From the NCBI GenBank assembly GCA_963741955.1, contig CAVUKB010000005.1:192001-256000 (forward strand): DNA of 64,000 nt, read 5' to 3'. The notes under the pieces are model-generated. The model saw only the letters and a program-made list of their open reading frames with translations. It was not told where the DNA came from and did no database searches. Shown piece after piece: positions 1 to 64,000 of this stretch. The translations under genes and the position numbers were made by a program. Position 1 is the first letter of the stretch. Every line of letters starts with the position of its first letter. Source of the DNA: an uncultured Acidobacteriota bacterium (GTDB lineage: Bacteria; Acidobacteriota; Thermoanaerobaculia; Gp7-AA8).

Positions 1-1743
1 GGTCATCATCCGCGACTGCACTGAGATCTCCGGCGCCGGGAGTCCCCGAGGATACCCTCGCCCGTTCAGTTTCTCGTGGTGTGCGTACGCGATGTCCGGG
101 ACCGTGCGCAGATCCCGGGTCCACGGAATCTTCGAGAGGAACTCGTACGTGTGTGTGACGTGACTCTCGATCTCGCCTCTCTCCGTGGAATCGAGATTTC
201 CCTTTCGGATGGAGAGCGTGCGCAGCTCGTCCGGCGTGAGCAACGTGCGAACCGCGCCGCTCGCGTCGAGATACTCGTACTCCGACAGATGCACGAGGTG
301 ATCGAAGTCCCCTTCGGGAAGAATCGTCGGTTCGTTCGACCGCACCACGAGCTGATAGAAGCCCGACAGCTCGTCGAGCGTCCGGATCAGCTCCGCCGTG
401 ATCTGCTGATCGAACGCCTCGAAGCCGGTGTGGCCGTGCCGGAGCAGATGCTCGATGCGCCTCCGGTCGTACTCCGCCTCGATCTGCTTCGCCCGGAACT
501 CGAAGCGGGCGCGGATCAGGTCGATCTGCAGCGGGTACAGCTTCTTCTCCTTCACCAGCACTTTCTCCCGAACTCCGACTTTTCCGAAGTCGTGGAGTAG
601 TGATGCATAGCGGATTTCCCGGATCTGTTCGGGGGTGAAGCGGATGGAGCCGAACTCGCCGGCGTCGATTCCGTCGACTGTCTTCGCGAGCTCCACGGTC
701 AGGTCCGCGACCCGGAACGAATGACCCGAGGTGGTCGGATCGCGTTGCTCGATCGCGGTGACCGACGCCGTGACGAAACCTTCGAACAGCCGTTCGATCG
801 ATTCGTAGAGAGCCTGGTTCTCCACTGCGACGGCAGCCTGCCCCGCGAGAGATCGCATCAGCTTGATGGTGTGCGGATCGAACGGGATCACTTCGTCCGG
901 AACCGTCGTCGCGGTGAGCCGGACCGTCGACCCCGCGCGCTTGCGGTTGATCAGCTGAAGCACTCCGATGATCTCGTCCTGATGGTTCGTCATCGGAAGA
1001 ACGAGCATCGAGCGCGTGAGGTATCCCGTCTCGCGGTCGAAGCTCGTGTTGATGGTGTACTCCGCGCCGGCGTCGAGCTCGTACGCATCATCGATGACCA
1101 GCGTCTCGCCGGTATACGCGACGTACCCGGCGATGCTGCTCCGCGTGATGGGGAGAACCTTCTCTTCGAAATCGACCGGGATCGAGTCGTTCTGCGCGAG
1201 CTTCCAGCGAAGGACTTTCCCTTCCCCCGGAACATCTTCGAGCAGATAGAGCGAGCCGGCGTCGGAGCGACTCAGCTCGCGGCTCTTCGTCAGAATCATC
1301 GAGAGGAGAACTTCGTGGTCGCGCTCCGAGCCGAGCGCCATTCCGATCTTGTTCAGCTCTTCGAGCTCCTGACTCCGCTGCCGCAGCTCGAGCTCGAGCT
1401 GATGGTTGCGTACCGCCACCTCGAGATACTCGTGAGCGCGATGCACCGCATTCGCGAGGAGTGCGGGATCGGGATGGTCCGGCAGATGGAGAAAGATCTC
1501 CTTCCCCACCGCGGAGCTCACTCCGTTCAGCCCCACGCCAAGGACCGCGACCGATTCGCCTGCGTCGAACGGATCACTACCGAGGAGCTCGGGGTCGAGC
1601 AGAAGAATGGACAACTGCGCCGGAGACGATCGGAGATCGCCCACTCGGTCGATGAGTCGGGGCACGACCTCCTCACCGGCGAGCGCGGCCTGATATTGCG
1701 CGATCGGAAACGCGCGCGAATGAAGCAGGTTCAACCGAGCCAT
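1..1743 (-). CDS. GAF + HD-GYP domain cyclic-di-GMP phosphodiesterase (3' end runs off the window)
   Basis: Manual translation of the minus strand from ATG 1743 (missing from the ORF track because there is no stop in the window): GAF-like segment, TSGHSFRVA, ALLHDFGKVG, HHEKLNGRGYPRGL...QSRMMT. Confidence 0.9.
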   Translation of the reverse strand, partial: MARLNLLHSRAFPIAQYQAALAGEEVVPRLIDRVGDLRSSPAQLSILLLDPELLGSDPFDAGESVAVLGVGLNGVSSAVGKEIFLHLPDHPDPALLANAVHRAHEYLEVAVRNHQLELELRQRSQELEELNKIGMALGSERDHEVLLSMILTKSRELSRSDAGSLYLLEDVPGEGKVLRWKLAQNDSIPVDFEEKVLPITRSSIAGYVAYTGETLVIDDAYELDAGAEYTINTSFDRETGYLTRSMLVLPMTNHQDEIIGVLQLINRKRAGSTVRLTATTVPDEVIPFDPHTIKLMRSLAGQAAVAVENQALYESIERLFEGFVTASVTAIEQRDPTTSGHSFRVADLTVELAKTVDGIDAGEFGSIRFTPEQIREIRYASLLHDFGKVGVREKVLVKEKKLYPLQIDLIRARFEFRAKQIEAEYDRRRIEHLLRHGHTGFEAFDQQITAELIRTLDELSGFYQLVVRSNEPTILPEGDFDHLVHLSEYEYLDASGAVRTLLTPDELRTLSIRKGNLDSTERGEIESHVTHTYEFLSKIPWTRDLRTVPDIAYAHHEKLNGRGYPRGLPAPEISVQSRMMT

Positions 1744-2044
1744 CCTCGAAAACCTCGACCCGCGCAGCGTCTCTCCCGCGGGTGACTTCCCCTTCGTCCC
1801 CGTGTCGTCGCGCGTCGGCTGCCCGCGCACGAAAATGCGACTGCCACTGCCTGGACTGCGTGCGAATATTGTACTATCCCACTCGACAGCTGACTACAGA
1901 ATGCAACGGGCGGCAGGCCTGTTGTGACTCCTGACCCGACTCTATCGATGCTCCGTTCCGCCGCGCCGAGGCTGCGCCCGAGGAACCGTAGCATCTGCAG
2001 AAGAGGCGGGCCGGCTGCGGAAAATCTCACGATCGGAGGACGGA

Positions 2045-3301
2045 TTGGCTGCATACACGACGGAAACGATCAGGCCGAAGTACCACGAGGCACTCGTCGG
2101 CTGGCAGAAGAAGAACTTCCCCGAGATGCACTTTCTCCTCGACCACTGGGACGATCATTTCGGTCGCCAGCGGAGGTTCGAGCTCGTGGCGAAGATCGGA
2201 CGGCTCGGCTCGGAAACGGTCGAGCTCGGGCGTTTCACCGGGCGTCCCAAGTTCCAGCGCGCGGGCGACATGGTCGGCAACATGTTCTACTCCGCCCGCG
2301 ACATCATCCGCGCCCAATGCTCCACCGAGCTCGGGTCGATCCAGCAGCACCGTCTCACACTCGAGACCGCTCCCAGCGACGAGATGAAGCTCTCCGTCCT
2401 CCGGATCATGGCCGAGGAGCTGCGGCACGCGTATCAGATGTTCTGGGTGCTGGATCACGACGAGAGCTGGCACAAGCCGGGACACCCCGACATCGCCAGC
2501 GAGACGCTCGACGAGCTCCTCTCGATGCAGCTCGGCGAGCACGTGCTCGACGCGTTCAACATCCGTTTTCACAACTTTCTGGACAACGTCGTCTTCGCCA
2601 CGGTGATCGACCTGGTCGGCAAGTATCAGCTCGAGATGCAGCGCGTCTTTTCGTATGTCCCGATGGCGCGCTCGATGAGCCCGATGCTCTCTGAAGAAGG
2701 CTTCCACATCGGATCGGGAAGGCTCTTCCTCCGCGCCATCGCTGCGGATGCCACCGACGGTAAAGGTGACTACTCCATCGCCGACATCCAGAAGTCGCTG
2801 AATCTCTGGTTGCCGCGCGGTTTCGAGATGTTCGGAAACGAGCGCGGGGGAGAAACCGCGATCGCGTTCGGATTCAAGGACAAGCTCAACGGCACTGCAC
2901 AGTCCGAGTACCTGAACGAGGTTCGCGAACTGATCGAGCTCACCAACGTAGCCGTCGTGCAGACGAAGATCAGCGACATCAGCGCGCCGGATGCCCGGAG
3001 CCTCGTGCGCGAAGTCCAGGACACCGGAGAAAATGTGCGCGGCGTCCGGCCGGAAGATATGGTCTACGTTCCCGACGTGAAGTTCTTCCGTCAGCGCGGA
3101 CCGGAGGACGTGGTGTTCTTCCCTTACGACGTCGCAGGGAAACTCCTGACCGAGAATGGGAATCCGATCCCGGGCGAGAAGTACCTCGACTACCTCTCGA
3201 CCGTGCTTCCCGACTATTTCTTCTCGGACCGCGAGTTCTTCAAATACAAGGGAAAGCTCCTCGGCGATCCGGCTCCGACGTCCGGCAGCTACGGCTGGTA
3301 G
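2045..3301 (+). CDS. BoxB/PaaA-like ferritin-fold diiron protein (aryl-CoA epoxidase family)
   Basis: STELGSIQQ, EELRH, IDLVGKYQL and EEGFH match diiron ligand spacing; GGAGGA RBS before the TTG start. Confidence 0.75.
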   Translation: MAAYTTETIRPKYHEALVGWQKKNFPEMHFLLDHWDDHFGRQRRFELVAKIGRLGSETVELGRFTGRPKFQRAGDMVGNMFYSARDIIRAQCSTELGSIQQHRLTLETAPSDEMKLSVLRIMAEELRHAYQMFWVLDHDESWHKPGHPDIASETLDELLSMQLGEHVLDAFNIRFHNFLDNVVFATVIDLVGKYQLEMQRVFSYVPMARSMSPMLSEEGFHIGSGRLFLRAIAADATDGKGDYSIADIQKSLNLWLPRGFEMFGNERGGETAIAFGFKDKLNGTAQSEYLNEVRELIELTNVAVVQTKISDISAPDARSLVREVQDTGENVRGVRPEDMVYVPDVKFFRQRGPEDVVFFPYDVAGKLLTENGNPIPGEKYLDYLSTVLPDYFFSDREFFKYKGKLLGDPAPTSGSYGW

Positions 3302-3512
3302 GACGTTTCGGGATTTCCGGAACCCCCGCACTCGTCGAGGCTTCACAGAACCCGGCGGGTGCGGGCTCACGCCTTCCGCGTCTCTACGAGTCTGACGCGC
3401 ACCCCGCACCGGACTTTCCTGCCCACTGGATTGAGGATCCGCTGCAAACGCCATCGTCGCAGGCTCTTCCGCGCATTTCTGAAATGGCCGCGACCTTGCA
3501 GAAATCAATTCC

Positions 3513-4625
3513 ATGAAATGTCCCGAATGCAGTGCAGCTCTCGAAGAGGGAGCGACGCACTGTTCGAGCTGCGGCCTGATTCTGATGAGGGAGAAAGCGC
3601 CTCCGCCGAGACGGCGGAGGGAGGATCTGTCGCGGCACCGCCGGCGCGCGTCGGATCACGACCGCGTCGAATGTCCTTTCTGCAAGAGTGAGATTCTCAG
3701 GTCGGCGGTCCGCTGCGGTCACTGCAGTGAGATCGTCAACGAAGACTACCATCGAGAGAAACTCCACCGCCGTCGCTCACAGATTCTCTACTCCAGCTGG
3801 GTGGCTTATCTCCTGGGACTCGCCGCATTCCTCGTCTTCCGTCCGGTCGGCCTCTTCGCCATTGCGGCGGGGATGATCCTCTCGATCGTCTACTACGCGA
3901 TACCGGCCGACCCGAGCCCTCCCGGTGAAAAGCCGAGCTTCTCACGATTCTGGTCCACTCTCCGGAAGCAGCTGAAAGTCGAGACCATCCCCATTCCGAT
4001 TCCCCATTTCCCGAAGGCCCGTCTGATATTCGTCGGCACGCCTCTCATCGCGGCGGCACTCGGCTATTTCGCGAACTTCTTCATCCTCCAGCAGCCGATG
4101 AACCGGATCCTCGCGAGCAGTCCGGTCTTCCACGGGATTACCGTCTCCACCCACTACGAGTACTGGATCTTCCCGCAGATCCTGGTTTTCGATCTCGAGA
4201 AGATCGACCCTGCACAGAGTCCGCTCGTCGTTCACACTGCACTCCTCGAGTATGCGCAGCAGATGCAGGGATACCGGTGGAGCCGCATCGAGCTTCAGTA
4301 CCACGGCAACACCCGCTTCTCGATCAAGGGGGCCGATTTCTCCAAACTCGGGGCCGAATACGCGCGCAGCAACATCAGCTTCGTCGTGTTCGAGTTTCCC
4401 CGGTTGGTCCGGCCTGCCGACGGCAATGCCGCTCCACTCCCGAAGGACGGAAAGGACGCGTTCATCGAGCTCTACAAGCGATGGTACGTGAACGATCTCG
4501 TCGCCAGGACCACGCCCGGAACGAAGGAGCGCCGTCTGGCACTCTTCTCCGGTCACGGGCCGCCCCTGACGCCCGGGAATCAGGAGTCAGGGATCGGGGA
4601 TCGGGGGCATGCGCACACACTTTGA
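3513..4625 (+). CDS. Double zinc-ribbon membrane protein, function unknown
   Basis: CPEC/CSSC and CPFC/CGHC pairs followed by about 3 hydrophobic segments and a soluble C-terminal domain. Confidence 0.7.
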   Translation: MKCPECSAALEEGATHCSSCGLILMREKAPPPRRRREDLSRHRRRASDHDRVECPFCKSEILRSAVRCGHCSEIVNEDYHREKLHRRRSQILYSSWVAYLLGLAAFLVFRPVGLFAIAAGMILSIVYYAIPADPSPPGEKPSFSRFWSTLRKQLKVETIPIPIPHFPKARLIFVGTPLIAAALGYFANFFILQQPMNRILASSPVFHGITVSTHYEYWIFPQILVFDLEKIDPAQSPLVVHTALLEYAQQMQGYRWSRIELQYHGNTRFSIKGADFSKLGAEYARSNISFVVFEFPRLVRPADGNAAPLPKDGKDAFIELYKRWYVNDLVARTTPGTKERRLALFSGHGPPLTPGNQESGIGDRGHAHTL

Positions 4626-4786
4626 GGAGCGGAATGATCCGACCGCCCGACGCATGCAGAATTCAGGATTGAGAACTCAGGCGCGACCGGCGGGCGACGG
4701 CCACCTTTGACCAGACGAATGGCGAGAGCGAATTCAAGAATCGTCCTGCCGCGACGGGGCCGCCACCGGAAAAATTGCCGCCCTCT

Positions 4787-5419
4787 TCACCTCGCGGTCG
4801 GTTTCAGCAGGCCGTCTCTCTCCAACTCGGCCGTGAGGTCGAGAGTATTGTGAAACTGGTAGGCGGTGATCCCGAGGTTCTTTGCCGCGCTGACGTTCTC
4901 CGCGAGATCGTCCACGAACACCACCTCGTCGGGATCGGCCTGCAGCTCGTGCAGGACGCGGTTGAAGATCGCAGGGTCGGGCTTCGCGCATTCATAGACG
5001 TGCGAGAAGAAAAGGCGGTCTTCTTTCCGGAAGAGAATCGCGAACTGGCGCGGGATCACCTCGGCGTGCACCGGGTTCGAGTTGGAGAGAAACGCCACGC
5101 GGTATTCGGCGCGCACCCGCTCCAGCAGCTCCTCGATCCCTTCGATCGTTCCGTCGAAGAAATCGCTCCAGATGCGGTATAGCTCGTGGATGTCGTCGCG
5201 ATACCCGGCAACCTCGACCAGATGCTGGTGAAACTCACGAAAGGAGACCGCACCGCGCTCGAGGTCGTGGTATCCCCCCGGTTCCTCCATCAACCTCACC
5301 AGCTCGTCGCGCTGGACGTCGGAGCGGCTGCATATGGCCGCAAGGACTCTCTCGTACGCCACTTTGACGACGACATTTCCGAGGTCGAAGATGAACCAGC
5401 ACTTGTGCGGCATGATCAC
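4787..5419 (-). CDS. HAD family phosphatase (YihX-like)
   Basis: FDLGNV, LSNS, KPD and FVDD motifs; overlaps the upstream stop codon. Confidence 0.88.
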
Positions 5420-7023
5420 ATCCGGAAGACACCGAACTTCATCTCCGGGATCGGAGCATTGTACGAGGAGGAGATCGCAAGTCCGAGCACCGTCCGTGTG
5501 TCGGCAGGGTCGATGATGCCGTCGTCCCAGATGCGGGCCGTGCTGTAGTAGGGATTTCCCTCTTCTTCGTACTTCTTCCGCACCGGATCCGCAATGGACG
5601 CCTCGTCTTCTGCCGAAAGAGTCTTCCCTTCCCGCTCCAGCTGATCACGCTTCACCGTGGTCAGGACGCCTGCCGCCTGCTCTCCTCCCATCACGCTGAT
5701 GCGCGCGTTGGGCCACATCCAGAGGAAGCGGGGATCGTACGCTCTTCCGCACATTCCGTAGTTCCCTGCACCGAACGAGCCGCCGATGATCACCGTGAAC
5801 TTCGGCACCACCGAGTTCGCCACGGCGTGAACCATCTTCGCTCCGTCCTTCGCGATCCCTCCCCGCTCGTACTCTCGTCCCACCATGAATCCGGTGATGT
5901 TCTGCAGGAAGATCAGCGGGATCGCGCGCTGGTTGCACACCTCGATGAAGTGCGTCGCCTTGAGCGCCGACTCACTGAAGAGGACACCGTTGTTCGCGAG
6001 AATCCCGACCTTGTAGCCGAAGATCCGCGCGAAGCCGGTGATGATGGTCGGTGCGTAGCGCTCCTTGAACTCCTGAAAGCGTGAGCCGTCGACGATCCGC
6101 GCGATGATCTCCCGGACATCGAACGACTTCCGTCCGTCGAGAGGCATCACTCCGTAGATCTCTTTCGGATCGTAGAGAGGATTCTCCGGCATGATCCGCG
6201 TGTCGGGCTCCCGCTTACCCCGCGGCAGCGTCTCGACGATGTTCCGCACGATGGCGATCGCGTGGTGGTCGTCTTCCGCGAAGTAATCCGCCACTCCCGA
6301 GATTCTGGTGTGCACATCGGCACCTCCGAGATCCTCGGCGGTGACCTCCTCTCCCGTCGCTGCCTTCACCAGAGGGGGCCCGCCGAGGAAGATCGTACCG
6401 GTGCCCTTCACGATGACCGATTCGTCGGACATTGCGGGGACGTACGCACCTCCCGCGGTGCACGAGCCCATCACCGCGGAGATCTGGGGGATTCCCATCG
6501 CGGACATCCGCGCCTGGTTGTAGAAGATCCGTCCGAAATGCTCCTTGTCGGGAAAGACTTCCGCCTGCAGAGGGAGGAACGCGCCGCCCGAATCGACCAG
6601 ATAAATGCACGGAAGATGGTTCTCCTGCGCGATCTCCTGGGCCCGGACGTGCTTCTTCACCGTGAGCGGGAAGTAGCTCCCCCCCTTCACCGTGGCATCG
6701 TTCGCGATGATCATGCACTCTCGCTCGTCGATGCGGCCGATCCCGGTGACGATCCCCGCTCCCGGCGCCTCGCCGCGGTACATTCCGTGCGCGGCGAGCT
6801 GGGAGAACTCGAGGAACGGGGTGTCGGGATCGAGAAGCTCCCCGATGCGCTCGCGCGCGGTGAGCTTTCCCTGCTGGCGGTGGCGCTCGACGTACTTTCC
6901 GCCTCCCCCCTCCCGTGCGCGCTCGATCTCCTCCCGCAACTGCGCGACGAGCTGCTCCATGCGGATGCGGCTCTCACGGAACTCCGCGGAGGACGAATCG
7001 ATGTGACTCTCAAGCTGTTCCAT
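5416..7023 (-). CDS. Acyl-CoA carboxylase carboxyltransferase (methylcrotonyl-CoA carboxylase beta type)
   Basis: [33 protein letters not shown] and C-terminal FGVFRM; GGAGG RBS before ATG 7023. Confidence 0.93.
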
Positions 7024-7729
7024 GTGAACCTCCCGATGAATGCAGCTCGGCATGACGTTTCGCCAGGAGATGAACCTGCTGCGGGGTCAGACGTTCACTC
7101 GCGCTCAGTATCTCGCGGACCGATGCGAACCATGGTCCGTCGGTGCGCGATAGCCGTTGAAGACGCGCCTCGAGCTCCGCGCCTTCCGGATCGCAGACCT
7201 CGTCCACCATTCCGATCCGCTCCGCCCCGGCAGCGTCGAAGACTGCATTGTCGAGAAGGAGACGCGCCGCCGCGGTGCGCCCGATCAGTTTCCGCCAGCG
7301 CGAAGTCCCTCCGAATCCGGTCGGGATCCCGATTTTCGATCCGGGATGGGAGAAGCGTGAAGCCGCGCTCGAGAAGCGGAAGTCGAACGACATCGCAAGG
7401 TCCAGCGCGCCGCCGAAGCAGTCGCCGTCGATGATCGCGGCGGTCGGGAACGGGAGCCGCTCGATCCGTCCGAAGAGCGTCTGCCCCTTTTCCGCGAAGC
7501 CGACGGCGTCGCGCCAGTCGAACTCCTTCATCTCCGCCATGTCGGCCCCCGCGGCAAAGAGACCCCGGCGGCCGCTGCGGAAGGCGAGCAGGCGGACGCC
7601 GGACGGCATCGCGTCGAGCACGGAAGAGAGCTCCGAGAGTGCCTCGGCCGACAGGAGGTTCATCCCCCCGTCGTCGAATCGGAGCTCCAGAATTCCGCTG
7701 CGGAGCGTGGTGCGGAAACGGTCGGTCAT
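7010..7729 (-). CDS. Enoyl-CoA hydratase/isomerase (crotonase) family protein
   Basis: FAAGADM oxyanion motif, [18 protein letters not shown]. Confidence 0.85.
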
Positions 7730-8127
7730 CGATGCGCGACGGCTTCCCGGATCGCGTCCACTGCAGCGGACGTCGGAGTCCCGGGGAGGAACACGGCGCG
7801 GACGCCGATCCCCTTCAGCCGCGGAATGTCCTTCTCCGGAATGATTCCCCCGGCGAAGACGATGATGTCCCCCGCCTCCTGCTCGGCCAGGAGCTTCATG
7901 ATCTCGGGAATCAGGACGTTGTGGGCTCCGGAGAGGATGGAGAGGCCGATCGCGTCGACGTCTTCCTGCACCGCGGCGGCGACGATCTGTTCCGGCGTCT
8001 GCCGCAGTCCGGTGTAGATCACTTCCATCCCCGCGTCCCGCAGTGCGCGCGCGACGACCTTCGCTCCACGGTCATGTCCGTCGAGACCGGGTTTCGCAAT
8101 CAGGACTCGGATTTTGTGCTCGCTCAT
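7726..8127 (-). CDS. Cobalamin-binding domain protein (acyl-CoA mutase small subunit)
   Basis: [19 protein letters not shown] and GGIIP motifs; ATG 8127 overlaps the GNAT stop. Confidence 0.93.
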
Positions 8128-8729
8128 ACCTGCGGCTCCGGTTCTTTGAATGTCTCTTTGAATACCGAAAGGATCACGATGTCGTGGTACTCCCCTTCCC
8201 GATAAAAATCGCCGGCGAGCTTCCCTTCCTGAGCGAATCCCTGTGCCGCCAGGATCCGTTTCGCCCGCTCGTTGTAATCGAATACGTTGATGCGCAGCTT
8301 GCGCAGGTTCATCTCCTGAAATGCGAAACGTACCAGAGTCCGGATCGCATCGCTCCCGAATCCCCGGTTCCACGCCGCCGGCTCGCCGATGAAGAGCCCG
8401 AACTGCGCCCGCCGCGAGACCCAGTCGATCTCGTGCAGCGACGCGTTGCCGATGTGCGCTCGGGTGTCCTTCTGCTCGATCGCGAAATGGCGCTCGTCGG
8501 GCGAGCCGTCCACCGCACGCTCCAGCCATTCCGCCTCGGTGTGAAACGGCATCGGATACCGCGACTTGAGTGTCCGCACGATCTGCGGATCGTTCATCCA
8601 GCGGTACGAACGTTCCAGATCCGACGCCTCCAGAGCCCGCAGAATCACGTGCTCTCCGGCGATCATGAACCTCTTCCGTCCATACGCTTCCGGGTCAGGC
8701 AGCATGCCTCGTTCCGTTCTCCTCACCAT
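8124..8729 (-). CDS. GNAT N-acetyltransferase (RimJ/RimL type)
   Basis: [26 protein letters not shown]; start could instead be ATG 8705 or 8666. Confidence 0.85.
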
Positions 8730-8810
8730 GCGGGCGGGATTATATGGGAAACGCCCCAAAATCCCCCACCTCGCTCCCCGCTGACGCCACGGGTCGGGTT
8801 CCACGCCCCC

Positions 8811-8832
8811 GTGGGTCGCGCGTTTCGCGCGA
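8811..8832 (+). repeat. Single degenerate REP-like palindrome
   Basis: GTGGGTCGCGCGTTTCGCGCGA resembles one end of the 189-bp cassette. Confidence 0.55.
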
Positions 8833-9005
8833 TGGCGAGCGGCGTTTCGCCGCGAGCGACCGGTCCAACTTGCGACGGCCCACGCTACCGGGCACTCCCG
8901 CGTTCAAACCGCGCACCGTTCCTGCTCGGCCCGACTCGGCAAGCCCGCTCCCTCTCCAACCACCGATCTTCCCGTCACGCAACTTGCAGCACGAGTCCGT
9001 CACGA

Positions 9006-9686
9006 ATGAGCATCGACGAACGACGCACCGCCGCCCTCATCCTCGACGTCGACGGGACACTTCTCGACTCCAACGAAGCTCACGCGCACGCCTGGGTCGA
9101 AGCGTTCTCCGCCTCGGGAGTCGATCTCGATCCCACCGACATCCGACCGCACCTCGGGAAGGGAGGCGACCTCCTCGTCCCCGACCTCCTCGACGCCCGC
9201 GCCATGCGACGCATCGGAGACGACGTCCGCGCCCGCAAGAAGGAGATTTTCGGACAGAAGTACCTCCCGGATCTCCGCCCCTTTCCCGGCATCCGTTCCG
9301 CTCTGGAGAAACTCCGCGCGCGCGGGATTCATCTGGTCCTCGCGACGTCGGCCGGTTCCGAAGAGCTCGACCGCTATCTCGAGATCCTCGACATCGGGGG
9401 GCTGATCGACGGGAACACCTCCCGAAGCGACGTCAGCGCCTCGAAACCGGTTCCGGACGTCTTCCGCGCGGCTCTCGAGCGCCTCGACGCACCGGCAGAG
9501 CTCACTGCTGTCGTCGGGGACACTCCATACGATATCCTTGCGGCCCATCGGGTCGCGCTACCGGTCGTCGCGGTGCGGACCGGAGGCTTTCCCGACGAGC
9601 TTCTCCGAAAGGCGGAGCTGATCTTCGACGACGTCAACGAGCTTGCAGGAAGGATCGAAGAACTCGATGAGTGGTTCCATGAGTGA
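9006..9686 (+). CDS. HAD family hydrolase
   Basis: DVDGTLLDS, ATS, KPVP and GDTPYD motifs; start set at ATG 9006. Confidence 0.9.
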   Translation: MSIDERRTAALILDVDGTLLDSNEAHAHAWVEAFSASGVDLDPTDIRPHLGKGGDLLVPDLLDARAMRRIGDDVRARKKEIFGQKYLPDLRPFPGIRSALEKLRARGIHLVLATSAGSEELDRYLEILDIGGLIDGNTSRSDVSASKPVPDVFRAALERLDAPAELTAVVGDTPYDILAAHRVALPVVAVRTGGFPDELLRKAELIFDDVNELAGRIEELDEWFHE

Positions 9687-10806
9687 GACCGAACGAGCAC
9701 GCGCCATCCACCGCAGGGCGATCACCGTCGACGGACACTGCGACACGCCCTACCGCCTCCACCGGCATTCCGTCGGTCTCGCCGCCGAAGACCCGAGCGC
9801 GCAGGTCGATCTCGACAAGCTGCGCCGCAGCGGAATCAACGCGTCGTTCTTCGTTTCGTACGTCCCTTCGTATTACGTCGGCCGCGGCGCATACGGCTTC
9901 GCCGAGCATCTGATCGATCTCATCCAGCGCGAGATCGCCGCGAACCCGGAGCTCCTCGCAGCCGCCTCCGCCGCCGACATCCGCCGCGCACGCGAGGAGA
10001 ACCGGATCGCCATTCTCATCGGCATCGAGGGAGGTCACGCGATCGAGGATTCCCTCGAGAAGCTGGCAAAACTGTACGAACGCGGAGCGCGCTATCTCAC
10101 CCTCACCCACGTCAATAACAACAACTGGGCCGACTCGTCCGGCGACGCGCCGCTGCACGGCGGCCTGACTCCGCTCGGTCGCCAGATCGTCCAGCGGATG
10201 AACGATCTCGGCATGCTGGTCGACGTCTCGCACGTCGCCGACTCGACCTTCAGCGACGTCCTCGCGACCACGCGTACCCCCGTCATCGCGTCGCACTCTT
10301 CCTGCCGCGCGCTGACCACCCATCCGCGCAACCTCACCGACGAGATGCTCCGCGACCTGGCGGCGAACGGCGGCATCTGCATGATCAACTTCTTCAGCGC
10401 CTTCATCAGCCAGAGTGTTGCCGACTGCCTTCGGAACGCTCCCAAGGGTGATTCGAAGGAGTCGCCGGTCGAACCGGAACTGGAAGAGCTTCCGAACGAC
10501 CGGAGCCACTGGAATGAATATCTCGAGTGGTGGAGCTCGCTCGACTGTCCGCAGGCGACGCTCGACGACGTGATCGCGCACATCGTCCATGCCGTGGAAG
10601 TCGCGGGCATCGACCACGTCGGCATCGGGACGGACTTCGACGGAGTCCCGGCTCTCCCCCAGGGCGTCACCGACGCCTCGATGTTTCCCGCCGTGACCGA
10701 GCGTCTTCTCCGGCACGGCTTTTCCGATGCCGACGTCCTGAAGATCCTCGGCGAAAACTTCATGCGTGTCTTCGAAGCCGTGGAGGGGGGACGCACGTCC
10801 GTCTGA
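9679..10806 (+). CDS. Membrane dipeptidase (peptidase M19)
   Basis: DGHCD, GIEGG, DVSH, ASHS, HPRN and GIGTDFDG motifs. Confidence 0.92.
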   Translation: MSETERARAIHRRAITVDGHCDTPYRLHRHSVGLAAEDPSAQVDLDKLRRSGINASFFVSYVPSYYVGRGAYGFAEHLIDLIQREIAANPELLAAASAADIRRAREENRIAILIGIEGGHAIEDSLEKLAKLYERGARYLTLTHVNNNNWADSSGDAPLHGGLTPLGRQIVQRMNDLGMLVDVSHVADSTFSDVLATTRTPVIASHSSCRALTTHPRNLTDEMLRDLAANGGICMINFFSAFISQSVADCLRNAPKGDSKESPVEPELEELPNDRSHWNEYLEWWSSLDCPQATLDDVIAHIVHAVEVAGIDHVGIGTDFDGVPALPQGVTDASMFPAVTERLLRHGFSDADVLKILGENFMRVFEAVEGGRTSV

Positions 10807-10818
10807 TCAGGAGCGCCG

Positions 10819-12105
10819 ATGAAGTCCGAGTCACGACCGCACGTCGTCATCATCGGCGGAGGATTCGCCGGTCTGTACGCAGCGCGTACGCTGAAGAAGG
10901 CGCCGGTGCGCATCACACTGCTCGACCGGCGCAACCACCACCTCTTCCAGCCACTCCTCTACCAGGTCGCCACCGCCGCACTGAACCCGAGCGACATCGC
11001 CGCTCCGATCCGCGGCATTCTCCACCGGCAGAAGAACGCGAGCGTGATCATGGCCGACGTTCGTTCAGTCGACGTCGTCCGTCGGAAGGTCGTCCTCGAA
11101 GAGGGTGAAGTCGGCTTCGATTACCTCATCGTCGCGACCGGAGCGACACACTCCTACTTCGGACACGACGAGTGGGCCACGCTCGCTCCCGGACTCAAGA
11201 CGATCGAAGATGCGCTCGAGATCCGCCGACGGATCCTTCTCGCGTTCGAAGCGGCGGAGCGTGCGGCGTCCGCCGAGGAGCGGAAGACGTGGTTGACGTT
11301 CGTGGTGGTGGGGGCGGGGCCGACCGGGGTGGAGCTCGCAGGTGCGCTCACCGAGATCGCGCGCCATACCCTCGCCCGCGACTTCCGCCATTTCGATCCG
11401 CACGACGCCCGAGTGATTCTCGTCGAAGGTCTCCCTCACGTGCTGCAGACCTACCCCGAATCGCTCTCGGAGAAGGCGCGGAGACAGCTCGAGGATCTCG
11501 GCGTCGAAGTTCTCACCGGCGCGCGCGTCACGTCGATCGACGCCGGGGGCGTCTCGCTCGACGAGAAGCGCATCTCCGCCCGGACCGTCCTCTGGGCCGC
11601 CGGCGTCACGGCCTCCCCTCTCGGCAGATCCCTCGGCGCACCGCTCGACCGCGCCGGACGGGTCGAGGTCAATCCGGACCTTTCCATTCCCGGATCGGAC
11701 GTGGTCTTCGTCGCCGGCGACCTCGCCGCGCTGCGTGAGAGCGGAAAGGCCGTCCCCGGCGTCGCTCCCGCCGCGATCCAGGAAGGAAAGCACGCCGCGG
11801 AGAACATCGAGAGAATGGTGCGAGGAAAACGCACCCGGCCGTTCCACTACTTCGACAAGGGATCGCTCGCGACGATCGGAAGGGCAGCCGCGGTGGCGGA
11901 CATCGGGCCGCTGAAGTTGAGCGGCTTCATCGCCTGGATGGCATGGCTCGTGATCCACATTTTCTTTCTGATCGGGTTTCGCAATCGTTTCTTCGTCATC
12001 GTACAGTGGGCGTGGGCCTACCTGACCTTTCAGCGCGGCGCGCGCCTGATCACCGGAAGCGTGGACGAGGCGCTCCGCACTCAACCGCCTTATGTTGATC
12101 GCTGA
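10819..12105 (+). CDS. ndh: Type II NADH dehydrogenase family FAD oxidoreductase
   Basis: GGGFAG, FQPLLYQVAT, GAGPTGVELAG, WAAGV, AGD. Confidence 0.9.
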   Translation: MKSESRPHVVIIGGGFAGLYAARTLKKAPVRITLLDRRNHHLFQPLLYQVATAALNPSDIAAPIRGILHRQKNASVIMADVRSVDVVRRKVVLEEGEVGFDYLIVATGATHSYFGHDEWATLAPGLKTIEDALEIRRRILLAFEAAERAASAEERKTWLTFVVVGAGPTGVELAGALTEIARHTLARDFRHFDPHDARVILVEGLPHVLQTYPESLSEKARRQLEDLGVEVLTGARVTSIDAGGVSLDEKRISARTVLWAAGVTASPLGRSLGAPLDRAGRVEVNPDLSIPGSDVVFVAGDLAALRESGKAVPGVAPAAIQEGKHAAENIERMVRGKRTRPFHYFDKGSLATIGRAAAVADIGPLKLSGFIAWMAWLVIHIFFLIGFRNRFFVIVQWAWAYLTFQRGARLITGSVDEALRTQPPYVDR

Positions 12106-12132
12106 CGGATCGGGAGCTCAGGAGAAACTTCG

Positions 12133-12669
12133 ATGCATCCATGGCACGACGTGAAACTCGGCGAGAACGCACCGAACCTCATTCCGGTGGTGATCGAAGT
12201 CCCGAAGGGATCGAAGAACAAGTACGAGCTCGACAAGCCGAGCGGTCTTCTTCGAGTGGACCGCGTCCTCTTCAGCTCCGTCCATTACCCGGCGAACTAC
12301 GGCTTCATCCCTCAGACCTATTGCGAAGATCACGATCCGCTGGACGTTCTCGTGCTCGGTCAGGAGTCGGTCGTGCCGCTGACGATCATGATGGCGAAGC
12401 CGATCGGGGTGATGAAGATGACCGACCAGGGAGAGGCGGACGACAAGATCATCGCAGTGCACGCGAACGATCCGGAGTACGTCCACTACGATTCGATCTA
12501 CCAGCTCCCTCCGCACCGGATGACCGAGCTCGGTCGCTTCTTCCAGGACTACAAACTGCTGGAGAACAAGACGGTGGTGATCGAGAACTTCCTCGATCGC
12601 GACGAAGCACTCGAGATCATCCGCGCCGCGATCCGCCTCTACTCCGACAACCGCGACATGCTCCGCTGA
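12133..12669 (+). CDS. ppa: Inorganic pyrophosphatase
   Basis: [29 protein letters not shown]. Confidence 0.96.
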
Positions 12670-12826
12670 CTGCCAGGATAAGTTGCCACCGAGTCGAATA
12701 GGTGTCGGTCTTCCATCTTCGTGACGAAAAGCTGGCCAGGCTCCTATGGATCATGAAGCCCGCCTCCCCCTGAAGTTCGCGACCTCGGGAGATCGAGAAA
12801 GGGCCGAGGGGACTGCCTTGTCTTCC

Positions 12827-12990
12827 GATCCTCGATCCTCGATGCTTCAGATCCTCGATCCTCGATCCCAGATCCTCGATCCTCGATCCCAGATCCTCGA
12901 TCCCAGATCCTCGATGCCTTCCGATCCTCGATCCTCGATCTCAGATCCTCGATGCCTTCCGATCCTCGATCCTCGATCTCAGATCCTAGA
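12827..12990. repeat. Heptamer tandem repeat (GATCCTC/GATCCCA)n, roughly 22 imperfect units
   Basis: Directly visible; lies between convergent genes. Confidence 0.92.
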
Positions 12991-12995
12991 TGTCT

Positions 12996-13559
12996 CTAAA
13001 TGTCTCTCGCCGCCCGCTCGCCTTCTTTCCACGGACGATCGGTGATCAGTTCGGGGTGTTGGAGGCGGAAGCTTTCTGCGACGTGGCAGGTCCAGCAGAC
13101 CGGCTCGTGCGTTCGTAGGATGTCGGGGATCTGTTCGGGTGCGACCTCGTGCCAGCGAACGGTCACACCTTCCGGAGAGCGGAGCGCGGGCTTGTGGTCG
13201 TGCCAGTGCGCGGCGTCGATCGGACGGCTGCAGTAGACGCAGATCGCCCCCTCGTACCATTTGCGGATGATGTTCACCAGAGCGCAGTCGTCCGGGGACG
13301 TCTCGATCTGCGCGAGACACTCCTGTCCGCAGTTCGCACGCTCCGGCCAGCGGTTGCACACCACCAGGCGCATCTGCACGTCACCGGTCGCCTTGGTCAG
13401 GGCGGCGTCGAGGGCATCGAGCTGCACTGCGGCAGTCTGGTGCGTTTCGGGACAGGTGACCAGCCGCGTTCCCCGGAAGCGGCGGTAGTCGAGGAACAGC
13501 AGCAGCGCGATCACGGCGACCACAGCTGAAAGAACGAAGGCGATCGTTTCGGCGAACAT
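12996..13559 (-). CDS. Cys-rich membrane-anchored hypothetical protein
   Basis: GGAGG RBS before ATG 13559; N-terminal TM segment; CPET, CNRWP, CGQEC, CVYC, CWTCH. Confidence 0.75.
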   Translation of the reverse strand: MFAETIAFVLSAVVAVIALLLFLDYRRFRGTRLVTCPETHQTAAVQLDALDAALTKATGDVQMRLVVCNRWPERANCGQECLAQIETSPDDCALVNIIRKWYEGAICVYCSRPIDAAHWHDHKPALRSPEGVTVRWHEVAPEQIPDILRTHEPVCWTCHVAESFRLQHPELITDRPWKEGERAARDI

Positions 13560-13666
13560 CGGCACCTCCCCAGGAAAACCGCGGCGACGGATCGCGTGGA
13601 TGATCCATGCGATCTGCACCGTGATTCGAATGTAGGGCCCCCCTGCCGGACGGACTATGACGTTCG

Positions 13667-14359
13667 TCACTGCGAGGTGTGCTGGCCGGAACAGAGAGGC
13701 AGAAGGCGGGACAACTCCCGAAGCAGTAGAAACATCCCGAACATCACCAGCTCCGCTCCGACGATGTAGAACGGCCACGGTCCGAACCAGTCGAGGAGGG
13801 ACGGTTCGACCGGCTTCGCGCGGAGGTAAAGGAAGTTCATTCCGGTGGCGACGTCGACCGTCGCGACGACGCACGCGTACGCATTCGTGGCGATCACGGC
13901 CCGGAGGACCGCACCCGGTGCGGGCCGGTCGCCGAGGCCGAACACGAGCACCGCAGCTGAAACGACGACCGCGCCGTGGAGCACGAAGAATGTCACCGTG
14001 CGCCAGCGGAGGAAGCCGCCGGCGACGTCCGGCATCAGGATCGCGAGGAGTGTCCCCGAGCCCGCCCAGAAGTAGAGGAGCTCGACCGCGGGACGCCATC
14101 GGGTCAGGAGGGCGAAGATCGCCAGGAAGAGTGCGAAATCGCAGAGCTGGAGCGGGATGAAATCCCACCGGGTCAACTCCCCCGCCCGAAACGAGAGCAC
14201 CCAGTAGGCCACGACTGCGCACGCTACCGCCGCGGCGAGCGCGACGCGGACTCCCTTCGACATTTCAGGGTGTCTTCGTACGATCCACGTCATCCCCGAT
14301 GCCGCGACGACGATCGTCCCGATCGCGATCAGATGCGCCGTATGGAAACGGAGGAACAT
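13667..14359 (-). CDS. YwaF/TIGR02206 family membrane protein
   Basis: PLQLC, FFVLH, NFLYLRAKP, SLLDWFGPWPFY. Confidence 0.85.
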   Translation of the reverse strand: MFLRFHTAHLIAIGTIVVAASGMTWIVRRHPEMSKGVRVALAAAVACAVVAYWVLSFRAGELTRWDFIPLQLCDFALFLAIFALLTRWRPAVELLYFWAGSGTLLAILMPDVAGGFLRWRTVTFFVLHGAVVVSAAVLVFGLGDRPAPGAVLRAVIATNAYACVVATVDVATGMNFLYLRAKPVEPSLLDWFGPWPFYIVGAELVMFGMFLLLRELSRLLPLCSGQHTSQ

Positions 14360-14480
14360 GCAGAGGAAGGATGGAACGGTTCAGGAGCGGGCGCAAATGC
14401 CCCAGCGGAAATGCGTGACGAGAGACGACGAGTGCGCGACGGCCGTCACGCGCATGCAGAGATGGCAGTGGTTCGCCCCT

Positions 14481-14945
14481 TCATGGCTTTCCCAGCTTCC
14501 GCACGATGTCGAACTCCTTCTTCGTCACCGGCTGGATGGAGAGGCGTGAGCCCTTCTTCAGCACCACCATATCCTCGAGTCCCTGCGTCACGCGCAGTTC
14601 CTCGAGTGAGATGACCCGCGGGAACTTCTCCACGAAGCCGATGTCGACCATCACCCAGATCGGGGTCTCCTTCGTGCTCTTCGGGTCGAAGTAGATGTGT
14701 CCCTTCTTCGTCGCGAAGGCGTCCGGATACGCCTCCCGAACCACCAAGGCGGTCCCCGTGACGCCGGAGGGCTCCGCATTCGAAGCGTAGAAGAGGACTC
14801 CGTCGCCCTTCTTCATGTCGTCGCGCATGAAATTGCGGGCCTGATAGTTCCGGACTCCCTCCCAGCTCGTGGTCCCGTCGCGCTCCAGATCGTCGATCGA
14901 GTACGCCGCGGGCTCGCACTTCATCAGCCAGTACTTTTTCGCCAT
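14481..14945 (-). CDS. EVE domain protein
   Basis: YWLMKCEP, WEGVRNYQARN, FYAS, SRLSIQPV. Confidence 0.93.
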   Translation of the reverse strand: MAKKYWLMKCEPAAYSIDDLERDGTTSWEGVRNYQARNFMRDDMKKGDGVLFYASNAEPSGVTGTALVVREAYPDAFATKKGHIYFDPKSTKETPIWVMVDIGFVEKFPRVISLEELRVTQGLEDMVVLKKGSRLSIQPVTKKEFDIVRKLGKP

Positions 14946-15083
14946 TCAACTCCCCCTGATCAAAATGTACTGCGCGCGAGAAGAACCGACGACGGGATGC
15001 CATCTTCTGAATTCGACTTCGAGCCGGCGCTCGCCGTTCGAAATCATTTTCCTGGTGGCCCCACCCGCGATAAAGTTCGCGAC

Positions 15084-15320
15084 ATGAACTGGGGACCGAT
15101 CGGACGTGCTCTCGACGCAATACCCTACTGGATGATTCTATGGGTCGCGTTCGTCCTCGCCATCATGCCCATCGGTCAGCCGCACCTGATCGAGAAGATC
15201 CGGATGCTCGTGCATGGGACGCTGCATCGTCCTCTCGACTGGTTCGACCTCTTCCTTCACGGCTTCCCGCTGCTGATCCTTCTCGTCAAGATCATCTACG
15301 ATCTCGCGCGCCGTTCGTGA
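15084..15320 (+). CDS. Small two-TM membrane protein
   Basis: PHLIEKIRML...PLDWFDLFLHG between two hydrophobic stretches; TAAAGT box 7 nt before ATG. Confidence 0.7.
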   Translation: MNWGPIGRALDAIPYWMILWVAFVLAIMPIGQPHLIEKIRMLVHGTLHRPLDWFDLFLHGFPLLILLVKIIYDLARRS

Positions 15321-15373
15321 GTCGAAGGCCTGCCGAGCACGCAGCTCCGGCACGCCGACGGTCATTCTCCACT

Positions 15374-15622
15374 TTACTGCGCCTCCTCGGCGGCATTGAT
15401 CTCTTTGACCCGTTCGTTCTCCTGTTTCTGCAGCTCCTCCGCTTTCTCCCTCGCGCGCAGCCCGGCCTTCCCCGCCTTCGTGGCCATACTGTCGTCCGGC
15501 TTCTCCTGCAGCGCCTGGCTCTTCTCCGTCGCCGAGGCGGCGTGAGGCTTCGTCGCCCCGTTTCCGCATCCGACGAGGGCGAGGCCCGCGACGATCATCA
15601 GTGCCATTGCTCTCTGCTTCAT
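15374..15622 (-). CDS. Small lipoprotein
   Basis: MKQR...LALVGC lipobox; GAGG RBS. Confidence 0.7.
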   Translation of the reverse strand: MKQRAMALMIVAGLALVGCGNGATKPHAASATEKSQALQEKPDDSMATKAGKAGLRAREKAEELQKQENERVKEINAAEEAQ

Positions 15623-15877
15623 CAACCCTCCTCGCGCCTTACCAGATGGACCGACACGAGACCCCCCCCGCATCGATCGCGGCCATCCTCTCATCCTCGA
15701 TGCCTTTCAGATCCCAAGAGTCTGCGCGGTAGAAACTGTCCTACTGCGAAAGCGGATCGGCGGTCCAAATCCGAACGAATTTGGCCTCGCTGCTCCGCTT
15801 TCTCGCTACGGACGTTTCTGCCGCGCAGACTCCTAGATCCTCGATCCTAGATACTAGATACTAGATGCTTTTAAGCT

Positions 15878-18613
15878 TCATTTGATCGTCGCCATCCACA
15901 CGTCTCCTTCCATGCTGGCGGCGACGTAGTAGATCGACGTACCGTCGGAGGAGACCTGCGGGTCGAGAACATCGGCATGTCGGGTGTCGAAGATCTCCTT
16001 CTCCTCCTTCGTCAGGCGATCCAGGAGAAACATTTTCGTCCCGTCCGCGAAGATCAGATGACGTCCATCCGGGAGAAAGCGCGCGCGACCGCGGTAGCCA
16101 CCGGCGTGATCGGTCAGCTTCTCGTAGCTCCGTTTCGCGATCGAGTAGATCCAGAGTCCCGGTTCCGGTTCCGATCCCTTCAGTACCGATCCGACCAGGA
16201 GGGTTCCATCCGGAGACCAGTCGTTCGCCTGGAATCGCAGGCCCGCGGGCATGGGCGAAAGCCTCTCTCTCTGCGCGTGTGGCGTTCCGGCGAGCGCGAA
16301 GAGGAACGGATCGCCGTCGGCGCTCGCGGCAAGCCGCTTTCCGTCCGGAGAGACGACCGGCGAGAGAATGTCGGGCGAGGTGAAATTCGAGACGGCGCTG
16401 AGGTCGCTCCCGTCCGGGTGGACCGACCAGAGGTTGTAGCTTCCGCCGCGATCTGAGTAGAAGACGATCTCCTTCCCGTCCGGCGTCCACCGCGGACCGC
16501 GCTCTTTCGACGCGTCGTCGGTGAGTTTCCGCAGGCCGCTGCCATCGGTGTGGACCACCCAGAGGTCCTCCGGCGAATCGACGCTGCGCATCGCCACCAT
16601 GTCTCCGGCGGGGGAGAGGCTCTCGTCGATGAACCGCATCGCTCCGGCCGTCACCGGCGCCGGCGGTCCGTGCGCAGTGAGCGTCGCCACGTCGAACCCG
16701 ATCTTCTGGACGTCGGTGTGAGCGGCGAATGTCGTGTACGCGAGCTCCGGAGCGTGCAGAGCCGTCGACAGATCGCCGCTCCATTGCGACGGCGTGGTCA
16801 GCGGACGCAAAGCACCTTCGGGTTTGCCGCTCGACTCGTCGATCGCGACCGCCCATACGTTCATGCTTCCTCCGCGATCGCTCGCGAAGTAGAGAGTCGT
16901 TCCGTCAGGCGACCAGACCGGACTCCAGTCCATTGGTGAATCGTCGGTGACTTTCACCGCTTCGCCTCCGCCCGCCGGAATCGTCGCCACGTCGCGCTGC
17001 CCGCTCCCATCCTCCGGCAGGGCCCAGAACGCGATCCGTGTACCGTGCGGAGACCAGGCCGGTCGAACTGCATCGCCGTCGTAGATCTTCTTCTTCGTGC
17101 CGCTCGCCACGTCGACAATCCAGAGAGCGCTCTTCGCCACCCTGCTGCTCGGATCGTGGCCCGACTCCGTGCCGACGACCAGAGACTTCCCGTCCGGCGA
17201 CCACGACGGGTTGTATCCGAAGTCGGTCAGCCGGTGCACCGACTCGCCGGTGGCTCCCATCACGAAGATGCCTCCTCCGCCGCGCTCGGAGCGAAACGCA
17301 ATCTGCTGCCCGTCCGGAGAGAATGCAGCCTGGTAGTCGTCGTCCGGCGAGCTCGGCGTCAGGTCGATCGCATTGCTTCCTCCGACCCGCTGCAGATAGA
17401 CGTCGCTGTTCTCGATCGAAGGGTTCGGCCGGGCAGTGAACGCGATGTACTTCCCGTCCGGAGAGAGAGACGGTTCGGATTCGACGTCCACTCCGCTGGT
17501 CAGCCGTGCGAATGTCGCCGACAGCGGCGCGCTGCTCCGGGAGTTGGCGTGACGCATCACGTACCACGCGACGAGCGCTCCGATCCCCAGCAGTGCCACC
17601 GCCGAGACTACCGCCAGCGCGCTGCGCTTCTTCTGCGGCGAGATCATCGCCCGGATCCCCGAGTCCGAACCTCGTGAGGGCGACGAGATCGAGAGCTGAT
17701 CGAACTCCGCCTCGATGTCGTGCAGCGCCAGAGAGAGATCCTTCATCGATTGGTATCGCTTCTCCGGATCTTTCTCCAGGCATCGCCGGATGATCCTCCG
17801 AAGCTCGGTCGGCACATCGGGGTTCAGCTCCGTCACTGGAGTCGGCGGCACGTTCAGGATCCGGTGCAGGGTCTCGATGTCGCTGGACGCGTTGAACGCC
17901 TGATGGCGCGTCGCCGCCTCGTACAGCATGCAGCCGAACGCGAAGATGTCCGACCGCTCGTCGACCGGCTTCCCCTGCACCTGTTCGGGCGACATGTAGC
18001 CGACCGTTCCGACGATCGCCCCTTCCCGCGTCTGTCCGACCACCGTCGTCGCATCACCACGAACCCCGAGCGCATCCGCGCGCTCGGTCAGCTTCGCCAG
18101 TCCGAAGTCGAGAATCTTCGCGAACCCGTCGCGGGTGATCATCACGTTCTCCGGCTTCAGATCGCGATGGATGATCCCCGCTGCATGCGCTTTCGCCATA
18201 CCGTCGGCGACCTGTGCCAGCCAGCCCACGAGATCCCGAAGAGGCGTCCGCTCTCGGTGGATCTTCTCCTTGAGCGTCACACCACGCACCAGTTCCATGG
18301 CGATGAAGTGCAGCTGCGAGATCGGAGTGGCGAACTCGCCCGTCCCCTCCACGGAGGGTGGCTCGGCCTCGCCTATGTCGTAGATGTGGACGATGTTCGG
18401 ATGATTCAGCCCGGATGCGGAGCGCGCCTCCTGGATGAACCGGCGCACCCGGCCCTGGTCGGCGACGAGGGAAGGAGGAAGAATCTTGATCGCGACGGAG
18501 CGCTCGAGACGTTCGTCATGAGCCTCGTAGACTTCGCCCATTCCGCCCGCGCCGAGGGCGCCGACGATCGTGTAATGCGCGACGGGAAAACCTCGCTCGA
18601 GCGTGACGGGCAT
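15878..18613 (-). CDS. Ser/Thr protein kinase with TM helix and TolB-like (PD40) beta-propeller
   Basis: GAGGMGEV, VAIK, HRDLKPEN, DFG, YMSPEQ; multiple WSPDG repeats. Confidence 0.95.
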   Translation of the reverse strand: MPVTLERGFPVAHYTIVGALGAGGMGEVYEAHDERLERSVAIKILPPSLVADQGRVRRFIQEARSASGLNHPNIVHIYDIGEAEPPSVEGTGEFATPISQLHFIAMELVRGVTLKEKIHRERTPLRDLVGWLAQVADGMAKAHAAGIIHRDLKPENVMITRDGFAKILDFGLAKLTERADALGVRGDATTVVGQTREGAIVGTVGYMSPEQVQGKPVDERSDIFAFGCMLYEAATRHQAFNASSDIETLHRILNVPPTPVTELNPDVPTELRRIIRRCLEKDPEKRYQSMKDLSLALHDIEAEFDQLSISSPSRGSDSGIRAMISPQKKRSALAVVSAVALLGIGALVAWYVMRHANSRSSAPLSATFARLTSGVDVESEPSLSPDGKYIAFTARPNPSIENSDVYLQRVGGSNAIDLTPSSPDDDYQAAFSPDGQQIAFRSERGGGGIFVMGATGESVHRLTDFGYNPSWSPDGKSLVVGTESGHDPSSRVAKSALWIVDVASGTKKKIYDGDAVRPAWSPHGTRIAFWALPEDGSGQRDVATIPAGGGEAVKVTDDSPMDWSPVWSPDGTTLYFASDRGGSMNVWAVAIDESSGKPEGALRPLTTPSQWSGDLSTALHAPELAYTTFAAHTDVQKIGFDVATLTAHGPPAPVTAGAMRFIDESLSPAGDMVAMRSVDSPEDLWVVHTDGSGLRKLTDDASKERGPRWTPDGKEIVFYSDRGGSYNLWSVHPDGSDLSAVSNFTSPDILSPVVSPDGKRLAASADGDPFLFALAGTPHAQRERLSPMPAGLRFQANDWSPDGTLLVGSVLKGSEPEPGLWIYSIAKRSYEKLTDHAGGYRGRARFLPDGRHLIFADGTKMFLLDRLTKEEKEIFDTRHADVLDPQVSSDGTSIYYVAASMEGDVWMATIK

Positions 18614-19376
18614 CGTAGACGTACTGCCGTGATCGTGAATTCCGGAGCTCTTTCGATTCTACCCGTCTTTGTCCGCGATCGCGAAAACGTGTCGACCCGG
18701 GCAGGTGCGCCTTCCGCGGAATACGGCAACAATGCGCCGCAACCCATCTCGGAGTTGACCTTCCAGGCTCCCGGAGTCCGCTCGACTGAGGGAGCCGGTC
18801 GAGCGCCGAAGTGATCCCGAGCAATTGGCGGAACGACCCAGAGAAGAGAGAGCCGTGGTCCGCACCTTAGAGCGTTCAGCCCTCCCGATGCCGGCCCTCC
18901 ACTTCTCTGCGTCGCTCTGTTGGACGGATCGGGGTCGGATTTTTCCCGGGCGGCCCGGCCTCAGTCGCTGCTGTCGAAGAGACGCAGCGAGGAAAGCGGC
19001 CTCTGAACGTGCTTTCGATGGAGTGAGACGCTCGCCGGGGGAATCTCCGGAACGGCCGCCTCGAGAATCTGGGACCCTCTCGTCACCGGTCGCTCGGGGA
19101 GAGTTGCCGGGAGAGAGCTGCAAGGGGCGGTCAAAGTCGCTGCACAGAAGATGCAGACCACGAACATCATCGTCGTCCCCGGTCTCGAGAACCTTCGTGC
19201 GAACTCTCCCCTCTTCCCGATTCCCGCCATCATCGGGTTGGACGGACGCAGGAGATGAATTTCGGAGGAGGGGCCGAGGATTTGCTGCCGACGGGCGACA
19301 GCCAACCGCGGCCGGTGGTCGTCCGTGCGTGTCGGTCGGGCGCGTTCGGCGGGATGCGTGAGCGAAGTGTGTCGCG

Positions 19377-19868
19377 TCAGGAGCCGAGCAGGCGCCGGCC
19401 GGACTCGAGATCGAGAAGCCAGCGCTTGATTGCGATGCCGCCGCCGAAGCCGGTGAGCGCACCGGTGGATCCGATCACGCGATGGCACGGGACGATGATC
19501 GGGATCGGGTTTGCGCCGTTCGCTGCGCCGACCGCGCGTGAGGCGGCGGGCCGGCCAATCTCCTGGGCGATCCATCCGTATGTTCGGGTCTCGCCGTAGG
19601 GAATGCGCCTCAGAGCGTTCCAGACGTCGAGCTGGAACGGGGTACCGTCCGGATCGAGCGGTACGGTGAAGCTCCGACGCTTCCCGCTGAGGTATTCGGT
19701 GAGCTCCGTCGCGGTCTTCTCGAGCGCGGCGGGGTCATGTCTCCATTCCGGATCGGGCTCGCTCCTCCTCCCCTTCTCGAATTCAATCCGAACCACTCCT
19801 TTCTCGCTCGTCGCGAGGAGGAGTGTGCCGATCGCGGTCGGGAGGTGGCAGTAGCGGATGGGGGTCAC
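19377..19868 (-). CDS. ogt: Methylated-DNA--protein-cysteine methyltransferase
   Basis: GTPFQ, IPYGETRTY, RAVGAANG, PCHRV active site; the ORF's N-terminal extension runs into repeats, so start set at GTG 19868. Confidence 0.94.
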   Translation of the reverse strand: MTPIRYCHLPTAIGTLLLATSEKGVVRIEFEKGRRSEPDPEWRHDPAALEKTATELTEYLSGKRRSFTVPLDPDGTPFQLDVWNALRRIPYGETRTYGWIAQEIGRPAASRAVGAANGANPIPIIVPCHRVIGSTGALTGFGGGIAIKRWLLDLESGRRLLGS

Positions 19869-19917
19869 AGGAGGATGATAGACGAGGATCGGGGATTGTG
19901 GATTGTGGATCCGTCGG

Positions 19918-20818
19918 GTGGGTCGGATGTCCCGTCCGATGCAGGCCCAGTGGGTTGGACGCCCCGTCCGATGCAGGCCCATGTGGGTTGGACGTCCCGT
20001 CCGATGCAGGCCCAGTGGGTTGGACGTCCCGTCCGATGCCCAGTGGGTTGGACGTCCCGTCCGATGCAGGGTGGCGTCCCGCGCCGCCCTGCCCACGGCA
20101 AGTTACGACGATCGTCCCGAAAGAAGAGAGTCACCAACTGATCGCCGCGCGAGAGGAACGATTCGCGTGGCGTTGACGCCGTCGCTCCCCGGCAGGATGC
20201 CGGGGAGCCTCGCGCGGGACGCGCGACCCACTTGCGCGCAATCCACATGTGGGTTGGACGTCCCGTCCGATGCAGGGCGGCGTCCCGCGCCGCCCTGTCC
20301 CGGGCAAGATACGACGATCGTCCCGAAAGAAGAGAGGCACGAACTGGCCGCAGGGCGAGAGGAGCGATCTGCGTTTCTTTGACGCCATCGCTCCCCGGCA
20401 GGATGCCGGGGAGCCTCGCGCGGGACGCGCGACCCACTTTCGCGCGACCCACATGTGGGTTGGACGTCCCGTCCGATGCCCAGTGGGTTGGACGTCCCGT
20501 CCGATGCCCAGTGGGTTGGACGTCCCGTCCGATGCCCAGTGGGTTGGACGTCCCGTCCGATGCAGGGAGGCGTCCCGCGCCACCCTGCCCACGGCAAGTT
20601 ACGACGATCGTCCCGAAAGAAGAGAGGCACGAACTGGCCGCAGGGCGAGAGGAACGATCCGCGTGGCGTTGACGCCGTCGCTCCCCGGCAGGATGCCGGG
20701 GAGCCTCGCGCGGGACGCGCGACCCACTTTCGCGCGACCCACTTTCGCGCAATCCACATGCGCGTGACCCACATGCGCGCGGCCCACTCGTGCCTAACCC
20801 ACTCCCGCGTGACCCCAC
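19918..20818. repeat. REP/REPIN-like mosaic: 10 copies of GTGGGTTGGACGTCCCGTCCGATGC, three of which start 189-bp cassettes (20043-20231, 20249-20437, 20539-20727)
   Basis: Direct repeats visible; cassettes bounded by GTGGGT...ACCCAC with internal hairpins. Confidence 0.92.
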
Positions 20819-20838
20819 TCCCCTTCCCTCCCTGACCC

Positions 20839-22284
20839 TCAGAAGTCGGCGACGCGCTGGGCGATCGAGTCGAGAATCTCGATCGCTTTGCTGGAGCGGC
20901 CGGTGTGCTGATTGACGATGGCGGTCACGTAACGCACACCGCCGTTGCGGCCCACGATGATGCCGCTCAGTGCATTCACGCCGTCGAGCGTCCCGGTCTT
21001 CCCGCGGAAGCGATTCTCCAGTCCGGCGAGACGATGGTGCAGCGTCCCCTCTTCTCCCGGAGTGGCGAGGAGGGACCAGAAGAGACCACGACGCGGAGGC
21101 TCGTACATCCACCGCAGCAGCTTCACCGCCGCCGTCGGTGTGATGCGGTCCTCGACGGCGAGTCCCGAACCGTCGTCGAACGAGAAGTCGTTCCCGTCGA
21201 TGCCGACGGTGTTGATGAGAAAGTCACGTTCGATCGCTTCGGACGCGGGATACGACGCGGGATTCGGTCCGCCGAGGGACAGATCTTTGTAGAGCATCTC
21301 GGCGTAGAGATTCTGCGAATTCTTGAGGACGGTGGTGAGGAGGAGATAGTACGGCGGAGAGGTGCGAACCGCGAGCCTCGTGCTCCAGGTGTGCGGATCG
21401 GTGACCACGGATGGCGCGCTGCCGAGCGGGATCCCTGCTCGGCGGAGGACGTCGTCGAGCGCCATTGCGGCGTAAAGGCCGGGAGCGTCGGCACCGACGA
21501 GATCGGAAAACGTCTTGCCGACGAGCTCCGGCTTCACCTCGCCTCTCTCGTCGACCACGTCGTTGGAGACCACGAAGTTCAGGGGGCCGACCCCGCACCG
21601 AGTCGTGCTCGAGGCGGGAACGAAGCCGGGATCGGTGGTGATACCGAGAGCCGCGCAGTCGACGACGTTGGTAACCACGCCGATGGCGTTCTCGTTGTAC
21701 GCGAGTGCGTCGACCGGAACCGCGTAGTCGGATCCGATGTTGTCGTACTTCCAGCTTCCGGGGATCGTCTGGCGGTCGTACGCGGAGACGTCGGCGACGA
21801 CGCCACCGCGAATGGAGACGACGCCGTCCGAAGCGAGCGCGTCGAGGACGGGCCGGAACTCCGCGTCGCGATTCCCTTCGACGTAGCGTCCTCCGAGCGA
21901 TGGGTCTCCACCACCGCGGATGACGAGGTTGCCGTCGAGGATGCCGTCATGGACGGTGCCGTCGATCCAGAATTCGGTATCGAGGGTCTTCGCCACCCCG
22001 TCGCAGCCGACGACCGTAGCCATGGCGAACATCTTCCGGTTCGACGCAGGAGTCATCAGGATCTCGGGGTTGTGGGCGTAGAGCACGCGGCCGTTCGCGT
22101 CTTCGACCACGATTCCCCACACCGCGTGGTTGAACGGCGGTTGGCTGATGCGGGCATCGATGAAGCGCGCCAGCGACGGACGGGTACGTGCGGACGCGCA
22201 TCCGGTCACGGAAAGAAGGAGCGCCACGGTCATCGAAACGAGGAGCGGGAAGAGGCGGGATCGCTCGTTCAATCTCATTCTCAT
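20839..22284 (-). CDS. dacB: D-Ala-D-Ala carboxypeptidase/endopeptidase (peptidase S13, PBP4), probable lipoprotein
   Basis: PASNRK (SxxK), GGGDP, SQN, DGSGL, GKTGTL; VTGC lipobox; ATGA overlap with the upstream stop. Confidence 0.92.
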   Translation of the reverse strand: MRMRLNERSRLFPLLVSMTVALLLSVTGCASARTRPSLARFIDARISQPPFNHAVWGIVVEDANGRVLYAHNPEILMTPASNRKMFAMATVVGCDGVAKTLDTEFWIDGTVHDGILDGNLVIRGGGDPSLGGRYVEGNRDAEFRPVLDALASDGVVSIRGGVVADVSAYDRQTIPGSWKYDNIGSDYAVPVDALAYNENAIGVVTNVVDCAALGITTDPGFVPASSTTRCGVGPLNFVVSNDVVDERGEVKPELVGKTFSDLVGADAPGLYAAMALDDVLRRAGIPLGSAPSVVTDPHTWSTRLAVRTSPPYYLLLTTVLKNSQNLYAEMLYKDLSLGGPNPASYPASEAIERDFLINTVGIDGNDFSFDDGSGLAVEDRITPTAAVKLLRWMYEPPRRGLFWSLLATPGEEGTLHHRLAGLENRFRGKTGTLDGVNALSGIIVGRNGGVRYVTAIVNQHTGRSSKAIEILDSIAQRVADF

Positions 22285-23348
22285 GCGAAGTTCCATTCGT
22301 CGAACGCGGCCGACGTCTCGAGATTGTACTTCGCGAGACGCGGGAGCACATCCCACTCGATGGAAGGAAAGCGGCGGCGCATACGATCGGCGATGGAGAA
22401 GGATTGAAGAGTTGCGGCGTAGTCGCGGGCGTACGGGTAAACCGGCGAAACGGGTTCCATTTCAACCCCGCCGATCCCTGCGGGAGCCTCGCGATCGTGA
22501 GAACGGGACGATGACGAGACCTCGCCGAGGTCGAGGAAAGGTCTGACCCTGTCGAAAAGAGAGGGATCGGCACCGGCTTCGATGGCGGTAAGGAGGGCGT
22601 CGTACAGCGCAACGTGGTGGAACGACACGATGTCGCCGTCGCCGGCGATGAACGCTTCCAGGAGAACGCCGGCGAGACGGGCTCGCTCGGCCCGTTCGAA
22701 CGCGCGGGGGGACTGCTCGTCCCGTATGCCGTCGCCCGACTCCGCGTCAGAGTCGCCCTTCTCGCGAGATCCGCGACCCGCCGAGCCCCACTCCACGAGC
22801 GCGGTCCGAAGAATCCCGAACCGCCGCTCCGGGGGAAACCGTGCGGCAAGACGCCAGACCGCGGCCGCGACGATGAGGCCGTGCCCCAGGTCGTCGAGAA
22901 AGGACGAGGCGGCCTCGAAGAAAAGAGCGGCGAAGTCGTCCCGCTCCCGAACACTCACCAGCCATCGCTCCGCCGTCTCGAGGTCGCTCGAGGCGAGCGC
23001 TTCGTGCAGCCGGGCCGGATCGGTGAAAGCCGGATCGGGCGCCGGCTCGTTGAACACCGGAGGCTCCGTCCACGGCGGGCGCGACTGCCCGACATAGATC
23101 GCACACTCGGTGAGGATCTCCGCACTCAGCGGCGGAAATCGCTCCAGGAGATCGAACGCCGCGACGCACGCGAGGAGCGCGTGCTTTCCGTGCTGTGACG
23201 GCGTGAACCCGAGCACCGCGAATCCGGTGACGGAAAGAAGGGCCGCCTCCTCTCCCTCTTCGCGGGCGAGGCGCGGGATCTCTGCGCGGATCGCGTCGTC
23301 GTCCCGGACGATCAGCGATTCGAAGAGGGATGCGAAGGGGTTCGACAT
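22281..23348 (-). CDS. Hypothetical helical protein
   Basis: Coupled to both neighbours; GGAG RBS; protein-like composition from MSNPF. Confidence 0.7.
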   Translation of the reverse strand: MSNPFASLFESLIVRDDDAIRAEIPRLAREEGEEAALLSVTGFAVLGFTPSQHGKHALLACVAAFDLLERFPPLSAEILTECAIYVGQSRPPWTEPPVFNEPAPDPAFTDPARLHEALASSDLETAERWLVSVRERDDFAALFFEAASSFLDDLGHGLIVAAAVWRLAARFPPERRFGILRTALVEWGSAGRGSREKGDSDAESGDGIRDEQSPRAFERAERARLAGVLLEAFIAGDGDIVSFHHVALYDALLTAIEAGADPSLFDRVRPFLDLGEVSSSSRSHDREAPAGIGGVEMEPVSPVYPYARDYAATLQSFSIADRMRRRFPSIEWDVLPRLAKYNLETSAAFDEWNFA

Positions 23349-23644
23349 CACTCCTTCGGATTCTTCGGAACCTGCTTCCCCAGATCCTTTTTCGCTGCAG
23401 GCTTGACGTCGGTCGAAGTCGGCGCGTTCGGATCGGTGAGGACGCCGCCGTCGTTCGGAGAGCGCTCGTCGCCGATCTCGACGGTCTGGGTGAGCGCGGT
23501 ATCGGTGTCCGTGGTGTCGGTCCCGGCGTCGGGCGTCGCGGCACGGATGGTCTCGGTCGGAATCCCGCGCTTCTGCCGGTTTGCGCATCCGGCGAGCGGG
23601 AGCGCAACGAGAACGAGAGCCGCGACCGCGAGACGTCCTGTCAT
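23348..23644 (-). CDS. Small lipoprotein
   Basis: LPLAGC lipobox followed by a Thr/Asp-rich low-complexity region. Confidence 0.7.
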   Translation of the reverse strand: MTGRLAVAALVLVALPLAGCANRQKRGIPTETIRAATPDAGTDTTDTDTALTQTVEIGDERSPNDGGVLTDPNAPTSTDVKPAAKKDLGKQVPKNPKE

Positions 23645-23723
23645 ACGGACGAGGCAATGCAACCGAGGGACCATTGGAGATCGGCCCCGCCGAGAGTCTG
23701 CGCACATTGCGCCATTGGCGTCT

Positions 23724-23912
23724 GTGGGTTGGGCGTCTCGTCCGAGGCAGGGCGGCGTCCCGCGCCGCCCTCCCCAGGGCAGGTTGCGACGGTCGTCCCT
23801 AGACGAGAGAGACGAATGCACCACATCGCGAGAGGAAGGATCCGCGTGGCGTTGACGCCATCGCTCCCCGGCAGGATGCCGGGGGGAGCCTCGCGCGTGA
23901 CGCGCGACCCAC
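23724..23912 (+). repeat. Dispersed copy of the 189-bp REPIN-like cassette
   Basis: GTGGGTTGG...CAGGGCGGCGTCCCGCGCCGCCCT...GCTCCCCGGCAGGATGCCGGGG...GACCCAC. Confidence 0.88.
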
Positions 23913-24049
23913 TGTGCAGGGGGGAATCGCCATCCGGGCCCCACGAGCGCGATCGTTCCGGCGGCGTCGTCCGCTCGATTTATGTCAAATCCTCCTCCGC
24001 TCCAGCCCGCCTACACCTCACGCACGCCATCGCATATCATTCGCGGGTG

Positions 24050-25624
24050 ATGAAGAAACGCATCGGCATTTTCGGCTGGGGCGTAGTCGCCCCGAAATCC
24101 CCCGACATCGACAGGTTCGCCGAGAATCTCGAAAAGGCTGGCAACTGGCTCGAGCCTTTTCGCGGCTTCGGTCCCTCGAATTTCCTGGTCGGCATCCCCG
24201 AATTCGACTTCAACGACTATCGCGACTGGTTCGACCAGCGCTTCGCTCCCTCCAAGTTCGGTCAGCTGAACGAGAAGATGGGACCGATGACGAAGTTTGC
24301 GATGGGTGCATTCATCCAGTCGCTCCGCCAGAACGATGGCATCGAGGGTTACCTCAAGTCACTCGGACAGCAGTGTCACGTCTACGTCGGCACAGGGCTC
24401 GGCGAGATCACCATCCAGCACGAGCAGTCGGTCCGTTTCGACCGCGCGCTCAAACGCTGGAACGCGTTCTGGGGGTCGCCGGAGCGCTGTGATGCGTTGC
24501 GCCAGCACTTCACCGGCGATCCTGAACCGGATGCTCCGCAGAATCCGGAAGACGTTCCGATGGGCACCGAGGAGTGGATCGAGGCGAAGCATGCGTGGGA
24601 GGCGTTCTGGACCACGAAGAGCGACGCGCTCCACGATTATCTCGACGAGGCGGCGGAGATTCACGGAGAGCCCGTTCCTCCCTCCTCGGGTTCGGCGAAG
24701 CTCGGGCTGATCCGCCAGAAGCTGAACCGGATCAAGGCACTGAACCGGAAGTGGGGATGCCCCGAGGAGCCGTGGGCAGCGGTGTCGGCGAACCTCCTGT
24801 GGAACATCGCGAACATTCCGGCGGCGCAGATCTCGATGATCGGCGGGATCATGGGGCGCGCGATCGCCCCGGTCGCGGCGTGCGCTTCGTTCGGCATCGC
24901 GCTCAAGCTCGCGATCAACGCGATCGAGGTGGGAGACGCGACGGCCGCGGTGGTGGGGATGACGGATCCTCCCCCGCACGGCGTGACCATCTCCGCGTTC
25001 TACAACGCGAACGTCCTCGCGGCGGATCCGAACGTCTCACGTCCGCTCACCGGACTGAAAGGCACTCACGTCGCCGGGGGCTCGTGCGTCTGGATCGTCG
25101 GCGACGCCGATGCGATGATGGCTCAGGGATTCAAACCGCTGGGGATGGAGATCGTCGCCGTCGGGACCTCATCCGACGCACATCACATCATCACCCCGTC
25201 CAAAGGCGGTCCGCAGCTCGCGATGAAGGAAGCGATGCGCGGGATCGATGCGAAGGAGATCCTCACCTGGGACATGCACGCCACGGCGACTCCGGGCGAC
25301 TCGACGGAAGTCGAGCATTCGCTCGAGCTGCTGCACTCGGATGTGCTCTTCACCGCTCGGAAAGGAACGTTCGGCCATGGCATGTCCGTCGGCGGAGGAT
25401 GGGAGCTGACCGCTCAGCACCTCGGCGTCCAGCGCGGGAAGCTCTTCCCGGTGGTGCTCACGGAGGGCGAGCTGCACGCGGACATTCAGATCCACCAGGC
25501 GAAGTTCGTCCAGCAGGAGGGGTGCGCGGTGCAGCCCGGCTACTCCGGGAAACTGAGCATGGGGATCGGCGGGGTCAACTCTTGCGTGATCAGCCGGCCG
25601 TGGGACGCGGGAGAGAAGAAGTAG
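24050..25624 (+). CDS. Beta-ketoacyl synthase (FabF/FabB-like) with large insertion
   Basis: YVGTGLG, AACAS (Cys), SSDAHHI, DMHATAT, KGTFGH, SMGIGGVN. Confidence 0.85.
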   Translation: MKKRIGIFGWGVVAPKSPDIDRFAENLEKAGNWLEPFRGFGPSNFLVGIPEFDFNDYRDWFDQRFAPSKFGQLNEKMGPMTKFAMGAFIQSLRQNDGIEGYLKSLGQQCHVYVGTGLGEITIQHEQSVRFDRALKRWNAFWGSPERCDALRQHFTGDPEPDAPQNPEDVPMGTEEWIEAKHAWEAFWTTKSDALHDYLDEAAEIHGEPVPPSSGSAKLGLIRQKLNRIKALNRKWGCPEEPWAAVSANLLWNIANIPAAQISMIGGIMGRAIAPVAACASFGIALKLAINAIEVGDATAAVVGMTDPPPHGVTISAFYNANVLAADPNVSRPLTGLKGTHVAGGSCVWIVGDADAMMAQGFKPLGMEIVAVGTSSDAHHIITPSKGGPQLAMKEAMRGIDAKEILTWDMHATATPGDSTEVEHSLELLHSDVLFTARKGTFGHGMSVGGGWELTAQHLGVQRGKLFPVVLTEGELHADIQIHQAKFVQQEGCAVQPGYSGKLSMGIGGVNSCVISRPWDAGEKK

Positions 25625-26076
25625 ATTTGCCATAGCTTGGACGGGCGCTTTTCGCCAGAACGAGTATGGGGCGCGGAAAGGACTACGGCTTCGAGCACGA
25701 TTTCATTTGCGCGATTTGCCATAACCCGGGCGGGCACTTTTTGCCGGAACGAGCACGGTGGGCGCAAAGGCAGCGGCTTCGAGAGCGATTTCATTTGCGC
25801 GATTTGCAGGCACCGCAACTCCGTTCAGCCCGAGGCGTAGGAACAACGGAGGCTTTGAAATCGTCGCAGCTCCGCTTCCGGGCCGGGTGGTCTTCAAATC
25901 GCGCAATTCAAATCGTCCTCGACGTCCGCGCCCGCTCCACCACGCCGCTCGCGCTTGCCGAAGACGCCCGTTCAACCGATGGCAAATCGCGCAATTGAAA
26001 TCGTCCTCGAAGCCTCTGCCCATGCGTGCGCGGCGTTCGCACCTGCAGCAAGCGCCGGCCCGGACTATAGGAAATC
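25624..26076. repeat. Cluster of ~88-bp units with core GGCTTCGAGAGCGATTTCATTTGCGCGATTTGCCAT, forward copies then inverted copies
   Basis: Cores at 25687 and 25775 (+), and at ~25896 and 25979 (-); intervening segments resemble each other. Confidence 0.8.
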
Positions 26077-26713
26077 AGAACGTCTCTCTCCACGCTTCAT
26101 GTCCCGTGATGATCGCGAGCGATCTGTCGAGTAACTCCCGATTCTCCTCGCGGTTGAGCCACGTCGAACGGCCGGAGGGGTGCGGGAGGACGACGACGTC
26201 GAAGCAGTGGCCTGCGCGCTCGACCCGGTGGATCCGCCCGACGGCGTCGGCGAGCTTCGATCGGCCGGTCAGTTCCAGCGAGGCGAGGGTTCCGACTGCG
26301 ATCACCAGCTTCGGTTCGAGCAGACGGATCTCGCGGTCCAGGTGCGCCGAGCAATTCGCGATCTCTTCCGGCGACGGAGGGCGGTCGCCTCCGGCCGGGC
26401 TGCGCCCCGGGAAGCAGCGCGCGACGGCGCCGATCCAGACGTGTGCGCGGAATGCGTCCTCGTTCACGCCCCGCTCGGCAAACCACGCAAAGAGCTTCTT
26501 CCCCGCGGTGTATGCGAAGGGGCGCCGCTCCGCCTCCTCCCGCGGGCCGGGGGCCTGGCCGATCAGAAGGATGGAGGCATTCTCGACCGGTCCGGTGACC
26601 GGAGTTCCGCAGACGTCCGGACAGAGCCGGCAGGCGAAGAGCATCTCGAGATGCCGCAGATATTCCGAATGCCTCCCTTTCGAGCCCGTTTTGCGCTTCG
26701 AAGTTCGATTCAA
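26075..26713 (-). CDS. Uracil-DNA glycosylase superfamily protein
   Basis: CRLC, IGQAPG, RCFPG, LPHPSG; exact start uncertain. Confidence 0.88.
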   Translation of the reverse strand: MNRTSKRKTGSKGRHSEYLRHLEMLFACRLCPDVCGTPVTGPVENASILLIGQAPGPREEAERRPFAYTAGKKLFAWFAERGVNEDAFRAHVWIGAVARCFPGRSPAGGDRPPSPEEIANCSAHLDREIRLLEPKLVIAVGTLASLELTGRSKLADAVGRIHRVERAGHCFDVVVLPHPSGRSTWLNREENRELLDRSLAIITGHEAWRETF

Positions 26714-26714
26714 A

Positions 26715-26743
26715 TTGACTCTCTCTCCCCCGCTCCATAAGAT
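26715..26743 (+). promoter_or_regulatory. Sigma-70 promoter TTGACT-N17-TAAGAT for the purH cluster
   Basis: Consensus match; ATG 8 nt downstream with no SD. Confidence 0.65.
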
Positions 26744-26751
26744 CGTTGCCG

Positions 26752-27477
26752 ATGCCGCGCACCCTTGCCCGATTCGCCGTCATCGCTCCCCTTCTGCTCC
26801 TGATCGGATGGACACCCGCATCCGAGCAGAGGATCGCGCGGAAAGGGGCGGAGCTCGCTCCGCCGGACCTGAAGCTGCTGATCGATCTCTATTCCGAAGA
26901 CTACCAGAACGGACTCGCACGCGCCGCCGCTGCGGGAGCACAACGCTCGTCTCCCGGCACGCTCCAGTCAGAGATCGAGCGGGAAACTCAATCCGCGATC
27001 CGGATGGTCCGTACCCACCAGCCGCTCACATCGTTCGTCGAACGCCTCGGCGTGCTCGCCCATCTGGTCGGGAGAGCGAACAATCCGTTCTCGTTCGTCC
27101 CGCCCGATTCCAGACTGGCACCGAGCGCGGACGATTTCGCGCGTTACCTGGACTCGCGGATGTCCGTCTTCCCCACCGTGTTCTACGGTCTCGACGACGA
27201 CCTCCGCCTCGACCGGTACGTCGGCGGGATGCTCAACCGGACCCGCAGGCTGACACCGCTGCTCGACGAGGAGTACTTCCGCTTCGGGCAGCGCCGCAAC
27301 TGGCGCGACTTCGACGACCACTCGACGGCGTTCGGCGTCGCGTCGCTCTCCTACTCCCATTCCGTGACCGATCTCGTCAACCTCTATTACTACATATGGA
27401 AGGAAGCAGGTGGAGACGTCCGCACCGCGCGCGCGTTGCGAAAGGGAAACCTGCTGTTGAACGAACATGCCCGCTGA
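26752..27477 (+). CDS. Secreted hypothetical protein, possibly a degenerate phospholipase C/P1 nuclease fold
   Basis: Signal peptide followed by Trp; LGVLAHLVGRANNP; overlaps purH. Confidence 0.6.
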   Translation: MPRTLARFAVIAPLLLLIGWTPASEQRIARKGAELAPPDLKLLIDLYSEDYQNGLARAAAAGAQRSSPGTLQSEIERETQSAIRMVRTHQPLTSFVERLGVLAHLVGRANNPFSFVPPDSRLAPSADDFARYLDSRMSVFPTVFYGLDDDLRLDRYVGGMLNRTRRLTPLLDEEYFRFGQRRNWRDFDDHSTAFGVASLSYSHSVTDLVNLYYYIWKEAGGDVRTARALRKGNLLLNEHAR

Positions 27478-28987
27478 AAGAGCCATCCTCTCCGTTTACG
27501 ACAAGACCGGAATCGTGGATCTTGCACGGTTCCTCACCGGCCGCGGCGTCGAGATCCTCTCGACCGGCGGCACCGCGCGGCACCTGACCGAAGCCGGCAT
27601 CGAGGTCACACCGATCTCGAAATACACCGGCGCGCCCGAGATCCTGGGCGGGAGGGTCAAGTCTCTCCATCCCAGAGTTTTCGGCGGAATTCTGTTCGAT
27701 CGCGCCAACGAAGCGCATCGAAAGGATGTCGAGCAACAGGGAATCGGCGAGATCGGGCTGGTGGTGGTGAATCTCTACCCCTTCGAGGCGACCATCGCGC
27801 GGGAGGGAGTGACGCTGGCTGAAGCGATCGAGCAGATCGACATCGGAGGTCCATCGATGCTCCGTGCCGCCGCGAAGAACTTCAGGAACGTGGTGGTGCT
27901 CTGCAATCCGGAATCGTACGAGGAGTACATGACCGAAGCACGCGGTGGCGCGCTCTCGGAGGAGTTCAGGAAGCGGTCCGCAGCGGCGGTCTTCGAAATG
28001 ACGTCGCGTTATGACGCGGCGATCGCGACGTTTCTCAGCGGAAAGGAAGCGACCGCGTCGTCACTTCCGGACGAGCTCGAGCTGAGCCTCCACAAGGTGC
28101 AGGAGCTTCGCTATGGTGAGAATCCGCAGCAGAGCGCGGCGTTCTACCGAGCGATGGTTCCCGGAGCCGCGACGCCGTTCGTGCAGTTGCAGGGGAAGGA
28201 GCTCTCCTACAACAATCTTCTCGACCTCGATGCTGCCTGGAAACTCGCGCAGGCGTTCGACGAGACGGCGGCGGCGGTGATCAAGCACACCAACCCGGCC
28301 GGCGCGGCGAAGGGTTCGACCATCGGTGAGGCGCTGAAACGCGCGATCGAGACCGATCCGGTTTCAGCGTTCGGCGGGATCGTGGCGACCAATCGCGAGT
28401 TCGACGCGGCGGCGGCGGAAGCGGTCGGCTCCCTCTTTCTCGAGGTGGTGGTCGCCCCCTCTTTCTCCGAAGACGCGCTGGCGCGCCTGGAGAAGAAGAA
28501 GAATCTGAGGATCATCGTTGCGGAGAAGCTCGAAACGCCATTCGAGATCCGCGCCGCGGCAGGGGGCTTCCTGGTTCAGAAGGCGGACGTCCTCTCGACC
28601 GAAGGATGGCGCGTAGCGTCGAAGAAGCAACCGAACGACGAGCAGATGGCATCGATGAAGTTCGCCTGGTCGGTCTGCATGCACGTGAAGTCGAACGCAA
28701 TCGTCCTGGCAAAGGAGAATCAGCTGGTCGGCGTCGGGGCAGGGCAGATGAGCCGCGTCGATTCGTGCAGGATCGCGGTGATGAAGGCGAATCTTCCGAC
28801 GATGGGGACGGTGGCGGCATCCGACGCGTTCTTCCCCTTCCGGGACGGCGTCGACGTCCTGGCAGAGGCGGGAGTCACTGCAGTGATCCAGCCGGGCGGC
28901 TCGGTGCGTGACGAGGAGGTGGTCGCCGCGGCCGATGAGCGTGGATTGGTGATGGTCTTCACCGGCGAACGGCACTTCCGCCACTGA
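27467..28987 (+). CDS. purH: Bifunctional AICAR transformylase/IMP cyclohydrolase
   Basis: [45 protein letters not shown]. Confidence 0.98.
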
Positions 28988-28994
28988 GCGCGCG

Positions 28995-29528
28995 ATGACG
29001 GTCGACGTCAAGCAGATCCGAATCATCGTCTCCGACGTCGACGGCGTCTGGACGGACGGGAAGATCATCTATTCCGGTGACCATCGCGAGATCAAGGAGT
29101 TCAACGTCCGGGACGGCCTCGGCGTCAAGCTTGCGCAGCGCGCCGGCATCGAGGTGGCGGTGATCACCAGCCGCCGCTCGAAGGCGCTCGACCGCCGCTG
29201 TCGCGAGCTCGGCGTGCGCGAAGTGGTGCAGGGTGCCCGGGAGAAGATGAGCGAGCTCCGGAAGATCCTCGAGGCGAGAAGCCTGGGGTTCGAGAGTCTC
29301 TGCTACATCGGAGACGACCTTCCCGATCTGGCGGCGATCGAAGCGGCCGCGCTTTCTGCCGCACCCGCGGACGCAGTGGCGGAGATTCGTGCCGTCGCGA
29401 CGTGGACTCTCGCCTGCCGCGGAGGCGAAGGTGCGTTCCGGGAGCTGGTGGAGCGGATCCTGCGCGAGCGAGGAGAGTGGGACGGAGTGGTGGATGAATA
29501 CCGGGCGGCGAAGATTGCACGGAGCTGA
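28995..29528 (+). CDS. kdsC: KDO 8-phosphate phosphatase (HAD)
   Basis: [29 protein letters not shown]. Confidence 0.9.
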
Positions 29529-29601
29529 GCAAGAGAGAAGATGACTTCACACCTCCCCCCGGCTTCCTTCGCCGTTTTGAATCCTGCATTCGGGTTTCCT
29601 C

Positions 29602-30483
29602 ATGGCGCGTAAACCCCACAAGCTGAAGAACAGCGTCATCTACGGCGCACTCTCCCTCGCGAGCGGATTCGCGAGGCGGCTCTCGCTTCCCACGGCACGC
29701 TCACTCGGAGCCATGGTCGGAGGGGTGGCGCATGCGGTGCTCGGAAGGGAACGGAGGAAGGCGCTGCGGCACCTCGCGATGGCGTTTCCGGAGATGCCGG
29801 AGGCGCGGCGGTCCGACATTGCCTCGTCCATGTTCCGGCACCTCGGCGAGTCGCTCTTCGAGATCGGGTGGATGCCGAACCTCGGCGCAAACAATCTTCA
29901 CGAACTGACCGTATTCGACGGAGTGGAGAACATGCAGGCGGCGGTCGACAGCGGGCGCGGCGTGGTCCTCTTCACCGGACACTGCGGGAACTGGGAGTGG
30001 ATGGCGGCATCGATCGGGCTGCTCGGTTTCTCGATGAGCGTGATCGCGCGGGAGATCTACGACCCGCGGATCAACGAGTTCGTGGTGGTGTCGCGCGCAC
30101 GACACGACGTCCGCACCATCGGCCGCGGTTCGGCGGCATCCGCGAAAGAGATGCTCCAGACCCTTCGCCGCGGCGAGATCCTCGGCGTGCTGATCGACCA
30201 GAGCCTGCGGGCGGAATCAGGGAACGTGCCGTTCTTCGGGATCCCTGCTCCGACTCCGATCGGCCCGGCACGGATGGCGATCCGTTCCGGTGCGATGGCC
30301 ATCGCCGGATTCATCGAGCGGCGGGACGGGATGCAGTACGTACGATTCGAGGCGCCCATCGAGACGTCGCGCGATGACGACGCGGTGGAACTGACTGCGC
30401 GGCTCACGAAGTCGATCGAAGATCAGATCCGCAGAGCTCCGGAGCAGTGGGTCTGGATGCACGAGCGGTGGAAGCTGCGATAG
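29602..30483 (+). CDS. Lipid A late acyltransferase (LpxL/HtrB family)
   Basis: HCGNWE, LIDQ, PFFG, PEQWVWMHERWK. Confidence 0.9.
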   Translation: MARKPHKLKNSVIYGALSLASGFARRLSLPTARSLGAMVGGVAHAVLGRERRKALRHLAMAFPEMPEARRSDIASSMFRHLGESLFEIGWMPNLGANNLHELTVFDGVENMQAAVDSGRGVVLFTGHCGNWEWMAASIGLLGFSMSVIAREIYDPRINEFVVVSRARHDVRTIGRGSAASAKEMLQTLRRGEILGVLIDQSLRAESGNVPFFGIPAPTPIGPARMAIRSGAMAIAGFIERRDGMQYVRFEAPIETSRDDDAVELTARLTKSIEDQIRRAPEQWVWMHERWKLR

Positions 30484-30516
30484 CTCCCCTGTGGCCGACG
30501 TTTCAGGCGGAGCACA

Positions 30517-30717
30517 GTGGGTCGCGCCAGGTGGGTCGCGCATTCTGCGCGAGGCTTCCCGGCATCGTGCCGGGGAGCGATGGCGCCAACGAGTCGCCAG
30601 TCGTTCCTCTCGCGCGGGGGTGCGTTCGTGTCTCTTTACTCGGGACGATCATCGTATCTTGCCCGGGGCAGGGCGGCGCGGGACGCCGCCCTGCATCGGA
30701 CCGGAGGTCCAACCCAC
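30517..30717 (-). repeat. Inverted copy of the REPIN-like cassette
   Basis: Reverse complement of the 189-bp cassette (30531-30717) plus an extra GTGGGTCGCG half-site; lies between convergent genes. Confidence 0.85.
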
Positions 30718-30934
30718 TGGTGCCACCCTGCATCGGGCGAGGACGCAGAGTCTTCGATCTCTCGAATTCCGTTCTGCGTATCCGGACTCCAAAAGTTTGG
30801 TAAACCGTGCGTCTCTCCCCAGTCGGTTCCTTCCACCAAACTTTTGGAGCAGCGCTGCGAAGACGAGTTCTCCAGCCGGCAGATCCTCTCCTCGAACTTC
30901 GAGCAGGAATCTTTGAAAGTTCGGCCACGACCGC

Positions 30935-31678
30935 TTACACCGCTCGCGCGAGCGTCAACGCTGCGACGTGGCTGGCGCCGGCACGGCGAAGCGCGCGGGC
31001 GCAGGCGGCGAGAGTCTCGCCGGTGGTGCAGACGTCATCGATGAGAAGGATCCGCGAGTCATCCAGAGGTCGGACGCATTCGAACACGCCGCGGACATTC
31101 GCCGCGCGCTCGCTCCTCCGGAGGGTCGACTGCGGGGCTCGTTCGATGCGCTTCCGGAGAACGCGACCGTCGAACGGGATTCCGGTCAGCCTCGCGAAGC
31201 GTCGTGCGAGGAGTTCCGACTGGTTGTAGCCTCGCCGTCGGAGCCGCGAACGGTGAAGAGGAACGGCTGCGACGCGTGCGAAATCATCGTCTGCTCGCTC
31301 TTCGAACCGGCGGGAGAGGAGCTCGCCGAGCTGGTCGGAGAGAAAATCGTGCCCCTCGAACTTGAAGGCGTGGATCAGCCTCTCGAGAGTCCCTTCGTAG
31401 CGTCCGAATGAATCGATCCACTGCAGCGGGAGCGGACTCCGGGCGCATTCGATGCAGGTGAAGGTCTCGCCGGGACCTCCCCCGTCCCACGGAATACCGC
31501 AACTGGCGCAGCGTGCACCGATGAGTTCCAGGCTCTCCCAGCACTCCGAGCAGCACGAGCCTCGGCGGTTCCGCCACGGGAGCTCTCCGCCGCAGACGAC
31601 GCAGGGAGAAGCCAGCACGATCCGTCCGGCCTCGCCGAGGATTCCGTGGACCGCCGAAACTAGCGACCTTGCCCGCAC
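30935..31678 (-). CDS. comF: ComF family protein (zinc ribbon + PRTase)
   Basis: CxxC pairs, RGYNQS, LIDDVCTTGET; start set at GTG 31678. Confidence 0.9.
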   Translation of the reverse strand: MRARSLVSAVHGILGEAGRIVLASPCVVCGGELPWRNRRGSCCSECWESLELIGARCASCGIPWDGGGPGETFTCIECARSPLPLQWIDSFGRYEGTLERLIHAFKFEGHDFLSDQLGELLSRRFEERADDDFARVAAVPLHRSRLRRRGYNQSELLARRFARLTGIPFDGRVLRKRIERAPQSTLRRSERAANVRGVFECVRPLDDSRILLIDDVCTTGETLAACARALRRAGASHVAALTLARAV

Positions 31679-31760
31679 GTCTGAATTGTACGTTGCAAGG
31701 GTGCGGATTGGACGCGCATCCTCGTTGAAAGGAAGGGGTGCTTTGCTTATAGTGACGCGC

Positions 31761-32276
31761 ATGAAAAAGTACGTGATTCTCTCCGCCCTCCTGATTCTGT
31801 CCGGCATTCCCGCGTTCGCACAGCAGAACGCTCTGGGCTTCTCGGCGGGGAGCGGCGAATCGATGAAGAACGGCTTCGACCTGAAGCTCGACAATCCGGT
31901 GAAAGAGATCTTCTTCGAGACCGAGATGGAGCCCGGAACCACGTTCACGATCAAGCTCGGCCGGGTCAACTCGGACAAGATCGTCGAGGTCGGCAACGCC
32001 ACGCCGAGTGGCGATCTCGATTTCGTCGACGCACTGGTCGAGTATCGTTTCGACGAGATCTACGGCCGGACGTCGTTCTTCGCCGGGCCGGGGTTCTATC
32101 GCTTCAAAGGAAACGGCAACGACTTCTCGGATTGGGGCCTTTCGGGCGGAGTCAACGCCATTTTCCCCCTCACCCGTCGCCTCGGAATCAAGGCGGAACT
32201 GGCCTACCACTGGGTGAATTTCGACCAGAAGGCGAAATTCCTCACCGCGACCGGTGGAATCCGAATGGCGTTCTGA
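31761..32276 (+). CDS. Small outer-membrane beta-barrel protein
   Basis: Signal peptide ending AFA, alternating strands, C-terminal Phe; TTGAAA-N17-TATAGT upstream. Confidence 0.82.
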   Translation: MKKYVILSALLILSGIPAFAQQNALGFSAGSGESMKNGFDLKLDNPVKEIFFETEMEPGTTFTIKLGRVNSDKIVEVGNATPSGDLDFVDALVEYRFDEIYGRTSFFAGPGFYRFKGNGNDFSDWGLSGGVNAIFPLTRRLGIKAELAYHWVNFDQKAKFLTATGGIRMAF

Positions 32277-32297
32277 CGCGGAGCGCAGCAGCAATTG

Positions 32298-32328
32298 AAG
32301 GCGCCCTCGTCGAGGGCGCTTTTTGTTT
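32298..32328 (+). terminator. Intrinsic terminator
   Basis: GCGCCCTCG-T-CGAGGGCGC followed by a T-tract. Confidence 0.8.
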
Positions 32329-32417
32329 GCGGATGAAGAAGTTAGACGAAGTCCGGCGGCACGGTCGTTGCTTCAAATAACCCCTGCAGTTCCATCACTG
32401 AAAAAGGAGGAACGCAG

Positions 32418-33005
32418 ATGGCGAACAACAACCGCCGCGGAACTTTCCGCGGAACAGATATCCCTAACACCCCGCGAAGCGAGATCGAGCGTACCGAGCT
32501 CGGGCAGAACAACCCTCGGAGCCGGCAGGCACGCGGGAACCGTGGCTCGAGCGAACGGGTGCGCGACGTGATGACCGAGACTCCCAGGACTGTGACGAAA
32601 GACGACCGCCTGATCCAGGCCGCGAAGCTGATGGTCGAATGCGACTGCGGCGCGATTCCGGTAGTGGATCACGAGGGCGATCGGAAGCCGATCGGCCTGA
32701 TCACCGACCGCGACATCGTGGTGCGTGTCGTGGCGAACGGCGACAACCCGAAGGATCTTCCCGTCTCCGACGCGATGACCCACGGGCTCTTCACGGTTCG
32801 TGAGAGCGACACGATCGACAGCGTCTTTCAGCTGATGAGCGACAAGCAGGTTCGGCGCGTGCCGGTGGTCGACGAGAACGGGGACCTCTGCGGCATCGTG
32901 GCGCAGGCCGACATCGCGCTCCGCGCGAGCGACGACCGTTCGGTCGAGAACACGGTGGAAGAGATCAGCGAGCCGAGCTCGACCCGAGACATGCAGCGAC
33001 CCTAA
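32418..33005 (+). CDS. CBS domain protein
   Basis: VRDVMT, GLITDRDI, VRRVPVVD; AAGGAGG RBS. Confidence 0.92.
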   Translation: MANNNRRGTFRGTDIPNTPRSEIERTELGQNNPRSRQARGNRGSSERVRDVMTETPRTVTKDDRLIQAAKLMVECDCGAIPVVDHEGDRKPIGLITDRDIVVRVVANGDNPKDLPVSDAMTHGLFTVRESDTIDSVFQLMSDKQVRRVPVVDENGDLCGIVAQADIALRASDDRSVENTVEEISEPSSTRDMQRP

Positions 33006-33015
33006 CGAAGGCTAC

Positions 33016-33052
33016 GCGCGGCGACCCCGAGAGGGTCGCCGCGCTTTCATTT
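33016..33052 (+). terminator. Intrinsic terminator
   Basis: GCGCGGCGACCC...GGGTCGCCGCGC followed by TTTCATTT. Confidence 0.7.
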
Positions 33053-33080
33053 GCGCGCCAGATCCGCAGGCGATTCTTTG

Positions 33081-34520
33081 ATTTGCGCGCCAGACCCGCA
33101 GGCGATTCTGTTCTGCACGGTTCCAGCTTCTCCCTGGACCCTCGCGCCGGGCACGATCCGATTTGCGCGATTTGCACGTGACCATCACCGCCGTCTCTCC
33201 GAACACGCGAAGCTATGCTTCCGGAGCACCCCCTGATGCGCGATCCGATTTGCGCGATTTGAAGACGACGACGGGGATCGCATTTGCGCGCCAGACCCGC
33301 AGGCGATTCTGTTCTGCACGGTTCCAGCTTCTCGATGGACCCTCGCGTCAGGCGCGATCCGATTTGCGCGATTTGCACGTGACCATCACCGCCGTCTCTC
33401 CGAACACGCAAGCCTATGCTTCCGGATCTCCCCTTGATGCGCGATCCGATTTGCGCGATTTGAAGACGACGACGGGGATCGCATTTGCGCGCCAGATCCG
33501 CAGGCGATTCTGTTCTGCACGGTTCCAGCTTCTCGATGGACCCTCGCGTCAGGCACGATCCGATTTGCGCGATTTGCACGTGACCATCACCGCCGTCTCT
33601 CCGAACACGCAACGCTATGCTTCCGGAGCACCCCCTGATGCGCGATCCGATTTGCGCGATTTGAAGACGACGACGGGGATCGCATTTGCGCGCCAGACCC
33701 GCAGGCGATTCTGTTCTGCACGGTTCCAGCTTCTCCATGGACCCTCGCGCCAGGCACGATCCGATTTGCGCGATTTGCACGTGACCATCACCGCCGTCTC
33801 TCCGAACACGCGAAGCTATGCTTCCGGAGCACCCCCTGATGCGCGATCCGATTTGCGCGATTTGAAGACTACGACGGCGATCGCATTTGCGCGCCAGACC
33901 CGCAGGCGATTCTGTTCTGCACGGTTCCAGCTTCTCGATGGACCCTCGCGTCAGGCACGATCCGATTTGCGCGATTTGCACGTGACCATCACCGCCGTCT
34001 CTCCGAACACGCAACGCTCGACTCCCGGAGCACTCCTTGATGCGCGATCCGATTTGCGCGATTTGAAGACTACGACGGGGATCGCATTTGCGCTCTAGAC
34101 CCGCAGGCGATTCTGTTCTGCACGGTTCCAGCTTCTCGATGGACCCTCGCGTCAGGCACGATCCGATTTGCGCGATTTGCACGTGACCATCACCGCCGTC
34201 TCTCCGAACACGCAACGCTCGACTCCCGGAGCACTCCTTGATGCGCGATCCGATTTGCGCGATTTGAAGACTACGACGGGGATCGCATTTGCGCTCTAGA
34301 CCCGCAGGCGATTCTGTTCTGCACGGTTCCAGCTTCTCGATGGACCCTTGCGTCAGGCACGATCCGATTTGCGCGATTTGCACGTGACCATCACCGCCGT
34401 CTCTCCGAACACGCAACGCTCGACTCCCGGAGCACTCCTTGATGCGCGATCCGATTTGCGCGATTTGAAGACACGCTCCCGCGACGGCGCGCTCTCATTT
34501 GCGCGCCAGACCCGCAGGCG
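33081..34520. repeat. Tandem array of about 7 near-identical 201-bp units
   Basis: Same motif recurs at 33085, 33286, 33487, 33688, 33889, 34090 and 34291; each unit has two CGATCCGATTTGCGCGATTTG cores. Confidence 0.96.
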
Positions 34521-34548
34521 CCTCGCGCCAGGCACGATCATCTATAAC

Positions 34549-34806
34549 AATTCGCGCAAATGAAATCGCCCTCGAAGGCAGCACCCTCTCCCCGCCCCGC
34601 TCGTTCCTGCTGGAAATGCCCGCACAATCCATGGCAAATCGCGCAATTGAAATCGCTCTCGAAGCCCGTGCCATCTTCCCCGCGCCGGTCGTTCCTGCCG
34701 GAGGCGCCCGACCAATCCATAGCAAATCGCATCCTCTTCCCCGCGCCGGTCGTTCCTGCCGGAGGCGCCCGACCAATCCATAGCAAATCCGCAGCAAATC
34801 GCGCAC
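34549..34806 (-). repeat. Inverted ~88-bp units of the same family
   Basis: ATGGCAAATCGCGCAATTGAAATCGCTCTCGAAGCC at ~34631, almost identical to the copy at 25979. Confidence 0.82.
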
Positions 34807-34807
34807 G

Positions 34808-35464
34808 TCACTTCCGCCGGAACACCACCTCGTAGATTCTCCGCCCCTCCTTCCGGTACTTCACCTCGTAGTTCGTGCGCGGCGGACGGTCGGTGATCTC
34901 GCCGGATTCGATCGCGAAGACCTCGTCGAGCAGGGGAACGGCGGCTTCCCAGTAATCCCGGTGATCGGTCACGAAGACGCCTTCGCCGTCGGGATGGAGG
35001 ACCCGTTGCATGTCGCGCGCGACGTCCGGACGCACGAAGCGGCGCTTCTGCTCGCGACGGCGTGGCCACGGATCGGGAAAGTAGATGTGGATCTCCCTGA
35101 CCGATCCATCGGGGAGCATGCGACCGATCACGCGCTGCGCGTCGAAGTTCACGATCCGAACGTTCTCGAGGCGGTGGCGCCAGATCCGGTCGACGAGATG
35201 GCGGAAGTAGTGGAGCGAGATCTCGATGCCGAGGTAGTTGAGCTCCGGATGGGAATGAGCCTGTTCGACCAGGAATCGCCCCTTGCCGGAGCCGACCTCC
35301 AGGATGATCGGGTGGTCGTTCCCGAAGAGGGCAGCCGGATCGAGCGCTGCGCCTCCACTCTCCCGCGGGTTGATTCCGATCTCCTCGAGAGAAAGGGGAT
35401 CCCGCTCTTCGGCCGGGCCCGTCTTCCTCTCCTCTCCGATTGGGTCATCAGTCGAAGTGACCAT
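34808..35464 (-). CDS. trmB: tRNA (guanine-N7)-methyltransferase
   Basis: LEVGSGKG, LGIE, YFPDPWP, TDH, TNYEVKY. Confidence 0.93.
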   Translation of the reverse strand: MVTSTDDPIGEERKTGPAEERDPLSLEEIGINPRESGGAALDPAALFGNDHPIILEVGSGKGRFLVEQAHSHPELNYLGIEISLHYFRHLVDRIWRHRLENVRIVNFDAQRVIGRMLPDGSVREIHIYFPDPWPRRREQKRRFVRPDVARDMQRVLHPDGEGVFVTDHRDYWEAAVPLLDEVFAIESGEITDRPPRTNYEVKYRKEGRRIYEVVFRRK

Positions 35465-35482
35465 TGAGTACAATGCGCCTCC

Positions 35483-36271
35483 GTGAGCGTTGCGAAGGAT
35501 TTATACCATCGGCTGATTCCCGAACAGGTGCGCAACCCGATCGGACTCTTCCGCCGCCGCCTGATCGATCGATGGCTCCGCGCGAAGGCAGGCGAGCGCC
35601 TTCCCTCTGCCGAGCTCCTCGGGAACATCCAGCTCACGCCGTGGATCTCCGAATACCTCGACATCGGGGAGCGGGCCGCAGCGGCGATCGAGAGAGCGGC
35701 GGCACTCGGCGGAATCCGGCCGGAGGTGCCTCACGATGTCCTCGATTTCGGCTGCGGCTCCGGAAGATCCATCCGCCACCTGAGAGACACGAGATGGACA
35801 CTGACCGGATGTGACATCGACCGCGAAGCGATCGAATGGTGCCAGCTCTCCATTTCGGGAGCGAAGTTCGTCGTCTCGCCGGTCGAACCGCCTCTCGAAT
35901 TCGAGGACGGATCATTCGATCTGGCGTATGCAATCTCGGTGTTCACTCATTTCGATCCGGAAGCTCAGCGAGCCTGGGCGCGGGAGATGAGCCGGATTCT
36001 CCGCCCGGGCGGGCTTCTCCTCGTTTCGACCATGGGACCCGGTGTGATCGAGAATTTTCCCGACCATGCGACGCCGGAGACGAGGGAAATTCTCGCTCGG
36101 GAAGGAAGTGTCTTCCTGCCGGCCGCGGAATCGAGTTTCAACGCACATGCGGCGTTCCATACGCCGCGTGCGCTTGGGATGCTCTTCGCACCGGATCTGG
36201 AGCTCATGCGTTGGGTCGAACAGGGCCTGGACGGCTTCCAGGATCTGAGCGTGCTGCGCAAGCGGGGCTGA
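35483..36271 (+). CDS. Class I SAM-dependent methyltransferase
   Basis: VLDFGCGSGR, SVFTH, RILRPGG. Confidence 0.9.
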   Translation: MSVAKDLYHRLIPEQVRNPIGLFRRRLIDRWLRAKAGERLPSAELLGNIQLTPWISEYLDIGERAAAAIERAAALGGIRPEVPHDVLDFGCGSGRSIRHLRDTRWTLTGCDIDREAIEWCQLSISGAKFVVSPVEPPLEFEDGSFDLAYAISVFTHFDPEAQRAWAREMSRILRPGGLLLVSTMGPGVIENFPDHATPETREILAREGSVFLPAAESSFNAHAAFHTPRALGMLFAPDLELMRWVEQGLDGFQDLSVLRKRG

Positions 36272-36290
36272 GCAACCGAGATTCTTCAAG

Positions 36291-37067
36291 TCACGGGCGC
36301 GGGAGGAGCGACGGGACATCGACTTTCCGGTAGCCTTCGGGAATCGCGAAACGCGAGGGAGGAATGGCCTTCTCCCGGATGTCGCTCACCGTGGTGGTGG
36401 TGGTCGAGGTCATGCTTCGGCGTCCATCGCTCGTCGTGGTGGTGGTGACGATCTTCAGTGGAAATCCCTTCACGGAGGACGACTGACTCTCGAGCAGGTG
36501 GTCGAGCTCCTTCCATCCGGTGCGGAGCCCGTCACTCTGAACGAAGGTCGCGAAACCCGGATCGATCTCCCCGGTCGTCCAGATGTCGCTGCGGGTCTGA
36601 ATCGTGGTGGTCTGCTTCGAGCTCATGATCGTCATGACCAATTGACAGCTCGTCTCGGTGCGATACCGATGAGTCGGGTAGCCGGCGATCGGAACGCCTT
36701 CCCCGAGGTCACTCACTCTGACCTTCGGGTTCTCGACCTTCACGTCGAACATTCCTTCCAACGAGCCTCCGGGCCTCCCCGTGGAATCGAGCATTCCGGA
36801 GAGGTCGAGGGAGTAGTACGACTGCTGGGCGGGATCGAGAACGGTGATCTTCGATGTGCCCGTACTGGAGAGGATCACGGAGCCGGCGGCGAGAGGCAGC
36901 GCCTTCCCTCCGGTGACGGCAATTCGGGAATGACCCCCCTCCACCTCCACCACGCCGGAGAGTGACATTCCCGAACGTCCGGTTGTGACGCTTTCGAAGC
37001 GGTACTCGAGTCCGGCAAAGGCGGTTCCAGTCCAGGCGACGAGAAGGAGTATCCAAAGTCTCTTCAT
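36291..37067 (-). CDS. Secreted DUF4412-like protein
   Basis: Signal peptide MKRLWILL...AFA; IAGYPT, GFPLK, FAIPEGY. Confidence 0.75.
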   Translation of the reverse strand: MKRLWILLLVAWTGTAFAGLEYRFESVTTGRSGMSLSGVVEVEGGHSRIAVTGGKALPLAAGSVILSSTGTSKITVLDPAQQSYYSLDLSGMLDSTGRPGGSLEGMFDVKVENPKVRVSDLGEGVPIAGYPTHRYRTETSCQLVMTIMSSKQTTTIQTRSDIWTTGEIDPGFATFVQSDGLRTGWKELDHLLESQSSSVKGFPLKIVTTTTTSDGRRSMTSTTTTTVSDIREKAIPPSRFAIPEGYRKVDVPSLLPRP

Positions 37068-37180
37068 CGCGATGCCCCACGGTTGACGAGATGAATAATC
37101 GACGCGTGACCCTATGCTATGATTCGCGGAATTTCTGATGTTTCGCAGCGACACGACAGCAGCTCACTAAGGAGGTTGTC

Positions 37181-38479
37181 TTGCGTCCTCTGAAGACCTA
37201 TCTTCGCATTCTTCCACTCGCGTTTCTCCTGATTCTCATCTGCAGTCCTTCATTCGGTGCAGGGTTCGCGATCTTCGAACAGGGCGCGAAAGCGACCGCC
37301 ATGGGCGGAGCATTCGCGGCGACGGCCGACGATCCGAGCGCGATCTTCTACAACGTGGCCGGCATCGTGAACCTCAAGAGCAGCCAGGCCATGCTCGGCG
37401 GCACGATGATCACGTTCGACAACAGTTTCAGCGGCACGGATGGGTACTTCCCGGGCGCGGGGGTGGAAGCCAATTACGCGAATCACACCTTCGTCCTCCC
37501 GAACGCGTACTTCGTGATGCCGATCGGTGAGAACGCAGCGTTCGGGATCGGGAGCTTCACCGGATTCGGCCTCCGGACGGACTGGGCAGACGGGATGACC
37601 TTCCCGGGGCGCTACATCTCCCAGGATGCGAACATCAAGACGACTTCGGTGCAGCCTTCCTTCGCCATGAAGATGGCGGGCGGGAAGTTCGCCTGGGGCG
37701 TCGGCGCGGAGTACCGCACCTCGCACATCTCGCTCGAGCGGAACAGTCTGGCGCTCAATCCGTTCACCAACCGCATCGCCGACGTCGCTCATGCGCGGCT
37801 CAACAGCGACTGGAACGACGCGTGGGGCTTCGACGTGGGCCTGATGTACAAACCGACCGACCAGTGGAACGTCGGGCTGCAGTACCGGAGCGCGATGGAC
37901 ATCGACTACACCGGTACGGCGAAGTTCACGCAGATCTCGACCGGAAACCCGCAGTTCGACGCCCTCGTCGGAGCAGGCCTTCCTCCGAATCAGGACATCC
38001 GGACCACGATCAAGTACCCCTGGATCGGAAGCATCGGCGTGTCGACGACGATGATCCCGACCTGGCAGATCGACTTCGACGTCGTCCGCACCGGCTGGAG
38101 CCGTTTCAAGAGCCTCGACGTCGCGTTCGTCGATACTCCGTCACAGAACCTGAACATCCCCGAGGACTGGAAGAGCGTGAACTCCTACCGTCTCGGCGCG
38201 AACCATCCGGTCACCGACGATTGGGCGATCCGTCTCGGAGCGTTGTACGACAAGACGCCTCAGCCGCTGGAGGGAGTGGGACCACTCCTCCCGGATGCGG
38301 ATCGCTGGGCGGCCACGTTCGGCTTCGGGTGGGACAACGGAAAGTGGTCGGCCGAGTTCGCCGAGATGTTCCTCGTGTTCATGGACCAGAATACGAAGGG
38401 AATGAACCGGGACGGCTTCAATGGAATCTACCGGACCACGGCGAACCTCGTGACCATCGACCTCGGCTATAAATTCTGA
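37181..38479 (+). CDS. OmpP1/FadL family outer-membrane transporter
   Basis: AGFAIFEQ, MGGAFAATADDPSAIFYN, C-terminal YKF; AAGGAGG RBS. Confidence 0.9.
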   Translation: MRPLKTYLRILPLAFLLILICSPSFGAGFAIFEQGAKATAMGGAFAATADDPSAIFYNVAGIVNLKSSQAMLGGTMITFDNSFSGTDGYFPGAGVEANYANHTFVLPNAYFVMPIGENAAFGIGSFTGFGLRTDWADGMTFPGRYISQDANIKTTSVQPSFAMKMAGGKFAWGVGAEYRTSHISLERNSLALNPFTNRIADVAHARLNSDWNDAWGFDVGLMYKPTDQWNVGLQYRSAMDIDYTGTAKFTQISTGNPQFDALVGAGLPPNQDIRTTIKYPWIGSIGVSTTMIPTWQIDFDVVRTGWSRFKSLDVAFVDTPSQNLNIPEDWKSVNSYRLGANHPVTDDWAIRLGALYDKTPQPLEGVGPLLPDADRWAATFGFGWDNGKWSAEFAEMFLVFMDQNTKGMNRDGFNGIYRTTANLVTIDLGYKF

Positions 38480-38502
38480 CACCGCGATAAAGGAGACACC
38501 GC

Positions 38503-39900
38503 ATGAAATCCCGTTCATTGACGATTCGAATCTGTCTTCTGTCGTTGCTCCTCGTCGTCGCGGCCCTCCCGATGTTCGCGGCGCGGGGATCTGCTGACTT
38601 CACCCGTTACGTGGCGATCGGCGACAGCCTCACCAGCGGCTATGAATCCTCCAGCCTCGTGGTGGGACATCAGATCTGGAGCTTCCCGAAGATCATCGCG
38701 CAGCAGGCCGGCACCCCCGATTTCCAGCAGCCGCTGATCAGCGAGCCGGGAATCCCGGCGGAGCTGGTGCTCAAGAGCATCTCTCCGCTGATCATCGGGC
38801 CAAAGGCTTCCGGCTACGGCGCACCGATGAACCTGACTCTTCCGCGGCCGTACAACAATCTCGGCATTCCGGGGGCGCGAGTTCACGACCTGATCACCCT
38901 CAACGGGAGTGAGCAGAACCCGAACCCCTATTTCCAGATCATATTGCGCGGTCAGGCGTCGGCCGCGGCTCAGACGATCGCGCTGCAGCCGACATTCATC
39001 ACCGTCTGGATCGGAAACAACGAGGTGCTGGGCGGGGTCACATCCGGCATGCCCGCCGCGATGACCCCTCTGGAGAACTTCACCGCAGATTACAACACGC
39101 TTCTTCAGCAGTTGACGCTGGGAGCACCGAACGCGGGGATGATCACCGCGACGGTTCCTCCGGTCAGCGCGATCCCGTTTGCAAACGTGATTCCGCCGGT
39201 GGTACTCGACCCCACCACCAATCAGCCGCTGCTCGGGCCTGACGGGCATCCGATCTTCTACATCGCGCAGGTCGGCGATCAGGTGGTCCAGCTCGGGCCG
39301 GGGAGCAAGGTGCTCCTGACGGCGCAGTCGTTCCTGCAGCAGGGATACGGATTTCCCGCCGCACTCAAGCCGCTGGTTCCGCTCCCACACGTCGGCGAGC
39401 CTCTTCCGGATGCAGTGACGCTCACCGCAGACGAGATCGCGCAGATCGAGCAGCGCCGGACCGACGTGAATGCGGCGATCAAGGCTGCGGCGTCTTCGCT
39501 CGACATCCCGGTGCTCGATTCCGACGCACTCTTCGCCACCTGGCAGACGGGGATTCACATCGCGGGGCTGACGTTCAACACCGGCTTCATCACCGGTGGA
39601 CTCTTCAGTCTCGACGGCGTCCACCCGACCGACATCGGATACACCATCGTCGCGAACGACTTCATTCGGAAAATCAACGAGGCCTACGGCTCACGGATCC
39701 CTCAGGCGACGCTGATTCCGTTCTTCCAGAACAACGCGATCGGACTGCAGGGCGGCAGCAGCACGATGGTGCCGTTCCTCGCTCCGGGTGCTCTCCAGAC
39801 GATGACGCTCCAGCGTTTCTCGACACTGGACGACTTCTCCAGGGGCGTGGCTCTTCCGAAGCAGCCGGTGCCGGTACGACCCGCGCCCGCAACTTTCTGA
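38503..39900 (+). CDS. Secreted SGNH/GDSL hydrolase
   Basis: GDSLT, NLGIPGA, WIGNNE, DGVHP. Confidence 0.88.
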   Translation: MKSRSLTIRICLLSLLLVVAALPMFAARGSADFTRYVAIGDSLTSGYESSSLVVGHQIWSFPKIIAQQAGTPDFQQPLISEPGIPAELVLKSISPLIIGPKASGYGAPMNLTLPRPYNNLGIPGARVHDLITLNGSEQNPNPYFQIILRGQASAAAQTIALQPTFITVWIGNNEVLGGVTSGMPAAMTPLENFTADYNTLLQQLTLGAPNAGMITATVPPVSAIPFANVIPPVVLDPTTNQPLLGPDGHPIFYIAQVGDQVVQLGPGSKVLLTAQSFLQQGYGFPAALKPLVPLPHVGEPLPDAVTLTADEIAQIEQRRTDVNAAIKAAASSLDIPVLDSDALFATWQTGIHIAGLTFNTGFITGGLFSLDGVHPTDIGYTIVANDFIRKINEAYGSRIPQATLIPFFQNNAIGLQGGSSTMVPFLAPGALQTMTLQRFSTLDDFSRGVALPKQPVPVRPAPATF

Positions 39901-39924
39901 GCTCACCACGATCGACAGACAACC

Positions 39925-39953
39925 AGAGGCGAGCCGAAAGGCTCGCCTCTTTT
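39925..39953 (+). terminator. Intrinsic terminator
   Basis: AGAGGCGAGCC-GAAA-GGCTCGCCTCT-TTT. Confidence 0.85.
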
Positions 39954-39997
39954 CGTCTGGCCCGAGCGTCTCGCTGACCAAGTGACACGCCCCGTTT

Positions 39998-41782
39998 CTA
40001 TCGAGGAAGTGCGATTTTGGGTTCGTCGCGAGTCGCCGCTTCCTCCACCACACCCGCTTCCGGCGGCGCCTCCTCCTCGCGCTCTCGCTTCACCCGCAGG
40101 CGCGGAGCGATGATCAACGCGGCGCCGTAGAACGCAAACCCGATGAAGAGCGTCGCGGGACGGCCGGCGTGAAGGTCCTGCACGACGAGCTTCAGCGCGA
40201 TCACGATCAGAAGCAGCGGGACCAGCGTCGATGCAGCGCGAAGACGTTCTATCCGGCTGACCCATGCAAGGACGACGGCGGCAATGCAGAGAACCACCGT
40301 CTGTGTCGCGGATACGCCCGCGGGCGTCGCTCCGGATGGACCGCCGACCACGGTCATCAGCCCCGTGGTGACGAGACCCCCGATGCCCCACACAGCGATG
40401 GCAAGCGCGAGAGCTCTCGGAAAATGAGTCCGGCGACTTTCCGGAACGAGACGGGGAAGATGAGACACCGCACAGATGGCGGCGATCACCATCGCCAGGA
40501 GACCGCTCAGCCCGAGCTGACCGGCGCCGACTGAATTGGATGATCCGAAAAGACCCAACGCGCCGAATGTCAGCAGACCTGACCCCAGTGCGGCAGCGAA
40601 GAGATACCCGACGGTCTGCGCGACGAGCTCCACGCGCTGGTAGCGGATGGCGAGAATTCCGGTGACCAGTGCAATCGCGGCCCAGAGGATGCTGGCGGGA
40701 GTGGTCCCCATGAGGACCGCGGTCGAGGGAACGGTGAACGCGAGGCCGAGAATGGTGAAGTAGAACGTGTTGTGGAGGAGCCTGGTGCGGTCGACGATGC
40801 GGTATCCGATGATGTAGGCGGTCAGCGCGAGGACGACTCCGACCACGGCCACCGGCAGCTGGCCAACGTGCAGCACGTTCGAGATCCAGAGCGCTCCCCC
40901 GAATCCCGCCAGCCACGCGACGCTGCTCTGCATGATCTCGAACGCGGTGATCGCACGTTCCCTCCAGAGAGCGCGGACGGTGAACGTTCCGATGAATCCG
41001 AACATGGTCGAGATCTGCAGGATCATCGCCGCGACCGGCGCCTGCCCCACGAATCCGGCAACCACCAGAAACCCGAGGTTGATCAGAAGCATGTCGATCA
41101 CTGCGGCCACCGGCCACCTCAAGGCATGCCAGCGGATGTCGTAAGCGATCCAGGCGCTGATCAGGCCGACGACCAGCAGGGCCCATCCGAAGGGGACCAC
41201 CGAGCGGGTATCGACGATCAGAGCCAGGGAGGTGAGGAGCGCGAAGATGGTGGCCACCCACGCGAGCACCTTCTGTTCGCGGATCCATCCGATACCCAGC
41301 AGAAGTCCCGAGACCGCGGCCAGAATGATCGCGGCGGATATCGGGGAGAAGAAGTCGAACTTCTTGGTCGCTTCCCAGATCAGCGGATAAGCGATCATCG
41401 CGGCCGCGATTCCGTAGTAGTCTGATGAACTGACGCGGTCGGCACGTCCGGCACGGTCGGCCATGAAGATCCAGATGAGCGCATACGTGATTCCGAGCGA
41501 GAGACCGATCGGGAGAGGGACTCCCCCGGAATCGGTGAAGGCTCGCAGGAGAAAGGCGCCACCGAGAATGATCAGGGTTCGGCCGATCAGACCGAGGTCG
41601 AGAAGCGAGCGCGTCTCCATCTCGTCACGGGCGTCGGTGACGTGGGTGACCGTGGGTGCTGTGACACGGGAAGCGTCCGAGACCTCGTGCGCGGCCTCGA
41701 GATCGTTCACGCGGCGCTCGAGCCGCTCGAAGGCGGCGGCGAGAGTGTCGAGCCGCTGCTGAAGCTGAACTAGTTGATCCAT
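39998..41782 (-). CDS. Polytopic membrane protein (DUF2339-like)
   Basis: N-terminal coiled coil followed by many TM helices; GGAGG RBS before ATG 41782. Confidence 0.78.
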   Translation of the reverse strand: MDQLVQLQQRLDTLAAAFERLERRVNDLEAAHEVSDASRVTAPTVTHVTDARDEMETRSLLDLGLIGRTLIILGGAFLLRAFTDSGGVPLPIGLSLGITYALIWIFMADRAGRADRVSSSDYYGIAAAMIAYPLIWEATKKFDFFSPISAAIILAAVSGLLLGIGWIREQKVLAWVATIFALLTSLALIVDTRSVVPFGWALLVVGLISAWIAYDIRWHALRWPVAAVIDMLLINLGFLVVAGFVGQAPVAAMILQISTMFGFIGTFTVRALWRERAITAFEIMQSSVAWLAGFGGALWISNVLHVGQLPVAVVGVVLALTAYIIGYRIVDRTRLLHNTFYFTILGLAFTVPSTAVLMGTTPASILWAAIALVTGILAIRYQRVELVAQTVGYLFAAALGSGLLTFGALGLFGSSNSVGAGQLGLSGLLAMVIAAICAVSHLPRLVPESRRTHFPRALALAIAVWGIGGLVTTGLMTVVGGPSGATPAGVSATQTVVLCIAAVVLAWVSRIERLRAASTLVPLLLIVIALKLVVQDLHAGRPATLFIGFAFYGAALIIAPRLRVKREREEEAPPEAGVVEEAATRDEPKIALPR

Positions 41783-42053
41783 CAGAACCTCCGCGTGGAG
41801 AGGAGTCACTGGAGTCGATGGTGCTGATCCTGGAAAGGTTTTATGTAACGTCAGCGTGGCGGACGAGACCGTGTCGTACATCACCATATCCGGTGACCAT
41901 GAACACTGCCCCCTTCCCTTCCGAAAACGGAAGATGCCACCCAATACGAACTCCAGTTCCCGGGTCTATCGAGCGATCAACGGCGCGCTGGCCTCGCGCC
42001 GACCATCAACCTTCTGATCCCCCGGAATGCGGCCACTCCGGCGGGAAGGAGTC

Positions 42054-42521
42054 ATGATGAACGATTCCGTTTCAACGGACCGTCGGACCTTCATCAACTG
42101 GTTCCTCGGCACCACCGCGGGGGCACTCCTCGTCTCTGCGGCATACCCCGTCTTCCGCTACCTCAGTCCCCCGCGGGTTCCCGAAGCAACGACGAACCAG
42201 GTCGATGCCGGAGCGGTCAATGATCCGACCTTCCTCGAGAAGGGATTCAAGATCATCCGTTTCGGGGCCGATCCGGTCATCGTGATCCGGATGAGTGAGA
42301 AGGAGTTCCGTGCGTTCTCCGCAACGTGTACTCATCTCGCCTGCATCGTCGAATACGAGAAGAAGAAGACCAGGATCCACTGCAACTGCCATGGGGGCGT
42401 GTTCGACCTGACCGGCCGGAACGTCTCCGGGCCTCCGCCGAAACCGCTGACCCCGTTCAAAGTGAACCTGGTCTCCAAAGGGAGCGGCCAACCCGACTCC
42501 GTGATCGTGTCGAGGGCGTGA
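42054..42521 (+). CDS. Rieske 2Fe-2S subunit of a Rieske/cytochrome b complex
   Basis: Tat-like DRRTF, CTHLAC, CNCHGG, GPPPKPL. Confidence 0.93.
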   Translation: MMNDSVSTDRRTFINWFLGTTAGALLVSAAYPVFRYLSPPRVPEATTNQVDAGAVNDPTFLEKGFKIIRFGADPVIVIRMSEKEFRAFSATCTHLACIVEYEKKKTRIHCNCHGGVFDLTGRNVSGPPPKPLTPFKVNLVSKGSGQPDSVIVSRA

Positions 42522-42524
42522 GCG

Positions 42525-43691
42525 ATGAAGAAAATTACAGCACGCGTCTACGATTGGTTCGACGAACGGGTCGGCATCTCTCCGCTCATCGAGTTTCTCT
42601 CCCACAAGACCGTTCCTGAACACCGCTACAGCATCCTCTACTACCTCGGCGGTGTGACCCTCTTCTTTTTCGTGGTTCAGGTGATCACCGGAATCCTCCT
42701 GATGCTCTACTACCGCCCGTCCGCCGGAGAGGCGTTCGAGTCGGTGGAATTCATCATGACCACCGTCCCGTTCGGATGGCTGATCCGGTCGATCCACTCC
42801 TGGTCGGCGAACCTGATGGTGTTCTTCGCTTTCCTTCATCTGGTCAGCGTCTACTTCATGAAAGCGTACCGCCCGCCACGCGAGCTGACCTGGATCACCG
42901 GTGCGGTGGTCTTCCTTCTCGCACTCGGCTTCGGCTTCTCCGGATATCTACTCCCGTGGAACAAGCTCGCGTTCTTCGCCACCAAGGTGGGAACCGACAT
43001 CGCGGGCGTGGTTCCGATCGTCGGGCCCTGGACGCTTCGGTTTCTTCGAGGCGGTGATCGGGTCACGGGTGGAACGCTGTCGCGCTTCTATGGATGGCAC
43101 GTTGCGATTCTTCCCGCGATTACGAGCTTTTTCATCCTCGCGCATCTGGTGCTCGTGCAGCTGAAGGGAATGAGCGTTCCGGCAGGGGTTCAGGAAGAAG
43201 CGTCGAAGCGTAAGGCAATGAAGTTCTTCCCCCACTACATGCTGCGAGATCTCTTCGCCTGGATCATCGGTCTCGGCGTTCTCGCATCGCTCGCTGCTCT
43301 CTTCCCGTGGGAGCTGGGCGAGAAAGCGGATCCGTTCGCACCGGCGTACGCGAACATCCGTCCCGAGTGGTACTTCGTCTACATGTTCCAGACGCTGAAG
43401 CTCGTGCCGGGAGGTTCGATACTGGGGATCGAGTACGAGGCGATCGCAATCCTCCTCTTCGGTCTGTTCTTCATGCTGCTGGTGATGGTTCCCTTCCTCG
43501 ATCGCGGAGTCAGGGAGAAGGCGCGAAGTCCCATGTTCACGGTGATCGGAGTGGTCATGCTGGTGTACATGCTGGCCATGACCATCTGGGGCTACGCGTC
43601 GCTGCTCCCTCTCTACATCGCCCTGGTGGTGATCCTGCTGCTTCTCATCGGCTTCTTCACCAATCGCAAAGTCGAAGGAGGAGCATCATGA
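42525..43691 (+). CDS. Cytochrome b (b6 + subunit IV-like, fused)
   Basis: Four heme-ligand His residues, GYLLPW, PEWY. Confidence 0.95.
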
Positions 43692-45451
43692 GACCGGTCG
43701 AAAGACATTCCATCAGCTGGAGCGGGTCTCTACGACTGCTGGCGCTCGCATTCGGACTCGGAGTCACCGCGGTACCCGCAGTGCTCGCCGCCGGTGGTCC
43801 GAAGGAAACCTCCTGCACGACCTGCCACAGCGACAAGACGATGTTCGACGACTCGGGTGTCGCGATCGTCACTCATTTCCGGCAGGGAGTCCACGCCTCG
43901 GTCGGTCTTTCCTGTCACGACTGCCACGGTGGAAATCCGGACCTCAAAGTCGCGGACGATCCGGGCGCGGCGATGGACCCGAATTACAAGCCGCATCCAT
44001 TCGTGGGAAAACCGGAACGGAAGGACATCCCGGAGTTCTGCGGATCGTGCCATTCGTCACCCGACTTCATGAAGCGCTACAAACCGGAAGCGCGCACCGA
44101 TCAGGTGAAGGAATACTGGACCAGCCAGCACGGTCAGCTCCTGCGCCACGGTGATGCGAACGTCGCAACCTGCGTCGACTGCCACAGCGTGCACGGAATT
44201 CTCCGGGTCGACAACTCCGACTCCCCCGTCTTCGCTCAGAACGTGGCGAAGACCTGCAGCCACTGTCACTCCGATCCGACCCGAATGGCCGGATACAAGG
44301 ACCGCTATGGCGATCCGATCCCGGTCGATCAATACGCGCGCTGGTCGCGAAGCGTTCACGCGAACGCGCTGTTGGTGAAGGAGGATCTTTCCGCGCCGAC
44401 CTGCAACGACTGCCACGGGAATCACGGCGCGACTCCTCCTGGTCTCGAGTCGGTCGCTTTCGTCTGCGGCAACTGCCACAGTCGCGAGGCGGAGCTCTTC
44501 CGCGCCAGCCCGAAGGCGGCACCGTTCGACGAGCACAATACGTATCTCGCCTCGGCCAACGGTGAGTGCGGGACGTGTCACGATCCTTCCGAAGTGAAGG
44601 TGAAGAAGATCGCCCATTTCGGGGAGTGCATCACCTGCCACGAAAATCACGCCGTGATCCGGCCGACCATCGCACTCCTCGGACATCTCCCCGAGACCCC
44701 GTGCGCGTTCTGTCACGAGGGAGTCGGTCCTCTCTCCGAGAAGTACGGCGAGCCGCCCGAGAAGCTGCAGCACTACGAAACGGTGAAGGCGTCACTCCTT
44801 TCCCAGGCAAAGCAGAAGGGACTGAGCGGGAAGGACCTCTTCGACTGGATGGTCGATCAGGCGACTCATCTTTCCACGCACATCGTGGCCGGTACCGGAA
44901 GCGGAACCGAGGCGCCCGAGCTCCGGCCGGAGTTCCAGCGTCTGTTCGATAAATTCCGAATCGGAAAGACCCACTTCTCCTACGAGGATCCGGTTACGAA
45001 GAAGTTGGTGACCGTCCCGGTGCGGCAGTGCACCGATTGCCACTCCAAAGAGGGTTCAACCGGAAATGTCGTTTCCGGCGAGATGCTCTCATCGATGCGG
45101 CAGCTGACCTCCGTCACGGCGCGTGCCGAGCGGATCCTCCTGGCAGCGAAACGCGGCGGAGTGGAAGTCCGGAAAGCCGAGCCGGAGCTGGACGGTGCGG
45201 TCGACGGACAGATCCAGCTCGAAGTGCTCGTCCACTCGTTCTCGCCGAAGGGACCCTTCCTCGAGAAACGCAAAGAAGGTCTGACCCACGCGGAAGCAGC
45301 TCTGGTCTCGGCGAAGAACTCGCTGCACGAGCTCAGCTACCGCCGGAGCGGATTGGTGATCGCGTTGGGATTCATCGTTCTCACTCTCGTCGCACTCGGA
45401 CTGAAGATCCGTCAACTCGCGAGACGCGACGGCATCGGACGGAGTGAGTGA
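43688..45451 (+). CDS. Multiheme cytochrome c (11 CxxCH) with C-terminal membrane anchor
   Basis: Signal peptide; CTTCH, CHDCH, CGSCH, CVDCH, CSHCH, CNDCH, CGNCH, CGTCH, CITCH, CAFCH, CTDCH. Confidence 0.93.
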
Positions 45452-45477
45452 TCGGCGGATTCGATCCACGCACATGC

Positions 45478-45513
45478 AAAACGGCCGGACTGCAAGTCCG
45501 GCCGTTTTCTTTC
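45478..45513. terminator. Probable bidirectional terminator
   Basis: AAAACGGCCGGACT-GCA-AGTCCGGCCGTTTT between convergent genes. Confidence 0.85.
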
Positions 45514-45559
45514 GTGCAGTTCGTCGGGACTCTTTCTCCCGGCGTCGTGACGATGGCGA

Positions 45560-45940
45560 TCAGGTTCCCGACGGACGCCCGCGGCGCGCGGGTCGAGAGA
45601 TGTCGATCATCGCCATCCGCTCTTTCTCGTCGTACCAGCAGCGAAAGCGCTTGATACCGGGAACGTCGATCTGGTAATGACGGAAGAAGCTCGGGACGTG
45701 CAACGAGGTCGACTTGTCGGACTGACGGATCTTCGCCGCACCCTCTTCGCGCTTGTCGATCGGCTTGATTCCGATCACCTTGCGTTTGCGATCGTAGAAG
45801 AGTTGCGCGTTACTCCTGCCTCGAAGTCGGAGCATGTTGGCAACCGGAGACGCAATGCGGATCAGACGCGACTGGACGATCGTCGCCGACGCGGGAAACT
45901 TGTCGTACTCAGGCTTCGGCTCCCATTTCTCGAATGCCAT
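45560..45940 (-). CDS. Small basic hypothetical protein, possibly DNA-binding
   Basis: 126 aa; GAGGAG/GGAG RBS; own promoter; C-terminal RRGRP. Confidence 0.75.
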   Translation of the reverse strand: MAFEKWEPKPEYDKFPASATIVQSRLIRIASPVANMLRLRGRSNAQLFYDRKRKVIGIKPIDKREEGAAKIRQSDKSTSLHVPSFFRHYQIDVPGIKRFRCWYDEKERMAMIDISRPARRGRPSGT

Positions 45941-45985
45941 GCTCCACTCTCCTCACCCATCACGTGATGCTGGCGTGTTGGGCCC

Positions 45986-46013
45986 ATCATAATTTCTGTA
46001 CAGATTTTGTCAA
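45986..46013 (-). promoter_or_regulatory. Sigma-70 promoter TTGACA-N16-TATGAT with palindrome TCTGTACAGA in the spacer
   Basis: tgtcaa at 46008-46013, atcata at 45986-45991, palindrome at 45995-46004. Confidence 0.75.
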
Positions 46014-46258
46014 TCTTTTATCGCGAGCAATTCTGTACAAATAACACGTTAACAGGCCCGGGTATTCTATGTTATTTGAGGCCCCGATTAACAAACACCA
46101 TTATCGCGGGAGAAAGCTTTCGAATTCCCGCAGGACCGATTCTCGTGCAAATTATGAGGGATAAAGGGGGTTACTGTTTTCCGGCCGAAGCGAGCTCAGC
46201 CATTTGGCGAGCCGGACCCTTCCTGGAGTTGCCCTGGCCGGGTGCCTCCTCCCGCCCG

Positions 46259-47311
46259 TCAGGCGAGTGCTTCCGGAATCCGGTATCCGTAGAACGTCAA
46301 GAGGAAGCAGAGCACCCCAAGGACCAGTCCGGCCAGCGAATCGACCAGGTAGTGCCAGCCGGTGACGACCGATCCGACGAAGATCACCGCGGTGATGAGC
46401 GCGCCTACGAGTGCAGAACGACGCCACAGAGCGGCGACCCACAATGCGATGAAGCTCACTGACGCGACGTGGAGAGAGGGAAACGCCGCGATCCCCAGCG
46501 AGATGTGAACCGAGGGATCGATGATCCCCTCCTTCAGCTTCAACACCGCGATGAAGTTTCGCAGCAGCGCGGCCTGAGAGCCGATGGTGGTGGGAAGGGC
46601 GTTTCCCAGGTCAGCCCAGATCACTTGAAAGCGGTACGCGGGGCCCATGGCCGGGACGAGATAGTAGAGCCACGCGCCGGTGATCCAAAGTACCGCGGTT
46701 CCGGTAAAGAACGCGACGCGAACCCGTTCGTTCTTCAGAGAGAGAAACACCACCAGGGATGCGAAGAGCGAGTTCTGGAAGACGGCAGCGTAGCTCCAGT
46801 CGACGAATCGGAGGAAGGGAGGCCAGGCGAAAAGAGTGAGGAGAAATTCATTCGGCGAGCGGCCGCCGAATATGAACCGATCGATCTGCGACAGGCGGAT
46901 GTCGAACCATTCCGCACGCGTCACCGGGAGGGTGACCTTGATCGATTCATAGACCCAGATGGTGATCAGGAAGAAGAACATCAGTCGTGCGGTGAGTACG
47001 AGCCAGCGCACGCTGACGATGGTCCGGAGGTAGTCACGTGCGTGCCTCCGAACCGCCGAGGCGACCAGATGGCCCGCCAACGCCACCGCGGCGATGAACA
47101 CGATCGGCTCGACCATCGAGATGAGCGGCACGTAGGCCTGAACCGGACCGATCGGGAGTCGTGCGCGGAAAAAGACCAGGTGCACCAGAGGAAGCTGAGC
47201 GAGGAGAAAGATCTCGAAGAAGAGGGGGCGCCTGAGAAAGGGAAGCGGTGGAAGTGATCTGCGACCCTGCGCGACGGGAGCGGCGCCTGACTGGACGGAT
47301 TCGCTGCTCAT
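46259..47311 (-). CDS. PAP2 family membrane protein (IPC-synthase-like)
   Basis: PAMGP, AAFPSLHVA, GWHYLVD. Confidence 0.85.
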   Translation of the reverse strand: MSSESVQSGAAPVAQGRRSLPPLPFLRRPLFFEIFLLAQLPLVHLVFFRARLPIGPVQAYVPLISMVEPIVFIAAVALAGHLVASAVRRHARDYLRTIVSVRWLVLTARLMFFFLITIWVYESIKVTLPVTRAEWFDIRLSQIDRFIFGGRSPNEFLLTLFAWPPFLRFVDWSYAAVFQNSLFASLVVFLSLKNERVRVAFFTGTAVLWITGAWLYYLVPAMGPAYRFQVIWADLGNALPTTIGSQAALLRNFIAVLKLKEGIIDPSVHISLGIAAFPSLHVASVSFIALWVAALWRRSALVGALITAVIFVGSVVTGWHYLVDSLAGLVLGVLCFLLTFYGYRIPEALA

Positions 47312-47479
47312 CGGTCGCGACTTACGGTAAGGAGTTCACTGTTCTTTGTCAATTACCCGGGACCCGTGTCGTCGCGCCCGATCGCCGGTCCATCGTGTCG
47401 AGGGTCCGCCCTCCCCACTTGTCTTCCTTTCGCCGCCGAGGTACCCTCGCGACGGGACTTCCGCAGGGCCGAATCATCA

Positions 47480-49009
47480 ATGCTCTCGAAAGTATTGACG
47501 GCTGCGACCTTCGGAATTGATGCAGTAAGAATCAGCGTAGAAGTCGGCAAGGTCATGGGCCTGCCGAACTTCACCATGGTCGGGTTGCCCGACACCGCCG
47601 TGCGCGAAGCATACGCGCGGGTGCGCTCTGCGCTCGCGAGCTGCGGGCTCCGCTACCCCCCCGAGAACCTCGTCATCAACCTCTCCCCTGCCGACGTGAA
47701 AAAGGAAGGCTCGGCATTCGATCTTCCCATCGCCATCGGTATCCTGCAGTCGGCGGACGTCCTTCGCGACGAGCATCTTCGAGGAAGGGTGTTCGTCGGC
47801 GAGCTCTCACTCGACGGAGCACTCGCCCCGATCCGCGGAGCACTCTCCATCAGCGCCGCATTCGCCGGAGAGAAAGAGATACGGGAGATCATCGTTCCGG
47901 CAGACAACGCGAATGAGGCGGCGGCTGTGGCGTCGGTCCGCGTGATCGGTGTGCCACATCTGCCGGCTCTGATGGATCACCTCCGCGGTGAATCTCCGAT
48001 CGAGCCCTGCCAAACACGCGCATTCGTCGAGGAGCCGGTGGACGGCATCGACTTCTCCGAAGTGCGCGGGCAGGCCCACGCGAAACGCGCGCTCGAAGTC
48101 GCGGCAGCGGGTGGCCACAACGTGATGATGATCGGCCCTCCCGGCTCCGGAAAATCGATGCTCGCCAAACGTCTTCCGTCGATTCTTCCGCGGCTGTCGC
48201 TGCAGGAGTCGATCGAGACGACGAAGATCCACTCGGTGGCGGGGATTCTCCAGCCGGGATCCGGGCTGGTTCCGCGGCGTCCGTTCAGGGCTCCGCATCA
48301 CACCATCTCCAACGCCGGTCTGGTCGGCGGCGGATCGAATCCGAGACCGGGCGAAGTCAGCCTCGCGCATCACGGTGTCCTCTTCCTCGACGAATTGCCC
48401 GAGTTCCGGCGCGACGTTCTGGAAGTGATGCGACAGCCGATGGAGGAAGGGCGGGTGACGATCTCGCGCGCATCGCGCACCCTCACTTTCCCCGCCCAGT
48501 TCACGCTCGCTGCGGCGCTCAACCCCTGTCCCTGCGGCTATTTCAACGACACGCGGCGCCAGTGCAGTTGTTCCACCCAGCAGATCGCCCGCTATCTCGC
48601 ACGTATCTCGGGTCCGCTACTCGATCGGATCGATCTTCAGGTGGAAGTGCCCGCGCTCTCACCCGAGGAGATCAGCAGCACCAACGCGGGGGAGAAATCG
48701 GCGTCGATCCGGGCCAGAGTCGAGGCGGCGCGCACGGTGCAACGCGAGCGGTTCCGGCACTCCCACATCGATTCGAACGCGGAGATGGCTACGCGGCATC
48801 TGCGGAAGTACTGCGCCCTCGATTCCGGATCTCAGCGTATTCTCGATCATGCCGTCGAGAAGCTGGGGCTCTCGGCTCGTGCGTACGATCGGATCCTGAA
48901 AGTGGCGCGGACCATCGCGGATCTGGAGGGTGGCGAGGGTATCGCGTCACAGCACGTGGCGGAGGCGATTCAGTATCGTGCGCTCGACAAGGCGTACTTC
49001 CGGCAGTGA
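47480..49009 (+). CDS. comM: YifB/ComM Mg-chelatase-like AAA+ ATPase
   Basis: VGLPD, GELSLDG, GPPGSGKS, PFRAPHH, FLDELPEF, NPCPCG. Confidence 0.93.
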   Translation: MLSKVLTAATFGIDAVRISVEVGKVMGLPNFTMVGLPDTAVREAYARVRSALASCGLRYPPENLVINLSPADVKKEGSAFDLPIAIGILQSADVLRDEHLRGRVFVGELSLDGALAPIRGALSISAAFAGEKEIREIIVPADNANEAAAVASVRVIGVPHLPALMDHLRGESPIEPCQTRAFVEEPVDGIDFSEVRGQAHAKRALEVAAAGGHNVMMIGPPGSGKSMLAKRLPSILPRLSLQESIETTKIHSVAGILQPGSGLVPRRPFRAPHHTISNAGLVGGGSNPRPGEVSLAHHGVLFLDELPEFRRDVLEVMRQPMEEGRVTISRASRTLTFPAQFTLAAALNPCPCGYFNDTRRQCSCSTQQIARYLARISGPLLDRIDLQVEVPALSPEEISSTNAGEKSASIRARVEAARTVQRERFRHSHIDSNAEMATRHLRKYCALDSGSQRILDHAVEKLGLSARAYDRILKVARTIADLEGGEGIASQHVAEAIQYRALDKAYFRQ

Positions 49010-49074
49010 GCGCGCGGTCGTTCCGATACGAGAGAGGGCGCACGCGAAGAGCGCCGGCTCCAGGCCACCGGCGG

Positions 49075-50952
49075 TCAGCTCGAGGCGGCGGGAACGCGCG
49101 GCTCTTCAACCGTCGCCTGCTCTTTGTACTGAAGCTCGTAGAGGCGCCGATACAGGCCATTGATCCGCAGCAGCTCTTCGTGCGTGCCGCACTCCCGGAT
49201 CTCGCCGTGATGGAACACGAGGATGGCATCCGCGGAACGGATGGTCGAGAGACGGTGCGCGATCACGATCGACGTGCGACCTTCCATCAGCACCTCGATC
49301 CCCTGCTGGATCAGCCGTTCCGTCTCCGTATCGATGGACGAAGTCGCCTCGTCGAGAATCAGGACCGGCGGATCGAACGCGAGCGCCCTGGCGAACGAGA
49401 GAAGCTGCTTCTCGCCGACCGACAGTCCCGCTCCCCTCTCCCGCACCTCGGCGCCATACCCTTCCGGCAAGCGGGTGATGAAACGCTCCGCTTCGACCCT
49501 TCGAGCCGCGTTGCGCACCGCGTCGGCCCCGATCCGCGGATCCGAGAGGGCGATATTCTCCTCGATGGTTCCGCTGAAGAGGAAGAAGTCCTGCTGCACG
49601 ATGGCAAAGAGACGTCGAAGCGACTGGAGTGCGACGCGCCTGATGTCGATTCCGTTGATCAGGATCACTCCGCGCTGGATGTCGTAGAAACGGAGAAGGA
49701 GATTCGTGACGGTGGTCTTCCCCGCTCCGGTATGTCCGACGATCGCGATCCTCTGGCCGCGCCTGACGTCGAAAGAGACGTTCTTCAGCACCCATTCTTC
49801 GTCGTTGTAGGCGAACCAGACGTCGCGGAACTCGATGCTCTCGACGTGATCGAGTTCGATCGAGTCGGAGGCGTCGGTGATGCGGACGGGCGTGTCGACC
49901 AACCGGAAGATCCGTTCGCTCGCCGCCATCGCCGCCTGCAGGATGTTGTACTTCTCCGACAGATCCGAGATCGGCTCGTAGAAGCGTTGCGCGTACTGGA
50001 AGAACGCGATCAGTGCACCGATGGTCAGCGTGCCCTGAATGACCTTCCCACCGCCGTACCAGACGATCAGCGCGATTCCGACCGACTGGATCAGCTCCAC
50101 GGCCGGATAGAAGATCGAGTAGTAGAAGATCGATTCGATGTTCGCGTCGCGGTGGCGCGCGTTGAGGTGGTCGAACTTCTCCCCCTCTTCCCCTTCACGG
50201 TTGAAGAGCTGGACCACCGGCATCCCGGAGATGTGCTCCTGCAGAAACGCGTTGATCGCCGCGATCCGCGCCCGGACCTTCCGGTAGGTCTTGCGTGCAC
50301 CGCGTCGGAACCAGAGCGACACCACCACGATGAACGGCAGGATGCCGAACAGCACCAGCGCGAGCTGCCAGTTCATCCAGAAGAGGACGGCGACGATGCC
50401 GACGAGCACGAAGACGTCCCCGAAGATCGAGACGAACCCTGCGGTGAAAAGCTCGTTCAGTGCATCGACGTCGGTGGTCACTCGGGTGATGAGCCTTCCC
50501 ACCGGATTGCGGTCGAAGTACTGCACATCCAGCTTCTGCAGGTGCCCGAAAATCTGTTTCCGCAAGTCGTACATTACGTACTGACCCATCAGATTCATCA
50601 GGATCATCTGTCCGTAGAGGATCACGAAGCCGCCGACGAGCGTGAGGAGGTAGATGCCCGCCGCGAAATCGATTCCGGTCAGCCGGTCGGGCGACAGGTC
50701 CCACGCATGAAGGAGGTTCGCGACCGCCGCCGTGAGCCCGTTCCGGACCTGCGAGCCGGGTGGCTGCACGAAGAGATCGACCCCGACTGCGATGATCGCC
50801 GGCCCCGCGATCTCCGTCAGAGACGAGAGGATCACCAGGAGCACGGAAAAGAACGCGCGCCATCGGTACGGACGGAGATACGTCGCGAGCCGCCGGATGA
50901 GCCGCGGGTCGAAGCTCCTCGCCGCTTCCTCCTCGTGGCGCTCGATCGTCAT
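49075..50952 (-). CDS. ABC exporter, fused permease/ATPase (degenerate signature)
   Basis: GHTGAGKT, LSVGEKQ, LDEATS, IAHRLS. Confidence 0.94.
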   Translation of the reverse strand: MTIERHEEEAARSFDPRLIRRLATYLRPYRWRAFFSVLLVILSSLTEIAGPAIIAVGVDLFVQPPGSQVRNGLTAAVANLLHAWDLSPDRLTGIDFAAGIYLLTLVGGFVILYGQMILMNLMGQYVMYDLRKQIFGHLQKLDVQYFDRNPVGRLITRVTTDVDALNELFTAGFVSIFGDVFVLVGIVAVLFWMNWQLALVLFGILPFIVVVSLWFRRGARKTYRKVRARIAAINAFLQEHISGMPVVQLFNREGEEGEKFDHLNARHRDANIESIFYYSIFYPAVELIQSVGIALIVWYGGGKVIQGTLTIGALIAFFQYAQRFYEPISDLSEKYNILQAAMAASERIFRLVDTPVRITDASDSIELDHVESIEFRDVWFAYNDEEWVLKNVSFDVRRGQRIAIVGHTGAGKTTVTNLLLRFYDIQRGVILINGIDIRRVALQSLRRLFAIVQQDFFLFSGTIEENIALSDPRIGADAVRNAARRVEAERFITRLPEGYGAEVRERGAGLSVGEKQLLSFARALAFDPPVLILDEATSSIDTETERLIQQGIEVLMEGRTSIVIAHRLSTIRSADAILVFHHGEIRECGTHEELLRINGLYRRLYELQYKEQATVEEPRVPAASS

Positions 50953-52688
50953 GCGATCTCCTCGATCTCTTCTTCCAGAGTCTGCCGCCGGTAGAGATCC
51001 GCATAGTAGCCGTCGATCTCCATCAGATCGTCGTGGGTTCCCCTTTCGACGATCTCGCCGCGGTCGAGGACGATGATCTCGTCCGCTTCCTTGACCGACG
51101 AGACGCGGTGGGAGACGACGAGCACCGTCCTCCCCTTCCGCAGCTGCGCGAGCGCGTGGAGAATCCGCTCCTCCGTCGCGGTATCCACCGCACTGAGGGC
51201 GTCATCGAGAATGAGAATGGTGGGATTGCGAAGGATCGCCCGGGCGATGGCGGTGCGCTGCTTCTGCCCTCCCGAAAGAGTGATTCCCCTCTCGCCGATC
51301 ACCGTCTCGAGCCCGTTCGGGAACGATCCGACGTCGTCGCTCAATCCGGCGAGCGTCGCAGCCTCTTCGGTCTCTTCCTCCGACGCGCCGGAGCGTCCGA
51401 AACGGATGTTCTCGGCGATCGACTCGGAGAAGAGGAACGTCTCCTGCGGCACGACTCCGATCATTCCGCGGAGGTGCGCCGCAGGGACACTCTCGATGGC
51501 GCACCCGTCGAGGAAGACCTTCCCCTTCGGCGGCTCCCATGTTCGCGTGATCAGCGAGAGGAGCGTCGACTTTCCGCTTCCGGTTCGCCCGACGATTCCG
51601 ACCGTCGATCCCGCACGAACATGGAGGTTGACGTTCCGGAGGACGTCGTGCGTTCCATAACTGAACGTGAGATCGCGAATCTCGATCTCCCCACGAGTCG
51701 GCAGATGCGGACATTCCGGACCGACGAACGCGGCCGCCGGAGAATGCTGCCAGATCTCGTCGAGACGCTTCATCGAAGCCATCCCGCGCTGAAAGAGGTT
51801 GATCACCCATCCGAGGGCGATCAGAGGCCACACCATCCGCCCGAGGTAGAACGTGAAGGCGACGAATGCTCCGATGGACATCGTGCCGGCGATCATCTGT
51901 CGCCCGCCGACGAAGAACACCACTACGAACATGACGCCGATCACCGTGTGGAGCAGAGGGTAGAAGAGTGCGGTGAGATGGATCAGCGAGCGGTTCCTCT
52001 CCACGTACTCCCGATTCATCCTCTTGAAGTTCTCGACCTCGTTCGACTCCTGGGTGAACGCCCGTACCACGCGGACTCCGGCGAGGTTCTCCTGCACCCG
52101 CGCGGAGATGTCGCCGAAGTAGTCCTGGACGCTCCGGAACGTCACATGGATCTTCTCGCCGAAGAACTTCGCCATACCGGCGACGACCGGGACGGCGATG
52201 GAGCAGAAGAGTGCGAGGCGCCGATCGATCCGCATCATCATCACGAATGCGCCGATCACGACCAGGAGAGAGGAGAAGGAGTGCATCACGGCCGGCCCGA
52301 CGAGCATTCGCACCGACGCGAGATCGTTCGTTGCGCGAGACATGAGATCTCCGGTGCGCTGTCCCTGGTAGAACGGCGCCGGAAGAGTCTGGAGGTGCGC
52401 GTAGAAGTCGTTGCGCATGTCGTATTCGATGCGCCGCGAGGTCCCGATCAGGATCCATCGCTGGAGATACAGGAAGATCCCCTGGATTGCCGAAGCGGCA
52501 ACGACCAGAAGAGCGTATTCGAGCATCGCCGAACGGCTGAAGCTGTGGGTGAGCTCGTCGATGCCGTTTCCGATGAGTATCGGTTTGACGAGGGAGAACG
52601 CAGCCGAGCCGACCACACAGAGACCGCCGGTGAAGAGCGCCAACCTGTGGCGGCTGAAGTAGCTGAGGAGTCTTCTTCCCGGAGTCAT
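50949..52688 (-). CDS. ABC exporter, fused permease/ATPase (heterodimer partner, MdlA/YheI-like)
   Basis: GRTGSGKS, LSGGQKQR, LDDALS, VSHR. Confidence 0.94.
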   Translation of the reverse strand: MTPGRRLLSYFSRHRLALFTGGLCVVGSAAFSLVKPILIGNGIDELTHSFSRSAMLEYALLVVAASAIQGIFLYLQRWILIGTSRRIEYDMRNDFYAHLQTLPAPFYQGQRTGDLMSRATNDLASVRMLVGPAVMHSFSSLLVVIGAFVMMMRIDRRLALFCSIAVPVVAGMAKFFGEKIHVTFRSVQDYFGDISARVQENLAGVRVVRAFTQESNEVENFKRMNREYVERNRSLIHLTALFYPLLHTVIGVMFVVVFFVGGRQMIAGTMSIGAFVAFTFYLGRMVWPLIALGWVINLFQRGMASMKRLDEIWQHSPAAAFVGPECPHLPTRGEIEIRDLTFSYGTHDVLRNVNLHVRAGSTVGIVGRTGSGKSTLLSLITRTWEPPKGKVFLDGCAIESVPAAHLRGMIGVVPQETFLFSESIAENIRFGRSGASEEETEEAATLAGLSDDVGSFPNGLETVIGERGITLSGGQKQRTAIARAILRNPTILILDDALSAVDTATEERILHALAQLRKGRTVLVVSHRVSSVKEADEIIVLDRGEIVERGTHDDLMEIDGYYADLYRRQTLEEEIEEIA

Positions 52689-52813
52689 GACCTCTCCAAT
52701 AATCGCCCGGCTGCCGGTTTTATGCCTCGTGCACGTCAGCTGTGACGGAACTCTTCAGGAGCGCGGCGAGCCTGGAATTCACCCGCGCCGCAGCGCGAAG
52801 AACGAGCACCCTC

Positions 52814-53179
52814 TCATCCGCGCAGCGGAATCTTCCGAAGCTCCTGCAGCGTGATCCGCAGGACGCTCTCGAGAGTGAATCCCTTCGGAAATGCGTGGGG
52901 AACCCGGATTCCCGCTCCCATCATCTCCAGAAAATCGACCGGAGGTCTGCGTCGCGCCAGGGCGAGCAGAAGTTTGCGGGGGAGCTCTTCGCGATCGTGG
53001 ATCGACAGATGCAGCGGCTGAATATAGTAGCCGAAGTGCATGCTCTCGAGGGCCGGCCTTCCTGCAGCGTATTCCGGAAGTGTCACGTCCATCGAGAGCG
53101 AGCCCAGAATCCAGTTCTCGCGGCCGAATTCGCCTCGCCAGAACTCCTCCTCCTCGGACGTCAGTCTTTCGATGCGCAT
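52814..53179 (-). CDS. Hypothetical protein
   Basis: 121-aa ORF co-oriented with neighbours; protein-like composition. Confidence 0.6.
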   Translation of the reverse strand: MRIERLTSEEEEFWRGEFGRENWILGSLSMDVTLPEYAAGRPALESMHFGYYIQPLHLSIHDREELPRKLLLALARRRPPVDFLEMMGAGIRVPHAFPKGFTLESVLRITLQELRKIPLRG

Positions 53180-53216
53180 GATGGATCTGTGGTTGCCGGC
53201 GCGCGTCGCCCGCGCG

Positions 53217-53486
53217 TCAGCGTTTGAGATTGCGGAGGCCGTCGACGATCTCGCGGAGCTTCGTCTCGTGAAACGCCATCAGCGCGTGTTGAAGCTCGGC
53301 CTCGTCGACACCGGAGAGATCTCCCTGATAGACCTTCTTCAGCGCGCCGCCGAGATAGACCTTCGTCTCCGCGCGCCAGGCCGGCCGATGGAAGAACTCC
53401 GTCTGGACGGTCAGCTTCTTGTCCGAGACGTCGATCGTATCGACGCGACCGGTCGGTGAGGATCCGGGAGGTTTCGGCTCATCCAC
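53217..53486 (-). CDS. Small hypothetical protein
   Basis: 89 aa; LTVQTEF...ETKVYLGG...FHE; TACCAT box 6 nt before GTG. Confidence 0.7.
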   Translation of the reverse strand: MDEPKPPGSSPTGRVDTIDVSDKKLTVQTEFFHRPAWRAETKVYLGGALKKVYQGDLSGVDEAELQHALMAFHETKLREIVDGLRNLKR

Positions 53487-53504
53487 TCGGCTATGGTAGC
53501 CGAA

Positions 53505-54695
53505 TCAACCTCGTCCGACCAGATCGCGGTGAACGCTCCGCCTGCATTTGGCCTCCGCGCGCGCCTCGATCTGCCGGACGCGCTCGCGGGAGAGGTTGAG
53601 AATCTCGCCGATGTCGCGCAGGGTGAGCTCCTCGTCCTGGAGGATGCCGTAGCGGAGCTGCAGGACGGTGCGTTCTTCGAGATCGAGCGCCGCCACCGCG
53701 GTCTGGACCGCGCCGTGCTGTTTCAGCTCCTCGAGCGTGTCGGCCCGTTCGGGATCGATCGCCTGAACCCAGTCGGGAGGGAGGTCGCCGAGCGCGACCC
53801 AGAAGGTCCAGGAAGCCTTCGAATTCGGGTTGGTGAAGAGGAGGAGGTGCGAGAGCTCCGTCTCACTGATTCGCAGCGTCTCGCACATCTGCCTGATCGC
53901 GGAGTCGAGGAGCTGCGCGACCTCTTCCACCGGACGGTTGAGGAACTCGCCGATCCGTCGGATCTTCATCGGGACGTTGTCACTCACTCCATGCCGCAAG
54001 GTCAGAACCAGCCGCTCCTTCGGCGAGAGCTTGGCGATCCGGTCGAGGAGGTCTTCCCGCGCCGATTGCTCTTCCAGCTCGTCTTCGGCCGACGGTACGG
54101 TGGTCTGCTCGATGAGGTCCGAAAGTTCGGTGTGGCTCTCGTTGTCGAGCTCGGAACTGAGAGAGAAATTCTCCGCGTTCACGTGGAGAAGGGTCTGCAC
54201 GTCGCGGAGCGGGACGCCGAGCTCCGCCGCCAGCTCGTCGGGCGTGGGGATGCGATTCTGCTCGGTCATGGCCGTCGCCATCGCCTTCGAGAGGCGATAC
54301 ATCAGGTTCGCCCGTTTCGGGGGGAGCCGGAACGCGCCGCCCTGCTCGGAAAGGGCGTGAAGAATCGCCTGACGGATCCACCAGACCGCGTAGGTGATGA
54401 ACTTGACGTTCTTGTCGGGATCGAATTTCTTCGCCGCGTGGATCAGCCCGATGTTTCCCTCGTTGATGAGATCGAGAAAGAGAACGTGGGCGTTGCGGAA
54501 GCGTTTGGCGTACGAGACGACGAAGCGAAGGTTCGCCTTGACCAGCTGTTCGAGCGCCTTGCTGTCGTTCTCCTGAACCCGTCGCCCGAGCTCTTTCTCT
54601 TCGTCGGGGTTCAGCCGCGGAATCCGTGCGATCTCCTGCAGATACTGGTTGAGGAGATCGTACGAATCGTCATAGCGATCGTCTTTTCGAGACAT
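53505..54695 (-). CDS. Sigma-70 family (RpoD/RpoS-like) sigma factor with two region-4 domains
   Basis: YLQEI, ANLRFVV, DLINEGNIGL, TYAVWWIRQ, TLRDIG...SRERVRQIE. Confidence 0.92.
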   Translation of the reverse strand: MSRKDDRYDDSYDLLNQYLQEIARIPRLNPDEEKELGRRVQENDSKALEQLVKANLRFVVSYAKRFRNAHVLFLDLINEGNIGLIHAAKKFDPDKNVKFITYAVWWIRQAILHALSEQGGAFRLPPKRANLMYRLSKAMATAMTEQNRIPTPDELAAELGVPLRDVQTLLHVNAENFSLSSELDNESHTELSDLIEQTTVPSAEDELEEQSAREDLLDRIAKLSPKERLVLTLRHGVSDNVPMKIRRIGEFLNRPVEEVAQLLDSAIRQMCETLRISETELSHLLLFTNPNSKASWTFWVALGDLPPDWVQAIDPERADTLEELKQHGAVQTAVAALDLEERTVLQLRYGILQDEELTLRDIGEILNLSRERVRQIEARAEAKCRRSVHRDLVGRG

Positions 54696-54848
54696 GGGCC
54701 CTCATTTAACGGGAGTGTCCAGATTGTATAACGAGGAACCAAGTCGGCGAGTCGCAATTTGAAATCCAGACTGCAAGGTTGAGAATCTCAACGGCGGACG
54801 GCGGACGGCGGAGCAGGCGGCGGATCGCCGTCCGCCCCGCCGCTGAAA

Positions 54849-55607
54849 CTAACGTGGGTTATCGGGACGAACCATCGTAACATGCTGCGTGACGTCGTTC
54901 GTTACGCTGACGAACGCCCAAAAACGCAGGCCGGGAGTCACTGGCTCAACCGAGATCCTCACGGTCTCTGCGCTTCGAAGGTGCGGATAGATCGCCGCAA
55001 CGTCGATCATCCGAGCCTGCGGAGGTCGGTACGCCGAATTCGTGCTCAACGTGACCGGCACCTCCGCGAGCAGCTCGTCCGTAATCATGTCATAGAAACG
55101 GACCCGCACATCGCTGCGGAGACGGATGTCGTAGTCGTAGATCCGGAGAGTGGAACGAAAGGCCGGACTGGTGGGAACGTTGAGGAGTCCCAGCGTGCGC
55201 GTAAACGTATCGCCCTGTCGCACGATGGGTAGCTCGGTTCCCCAAGTTTCCGCCGGCCTTGAAACGTCCTGGATCCGCGCGTCGAGAGACACCTCATCGC
55301 TACCCGGATTTTCGATGTAGACAAATGCGCCCAACCCGGCCGCGTCGGAAAGATTGAGTTCAAACGTCGAATGGGGCTGAGCCGGTGGCGTCGGACACTC
55401 GATGTTGCAATCGAAAGGCTCTGATACCTTCACGTAGGCGTCGCCGTCGTTCCGTCCGACGATGACGAGTTTCCATTCCGATCCATAGCCTCCCGGCAGC
55501 AGCCCCGAAAAGACGGTTGGAATAATGACCCGCTCCGGTGCAGCTGGTTGCGACCATGCCGAGACTGCAGTGGCGCAAAGGACCAGACCGATGGCAATGC
55601 GTCTCAC
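54849..55607 (-). CDS. Secreted hypothetical protein
   Basis: Signal peptide; GGAGGAG RBS; PGGYGSEW, GTELPIVR, WAFVSVTND. Confidence 0.75.
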   Translation of the reverse strand: MRRIAIGLVLCATAVSAWSQPAAPERVIIPTVFSGLLPGGYGSEWKLVIVGRNDGDAYVKVSEPFDCNIECPTPPAQPHSTFELNLSDAAGLGAFVYIENPGSDEVSLDARIQDVSRPAETWGTELPIVRQGDTFTRTLGLLNVPTSPAFRSTLRIYDYDIRLRSDVRVRFYDMITDELLAEVPVTLSTNSAYRPPQARMIDVAAIYPHLRSAETVRISVEPVTPGLRFWAFVSVTNDVTQHVTMVRPDNPR

Positions 55608-56669
55608 GGTTTGACTCCTCCAGACCTACGGGCAGTCGTAGCTATTCGCAATCGGCGCTTGTCAGCTCCCTGCTGCAACCCACCCACGGTGATCGCCTGC
55701 GTCGAGGCCGCTGGCGAATACCAGGTCGCATCGTCGTTGTAATTCCCAGCAGCCACGACAACCGTCATTCCATAGTTCGTCACCAGCGAATCGACCGCTG
55801 CGGTGACTGAAGGCACATATAGGTAGGTCCAGCTGCAGTTCACCACGCGGGCTGAGATTCCCCTGTTCGGATCCATCGGAATCCAATTCAGCGCGGTAAT
55901 GATCACCGATACAGACTGCTGATTCCCCGAACAACCGAATGCCCGGGCATCCACCACTGTCGCGCTCTTCGCCACTCCAAATGTCGATCCGGCGACAACA
56001 CCCGCGACGGCAGTTCCGTGGCTCGCTCCGGGAGTCGTGACGGTGCCTGCAGTTCGCTCCCAGCATTGACCGTAATTCAGGAAGTTGACCTCCGGAATAT
56101 TCATCGCGAGCAGAGTGGACTTCAGGCTCGGAGCCGGGTCGACGCGGCCATCCAGGTCGGGATGGTTTGACAGCACGCCGGTGTCTACAACGTAGATTCG
56201 AACCCCGCTCCGGTCGAGCAATACGAGTAAGCCCCATTTGTCCTCGGTGCGCCGATACTCGCCTGGTCGATCCTGTCCAGGCCCCACATCGTGGCCGGCG
56301 TACCCGGCGCGATAGGTCCGGATGGAAGAGTCTGGGTGGTAGCGAGGCTCACGAGCCCATCCTCCTCGACAGACTTGACCCATGTGTGTTTCGAGATCGC
56401 CACTGCCTGCGCTTCTGACATTCGAATCACGAAACCATCGAACAGGTTGGGCCACTCGGTGATCACTGACCCGCCGAAGGTCTTCGCCAGCTTGTCAGCA
56501 GCAGAATGGAGCGATAGTCCTTTCGGAAGAGGAGAATTCAACGTGACGATATACCGTCCAGGGATCGGGGCGGATACATGATAGAGCGATCCGGAAGCGA
56601 AGATGTGGAGAGAGAAGAGAGAGAGAGAGAGACTACAGAGACCATAATGAACCTGCTGCGATGAAACAT
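55604..56669 (-). pseudogene. Disrupted S8 subtilase (proteinase K/aqualysin-like) with I9 propeptide
   Basis: Pieces in three frames: RBS-ATG 56669; YIVTL...WGLDRIDQ; YVVDTGV, HGTAVAG, VAAGN; no GTSMA serine motif. Confidence 0.85.
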
Positions 56670-56879
56670 CTGCGACCTCCTGTGTCGGGATGCCGCCTCC
56701 TCCGCTTGCCGAGAATATACTCGGACTTGACCGGAAACACAAGGAGTAACTAAACGTCTGTTCACTGTCGGCTTCAGCGTGCGCAATTGGGTCATGAAGG
56801 TCACCGAAGCGAGGAGGCGATTTTCGCCGTCCACCATTCTCGGCGAGTTCACCTCGTATAACTCGAAGCGGCGTTCAAG

Positions 56880-57260
56880 CTACTTTCCCGCCTTCTGCAC
56901 GCCGCGCGGGCCGACCCTCACCAGAGCCTGCCGGCGATCGAGGCCGCAGCGCCGGTCGAGCATCTCCTGGCGGATGAAGGTCATGATCTCGTCGATCTCC
57001 ATCTCGAACGCGCGCATCTGGCGGAGGAGGTTGAGGATCACTTCCACTCCGGCGAGGTTCACGCCGAGATCGCGGGTCAGTCGGAGGATGAGCTCGAGCT
57101 GCTTGATCTCATCGGGGCCGTAGAGTCGGGTGTTCCCCTGAGTACGATGGGGGTTGATCAGACCCTCCCTCTCGTACAGACGGAGAGTCTGGGGGTGAAT
57201 GTTGTAGCGCTCCGCGATGATGGAGATCATCACGAAGCCTTCGCGTTTTCTTCGAACCAT
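56880..57260 (-). CDS. hspR: MerR-family heat-shock repressor
   Basis: IHPQTLRLYEREGL, RTQGNTRLY, LGVNLAG; lies downstream of dnaK. Confidence 0.88.
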   Translation of the reverse strand: MVRRKREGFVMISIIAERYNIHPQTLRLYEREGLINPHRTQGNTRLYGPDEIKQLELILRLTRDLGVNLAGVEVILNLLRQMRAFEMEIDEIMTFIRQEMLDRRCGLDRRQALVRVGPRGVQKAGK

Positions 57261-57304
57261 ACGATGCAGCGCGGGCGGGAATCACTCCCCGCCCGCGGGT
57301 CTCA

Positions 57305-59206
57305 TTACTTTTCTTCGTCGACGACTTCGGCTTCGATCACGTCGTCTTCCGGTTTCTTCCCGCCGCTCTCCGCTCCGCCGGCTTCCGGGCCTCCGCCCTG
57401 CTGCTGTCCGGTCTGCGAGTACATCGTTTCGGCGAGCTTGTGCGACGCCTTCTGCAGCGCGTCGGTCGCCCGGCGGATCTCGTCGACACCGCCCTGCTCC
57501 ATCGCTTTCCGCGCGTCGCTGATCGCCGCTTCGAGAGTGCTGACATCCGAGCCGGAGAGCTTCTCCCGGTTCTCGCTCAGCATCTTGTCGATGTTGTAGA
57601 TCAGCGAGTCGAGATTGTTCTTCGCCTCGACTTCCTCGCGCCGGCGTTTGTCTTCGTCGGCGTGCGCCTCGGCGTCGTGGATGAGATTGTCGACTTCGCC
57701 CTTCGACAGACCGGAGGAGCTGGTGATGGTGATCTTCTGCTCCTTCCCGGTGCCGAGGTCCTTCGCCGAGACGTTCATGATGCCGTTGGCGTCGATGTCG
57801 AACGTCACCTCGATCTGCGGCACCCCGCGAGGAGCGGGCATGATTCCGCTGAGCTGGAAGTTGCCGAGCAGCTTGTTGTGCGCGGCGATGTCGCGCTCAC
57901 CCTGGTAGACCTTGATGTCGACCGTCGACTGGTTGTCGGCCGCAGTGGAGAAGGTCTCCGACTTGCGGGTCGGGATGGTGGTGTTCCGTTCGATCAGCTT
58001 CGTCATCACGCCGCCGAGGGTCTCGATGCCGAGCGAGAGCGGAGTGACGTCGAGGAGAAGAACATCCTTGACCTCACCTCCGAGAACGCCGCCCTGGATC
58101 GCGGCGCCGACGGCCACGACTTCGTCCGGGTTGACGCCCTTGTGGGGCTCCTTCCCGAAGTACTCGGTGACCACGCGCTGGACCATCGGGATGCGGGTCG
58201 AGCCGCCGACGAGAACGACCTCGTCGATGTCCTTCTGCTGCAGCCCGGCGTCGGAGAGTGCCTGCTTCACCGGGCCCATGGTGCGCTGAATGATGTCGCC
58301 GACCAACTGCTCGAACTTCGCCCGGGTGAGGGTCATGTTCAGGTGCTTCGGTCCCGACTGATCCGCGGTGATGAACGGAAGGTTGATGTCGGTCGACATG
58401 GTCGAGGAGAGCTCGATCTTCGCCTTCTCGGCCGCTTCCTTGAGGCGCTGGAGCGCCATCTTGTCGCTGGAGAGATCGATACCCTGGTCTTTCTTGTACT
58501 CGTCGATGATCCAGTCGATCAGGCGCTGGTCGACGTTGTCGCCGCCGAGGTGCGTGTCGCCGTTGGTCGACTTGACCTCGACCACGCCCTCGCCGACTTC
58601 GAGGATGGAGATGTCGAACGTCCCGCCGCCGAAATCGTACACGGCGATGGTCTCGTCCTTCTTGCGATCGAGACCGTACGCGAGTGCTGCGGCAGTCGGT
58701 TCGTTGACCAGTCGCTCGACCTTCAGCCCGGCGATCTCACCGGCGTCCTTCGTGGCCTGGCGCTGTGAGTCGTTGAAGTAGGCCGGAACGGTGATGACTG
58801 CCCGCTCGACCTTCTCGCCGAGATAATCTTCGGCGGCCTGCCGGAGCTTCTGAAGGATCATGGCGGAGATCTCGGGCGGCGAGAACATCTTGTCGTCGAT
58901 CTCCACGCGTGCGTCCCCGTTCGGTGCCTTCGACACCTTGTAGGGGACCATCTTCATCTCTTCGTTGACCTCTTCGTAGCGGCGACCCATGAAGCGCTTG
59001 ATGGAAAAGATGGTGCGCTCGGGGTTGGTGATGGCCTGACGCTTGGCGACCTGACCGACCAGCCGCTCGCCATTCTTGGCAAATGCGACCACGGACGGGG
59101 TGATGCGGCTCCCCTCCGCGTTCAGAATGACCGTCGGCTGATTCCCCTCCATGACCGCGACGACGGAGTTCGTCGTCCCGAGGTCGATTCCGATGATCTT
59201 GCTCAT
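57305..59206 (-). CDS. dnaK: Chaperone DnaK (Hsp70)
   Basis: [34 protein letters not shown]. Confidence 0.99.
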
Positions 59207-59244
59207 TCTGTCGTCTCCTTGATTGTTCTCAACTCCGGACCGCT

Positions 59245-59265
59245 ATTGAGTCTACACGAATCAAC
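59245..59265. promoter_or_regulatory. HAIR-like HspR operator
   Basis: ATTGAGT-N7-AATCAAC versus consensus CTTGAGT-N7-ACTCAAG, ~40 bp upstream of dnaK. Confidence 0.7.
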
Positions 59266-59401
59266 CTTACGGTCAACTGTCAAAACCTGAGTCCCCAACC
59301 ATAAATTTCAAGAATGTCGCGTCCAGGATGGTTCGCTTGGCCTGCGAATAATCTGCTCGAAATGCTGTTATCCAACTGCAGAAAACTGCAGGAGTTATTC
59401 C

Positions 59402-60109
59402 ATGAATCGATTCTCGACGGACCCCATGAACCAGTGGACAGATGCAGGGGCGATCGCCTCGAAAGAACGCGAGAGGAGCTTCCTCCGGTCGGTTTACGGC
59501 TGGATGTTCGGAGGGCTCCTCCTGAGCGCCGTGTCGGCGTTCTGGGTCGTCTCCTCCCCCATCGCCCGTCAGCTCATTTTCGGAAATCGGGTCGTCCCGA
59601 TCCTCCTGATGGTCGCGACTCTCGGCCTGGTCTTTTTCCTCTCCATGAGAATCCAGAAGATGTCTCCCGGGGTCGCCGCGGGCAGCTTCTTCCTCTTCGC
59701 GGTCCTCAACGGACTCGCTCTCAGCTCGATTCTTCTCATGTACACCGCATCCTCGGTCGCTCAGACGTTCGTGATCGCCGGCGGGATGTTCGGGGCGATG
59801 AGCGTCTACGGATTCGTCACCCGGAGGGACCTGACCTCCTGGGGCTCCTTTTTCTTCATGGGGCTGATCGGAATCCTGATCGCGATGGTGGTGAATTTCT
59901 TCTTCCACTCCAGCGCCCTCTCCGGAGCGATCAGCATTCTCGGCGTCTTCATCTTCCTCGGCCTTACCGCCTGGGACACCCAGCGGCTGAAGAAGATGGC
60001 ACACGCGGGGGGTGGGACGAACCTCGCGGTGATCGGAGCCCTGTCACTCTATCTCGACTTCATCAACCTCTTCCTCTTCCTCCTTCGCCTTCTCGGCGAC
60101 CGGAGATGA
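59402..60109 (+). CDS. Bax inhibitor-1/YccA family membrane protein
   Basis: FLRSVYGWM, AWDTQRLK, ALSLYLDFINLF. Confidence 0.93.
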   Translation: MNRFSTDPMNQWTDAGAIASKERERSFLRSVYGWMFGGLLLSAVSAFWVVSSPIARQLIFGNRVVPILLMVATLGLVFFLSMRIQKMSPGVAAGSFFLFAVLNGLALSSILLMYTASSVAQTFVIAGGMFGAMSVYGFVTRRDLTSWGSFFFMGLIGILIAMVVNFFFHSSALSGAISILGVFIFLGLTAWDTQRLKKMAHAGGGTNLAVIGALSLYLDFINLFLFLLRLLGDRR

Positions 60110-60140
60110 TCACCCGCCTCTGACGCGAAGGTTGGTACGC

Positions 60141-60168
60141 GAAAAGCCGCCCCCGGGGGCGGCTTTTC
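60141..60168. terminator. Bidirectional terminator
   Basis: GAAAAGCCGCCCCCGGGGGCGGCTTTTC perfect inverted repeat. Confidence 0.88.
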
Positions 60169-60222
60169 TGCGTCTGGCCGGTGGCGACGCCGGCTCGAGT
60201 GGTGTGGAGATGTTCGCCGCTT

Positions 60223-60822
60223 CTATTTGAGGCGACCGTTGACCGTATCCCAGTCGATGTTCGAGAAGAAGGCCTCGATGTACTTGCCGCGCTCCGCAGG
60301 CTTGTAGTCGAGAAGGTACGCGTGCTCCCAGACGTCCATCACCAGGACCGGCTTGTAGCCGGCGACATTCCCCTGCTCGTGCTCCGCCACCCAGTGATTC
60401 GAGAGGCGGCCACTACGCGGGTCCTGCAGGCAGAGAGCCCAGCCGATACCGCGAAGCTTTCCGGTGCTGGCGAAGTCGTTCTTCCAGTTCGCGTAGCTGT
60501 CGAACGACTGTTCCGCGAGCTTCTGGAAAGCTGACCCCTTCTCCGGATCTCCCCCACCCTGCTTCTTCATGTTCTCGAAATAGTACTCGTGCAGAACCAT
60601 GCCGTTGTACTCGAATCCGAAGCGCCGCTTGAGCTCCGAGTACACCACCATGTTCTGATCGATCGAGCCCTTCGAGACCATCTCCCAGGTCTTCTCGTTC
60701 AGGGTGTTCGTGTTGTTGACATAGCCCTGGTAGAGCTTGAAATGCATCTCCAGCGTCTGATCGGAAATGCCATTGAGCCCGCTCAGATTGAAATCCTTCG
60801 CCTTGTATGCTTCGTACGCCAT
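60223..60822 (-). CDS. Fe/Mn superoxide dismutase family protein
   Basis: EMHF, LHEYYF, DVWEHAY metal ligands. Confidence 0.92.
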   Translation of the reverse strand: MAYEAYKAKDFNLSGLNGISDQTLEMHFKLYQGYVNNTNTLNEKTWEMVSKGSIDQNMVVYSELKRRFGFEYNGMVLHEYYFENMKKQGGGDPEKGSAFQKLAEQSFDSYANWKNDFASTGKLRGIGWALCLQDPRSGRLSNHWVAEHEQGNVAGYKPVLVMDVWEHAYLLDYKPAERGKYIEAFFSNIDWDTVNGRLK

Positions 60823-61111
60823 GTCGAGACTCCTCCTCCTTGAATTCCGCTGCTTCGAAGCCGTGCTTCGTCGGTGATCTCTGCGTGATTGGGCCGCGGA
60901 CCGGCTCGTGCTGCCGTTCCGGGCTCTGCAAAACCCGATCCCGCGTCCCCTTCCTCATACCGCATCCGTGACGGCGGCGCAACCGCGACAGGGGAAGAAA
61001 AGGAAAGACTTGACCCGATTCGGCACCTCCTCGTTTCGAACCTCGGCCCCGCCGCGATATGCCGTCTCCCTCCGGGCAAAGCCGCCGGGTCGCACGTCGC
61101 GCCGTCAGGAG

Positions 61112-61957
61112 TCAGGAGGTGCGGCGCTCGTCCCGCGCTTCGCGCTCGTTCTTCCGGTCGCCCCGGGAGGGGCTGCCGATCCCGACCAGCTCCCTCAACC
61201 GGAGCGCATCTCGTGCGGCGAATCCGGCTTCGTCGTTGTCGAAATAGAGGTACACCCCATCGAGCGACTTCGACCATTCGCGGATCTTCCTGCTCCACCA
61301 GCGGAGAGCGCTATGGTCATAGCTTCCCTGGTACTTTCCTCCCGGACCGTGGAGCCGGACGTACGTGAACGGAGCGGTCAGTTCGAAAGGCGACACGAAT
61401 CCGGCGAGCTCGTAGATGCAGTACGCCGCTCCATGTTTCCGGAGAACGTCGTAAATCTCCGGCACCAGCCAGCTCGGATCTCTCAGCTCGAAACTGTAGC
61501 GATGACCCCGCGGCAGCACCCGGAGAAATTCATCGAGCCGCTCCGGATTCGCTCTCCATCGGGGTGGCAGCTGGAAGAGGACCGGTCCGAGCTTCGGCCG
61601 GAGACGGTCGATTCGTTCGAAGAAGCGCGCGACTCCCGGCTCCGGATCCTTCAGCTTCTTCATGTGCGTGAGAAAGCGGCTCCCCTTCGCGGCGAAGAGA
61701 AAATCATCCGGAACCGTCTCCCGCCACTGGTCGAGCGCCCCCTCGCTCGGCAGATGATAGAAGCTGTTGTTCAGCTCCACCGTGTCGAACCGCTCTAGGT
61801 AATACCCGAGCATCCGGTTCGCCGGGAGATCGTCCGGGTAAAACGTCCCGAGCCAGTGTCTGTAGTGCCAGCCCGACGTGCCGATACGGATGTCGCAAGC
61901 CACGATCGACTGATCTGGAAGTCTCGTGCCGGAAGCGGCGTCGGATCGATCTGACAC
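61112..61957 (-). CDS. DUF72 family protein
   Basis: IGTSGW, VELNNSFY, LFQLPP, YVRLHG, YFDND. Confidence 0.92.
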   Translation of the reverse strand: MSDRSDAASGTRLPDQSIVACDIRIGTSGWHYRHWLGTFYPDDLPANRMLGYYLERFDTVELNNSFYHLPSEGALDQWRETVPDDFLFAAKGSRFLTHMKKLKDPEPGVARFFERIDRLRPKLGPVLFQLPPRWRANPERLDEFLRVLPRGHRYSFELRDPSWLVPEIYDVLRKHGAAYCIYELAGFVSPFELTAPFTYVRLHGPGGKYQGSYDHSALRWWSRKIREWSKSLDGVYLYFDNDEAGFAARDALRLRELVGIGSPSRGDRKNEREARDERRTS

Positions 61958-62002
61958 GGCCCGGACACGCCCGACTCATCCGTCCACCTGAAAGCAGATC
62001 GG

Positions 62003-62776
62003 TCAGATCGCTTCCGCGATCCTTCTCCCGATCGCCCGGTACGCCTCCGCGTTGGGATGAAACCGGTCGAAGCTGAGCCGGTCGCGGTAGGTGAACAAAT
62101 CCGAGGTCTGCACGACGGTGACGTTCTCATTCCCGGCAAACTGCCGGATCAGACGGCTGTTCCACTCCGCGACTGCGGTGGCGATCAGCTTGTCCGCAGG
62201 AGTCTTCCGGAAAGGGTTGTAGAGCCCGACGATGAAGATCCGCGCTTTCGGGTTCGCCGCTGCAATCTGGTGGACGATCCGTTCCACCCGCTCGGCGACG
62301 CCGCCGATCAGCGCGTCCGGATTCTGCGGAGCGACGCGCGCGCCCCGCTGTTCGACAAAGAAGTCGTTCCCGCCGATCGAGACAACCACCACCTGGCTCG
62401 ACGCGATCAACCGCTGCAGCCCGGGGTGCGAGAGCGACTGGAGGAGGTCCTTCGTCGTCGCTCCGTTCACTGCGACGTTCACCGGTTCCTGGTGTGGAAT
62501 GCCGCGCCTTTTCAACTCCGCGTCGATCGAGCCGCTCAGCCCTTCTCCAGACGTGTCCCCGGTACCGCGCGCGAGAGAGTCTCCCATGATCAGGAGGCGC
62601 AACGGTCTCGACGGGGTTGGCGCGTTCTCCGCAGCAGCGGGGGCAGGGCCCAGCGGGGTCTGGCCGACCGCCGTTCCGACGTCGCCGCGCAGAGCGAGGT
62701 AGAATCCCCAACCGAACAGGGCTGCCGCTGCGACCGAGATCACGGTCGGAAATGTCCAGAAGAAGAATCGTCGCAC
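62003..62776 (-). CDS. SGNH/GDSL lipase with N-terminal anchor
   Basis: GDSLARG, SIGGND, DRFHPN; GGAGG before GTG 62776. Confidence 0.88.
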   Translation of the reverse strand: MRRFFFWTFPTVISVAAAALFGWGFYLALRGDVGTAVGQTPLGPAPAAAENAPTPSRPLRLLIMGDSLARGTGDTSGEGLSGSIDAELKRRGIPHQEPVNVAVNGATTKDLLQSLSHPGLQRLIASSQVVVVSIGGNDFFVEQRGARVAPQNPDALIGGVAERVERIVHQIAAANPKARIFIVGLYNPFRKTPADKLIATAVAEWNSRLIRQFAGNENVTVVQTSDLFTYRDRLSFDRFHPNAEAYRAIGRRIAEAI

Positions 62777-62796
62777 GCAAGCCTCCAGGAGAATCC

Positions 62797-63720
62797 GTGG
62801 CAGCGCCACTCGTCGCCGAGCATCTTACAAAAGTCTTCGGCCACCGGAAGGTCGTCGATTCAGTTTCCCTCGAGCTTCGAGACGGGGAAGTCTTCGGATT
62901 TCTCGGCCCGAACGGCGCCGGGAAAACGACCACCATCCGGATGATGGTCGGCCTGATCCGTCCGACTGCAGGATCCGTGACGATCTGCGGCCACGATCTC
63001 GACCGCGAATTCGAAGCGGCGATGCGCTGCATCGGCTGCATCGTGGAGACTCCGGACCTCTACCGGTTCATGACCGGCCGGGAAAACCTCGAGCATTTCT
63101 CCCGAATGCTCGGACCGGTGGACCGCAACCGTATCGAAGAGCTGGCCGGGCTCGTCGCGCTCGCCCACCGTCTCGATGACAAGGTTCGCACCTATTCGCT
63201 GGGTATGCGGCAAAGGCTCGGCATCGCCCAGGCCCTTCTCGGGAACCCGCGGGTGCTGATCCTCGACGAGCCGGCGAACGGTCTCGATCCGGCAGGAATC
63301 CGCGAGATCCGCTCGCTCCTGCGGATGCTCGCAAAAGAACGAGGACTGGCGATTCTCGTTTCCAGTCACCTCCTCGCGGAGATCGAGCTGATGTGCGACA
63401 GGGTGGCGATCATCCATCGGGGCCGGATCCTCACCACCGGCACGGTCGCCGAAATGCTCCGCGGCGAGAATGGCACGGATATCCTCGTCGACGACTCGGA
63501 TCGTGCCGCGTCGATCCTGCAGTCGCTGGTACACGCGGCAAAGATCGAGAACGGACGCCTCCGTCTGGACGTCCCGCCCGACGCGGTTCCGGAAATCCTC
63601 AAGAGCCTTTCCAATGCCGGTGTCCGGGTCTTTGAAGCCCGACCGGTGGAACAGACGCTCGAAGAACGATTCCTCGCCGCGACCAGCGGGCAGACTGTGG
63701 TCGACTGGAGTGCCGAATGA
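62797..63720 (+). CDS. ABC transporter ATP-binding protein (BcrA-like)
   Basis: GPNGAGKTT, YSLGMRQR, LDEP, SSH; AGGAG before GTG 62797. Confidence 0.92.
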   Translation: MAAPLVAEHLTKVFGHRKVVDSVSLELRDGEVFGFLGPNGAGKTTTIRMMVGLIRPTAGSVTICGHDLDREFEAAMRCIGCIVETPDLYRFMTGRENLEHFSRMLGPVDRNRIEELAGLVALAHRLDDKVRTYSLGMRQRLGIAQALLGNPRVLILDEPANGLDPAGIREIRSLLRMLAKERGLAILVSSHLLAEIELMCDRVAIIHRGRILTTGTVAEMLRGENGTDILVDDSDRAASILQSLVHAAKIENGRLRLDVPPDAVPEILKSLSNAGVRVFEARPVEQTLEERFLAATSGQTVVDWSAE

Positions 63721-64000
63721 GAATGCCCGGACTGATCGAGAACGAGACGCTGAAACTCCTGCGCCGGAGGCGCTTCGCGATCGTGATCGGAATTCTGATG
63801 GCGATCCTGTCGGTGGTCTCGTACGCGGAGTACCGCCAGCTCGCCCGGCACGCCGACCGCGACTGGCGCGTCGAGACGCAGCAGCACATCGCGCGCTACC
63901 AGAACGTCATCCGTCGCGCGCGTGTGAATCCTTCCTGGGAACGTTCGCTCCGCGCGGAGATCGCCCGTCTCCAGTATTATCTCGACCACGACATCCCTCC
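63717..64000 (+). CDS. ABC-2 type permease (truncated by the window end)
   Basis: ATGA overlap; MRMPGLIENETLKLLRRRRF followed by a TM segment. Confidence 0.78.
   Translation, partial: MRMPGLIENETLKLLRRRRFAIVIGILMAILSVVSYAEYRQLARHADRDWRVETQQHIARYQNVIRRARVNPSWERSLRAEIARLQYYLDHDIP

Follow-up and report, generated by a model that had tools for sequence, protein, structure and literature searches.

The RpoD-like alternative sigma factor encoded at positions 53505..54695 (-) of the window, the 64,000-nucleotide stretch of an uncultured Acidobacteriota genome that was analysed, carries two sigma4 domains in one chain, and the two copies have degenerated in a complementary fashion. Pfam matches the 396-residue ORF to region 1.2 (residues 13–44, 54564..54659 (-); PF00140, 40.9 bits), region 2 (residues 51–118, 54342..54545 (-); PF04542, 68.6 bits), region 3 (residues 133–205, 54081..54299 (-); PF04539, 55.2 bits), and twice to region 4 (PF04545, 83.1 bits for the whole protein). 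All four scores exceed the family cut-offs and make the protein a member of the sigma-70 family. Region 2 is the best conserved part of the protein, with a mean column entropy of 0.16 bits in 29 sequences. The first repeat unit, sigma4a (residues 201–274, 53874..54095 (-)), follows region 3.2 at the ancestral position. The structured connector (residues 275–314, 53754..53873 (-)) contains an H5-like helix, which is followed by a conserved TNPN motif and an aromatic helix. The second repeat unit, sigma4b (residues 315–396, 53508..53753 (-)), contains the canonical, invariant helix-turn-helix TLRDIG...SRERVRQIE. The first-pass annotation had described regions 1.2, 2, and 3 ahead of two region-4 domains; the Pfam matches bear out this arrangement, and the sequence strings quoted there are present in the ORF. 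A 412-residue ORF on the opposite strand (53493–54731 (+)) is taken as a shadow frame of the sigma gene, the GC content of which is 62–65%.

When the repeat units were scanned alone against Sigma70_r4, for which the Pfam cut-off is 24.1 bits, sigma4a scored 29.0 bits (E 7.8e-7) and sigma4b 58.5 bits (E 4.5e-16), so that the first segment is recognised as a sigma4 domain in its own right. The two units align without gaps, with 23 of 62 residues identical (E 2e-9) and P201 opposite P315, and are, as judged from their sequences, paralogs. About 59 residues separate the first recognition helix, which ends at residue 274, from the second Pfam match, which begins at residue 334. The earlier estimate of a linker of approximately 55 residues was close in length, but the spacer is predicted to be helical rather than loose. 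AlphaFold2 modelled residues 205–396 with a mean pLDDT of 86.0 and a pTM of 0.80 (81.9–86.0 for the five models) from a shallow input alignment of 23 sequences from one family. Helices of the connector, at module residues 74–83 and 92–97, lie in a block with a pLDDT of 82–96, and sigma4a, the connector, and sigma4b are predicted to form one compact unit. The matches from a fold search with the full model were ordinary sigma factors (TM about 0.3). When the module was compared by VIA with 48,161 chains, at most 78 residues were aligned, which corresponds to approximately one sigma4 domain (best Z 11.2), and none of the chains listed spans both copies; the model ranges of the matches (1..186–192) do not single out either copy. 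The connectors of the aligned relatives contain no conserved methionine that could serve as an internal start freeing sigma4b.

A sigma4 domain normally both grips the beta-flap and reads the -35 element, and the flap contact fixes the spacing between the -10 and -35 elements. Passages of a review of T4 transcription (PMC2988021) place the flap contacts of sigma in or near helices H1, H2, and H5, and describe H5 as normally embedded in the flap hook. Mean column entropies, calculated in bits from 29 aligned sequences of more than 15 genera, are lower in sigma4a than in sigma4b for H1 (1.00 versus 1.66) and H2 (0.27 versus 0.69), whereas those of H3 (1.46 versus 0.26) and H4 (1.96 versus 0.18) are lower in sigma4b. 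The H2 of sigma4a, KERLVLTLRHG, is conserved, whereas its recognition-helix position, H4, is variable: the three arginines of the RERxRQ motif are lost, and VEEVAQLL stands in their place. The RERVRQIE of sigma4b differs from the RERIRQIE of RpoD from the same genome by a single residue, valine for isoleucine. A degenerate first and a canonical second recognition helix had been anticipated in the first-pass annotation, and both the column entropies and the motif loss agree with this. The chain terminates directly after the recognition helix of sigma4b, without an H5. The H5-like helix ETELSHLLLF (residues 278–287, entropy 0.92 bits), which lines up with the H5 tails of RpoD and the single-sigma4 orthologs, is instead located after sigma4a. 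The invariant columns of the connector are E280, L281, and P290, together with W299 and L302 in the aromatic helix.

The conservation pattern favours, at the level of sequence, a function of sigma4a in contacting the core polymerase and of sigma4b in contacting DNA. We propose, with moderate confidence, that the protein is a group-2-like sigma factor whose sigma4 domain was duplicated within a heat-shock operon, and that sigma4a docks on the flap while sigma4b reads a displaced element. Sigma4a has kept the exact ancestral distance from sigma3, the flap-contacting H2, and the H5-like helix, without the DNA-reading residues, and in the holoenzyme it would dock on the flap tip. Sigma4b has kept the invariant RpoD-type helix-turn-helix and lost H5. 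We infer that sigma4a is the flap-docking copy and that the reading position of sigma4b is displaced: the aromatic-rich connector may join the two copies as one rigid body, so that sigma4b would read a TTGACA-like element away from the normal -35 site. Changed promoter geometry was one of the consequences considered for the extra domain in the first-pass annotation, beside a decoy for anti-sigmas or activators and autoinhibition, and the proposed division of labour is closest to it. A point against the proposal is that conservation of H1 in sigma4a is no more than moderate (1.00 bits).

Alternatively, sigma4b may be a full working sigma4 that binds the flap and the normal -35 element. In that case, sigma4a and the connector would form an accessory platform, a pseudo-sigma4 inserted between region 3.2 and sigma4b, to which a regulator (perhaps the products of the small genes orf89 or orf121 described below), upstream DNA, or a different region of the polymerase might bind. 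Sigma4b is nearer to the ancestral domain, with 53–59% identity to the lone sigma4 of the orthologs compared to 35–40% for sigma4a; its Pfam score is higher (58.5 versus 29.0 bits), and its H2 has stayed fairly well conserved (0.69 bits). In sigma4a, the residues on the exposed face of the recognition helix vary without restriction, which would be expected of a domain with no nucleic-acid partner, and lineage-specific insertions are common in sigma factors. However, conservation of H1, H2, and the H5-like helix is in each case stronger in or after sigma4a than it is in sigma4b. Sigma4b has no H5-like helix, and H5 is among the three elements that, according to PMC2988021, contact the flap. Furthermore, the gapless alignment puts sigma4a at the exact ancestral distance from sigma3. 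It would thus leave the RNA exit channel at the usual site of sigma4 and compete sterically with sigma4b. We consider an accessory function of sigma4a possible but rather doubtful.

It is highly improbable that sigma4a is a neutral relic, a decaying pseudo-domain without a function of its own. The pronounced variability of its recognition helix (1.96 bits) and its position below Pfam detection in one family representative (P0123) would fit such decay, but each of the 29 aligned sequences, which represent more than 15 genera, preserves the length, reading frame, and buried positions of the domain. Moreover, clear constraint acts on the connector motifs, the H5-like helix, and the H2 of sigma4a (0.27 bits), and none of the family members examined has lost sigma4a.

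The genes upstream of the sigma gene indicate its ancestry. An hspR-like regulator gene of the MerR family (56880..57260 (-)), 63% identical to a gene that overlaps the sigma gene in genome G022, and dnaK, encoding Hsp70 (57305..59206 (-); PF00012, 890.8 bits), are located upstream, and the hspR-like gene belongs to an ancestral dnaK-hspR-sigma gene order. The dnaK and hspR genes lie directly upstream of a sigma gene encoding a single-sigma4 protein of 284–287 residues in all four loci examined from other Thermoanaerobaculia families (L016–L019), and directly upstream of the double-sigma4 gene in six of 24 loci from relatives as well as in the window. Residues 1–270 align without gaps to the single-sigma4 form with about 50–52% identity, and a genome search found only RpoD and the double-sigma4 gene as RpoD-like sigmas. 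Because of the shared context, the gapless alignment, and this gene complement, the double-sigma4 sigma is the positional ortholog of the single-sigma4 sigma. The latter has one sigma4 followed by an H5 tail, without the connector or the repeat offset of 114 residues, and orf89 and orf121 are not linked to its gene. Two HAIR-like inverted repeats (59218..59265, unstranded) are positioned just upstream of dnaK and overlap the sequence TTGACC-N17-TAGACT; with three or fewer mismatches allowed, the window contains no other match. Two matches are not above the number expected by chance; it is their position that is notable. A link of the double-sigma4 sigma to heat shock or stress is suggested by gene order. 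The 12 neighbouring ORFs scanned encode PAP2, Mg-chelatase-like, ABC exporter, S8 peptidase, Hsp70, SOD, and GDSL lipase proteins, as well as proteins without a family.

The evolutionary origin of the double-sigma4 form can be proposed. In the common ancestor of one Thermoanaerobaculia order, the end of region 3.2 together with sigma4 would have been duplicated in tandem inside the sigma gene of the dnaK-hspR operon. The double-sigma4 form would then have replaced the single-sigma4 form, and the copies would have divided the two jobs of sigma4. The whole module is present in 34 of 35 sampled genomes of the family to which the window belongs and in the one genome of its sister family, compared to none of 114 genomes from other families of the class. 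The same architecture was found in 119 other protein clusters (389–398 residues, 69–75% identity, 96–100% coverage), and only seven of 1.84 billion protein representatives match the module at E<=1e-30. The duplication is thus not confined to one assembly: the related clusters and the 35 of 36 genomes of the order rule out an assembly artefact. A scan of contigs for the SRERVRQIE pattern identified at least three whole-module loci among the 80 matches listed, all in uncultured MAGs, with no cultured carrier among them. In at least one member, P0123, Pfam misses sigma4a and reports a single region 4, so double-sigma4 architectures can escape annotation.

The double-sigma4 sigma is not the housekeeping sigma factor. 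It scores 225 bits against the RpoD C-terminal model TIGR02393 (cut-off 354) and 218.4 bits against NF004208 (cut-off 555), and in the genome search it reached 182.3 bits, whereas a gene on another contig, the true RpoD, reached 411.9 bits against the cut-off of 354. The residues that immediately follow the WWIRQAI core in region 2.4 are unlike those of RpoD, as are residues of region 3.0. It also falls below the cut-offs for RpoS (TIGR02394, 226 versus 378.7 bits), RpoH (TIGR02392, 163.6 versus 323.1 bits), and MzaA, the sigma factor of the MZA anti-phage system (NF041931, 190 versus 800 bits, matching the sigma core only); the PADLOC match to MzaA (114.5 bits) is likewise on the sigma core. 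Group 2 sigma factors are defined in a preprint (bioRxiv 10.64898/2026.10.08.757525) by the presence of region 1.2, the absence of region 1.1, and a separate primary sigma. The window sigma has region 1.2 and coexists with a true RpoD; it gave no Sigma70_r1_1 match at E<=1 and starts 12 residues ahead of region 1.2. Like RpoS and the cyanobacterial SigB–E type, it comprises regions 1.2, 2, 3, and 4 without 1.1. In NCBIfam, it matches the cyanobacterial RpoD/SigA subfamily (258.8 bits) and RpoS (226 bits) best, and its sigma4b recognition helix is RpoD-like. However, it has two Sigma70_r4 domains instead of the single region 4 of group 2, adds a structured connector, and scores below every curated cut-off. 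The earlier label of group 1/2 therefore holds only in the sense of group-2-like and not for RpoD.

Sigma factors with additional or separated domains are known. The dCas12f-associated sigmaE is an ECF sigma in which, according to parts of the published description (PDB 9N9Q; bioRxiv 10.1101/2025.06.10.658880), an extra C-terminal domain after sigma4 binds the RuvC domain of dCas12f and alters holoenzyme targeting. Chain 9n9q_C is among the fold matches of the module (Z 9.9), but the matching part is its ordinary sigma4 (chain residues 120–193) and not the extra domain. The window sigma differs in having regions 1.2 and 3 and in that its extra unit is a canonical DNA-reading sigma4; no Cas12f or TnpB gene is present among the 12 neighbouring ORFs scanned. 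ECF41, ECF42, and ECF44 sigmas lack regions 1.2 and 3 and carry an activity-modulating domain past sigma4 in the same chain (SnoaL-like, TPR, or Cys-rich). They resemble the window sigma in this placement, but their appended domains are not sigma4. Separate polypeptides dock on the core at the flap and read the promoter in the two-protein systems T4 gp55/gp33 and B. subtilis SigO-RsoA, and T4 gp33 occupies the flap without reading the -35 element. The modules of these systems are not sigma4 duplicates, whereas both sigma4 paralogs of the window sigma are in one chain. No description of a sigma factor with tandem sigma4 domains turned up in our literature search; in the portion available, PMC11119718 goes no further than to define a class for cyanobacterial sigmas whose essential domains are duplicated.

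A -10-like box, TACAAT, is positioned 27 nucleotides ahead of the sigma ATG (54723..54728 (-)), and a counterpart (TAGAAT, TACAAT, or TAAAAT) is present in 20 of 23 other extracted upstream regions of the sigma gene. The upstream regions compared contain no conserved -35 element at any spacing, so the promoter of the sigma gene says nothing about sigma4b. A genome-wide scan for TTGACn-N(8-45)-TAnnnT has a peak at 17 bp (87 pairs), with 21 pairs at 16 bp and 30 at 18 bp above a background of about 4–11, and bumps at 21, 29, and 37 bp (15, 14, and 16 pairs) that are largely multi-copy repeats. The scan, which is underpowered for a small regulon, detected only the canonical 16–18 bp peak and no second spacing class, and this counts against the division of labour. 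We speculate, tentatively and regarding it as somewhat unlikely, that the rigid module sets a new geometry in which the regulon is set apart from that of RpoD by the spacing of the -35 element or the helical face on which it lies, and not by its sequence.

Two small ORFs named in the first-pass annotation as candidate partners are indeed present downstream of the sigma gene: orf89 (53217..53486 (-)), encoding a conserved small protein and starting 18 nucleotides past the sigma stop codon, and orf121 (52814..53179 (-)), encoding a highly conserved one with a mean column identity of 76%. Neither has a family match in Pfam, NCBIfam, PHROGs, or PADLOC, and their best hits in PDB profile searches reached only E 0.92 and 1.2. 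In the protein atlas, orf89 matches only uncharacterised Acidobacteriota clusters, and orf121 gives weak leads only (0.89–0.91). The partnership is putative: both genes have the same order-level distribution as the double-sigma4 sigma, and in 18 of 36 genomes they are within 600 nucleotides of it. Such a common distribution amounts to one evolutionary event and thus provides no independent support for the link. In each of 11 genomes of the genus g8, the small genes are either 23–222 kb away from the sigma gene or on a different contig, and therefore tight coupling is not required. The prediction of a complex of sigma with orf89, run without controls, scored 0.00 in both runs and is evidence neither way.

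These observations bear on another alternative, a switch built into the module: by autoinhibition or as a decoy, sigma4a together with the connector would cover sigma4b, or else the surface that binds the flap, and a signal or a partner (orf89 or orf121, for instance) would lift the block, much as in some ECF sigmas with C-terminal extensions. The predicted compactness of the module (pTM 0.80) suggests that surfaces may be buried, the small genes accompany the sigma gene as described, and there is no recognisable anti-sigma gene among the scanned neighbours. Nevertheless, such masking is putative, and the separation of the genes in g8 and the single event behind their shared distribution argue against it. 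We regard a built-in switch as quite unlikely.

Two sigma4 copies have been kept throughout the history of a bacterial order, each probably with a different half of the job. If the division of labour between sigma4a and sigma4b is true, the double-sigma4 sigma would show a sigma domain that was duplicated in nature and divided, within one chain, into core-docking and DNA-reading copies, and the family would amount to a separation-of-function experiment on sigma4 set up by nature. It would further offer a possible route to unusual promoter geometry and may serve as a template for the engineering of orthogonal sigma factors.

The minus-strand sigma gene (53505–54695) is called as an ORF of 396 residues. 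Pfam finds region 1.2 (residues 13–44), region 2 (51–118) and region 3 (133–205) in the protein, followed by two Sigma70_r4 stretches, as the first-pass annotation had described. When scanned alone, the first stretch (sigma4a, within residues 205–290) scored 29.0 bits (E 7.8e-7) and the second (sigma4b, within residues 291–396) 58.5 bits (E 4.5e-16), so that both of the expected matches exceed the curated cut-off of 24.1 bits. The two segments align without gaps (23/62 identical, E 2e-9). Because the alignment begins at P201 and P315, the repeat unit, as delimited by sequence, is the end of region 3.2 through sigma4, with the copies offset by 114 residues.

The genome of the window (5.44 Mb, 16 contigs, 99.1% complete) contains 23 Sigma70_r2 matches. 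The RpoD_Cterm profile, with a cut-off of 354 bits, gave 411.9 bits for a gene on contig C4 (638-aa open frame) and 182.3 bits for the double-sigma4 gene, which rules out the latter as the housekeeping sigma. The search of this genome returned no third gene, the sole other row being the sigma4b of the double-sigma4 gene itself. In hmmscan, the 396-aa protein stayed under the cut-offs of every RpoD, RpoS, RpoH and SigB/F/G model. Since RpoD is encoded on C4 and the protein scores under all model cut-offs, it is classified here as an additional RpoD-like sigma, group-2-like by its architecture, with region 1.2 present and region 1.1 absent.

With the 396-aa sigma as query, a word-indexed search covering 5.8 billion proteins scored 8000 candidates, the best 120 of which were the window protein and 119 relatives of 389–398 aa, with 69–75% identity and 96–100% query coverage. 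Their source, where named, was Thermoanaerobaculia metagenome-assembled genomes. The duplication is therefore neither an assembly artefact nor unique to this assembly. The architecture was surveyed further by searching residues 205–396, the module, against 150 other Thermoanaerobaculia genomes; a whole-module match covered both sigma4 copies and the connector between them (query positions about 1–187). Within the window's family, 34 of 35 genomes carried the whole module (33 of 34 without the unpublished genome G131, which the class tallies include), as did the one genome of a sister family from the same order; across the other 15 families the count was 0 of 114 genomes, the matches there being to sigma4b alone or to shorter sigmas. 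The single family genome lacking a match, G027, has 9,163 bases outside the searched sequence.

Elsewhere in the class, other families have a sigma of 284–287 aa with one sigma4 (loci L016–L019), which is 50–52% identical to residues 1–270 of the window protein; the L016 alignment is wholly gapless. In all four loci, dnaK and an hspR-like MerR gene directly precede the single-sigma4 gene. Of 24 loci from relatives, six place dnaK–hspR beside the double-sigma4 gene (L006, L020, L022, L023, L024 and, with the neighbourhood in inverted orientation, L021); in G022, the genome of the sister family, the hspR ORF shares 29 nt with the sigma ORF. The window has the order dnaK (57305–59206), hspR (56880–57260), an insert of 2.2 kb, and the sigma gene, which directly adjoins hspR in the six relatives' loci. 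From these comparisons of sequence and gene order, our conclusion is that the heat-shock-operon sigma has its ortholog in the double-sigma4 gene, which has replaced the single-sigma4 form, because genomes of the family hold one match each in the module survey and the RpoD_Cterm search found no single-sigma4 paralog in the window's genome. The window protein shares the region 2.4 core WWIRQAI with RpoD and departs from RpoD in the residues that directly follow this core and in region 3.0. Since the single-sigma4 orthologs share these differences, the −10 specificity probably differs from that of RpoD independently of the sigma4 duplication.

What remains of an S8 peptidase gene lies in the insert, together with a 252-aa gene without an assigned family. 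The S8 (subtilase) gene (55604–56742, minus strand) appears broken into overlapping ORFs in different frames, 56185–56742 (185 aa) and 55604–56455 (283 aa), which hold the pro-region together with the Asp and His motifs; the frame stops short of a Ser motif. The 252-aa ORF (54849–55607), which encodes a signal peptide, begins where the S8 frame ends. Directly upstream of dnaK, within 60 nt, lie two HAIR-like inverted repeats (59218–59265), each with 3 mismatches to CTTGAGT-N7-ACTCAAG, overlapping a promoter-like TTGACC-N17-TAGACT. They are the only such repeats in the 64-kb window, a count not above chance (mean of shuffles 1.5); their position, not their number, fits an HspR operator and suggests HspR control.

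A conserved G-n-T-G-TAGAAT box (54723–54728) precedes the sigma gene and has equivalents in loci L005–L034. Among the 21 loci in which the box was found, 13 have it only 12–16 nt before the ATG; in the window the distance is 27 nt. The upstream regions of the sigma gene show neither a Shine-Dalgarno-like sequence nor a conserved −35, which suggests a −10-only promoter with a very short leader. Repeats present in identical copies form at least two families in the genome, each of six copies (for example at C4:655010, C5:442855, C5:613721, C6:488092 and C7:1255088), and are probably insertion sequences; the genome also has a triple repeat spaced 72 bp (C7:941281–941425). Some peaks of a promoter-spacing scan of this genome were false, produced by these repeats.

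Sequence constraint is divided between the two sigma4 copies. Among 29 family sequences (one from the window, 20 from loci of relatives and 8 from databases), mean column entropy in sigma4a and sigma4b is 1.00 and 1.66 for helix H1, 0.27 and 0.69 for H2, 1.46 and 0.26 for H3, and 1.96 and 0.18 for the recognition helix H4. The helix conserved after sigma4a, ETELSHLLLF, has an entropy of 0.92 bits, with E280 and L281 invariant; its counterparts in the alignment are the C-terminal tail helices KKLRPFLD, in the RpoD of this genome, and ARALASYLN, in the single-sigma4 orthologs. No tail helix follows sigma4b, and most family members stop a few residues past its recognition helix. That helix reads RERVRQIE, differing from the RERIRQIE of the genome's RpoD only in V for I, and its Arg, Glu and Gln residues correspond to the −35-contacting R584, E585, R586, R588 and Q589 of E. 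coli sigma70. The equivalent stretch of sigma4a is VEEVAQLL; the recognition helix of the first copy is indeed degenerate and that of the second canonical. In the sigma4a recognition helix V259, L263, A266, C271 and L274 are conserved and the intervening positions vary, a pattern we read as a folded helix whose conserved positions are buried and whose exposed face can change freely; that sigma4a is a neutral relic is very improbable. By this complementary pattern, the flap-contacting elements are better kept in sigma4a and the DNA-reading elements in sigma4b. The lone sigma4 of the orthologs is 53–59% identical to sigma4b (31–36 of 58–61 residues) and 35–40% to sigma4a (19–22 of 55). As the main alternative, sigma4b may do both jobs, with sigma4a and the connector forming an inserted accessory platform, a tentative reading.

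The full-length AlphaFold2 model (29-sequence alignment) has a mean pLDDT of 75.9 and a pTM of 0.47; the region 3.2 loop is of low confidence and residues 210–390 are confident (block means 79–94). Residues 205–396 alone (23 sequences) reached a mean pLDDT of 86.0 and a pTM of 0.80, with five models spanning 81.9–86.0 and no segment below 50. Helices are predicted in the connector at module residues 74–83, 92–97, 111–122 and 125–131. From this pTM and the helical connector, the module is predicted to be one compact body rather than two flexibly tethered domains. A structure search against 48,161 PDB representatives brought up sigma4 domains (best Z 11.2, with an rmsd of 2.5 Å over 73 aligned residues), and among the matches listed no alignment of a chain to the module exceeded 78 residues. 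That the module is a switch acting by masking or as a decoy is unlikely, less so than a neutral relic. We give an even chance to a mechanism in which sigma4a docks on the flap tip and sigma4b reads a displaced promoter element. Sigma4a would dock there because its distance from sigma3 is unchanged and H2 and the H5-like tail helix are kept. The connector would hold sigma4b rigidly, and since sigma4a would occupy the normal place, sigma4b would read a TTGACA-like element from another position.

Two small genes follow the sigma gene in the window: orf89 (53217–53486) starts 18 nt past the sigma stop codon, and orf121 (52814–53179) 37 nt after orf89. Each is a genuine, conserved gene, with a mean column identity of 67% for orf89 and 76% for orf121. 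In the 150-genome sample, G131 included, orf89 occurs in 35/35 genomes of the window's family and orf121 in 34/35; each is present in the sister-family genome (1/1) and in 0/114 from other families. Such a distribution, common to both and the sigma, counts as one evolutionary event and supports a functional link poorly; adjacency that survived rearrangements is better evidence. Coordinates compared by hand in the 36 genomes holding the sigma and orf89 place orf89 less than 600 nt from the sigma gene in 18 (from 14 genera; G031, with the order orf89–orf121–sigma, is among the 18), at 1.2 kb in one, 3.7–222 kb away on the same contig in six, and on a separate contig in 11. In G139, one of the last group, orf121 is divided between contig ends, a layout suggestive of two genes that are adjacent, though inverted. 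None of 11 genomes of genus g8 has the adjacency. An ABC-2 transporter and a thioredoxin-like gene lie between orf89 and orf121 in many genomes, for example at L031 1523–3620 (ABC ATPase, ABC-2-type permease, membrane-anchored thioredoxin-like gene) and likewise in L026–L029 and L032–L034; in g8 this block and the sigma gene are 23–222 kb apart or on different contigs. In the window, 125 nt separate orf121 from two tandem MsbA-like ABC exporter genes that follow it on its strand (49075–52688, minus strand; 625 and 579 aa) with fused membrane and ATPase domains.

No sigma factor with tandem sigma4 domains came up in our literature searches. The closest published case that we retrieved is the dCas12f-associated sigmaE (bioRxiv 10.1101/2025.06.10.658880), in which a C-terminal domain missing from the paralogs is reported to bind the RuvC domain of dCas12f; it differs in sigma group, partner and extra domain. 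An exhaustive HMMER search with residues 205–396 against 1.84 billion representatives, one per 50% cluster, gave 6972 matches at E<=0.001, 30 at 1e-10 and 7 at 1e-30. Further proteins with several r4 stretches exist; the scanned ones lack the sigma N-terminal part or are long repeat arrays, and fall outside the double-sigma4 family. The unrelated arrays include P0134 (1692 aa, four Pfam Sigma70_r4 stretches), P0141 (589 aa, seven), P0138 and P0143, with up to 10 stretches matched by HMMER. Some matches of 270–400 aa without the N-terminus carry r3 and 2–3 r4 copies, or r3–r4 twice, and may be fragments or assembly loops. Three of the seven representatives at 1e-30 span both copies, and the rest are fragments. 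In the one full-length protein among the three (397 aa) Pfam detects a single r4 stretch; therefore, sigma4a can be overlooked in annotation by Pfam.
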